Source of the DNA: Selaginella moellendorffii
Taxonomy: Eukaryota > Plantae > Lycopodiophyta
Direction: 5' to 3'
Assembly (NCBI RefSeq): GCF_000143415.4
Contig: NW_003314595.1
Coordinates: 1-10,176, forward strand
DNA length: 10,176 bases
Shown: positions 1-10,176 of the stretch, in pieces
Layout: every line of letters starts with the position of its first letter
Numbering within the stretch: position 1 is the stretch's first letter
The notes under the pieces: model-generated
Database searches by the model: none
Seen by the model: the letters and a program-made list of their open reading frames with translations, nothing else
What the model was told of the DNA's origin: nothing
Made by a program: the position numbers and the translations under genes

Positions 1-61
1 GAAAACCCTCGCAACGAAGCAATGAAGAAGAAACGAATATTCATGTTTTTAAATTTATTCC

Positions 62-228
62 CGCCCTCGCATACAAGATCCTAGCCGACCACGTGGCAAG
101 GCGAGCGATTCAAATGAATTACCATGCCAGCCGAGCATTACCATGGCGTTCTTTGTTTTTAATTTGACGGCGTAAGCTCTGGTGACTGCCCCGCATACAC
201 GATCGTCGCCGACCACGTGGCGAGGCCA
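62..228 (+). promoter_or_regulatory. Two imperfect ~42-bp direct repeats, each carrying an overlapping DRE/CRT core (GCCGAC) and G-box/ABRE (CCACGTGGC)
   Basis: cgccctcgcatacaagatcctagccgaccacgtggcaaggc (~62-102) vs tgccccgcatacacgatcgtcgccgaccacgtggcgaggc (~187-226). GCCGAC is at 84-89 and 208-213, CACGTG at 90-95 and 214-219 (124-bp period), 135-270 bp upstream of ATG 354. Confidence 0.6.
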
Positions 229-353
229 TGGTGGCCGTGGCAGCAGACCATTTCCAGGTTTAACGACTAACTGCTATAACATTGTCACGCGAACAGAGTG
301 GCGGCAGCTCCGGCGGCGCAATGCTCTCGGGGTAGCGCGAGCATGATCCAGCC

Positions 354-1581
354 ATGGAAGCTCTCAATGGCGTCAAGAAGAGGCATTTCAGGGTAGAGGG
401 TTTCCAGTGGCCCTTCTCGCGCGTGGCTATGGAGTGGAGGCCTGGCGCCGGCACCGCCAAGCGCAAGAAGATCTCCAGCGACATCAATGTCGCCACTCCT
501 CCTCCTCCTCCTCCTTTACTTCCTCACCCTTCCTCACTCCTCTCCCTCCGGCAGCTCAATCACTCACCACCACCGCACGATCCAAACTTTCTCCGCGCGC
601 TCCAGGCCAATGCTCTTCGGACAATGTCGGTGAATGGGAAGGGCTTCCTATCGAATCCTTGGTCGAACAGGGCAGCTTGGTCCAGGGTCCAGAGCACGGT
701 CGGGTCGAAGAAGGATCACGGTGGGGATTTGATGAACAAGAAGAGGCAGCTGGAGCTGTGGGACTTCGCGGGGTTCTCTCGTGAGAAGTTAAAGCTTCTC
801 AATGAGATTGAGGTGCTCATCGACTCGGAGGAGAATGCTTTGAACATGGAAGCTTCTGCTAAGGTTGGTCGAAGGCTCCTTCTTTCTTGAGTTTAGACCA
901 TCGTTTTATTTCTTCTTTCTTCTTTATAGGCCGCGGAAGGACGTCTTCGAAGCTTGCTGGATATCTGCGTATGCTCTCAATGCCAGGAGAATATAGAGAA
1001 CAGGATAGCTCTACAAAGCGTGAGAACCAAAGGTTTGGACGATGGCAAGGTTATTTCAGCAAGAACGAATGTAGCGACTGCAAAGCAAGAGGATCAGACA
1101 GCACCAGCGCTGGAAGGTCCCAAAACCACGAAGGTGACACTTAGATATAGTTTTCTAGGTCGGAAGTATTGCTTTGGTTGCGTGCTCTCAGCTTCCAGGA
1201 ACGATGAAGAGAGATTTCACGAAGCAGGAGTCTCTCGAAAAGGAAAGAGAGAAGGAGAGGCGCTTCTTTCTTGGAAATGTGAAAGAAGCCATGGAGCGTG
1301 ACCGGGTTGCGCTTGACAACTTTCTGCAGAAGCAGAGGCTCAAGCATGAAGTGTCTAAGCAGAAACTTGGCGAGGTGAAGGGGAGCTTTCTTGGGAAGTA
1401 TCTGAGCTTTCTTGACAACTCACTGGACGATGCTCTCCAAAAGGACGATTTAAGCGACAAGCACGACCAGGTTTTCAAGTCTTTTACGTGTTGCTTTATT
1501 TGATCTCGAGGTCTCACTTTAGATTTCCTGTGTTAGGATTCAGAAGGTTTGGAGGATCCTTCCAAACTTCGCAAGGATTAA
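354..1581 (+). CDS. Spliced gene for a hypothetical ~345-aa protein (basic NLS-like patches, poly-Pro, charged coiled-coil-like C-half); exons 354-863, 930-1133, 1192-1470, 1537-1581
   Basis: Three short phase-0 GT-AG introns (864-929, 66 bp; 1134-1191, 58 bp; 1471-1536, 66 bp) with pyrimidine-rich 3' ends join ORFs 354..890, 954..1301 and 1174..1503 in frame (...MEASAK|AAEGRLRSLLDICVCSQC...PKTTK|LPGTMKR...DKHDQ|DSEGLEDPSKLRKD*). No family recognised. Confidence 0.65.
498..515 (+). repeat. (CCT)6 microsatellite encoding Pro6
   Basis: cctcctcctcctcctcct in frame in exon 1 (ATPPPPPPLL). Confidence 0.9.
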
Positions 1582-2418
1582 ACTCCTGAGCTGGAACGAT
1601 CTTCTGAAAAGTCAGATGAAGTAACCGCGCGAACTTAACTTAGCTTTGCTGGCGCCGCCTTGTCTAGACACTAGAAAACGGAGGACATGCCTCGTAGTGA
1701 ACTGAAGCCAATCCGGCAGCCAGATTGCGAGAAGGCTGGTAGACCGCTTAAACCGAATCGCCACGAGGAGTTTGCGGGAACCAAGGCTTAAGCACTTCCA
1801 TAGGAGTTCTTGACAGAGAGATCAGGTGTCATGCTGCCAGGCTGCTAGGATTGTCTTCCAGACAACCTCTACATCCAAGACGTTTGATCGGCTTGGATCG
1901 AACGTAACAAGAAGAATACTCCAGGATTTTATGTGATCCAACACCTCCAGATGGTCAATGTGATCTTTCTTTCAGTAAGATATTTTTCTTCACTGGCTAG
2001 ACTAGGCTCTCACAACAATGGGGCGATCCGATGCTCGAAGAGGCTGACCGACGCAAATCCGCCGCCCCTATCTTCCATCGGATTAAGCTCTCTGTGCGAC
2101 CGACGATGAGAATGGGAGCTCGAGAATGAGTCCAGTGTCAAGGTACGAGCTTGACCCCAGGGCAAGCTTTTCTACAATCGCGTTGGAACCTTCGTTCGAG
2201 AAAAATCTCGAGGTATGGAGACAGCAATTCCACCGCTAACTAAGGTTCGCGCCTAGATCAAACTATTCATAGCAAGATCTTGTATGATTCCAGATCAAGT
2301 CCAATCTCGCCGAGAAACATTGACGAACTGCCGAGTTTTCTGTATCTCCGGAAGTTTACGAGGCAAACATTTTTGTTTTAAATTTCAAATGAACGAATAT
2401 ACTTCGACTTGGGCGGGA

Positions 2419-3174
2419 CATTTCCAGGTTTAACAACTAACTGCGAGTGGCAGCAGCTCCGGCAGCCTCGGTGGTAGCGCGAGCATGATCCGGCCATGGA
2501 AGCTCTCAATGGCGTCAAGAAGAGGCATTCCAGGGCAGAGGCTTTCCAGTGGCCCTTCTCGCACGGCCTGGCGCCGGCACGACCAAGCGCAAGAAGATCT
2601 CCAGGGACATCAATGTCGCCACTCCTTTTCCTAGGCTAATGCTCTTCGGACAATGTCGGTGAATGGGAAGGGCTTCCGATAGAATCCTTGGTCAAACAGG
2701 GCAGCTTGGTCCATGGTCCAGAGCACTCGGCTCGAAGAAGGATCATGGTGGGGATTTGATGAACAAGAAGAGGCAGCTGGAGTTGTGGGACTTCGAGGGG
2801 TTCTTTAGTGAGAAGTTAAAGCTTCTCAATGAGATTGAGGCGCTCATCGACTCCAAGGAAAATGCTTTGAACATGGAAGCTTCTGCTAAAGTTGGTCGAA
2901 GGCTCCTTCTTTCTTGAGTTTAAACCATCGTTTTATTATTTCTTTCTTCTTTCTAGGCCGTGGAAGGACGTCTTCAAAGCTTGCTGGATATCTGCGTATG
3001 CTCTCAATCCTAGGAGAATATACAGAACAGGATAGCTCTACCGAAAAGTAAAGAGAGAAGGAGAGGCCCTTCGTTCTGGGAAGTGTGAAAGAAGCTATGG
3101 AGCGTGACCAGGTTGCACTTGACAACTTTCTGCAGAAGCAGAGGCTCAAGCATGAAGCGTCTAAGCAGAAACTT
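2419..3174 (+). pseudogene. Truncated, deletion-riddled direct duplicate of 249-1368 (the gene at 354)
   Basis: Highly similar blocks run from catttccaggtttaac (249 / 2419) to ctaagcagaaactt (1368 / 3174), with ATG at 2496. It lacks about 275-295, 423-438 (16 bp, frameshift leading to an early TAA), ~501-599 and ~1014-1235 of copy 1. Intron 1 is retained (2891-2956). Confidence 0.9.
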
Positions 3175-3177
3175 AAA

Positions 3178-3370
3178 CCCGAGAGGCTATTCGCAACGTA
3201 TACGAATCGTGGCCAATAGGCGAGCAAGCTGGTGGACTCGAGGAGCTTTGAGCGACGTTGGAACACAATCGAGGCATATCCCGGAATGATCATCATGGAG
3301 GCGCTTGAAATTTTTTGGAGCTCATGCCCGAGTGTAACGGACTAATTTTTCCGATGCCATGCCAGAGAAT
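3178..3370 (+). pseudogene. Highly decayed PPR-like fragment
   Basis: Broken translation LFATY..G.*..LVDSRSFE..WNTIEAY...EALEIF..(L)MPE...F.DAMPE resembles S/P-type PLS PPR motifs (LVESRSFFD, WN.L..GY, ALEIF in the PPR at 8370-9431). It contains stops and frameshifts. Confidence 0.45.
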
Positions 3371-3554
3371 GGTTTCTTAAGGTAAATTAGGGTACGTTCT
3401 TTGAATGCTGCGTGCTGCAGCACAACCAACAATTGGAAAAGTTGAGAAAGTTCTTTATTGCTATTCTCCTTGTATGGTGGAACCATGTGTAAGTTGTTGA
3501 CTAGCAAAAGCCCCTCAAGGATCTAATCCATAAAATTTGTAAATTTAGGGTTTG

Positions 3555-4225
3555 ATGGCAAAGGATGAGTTTAATATTACTATTAACAGTAACTCAAAGT
3601 TTATGAGTGAAGTTATGAGGACTTTGACTGTATTACCAATGATTCTTGATTATGATATAATTTTAGGTTCACCTTGGATACATAAACATTGCTTAGAGTT
3701 AGACTGCAATAGCATAATAAATACTCTAACATTTGAGGACTACATGTTGCCTCATGGGTGATTACAACTTATCTAAGACCAGAAAAATACAAGAGAATAA
3801 ATCAACATATACATACTGTGGGAAATCAATGATCAGAAAATCAGAATTGAAATAGATAATGGTTGTGCAAGTTCTGGAATACTTATCAGGAAACTCGGGG
3901 TTAAAGTAGTTCACGATTCCAAGTATTTTGCAGAAAGGCTAACTCCATAAGTTCAAATGAAAGTTATGGAATTGGTATGTTATAACTAAACTTTTTAGAA
4001 AGAAGAAATTTTATTAGTCTAGAAGATTATAGAGAAACCATATTTCTTGGGATTGACTGGCTTCATAATCACTCAGCAATAATTAACTACAGGAATCATA
4101 TTGTTACTTTTATATCCAAAGAGTTGGATTGTTGGTATAGATTTCAATACCCATCTGGTATATATGAAGCAAGTAAAGATAGATTTGGCAAAGAGATGAG
4201 TAGTTTGTGTTGGTGCTCATTTTGA
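3555..4225 (+). pseudogene. Pseudogene paralogue of the tandem retropepsin-like aspartic protease gene at 5822-6868
   Basis: Same start context (aatttagggtttgATGGCA). Recognisable segments: DEFNIT..LTVLPMILDYDIILGSPWIHKHCLELDC, RKYKRINQHI, INDQKIRIEIDNG (DNG at 3855-3863), IFLGIDWLHNHSAIINYRNHIVTF..ELDCWYRFQYPSG..SKDRF..SLCWCSF* (TGA 4223-4225). The first DSG segment is deleted and there are several frameshifts and stops. Confidence 0.88.
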
Positions 4226-4469
4226 CCACAAATTTAATAAATACTTTTTTAGCACAGTCCATTTTGTTTGGTTTGTTTTGCATTACCAGATTATGGTCTT
4301 TTCATGCCTTTCCATTGTTGGTAATTCTTTTGAAGAAAGCAAGGGTGCAAGATGATACATTAATTATGGGAAATTGACTACAAGTTATATATGTAATTTT
4401 CTTTAGTATATGTGAAAGTTAGCACAAAGGTGATTGTTTTGGTATGTACATAGTATAAGTCTGCCTCCT

Positions 4470-4491
4470 TGATCAAGTTATGATCAAGTTA
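4470..4491. repeat. Perfect 11-bp tandem duplication (TGATCAAGTTA)x2
   Basis: tgatcaagtta at 4470-4480 and 4481-4491. Confidence 0.85.
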
Positions 4492-5076
4492 CGATGGAGC
4501 CAGAGATCACAAATAAGAGGTAACACTTAAGTAGTTTAGTAATCTTCAAAATAATGCTGCATGCCATGTATAGACACGTATTTATTCCAAGTCATAAGTT
4601 TGTATTTTATACATTTAGAAAAAAAGAAAACTATGTAGAAAATTTGGATAAATTTTTGTCATAAGAAATACTCAATGAAATATTATAGTTGTTCAAAGTT
4701 CTAATCTATGTTGGTGCTTAGTGTTAAACAATTTTAATAAATAATTTCAATCAAATATACCACGAATATCCAATAATATTTCAATCCAATGCTAAATAAA
4801 AAACTAATAAAATAACAATAATGTAAATATAAATAAGATATACCTGGCGTTTAATTTGGGTTAATATAAATGAAACCATAATTGTTTCAAATTAAAAAAA
4901 TGAATAATATTTTTTAATAGTGAGTATTCTTTATAACTATAATATTATTTTGAAAATATAAATAATCATTCTCTTTCTGTAAAACTTTATACATATGTAT
5001 AAATATAAATGTTATATTTTTTAGTGAAAATTTTATTTGTAGTTTTCAATTTATCTAAATTTTTGGTTTTCATAAG

Positions 5077-5705
5077 CAAACCTGTAGAAGGGTAGTGGAT
5101 ATATCTAAAATATGCTTGGATATTTTAAGATATTTTCTAACAGTTGTTATTCATTTAAATTAATCTTGTAAACTTTCCTAAACACTTCTTAATATATTCT
5201 AGTTTATTCTACAGTCAAATGGTTGATATTAAATAAGATTAATCTTGTGTCTATAAATTATCAATATCTTTATAATTATAAAAGTTTCTTTGATCAAATG
5301 GATTAATAAATAAAAATAATATTACTATTAAGAATTAAGTATTATTGCATGCAACGTGCACCAAATTATTTGTTTGCTTAACCAAACCTATAAGGGGATG
5401 ATTATACCTAGAATATGCTTGGATATTCTAGGATATTCTACCATCTAACAGTTGTTATTCATTTAGATTAATCTTGTATCTCTAATTTATAAATATGGTT
5501 TTAATTTATATAAACACTAAACGCTTTCTAGGATATTCTAGTTTAATCTAATATCATATTCAATAAGATTAATCTTGTGTTTATACATTATCAACATGTT
5601 AAAAATTATAAACTTTAATTGATCAATTGGATTAATTTAGAGAAATAACACTTCTATTAAACAAACTAAGCATTGAATTTAGCAATGTGTAGCAAAGTAT
5701 TTCTA
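5077..5705. repeat. Diverged tandem duplication, units ~5077-5382 and ~5383-5705, each with an internal sub-repeat
   Basis: Shared ordered blocks: caaacct, aatatgcttggatatt, tctaacagttgttattcattta, ttaatcttgta, atattctagttta, aataagattaatcttgtgt, ttatcaa, ttgatcaa.tggattaat. Confidence 0.85.
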
Positions 5706-5761
5706 CTTATGATAATATTTATTCAAACAGAATCAAAATATAAAACAATTTATGTTATGAC

Positions 5762-5995
5762 ACATGTCCAGAGAGGTATATGTCCATGAGAGAGGTCCCC
5801 TTGGTCCACAAAAGCCAGAGCTCAAGCATGCACGGCTTTGCCTTTAGAACTCAAAAACTCCAAGCTTAACAATGTATTGGTCAACAATCTGATCCTGTGC
5901 AGTAAGAATTGTGATGTGATTTGGAGAACCATTCTTATCCATCCTAAAGAATTGCTCCAGAGCTTGCTTGCCTTTGCCATAACCAAGACTGAGGC
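5762..5995 (-). pseudogene. Captured PPR gene fragment homologous to 8444-8716
   Basis: Collinear DNA similarity, e.g. gtccacaaaagccagagctcaagcatgcacggctttgcct vs gtccacaaaagcgagagctcgagcatgcacggccttgcct, and agagcttgcttgcctttgcc/cataaccaagactgaggc vs agagcttgctcgcctttgcc/cataaccaagagtgaggc. There are several small deletions. Confidence 0.88.
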
Positions 5996-6868
5996 CCTTT
6001 TTTTTTGGTGGCACCAACATAAACTATCTGTCTCAGTAACAAATCTATCTTTACTGACTTCAAATACACCATTTGGATATTGAAGTCTATACCAGCAACC
6101 CAATTCACTAGATTTAAAAGTAACAATATGATTCCTGAAGTCAATTATTGCTGAGTGCTTCTTAAGCCAATTCATCCCCAAAATTATGGTATCTATATTC
6201 TCTTTTATACCAATAAAATCTGTACTTTCTGAAAAGCTTCCCATTTTATACGTTAAATTCTCAATTCCATAACCATCTTTCATTTGCACATCTGCAGTTA
6301 ATCTTTTTGTAAAATACTTGTAATCACGAATTGCTTTGAGCCCAAGTTTCTTGAGAAGTTGAAGTGATATAGCTGACCAATCAGAACCATTATCAAATTC
6401 AATTGTGATGTGATGATCATTGATTCTCCCACTGTATTCTGCATAATGAAAAGTAGTACATATATGTTGATTTATTCTCTTGTATTTTCTGCACTTATAT
6501 AATTGGTAGTGATCATCAAGGGCACCATCAATCTCCTTGAGGCAATATATAGAATTATTGACCTCAAAAGTTAAACTGTTTATAGTGCCACTGCAGTCTA
6601 ATTTTAAGCAATGTTGATGTATCCAAGGTGAACCCAAAATTATATCATGATCAAGAATCAATGGTTTTACAGTCAAACTTGTTTTAAATTCACAATCCTC
6701 CACCATAAACTTGAAATCTTTAACTTGTGAATTACTCTCCACAGTAATATTGAATTCATCTACTAATTTCTGTGAGATAATATCACGGTCACAACCAGAA
6801 TCCCAAAAAACATTGATTTTCCTCTCCAACCCATGATCCCCAGATAACCTTCCAAAAGTTTCTGCCAT
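5822..6868 (-). CDS. Intronless protein with two tandem retropepsin (Ty3/gypsy-type aspartic protease, clan AA) domains plus a PPR-fragment-derived tail; 348 aa from ATG 6868
   Basis: Domain 1: INVFWDSGCDRDIISQKLV (DSG 6802-6794) ... DHDIILGSPWIHQH. Domain 2: GRINDHHITIEFDNGSDWSAISLQLLKKLGL (DNG 6394-6386) ... DTIILGMNWLKKHSAIIDFRNHIVTF. Both match the hydrophobic-D[ST]G...IS and ILGxxWL signatures of retrotransposon proteases, with N at the S/T position in domain 2. Confidence 0.8.
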   Translation of the reverse strand: MAETFGRLSGDHGLERKINVFWDSGCDRDIISQKLVDEFNITVESNSQVKDFKFMVEDCEFKTSLTVKPLILDHDIILGSPWIHQHCLKLDCSGTINSLTFEVNNSIYCLKEIDGALDDHYQLYKCRKYKRINQHICTTFHYAEYSGRINDHHITIEFDNGSDWSAISLQLLKKLGLKAIRDYKYFTKRLTADVQMKDGYGIENLTYKMGSFSESTDFIGIKENIDTIILGMNWLKKHSAIIDFRNHIVTFKSSELGCWYRLQYPNGVFEVSKDRFVTETDSLCWCHQKKRASVLVMAKASKLWSNSLGWIRMVLQITSQFLLHRIRLLTNTLLSLEFLSSKGKAVHA

Positions 6869-6869
6869 C

Positions 6870-6917
6870 AAACCCTAAATTCCCTACCCTACAGATCCTA
6901 GAGTGTGGGAATTTATA
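6870..6917 (-). promoter_or_regulatory. Putative TATA box and telo-box upstream of the protease ORF
   Basis: Minus-strand TATAAAT at 6917-6911, ~43 bp before the ATG. AAACCCTAA (telo-box, TTAGGGTTT on the sense strand) at 6870-6878 is also conserved before the paralogue's ATG (TTTAGGGTTT 3544-3553). Confidence 0.4.
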
Positions 6918-7689
6918 AGCCGTCAACTCTTTCCCTTTTATTTGTTGCGTGTTCAACCCTACAAAGTCAAAAAGTTACTACACCACCAAAACTGAGTTTT
7001 TTCACCGTATCCGCAAACCTGGAGATCACAGGATCAAAAAGCTTTCTTTCGCTGTCAATGTTTTCACCTCGTTCTTCCATTTTTCTAACTTCCACTGGCT
7101 ACGTTGATCCAAAGCACACCATCATCCACGTTCAAGCGCTCTTCTTCCTGTCGCAAATTCATGGATTGAACAAAGTTTGTACAAGCCAAGTGACGCAAAT
7201 TTTACAAAAAACCAGACAACATGTCATTTTAAGCCTTTTGGACAGCCACTTCAAGAACTCACTCGCAAGAAGGGAAGCTCATTCGACACACGAAAAGTAT
7301 GCAAGCCAAGCAAGACAGAAGAAAAACGAGAGGAAACACGAGCGTTTGTGGCTCTACCAACACGAGTGACATATCCATGGTAAGCTTGCGGAGCTGCTTG
7401 TTTAACAAGGCCACTGCTGGTTGGAAGGTCACAAAGGCATGTTGAGCGAGAAAATGATAAACATCGGGGGCCAATGGGACCAGAAACTTCCATGCTTTGC
7501 TGTAGGATTAGGCAACGATTACATACCTTTAAACCGCTTCCCCTCTCCTTGCTTTATCCTTGTTCTTCGCTGTTCTTCGCTTGTGTTCTGTTCCTTTCTC
7601 TTGAGTCCCCATGCCTTCCTGTTAAAAGAAGCATTAAATCGTTCCAACAACTGTTTCCTATGATGTTGGAGTTGTAAATCCGACTGACC

Positions 7690-9781
7690 TCGGGCATAGA
7701 TGTTGGACGTGAGAGAGTACGCAGAGCCTGTTCCATCGTCGAGCTTGAGAACCGACTTGAAGGCCATCCTGCCAAGCTCCACATTTCTCCACTTGAGGCA
7801 CGAACTTAAGAATGCCATCCACACCACCGCGTCCACCTTGCAAGGCCACGCTCTTTGAGCGCCTCGTTTTGAGCGAAAGAACTTCCCACCGATGCCTCTG
7901 TATCCAGTCCAGCACTGCAAGCTTGTACGTGAATCTGCTGCCCGAAGTCCAGTGCTGCAAGGCTCAGCGCAGGCTTTGAGAGCAGCAACGTACGTCCGGT
8001 TACAAGCTTTTCTCGTGCAGCAACCGAGTGTAGAACTCCAGAGCTCGCTCGGGTTCTCCAAACCGACTATATCCCAAGATCAAGGGGCCTTTGATGCTGT
8101 GAAGACTTCCGCCATGCTTTGACACTTGGTATACATATCCACCGAAAAGTAGTCATCCAGTTCGCAAATCCTTGCGACTTGCAAGTGGAGAGCTCTGCCT
8201 TTCTCCAGCTATTTCTTCACAAGCTTGCGGTCTTCATTCTCTGCTAGAGTCGCAACAGCCTTAAATGCAGCAGTAGCAGTGACATGATCTGCCTTAACAC
8301 CTTCCTCTTGCATGCTTTCGAACGATTGTAAGACGAGCTTGTGCTGGCCGCCGCAAGCATACCCCAGGATTATCCCCGTCCAAGTCGCACCACCATATCT
8401 TGGAAAACCACCCAAGCATCCACCATGCCTCCACACTTGGCGTACATGTCAACGAGAGCATTATGAACCGAGAGGTCTTCTCCGTCCACAAAAGCGAGAG
8501 CTCGAGCATGCACGGCCTTGCCTCTCTGCAAAGCCCGAAGCTTAACGACGCCTCCGTCGACAATCTGGCCCTGTTCCTTCTCAGCCAAGGTGACACAGGC
8601 CTTTAGTGCAGCAAGAACTGTGACACGATCTGGAGCGCAACCATTCTCGTCCATGCTAAAGAATATCTCAAGAGCTTGCTCGCCTTTGCCGTTCTGAGCA
8701 TAACCAAGAGTGAGGCAGTTCCAAGAAACCACGTCTGGACGTTCAATACTGTCGAAGAAACTGCGAGACTCCACCATGCTCCCACAGTTGGCATAGAACT
8801 CCACAAGTGTGTTGGTCACTAAGATGTTTGAATAGTGCTCACCAGCTTCCAAGCGAACGGCCCTTCCTTTTTCGAAGCTCTGAATCTTCAAGACTTCCGT
8901 TTCTTCTTCACCATAAACAACTGATCGATCCATCGATGGGGGAACAAACATGCCACGAATGCGTGCCGGGGCATGGGCAAGTTCCTCGTCCGCAAGACGG
9001 CAACAAGCTTTCAGCGCTGCGATGAAAGTTAAAGCATCCGGTGGAGTGTCTCCACGACGCATTCGAGCATAGATATCGAGAGCTTCACCACCCTCGCCGC
9101 TGCTGGCATACCCGAGAATCATGCAGTTCCATGTCACCACACTACGATGGCTCATTCCTTCGAAAACTCGACGAGCCTCTGTCAAGCTCCCACATTTTGC
9201 GTAAAGATCAATCAAGGTGCTCGCGACGAAGAGATCCGAGTCTAAGCCAAGTTTTACTGCTTTCCTGTGAATCTCCCTGCTCCTCTCTAAGAATACCACC
9301 AGTTGACCATCCAAAGCCTGCCCGGAATCCTTCTCTATCAAGCTGGAACAAGCCTTGAGAGCACCAAGAACTGATACTCGATCCGGTTTGTACCCTTCGT
9401 CTCCCAGACGAGCAAACAACTGTAGAGCCATTTCACCATTTCCACTCTGTGCATATCATATCCCTGTACGATCGAATTCCAGGAGACAACATCGCGATGC
9501 GGCATGCTGTCAAATGTTCCACGAGCATCTATCATGCTTCCGCATTTCGCGTACAGATCAAGCAGGATGTTGGCGACGATAATGTTTGAGAAGTCACCTG
9601 TCTCGGAAACATCCCTGTTCATTCTCCTGCCTAGTTGTAGATCTCTCATGCTTCTACATACCTTGAGAGCACCAACAACAATGCCAATGGCTGGTTTCAA
9701 TCCCTGACGTTGCATTCGTCTGTACACTTCATTTGAAAGACCCTGAGGTTTCTGCAGAAGTGGACCAACCTTCGCTTCCAT
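7690..9781 (-). pseudogene. PLS-class pentatricopeptide repeat (PPR) gene with C-terminal E-type extension, disrupted by frameshifts, deletions and stops
   Basis: Repeated motifs LLDLYAKCGSMIDARGTFDSMPHRDVVSWNSIVQGY, LIDLYAKCGSLTEARRVFEGMSHRSVVTWNCMILGY, PDVVSWNCLTLGYAQNGKGEQALEIF are spread over ORFs 9338-9784, 8370-9431, 8209-8436, 7806-7988 and 7519-8061. E motif: DAVVWMAFLSSCLKWRNVELGRMAFKSVLKLD...AYSLTSNIYA. There is a frameshift at 9453-9462, another near 8390, and an in-frame TAG at 8209-8211. No DYW domain seen. Confidence 0.92.
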
Positions 9782-9800
9782 CAAGGACAGACTATGGATT

Positions 9801-10022
9801 CTACGAAGGCCGTAGTAAGAAACGATAAAGCGAGCTCAAAATTTTCATACCTTGAGCCTGATCAGTTCACCGCTGCTAAACAACCTGCAACGTTTCAAGT
9901 TCCTTCAATGCAGCAAGATCGCTTGACTTATCCCTCGACAAGCACCAGCTCTACGTCAATATCTCTGCAAGAAAAAGGAAATAAGAAAATCACCTGGATG
10001 CTAGAAAAGAATAGCCAGTTAC
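9801..10022 (-). other. Two putative small introns (9801-9850, 50 bp; 9965-10022, 58 bp) flanking a non-coding 114-bp exon upstream of the PPR start
   Basis: Minus strand AAG|GTATGA...CCTTCGTAG and CAG|GTAACT...TTTTTCTTGCAG. The intervening exon 9851-9964 has stops in all three minus frames. Confidence 0.5.
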
Positions 10023-10176
10023 CTGCGTAAGGACAAAACTTCCAAGTTTTTCTCAAGCAACACGGAATGCTCTTTGAGAGCATCTGGACAATTGTACCCT
10101 AAATATTTTTAAAAATTTCTGTCGATGCTACATTCTTCCCTCCCAGAATCGAAATCCAGCCACTGGTGCGGCAGAA

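What the first reader, a model, noticed from the sequence alone, without database searches (positions are those of the whole stretch)
6011..6868. Stand-alone single-chain tandem retropepsin: a possible domesticated, pepsin-like fused dimer built from retrotransposon proteases
Seen: one intronless ORF holds two complete retropepsin signatures (FWDSG...IIS...DIILGSPW and EFDNG...AIS...IILGMNWL..H.AIIDF), starts at its own ATG behind a TATA-like box, and has no gag, RT, RNase H, integrase or LTR in the window. Known: retropepsins (MEROPS A2, Ty3/gypsy PR) and host relatives such as DDI1 and ASPRV1/SASPase are single-domain homodimers, while pepsin-family (A1) enzymes are bilobed single chains thought to derive from duplication and fusion. 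Inference: this may be an independent, lineage-specific repeat of that fusion, with both catalytic Asp on one chain. A diverged paralogue (3555-4225) keeps the two-domain layout, the RKYKRINQHI linker, the atypical DNG and the Cys/Trp-rich C-terminus (CWYR.QYP.G...SKDRF...SLCWC), and many differences are conservative. That suggests a gene family once under protein-level selection rather than TE debris.
Basis: partly seen in the sequence, partly recalled or inferred. Interest (0 to 1): 0.85.

Follow-up and report, generated by a model that had tools for sequence, protein, structure and literature searches.

The report
Silent tandem retropepsin ORF in Selaginella
An unannotated reading frame in a small Selaginella moellendorffii scaffold does encode two fused retrovirus-type aspartic protease domains that could fold like a one-chain, one-flap "mini-pepsin". 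It was once kept intact by selection, but it now lies untranscribed in a decaying repeat island, so it is most likely a relic and not a working gene.

Summary
On the minus strand, ATG 6868 opens a frame of 286 family-specific codons. D1 has DSG and lacks the flap hairpin; a 43-residue basic linker follows; D2 has DNG and keeps the flap. Pfam, profile-profile comparison, AlphaFold/Foldseek models and a controlled complex prediction all fit a retropepsin-like intramolecular pseudo-dimer.

The "domesticated gene" reading is only partly supported.
- The window is the whole scaffold GL377899.1 of S. moellendorffii, and no gene is called on this frame.
- The frame has lost its native stop and 3' tail. 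It reads 62 more codons into a PPR pseudogene fragment.
- It sits in a 3.5-kb AT-rich block with CpG o/e 0.08-0.20.
- No RNA-seq read lies on it, while the neighbouring PPR gene is covered 4-49x.
- Two near-identical copies on scaffold GL377827.1 share the same 3' junction, so they arose by segmental duplication.
- All four partner copies carry frameshifts, and three also carry stops.
- The branch leading to the intact type shows past purifying selection (23 synonymous : 43 nonsynonymous changes, P=0.006; no stops, P=0.013).
- No two-domain relative was found among 1.8 billion representative proteins.

Most likely it is a recently silenced relic of a lineage-specific, probably retrotransposon-derived, tandem protease. 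The scan met this family before on other DNA of this genome (s1-433186) and reached a similar verdict.

The parts
6011..6868 (-). Family-homologous coding part of the intact (R-type) tandem retropepsin ORF: 286 codons, from ATG at 6868 to ..SLCWC
   Evidence: ORF list and sequence. Pfam hits. Homology to the other copies ends at 6013-6016.
6560..6829 (-). Domain D1 (aa about 14-103): retropepsin-like, DSG at aa 23-25 (nt 6794-6802), ILGSPW helix motif, flap hairpin missing
   Evidence: hhalign 96.3% probability, E=1.6e-9, with a 16-residue gap at the flap. MAFFT register. Atlas features 0.96. AF2 pLDDT 82 and Foldseek DDI1 RVP TM 0.6-0.72.
6431..6559 (-). Inter-domain linker (aa 104-146) with the conserved basic motif KYKR(I/L)NQHI
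   Evidence: Conserved in the window L copy and in the L001 and L003 copies. Low pLDDT in the full-length model.
6107..6430 (-). Domain D2 (aa 147-254): retropepsin with atypical DNG (aa 159-161, nt 6386-6394), flap present, ILGMNWL helix motif
   Evidence: RVP_2 E=1.2e-9 and gag-asp_proteas E=4.9e-9. AF2 pLDDT about 90. Foldseek Ddi1 and HIV-1 protease E about 1e-6. PDB sequence hit to Ddi1, E=0.01.
6011..6106 (-). Cys/Trp-rich C-terminal tail (aa 255-286), conserved in the family. The native stop, 2 codons further in the other copies (..CWCSF*, ..CWCTI*), is lost here.
   Evidence: Alignments of the copies.
5822..6010 (-). Non-native read-through tail (62 codons plus stop): an A9 run (T-run at 5998-6006 on the + strand), then a decayed PPR gene fragment (5790-6005) read mostly out of frame
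   Evidence: The fragment aligns to the PPR genes at 8465-8725 and L001 16285-16545. 22 of its 43 private changes are C>T or G>A. The same junction is present in both L002 copies.
6869..6881 (-). 13 nt upstream of the ATG that are shared by all copies. They contain a telomere-repeat-like TTTAGGGTTT ('telo-box'-like). Homology between copies starts here.
   Evidence: 5'-end alignment of the R, L and L001 copies.
3542..4400 (+). Degraded inverted partner (L-type copy). It starts with the same 13 nt plus ATG, has the D1 catalytic region deleted, carries stops and frameshifts, and keeps the native stop at 4223-4225 and about 175 nt of 3' tail.
   Evidence: Inverted repeats I1-I4. Alignment. 2-3 stops and 5 frameshifting indels. 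The tail is homologous to L001.
4709..4747 (+). Small extra fragment of the family's 3' end (..TGTTGGTGC.. AATAAA region)
   Evidence: blastn 80% over 40 nt, E=4.6e-4. Seen in the sequence.
4401..5789 (.). AT-rich (21-32% GC), CpG-poor core between the two arms, with an 84-nt repeat family and no ORF of 60 aa or more
   Evidence: Composition, repeats D2, D8 and D11, ORF list.
6822..7142 (-). Transcribed 3' exon(s) of the upstream PPR-gene mRNA. Coverage fades out at about 6822, only about 15 codons into the protease ORF.
   Evidence: read laying depth table, CT..AC (minus-strand GT..AG) joints at 7146-7526, 7617-7688 and 6957-7018, and X1 contig 6822-6946.

Best explanation
The ORF is a silent, recently inactivated relic of a Selaginella-specific family of stand-alone 'tandem retropepsin' coding units. 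The family probably derives from a Ty3/gypsy-type retrotransposon protease.

How the protein would work (inferred from models). D1 contributes Asp23 in DSG and has no flap. D2 contributes Asp159 in DNG and has one flap. The two fold against each other within one chain, joined by a 43-residue linker, into a pseudo-dimeric aspartic protease with a single active site and a single flap. This is the pepsin solution built from retropepsin parts.

History (shown). That protein was under purifying selection during part of the family's history. The copy in this window has lost its own stop codon and 3' tail and reads into a PPR pseudogene fragment. It lies in a CpG-depleted AT-rich block together with a degraded inverted partner. 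It has been multiplied only as part of a larger segmental duplication. It is not transcribed in the available RNA data.
For: Architecture:
- Pfam, hhalign, Atlas features, AF2 and Foldseek for both domains.
- Complex prediction of D2 with D1: ipSAE 0.67, best of 3 controls 0.00. That mark was reached by 51 of 78 solved complexes and 2 of 108 mismatched pairs. The runs agree in at least 74% of contacts and the partner pLDDT is at least 77. The interface is the two catalytic loops plus the strands after the helices.

Relic status:
- The window is scaffold GL377899.1 and no gene is called on the ORF.
- Zero reads over 3400-6748 in three RNA-seq runs, against depth 4-49 on the PPR gene. The same-genotype contigs of X1 stop at 6822. 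Eight RNA-like Logan runs from 3 studies hold no more than 9% of the words of 5700-7000.
- CpG o/e is 0.08-0.20 across 3500-7000 against 0.7-1.1 in the flanks. The enclosed PPR fragment shows C>T-biased decay.
- The native stop and tail are missing.
- The L002 copies share the identical junction, so they are segmental duplicates. ORF divergence from L002b is 0.58%, the same as the flanks at 0.5-1.15%. Against L002a the low-divergence tract includes the non-native tail (0.45%), which points to gene conversion and not to coding constraint.
- All four L-type copies (window, L002, L001, L003) have 3-5 frameshifts, and three of them also 2-4 stops.

Past function:
- 23 synonymous and 43 nonsynonymous changes on the R/L branch, omega 0.42, P=0.006. 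No stop arose where about 4 were expected, P=0.013.

TE link:
- The nearest outside relatives of D2 are gag-PR-RT proteins of Ty3/gypsy type, at 22-39% identity.
- In L003 the copy borders a 9-kb-or-longer AT-rich, CpG-poor block that holds a decayed gypsy-type RT/RNase H on the same strand.
Against: - The intact type has no stop or frameshift while its partners have many, and omega on its branch is below 1. A still-selected gene would look the same.
- RNA evidence comes from few studies and tissues, and most raw reads were only 95-99% identical to the window. A low or tissue-specific transcript could have been missed.
- No gag, RT or LTR is attached to any of the seven copies examined. The family has its own ATG and its own stop, so a retrotransposon origin is inferred, not shown.
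- Changes among the three intact copies are too few (4 synonymous, about 8 nonsynonymous) to tell neutrality from constraint.
- The D1 model was guided by an alignment with retropepsins, and the complex score may reflect memory of solved retropepsin dimers.
Confidence: 0.6

Rival explanations
1. It is a working, lineage-specific host gene: a domesticated single-chain pseudo-dimeric aspartic protease, expressed only in tissues, stages or stresses that the RNA data do not sample.
For: - The 286-codon frame is intact in three copies.
- Both catalytic Asp residues are kept, and the domains have specialised asymmetrically, with one flap only.
- There was purifying selection on the branch leading to the intact type, and no stop arose (P=0.006 and P=0.013).
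- The predicted D1-D2 interface passes its controls.
- It has its own ATG, with a telo-box-like motif and a TATA-like box upstream.
Against: - No reads or contigs lie over the ORF body, although the adjacent gene is covered.
- The block is CpG-depleted like silenced repeats.
- The native stop and 3' UTR are replaced by a read-through into a PPR pseudogene fragment.
- The TATA-like box is not part of the conserved unit and lies inside another transcript.
- Copy L002a carries changes right next to the catalytic Asp and in the ILG motif: I156F, E157V, D226N, I229F.
- The ORF is no more conserved than its flanks when compared with L002b.
- There are no orthologues or two-domain relatives among 1.84 billion representative proteins.
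Confidence: 0.15
2. It is the coding part of a still or recently mobile element, for example a non-autonomous retroelement or foldback-type transposon that carries only a protease. On this reading the copies arose by transposition.
For: - The family has several copies on several scaffolds and further notes elsewhere in the genome (these are leads only).
- All copies begin at the same 13 nt before the ATG.
- The two arms form an inverted pair reminiscent of long TIRs.
- The sequence is AT-rich and foreign-looking in composition.
- Omega below 1 between copies is typical of TE families.
Against: - The three intact copies share the same 3' truncation and the same junction with the PPR fragment, and their flanks are collinear. 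That indicates block duplication, not insertion.
- The L-type copies in L001, L003, L002 and the window are positional orthologues beside the same left gene.
- No target-site duplication is visible at 3541/6882 in the flanks read by eye, and there is no LTR, PBS, gag, RT or transposase.
- The shared 5' boundary is explained trivially by a single inverted duplication.
- The A9 run cannot be a retroposition tail, because the copy is truncated at its 3' end and not at its 5' end.
Confidence: 0.1
3. It is a fragment of a larger gag-pol polyprotein gene of a Selaginella Ty3/gypsy family with multiplied protease domains, left behind by deletion. On this reading the 'own ATG and stop' are secondary.
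For: - First-stage notes of this scan report gypsy polyproteins with three tandem retropepsin-like domains elsewhere in the genome. I could not test this.
- In L003 a decayed gypsy-type RT/RNase H lies 3.2 kb downstream of the copy, on the same strand and in the same AT-rich block.
- The best outside hits of D2 are gag-PR-RT proteins.
Against: - Seven copies in four loci all start at the same ATG. The four L-type copies end at the same stop, followed by a conserved 3' tail of about 175 nt.
- None has RT within the normal distance. The L001 locus, syntenic to L003, lacks the RT, so that RT looks like a separate insertion.
Confidence: 0.12

Closest known systems
Retropepsins of Ty3/gypsy LTR retrotransposons (MEROPS A2/A9-like, Pfam RVP_2 PF08284, gag-asp_proteas PF13975)
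   Same: D2 scores above the RVP_2 and gag-asp_proteas cut-offs. Both domains model as the retropepsin fold. Both have a D-x-G catalytic loop and the ILG..W helix motif. The nearest sequence relatives include gag-PR-RT proteins.
   Different: Two domains sit in one chain, where retropepsins are single-domain homodimers. D1 has no flap. D2 has DNG where D[ST]G is usual. There is no gag, RT, IN or LTR. The unit has its own ATG and stop. Identity to any known protease is only 22-39%.
Pepsin-like aspartic proteases (MEROPS A1, Pfam Asp PF00026)
   Same: The architecture is analogous: a single chain, two homologous lobes that each give one Asp, and only one flap over the cleft. Pepsins are thought to have arisen by duplication and fusion of a retropepsin-like ancestor (Tang et al. 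1978, as cited in PMC2642776).
   Different: No Pfam A1 hit. Each lobe is about 100 aa, against about 170 in pepsins. The flap is on the C-terminal lobe here and on the N-terminal lobe in pepsin (my knowledge). There is no signal peptide or propeptide evident by eye, and no enzymatic evidence.
Engineered tethered ('covalent dimer') HIV-1 proteases, e.g. PDB 1HVC, 1G6L, 4QLH
   Same: They are single-chain tandem retropepsins, 203 aa long, that fold into the normal dimer (listed). They show that such a fusion can be active (my knowledge of the literature).
   Different: They are man-made, with two identical domains, two flaps and a short linker. The Selaginella chain is natural, its domains share only marginal similarity (BLASTP E=0.003 over 16 aa), and it has one flap and a 43-residue linker.
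DDI1/Ddi1 and ASPRV1 (SASPase): host retropepsin-like proteases
   Same: They are the best structural matches of both domains. They are stand-alone host genes without gag-pol.
   Different: They are single-domain homodimers. DDI1 carries UBL/UBA domains. The Pfam Asp_protease (DDI1-type) score here is 24.2 bits, below its cut-off of 26.
Other tandem-retropepsin ORFs of the same genome, noted by this scan (e.g. s1-433186, a 313-codon ORF)
   Same: They have the same description (DSG plus DNG, stand-alone, unannotated). The follow-up on s1-433186 also judged its ORF silent and copied as a passenger of larger duplications.
   Different: They are on different DNA, and I could not read their sequences. 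That report saw no selection. Here the deeper branch does show past purifying selection.

Membership tests
Retropepsin / clan AA single-domain protease (Pfam RVP_2, gag-asp_proteas) | Sequence match above the family's curated score | tested here: met
   For the whole ORF, RVP_2 scores 38.5 bits (cut-off 20.3) and gag-asp_proteas 37.1 bits (cut-off 28.2), both carried by D2. D1 alone scores 16.5 bits, below the cut-off, but matches by hhalign at 96.3% probability, E=1.6e-9.
Retropepsin / clan AA single-domain protease | Catalytic Asp in a D-[ST]-G-A-type loop | tested here: inconclusive
   D1 has DSGC, which is canonical. D2 has DNGS: the Asp is kept but Asn replaces Thr/Ser. The DNG is conserved in all copies and is also seen in the unrelated hit P0005. 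Activity is untested.
Retropepsin / clan AA single-domain protease | Retropepsin fold with a flap hairpin | tested here: inconclusive
   D2 shows the fold and the flap. D1 shows the fold in an alignment-guided model, but the flap hairpin is deleted by about 16-18 aa. These are models, not structures.
Retropepsin / clan AA single-domain protease | One domain per chain, active as a homodimer | tested here: not met
   Two different domains lie in one chain. A D1-D2 heterodimer-like interface is predicted with ipSAE 0.67 against a best control of 0.00.
LTR-retrotransposon (Ty3/gypsy) gag-pol protease | Embedded in or adjacent to gag, RT, RNase H and integrase, between LTRs | tested here: not met
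   tblastn with gag/PR/RT proteins hits only D2 in the window, L001 and L002. A decayed RT lies 3.2 kb away in L003 only. There are no LTR-like direct repeats around the unit. Integrase was not searched for specifically.
Pepsin family A1 (Pfam PF00026) | Sequence membership in A1 | tested here: not met
   No PF00026 hit at E up to 10. Plasmepsins appear only as weak structural matches to D1 (E about 1e-2).
Pepsin family A1 (works-like comparison) | Single-chain bilobed enzyme with both Asp residues at one cleft | tested here: inconclusive
   The catalytic loops are predicted to touch. The full-length AF2 model failed for D1, with pLDDT 30-40. No enzymology exists.
DDI1-like proteases (Pfam Asp_protease PF09668 plus UBL) | PF09668 above its cut-off, and an N-terminal ubiquitin-like domain | tested here: not met
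   PF09668 scores 24.2 bits against a cut-off of 26, and no UBL/UBA hit was found.
Expressed protein-coding gene of S. moellendorffii | Annotated or transcribed | tested here: not met
   No gene is called on GL377899.1 at this place. There are zero RNA-seq reads over 3400-6748. The exact protein is absent from the protein collections.

The most novel reading that the evidence does not exclude
The intact copies (this window plus two on GL377827.1) still encode a functioning, lineage-specific aspartic protease that is a natural single-chain fusion of two retropepsin domains. The domains have already specialised asymmetrically: one flap, and DSG paired with DNG. This would be a second, independent and much younger replay of the duplication-fusion step thought to have created pepsins, expressed only in unsampled conditions.
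Probability: 0.12. Interest if true: 0.8.

Novelty: new variant of a known kind. Interest (0 to 1): 0.45.

Why it matters
The step from homodimeric retropepsin-like enzymes to bilobed pepsins is a textbook inference with no natural intermediate. I found no paper describing such an intermediate in the searchable literature.

This family is a natural tandem fusion whose halves have diverged and become asymmetric: one flap has been lost and one catalytic motif altered. It evolved under coding constraint for a time. Even as a relic it gives a concrete sequence with which to test whether such a fusion folds and cuts.

For genome annotation it is a caution. A long, clean, domain-rich ORF can persist in a silenced repeat island and be multiplied by segmental duplication without being a gene.

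Tried and rejected
- Word-indexed protein search with the 286-aa protein: no hit.
- IMG/VR and JGI metagenome contig scans: no relative.
- The search of earlier findings by sequence: blank.
- Full-length AF2 with a shallow alignment: D1 was not folded (pLDDT 30-40), so it gave no single-chain model of the two Asp residues. I replaced it with a D1-only model and the two-chain complex test.
- Retrocopy idea, from the A9 run at the 3' end: rejected. The copy is complete at its 5' end and truncated at its 3' end, the A-run is followed directly by the PPR fragment, and both L002 copies share the same junction.
- One 3.3-kb foldback or TIR transposon spanning 3542-6881: rejected. No target-site duplication is visible in the flanks, and L001 shows a tail-to-tail palindrome of the same unit with a different extent, which fits inverted duplication followed by decay.
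- Caulimovirid or giant-virus origin: no Peptidase_A3 hit and nothing in the viral contigs.
- Pairwise dN/dS of the intact copy against pseudogene copies (0.48 and 0.63, mosaic by region): judged uninformative alone, because the comparisons mix pseudogene lineages and conversion tracts. I replaced it with the polarised branch test and simulation.
- Literature searches for natural tandem retropepsins, in five forms, found nothing relevant.
- Whether PDB 9iy9 (a 420-aa exported protein of B. fragilis) is a natural two-domain retropepsin: only one retropepsin-like stretch was detected. Left open.
- The three-protease-domain gypsy polyproteins noted elsewhere in this genome could not be fetched, so that lead is untested.
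Full report
WHERE AND WHAT

The window is the complete 10,176-bp scaffold GL377899.1 of the Selaginella moellendorffii assembly GCA_000143415.2 (identical sequence). Its annotation has two genes only: SELMODRAFT_432461 at 354-1503 (+) and a PPR protein at 8370-9431 (-). Nothing is called on the finding.

The finding lies on the minus strand. At 32% GC a random frame of that length has a chance of about 1e-12 of staying open (my arithmetic), so the ORF is not accidental.

THE PROTEIN

- D2 (aa 147-254) is an unambiguous retropepsin. RVP_2 gives E=1.2e-9 and gag-asp_proteas E=4.9e-9, both above their curated cut-offs. The AlphaFold2 model has pLDDT about 90 there. Foldseek finds Ddi1 RVP domains and HIV-1 protease at E about 1e-6.
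- D1 (aa about 14-103) is below Pfam's threshold on its own (E=0.0078) and resembles D2 only marginally (BLASTP E=0.003 over 16 residues).
- Other evidence supports D1. A profile of the D1 copies matches a profile of nine unrelated retropepsins at 96.3% probability, E=1.6e-9. MAFFT independently puts DSG, IIS and ILG..W in register. ESM-Atlas features give 0.96 with 184 shared features to RVP_2 clusters. An alignment-guided AF2 model has pLDDT 82 and matches DDI1 RVP domains at TM 0.6-0.72.
- Both alignments show that D1 lacks 16-18 residues exactly at the flap hairpin. This deletion is shared by the other copies.
- D2 keeps the flap but has DNG where D[ST]G is usual. The DNG is conserved in all copies.
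- The full-length AF2 model failed for D1, so I tested the two halves as separate chains. The result was ipSAE 0.67 in three runs, against 0.00 for the best of three controls. That mark was reached by 51 of 78 solved complexes and 2 of 108 mismatched pairs. Contacts agreed at 74% or more and the partner pLDDT was 77 or more. The interface is made of the two catalytic loops (FWDSGCD and EFDNGS) and the strands after the ILG helices, as in retropepsin dimers.
- As the tool warns, this may partly be memory of solved dimers. It shows that the chain is compatible with an intramolecular pseudo-dimer, not that it is an enzyme.

THE LOCUS

- Codons 1-286 are the only part shared with other copies. After ..SLCWC the other copies have two more codons, a stop, an AATAAA and about 175 nt of conserved tail.
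- Here that end is replaced by an A9 run and a fragment of a PPR gene (5790-6005), which the frame reads for 62 more codons.
- An inverted, degraded partner lies at 3542-4400 (+). It starts with the same 13 nt plus ATG, has lost about 100 nt including the DSG, and carries 2-3 stops and 5 frameshifting indels.
- Between the arms is a 21-32% GC core with short repeats and one more scrap of the family's 3' end.
- The whole 3500-7000 block has CpG o/e 0.08-0.20, against 0.7-1.1 in the flanking genes.
- The enclosed PPR fragment has 43 private changes relative to two functional paralogues, and 22 of them are C>T or G>A. This is the pattern expected of long-methylated, silenced DNA (inference; Selaginella repeats are known to be methylated, from my own knowledge).

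EXPRESSION

- Three raw-read RNA-seq runs, about 1.4 Gb read from each, put no read on 3400-6748. The PPR gene at 7537-9300 is covered 4-49x.
- Minus-strand spliced reads (CT..AC joints at 7146-7526, 7617-7688 and 6957-7018) continue into a 3' exon that fades out at about 6822, only 15 codons into the ORF.
- Contigs of an older run of the same genotype show the same splicing and stop at 6822. Eight RNA-like Logan runs from three studies hold at most 9% of the words of 5700-7000.
- The TATAAAT at 6911-6917 is therefore inside another gene's transcript, and it is outside the part conserved between copies.
- Caveats: few tissues were sampled, and most raw reads were 95-99% identical to the window, so they come from a different haplotype or accession.

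RELATIVES

- phmmer against 1.84 billion representative proteins gave ten hits. The only family member is a Selaginella gene model (P0001) that splices the neighbouring gene onto 48 residues of a D1 fragment. The rest are ordinary single-domain proteases at 22-39% identity, several within gag-PR-RT proteins of Ty3/gypsy type.
- Viral and metagenome contigs gave no relative, and the Atlas returned only single-domain retropepsin look-alikes.
- Through neighbouring gene models I fetched three related loci.
- L001 (GL377635.1) and L003 (GL377629.1) are syntenic with each other. Each holds a degraded + copy beside the same left gene. L001 also holds a tail-to-tail inverted partial copy.
- L002 (GL377827.1) is collinear with the window. 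It carries a degraded + copy and two intact minus-strand copies, 97.6% and 99.3% identical in protein to ours.
- Both L002 intact copies have the same A-run and PPR-fragment junction, so the intact type spread by duplication of a block and not by insertion.
- Against L002b the ORF differs by 0.58%, like its flanks (0.5-1.15%). Against L002a the low-divergence tract (1.28%) also includes the non-native tail (0.45%), while the flanks differ by 4.6-7.8%. That is a conversion tract and not a sign of coding constraint.
- Among the three intact copies there are 4 synonymous and about 8 nonsynonymous changes. Some in L002a lie next to the catalytic Asp and in the ILG motif. This is too few to test.

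SELECTION

- Pairwise dN/dS against the pseudogene copies is 0.48-0.63 and mosaic (D1 0.22-0.33, D2 0.9-1.4). D2 is much less diverged from L001 than D1 is, which indicates conversion.
- I polarised changes with four degraded copies. The branch between the intact type and the degraded type carries 23 synonymous and 43 nonsynonymous changes (omega 0.42).
- Simulations that keep the observed mutation spectrum expect 14.4 +/- 3.1 synonymous changes (P=0.006) and about 4 new stops (P of none = 0.013).
- The intact type also has no frameshift, while each degraded copy has 3-5.
- So the tandem protein was maintained by selection after the two types split. This fits either a host gene or a transposing element.

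ORIGIN

- No gag, RT or LTR accompanies any copy in the window, L001 or L002.
- In L003 the copy borders a 9-kb-or-longer AT-rich, CpG-poor block that contains a decayed gypsy-type RT/RNase H 3.2 kb downstream on the same strand. The syntenic L001 lacks it, so it may be a separate insertion.
- First-stage notes of this scan mention gypsy polyproteins with three protease-like domains in this genome. I could not read them, so this stays a lead.

VERDICT

I found no description of a natural tandem retropepsin in the literature library. The nearest things are engineered tethered HIV-1 protease dimers and, by analogy only, pepsins.

The present copies look like a silenced relic. They are truncated, unannotated, untranscribed, CpG-depleted, block-duplicated, and surrounded by dead partners. 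I put 0.60 on a relic of a once-selected, probably retroelement-derived tandem protease. I put 0.15 on a still-working host gene, 0.12 on a leftover of a multi-protease gag-pol gene, and 0.10 on a mobile protease-only element.

The scan met this family before on other DNA (s1-433186) and judged it a silent passenger. My data agree on silence and block duplication, and they add evidence for past purifying selection and for the one-flap asymmetry.

Noticed in passing
window 261-1588 and 2467-3335 (+): The orphan gene SELMODRAFT_432461 (no Pfam domain) is partly duplicated in tandem at 92-95% identity. Paralogues lie beside the protease copies in L001, L002 and L003. One gene model (P0001, SELMODRAFT_424830) splices this gene onto a fragment of the protease D1.
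   Followed up: partly
window 6822-9431 (-): RNA-seq shows that the PPR gene's mRNA continues far beyond the annotated CDS (8370-9431). It passes through spliced 3' exons with minus-strand GT..AG introns at 7146-7526, 7617-7688 and 6957-7018. Most reads lack one base at 7578, and many sites show two alleles. The PPR, E-motif and N-terminal ORFs are in different frames in the scaffold.
   Followed up: no
window 5790-6005: A PPR pseudogene fragment is buried in the AT-rich block. It has 43 private changes against two functional paralogues that are almost identical to each other. The changes are strongly C>T biased (17 C>T against 5 G>A) and so strand-asymmetric.
   Followed up: partly
window 6869-6881 and 3542-3554; L001 11594-11606: Every copy begins with AATTTAGGGTTTG, 1.4 units of the plant telomere repeat (telo-box-like), 5 nt before the ATG. 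I could not tell whether it is a cis-element or just the edge of the inverted duplication.
   Followed up: no
window 5100-5607: A family of 84-nt and 35-nt direct repeats (61-97% identity) lies in the 21-23% GC core. No ORF and no match in the related loci except L002.
   Followed up: no
L003 12500-21000, RT at 15451-16149 (+): A block of 9 kb or more at 18-37% GC and poor in CpG starts right after the protease copy. It holds a decayed Ty3/gypsy-type RT/RNase H with many stops. The otherwise syntenic L001 lacks it.
   Followed up: partly
L001 11594-12947: Two protease units lie tail to tail as a near-perfect palindrome centred near 12530. The inverted arm is reduced to the last 57 codons plus the tail.
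   Followed up: partly
The look-up of sequencing runs row X14: A 2024 DNA run labelled with a different organism (organism B) holds half of the 31-mers of window 5700-7000. It could be another accession or species, or a mislabelled sample.
   Followed up: no
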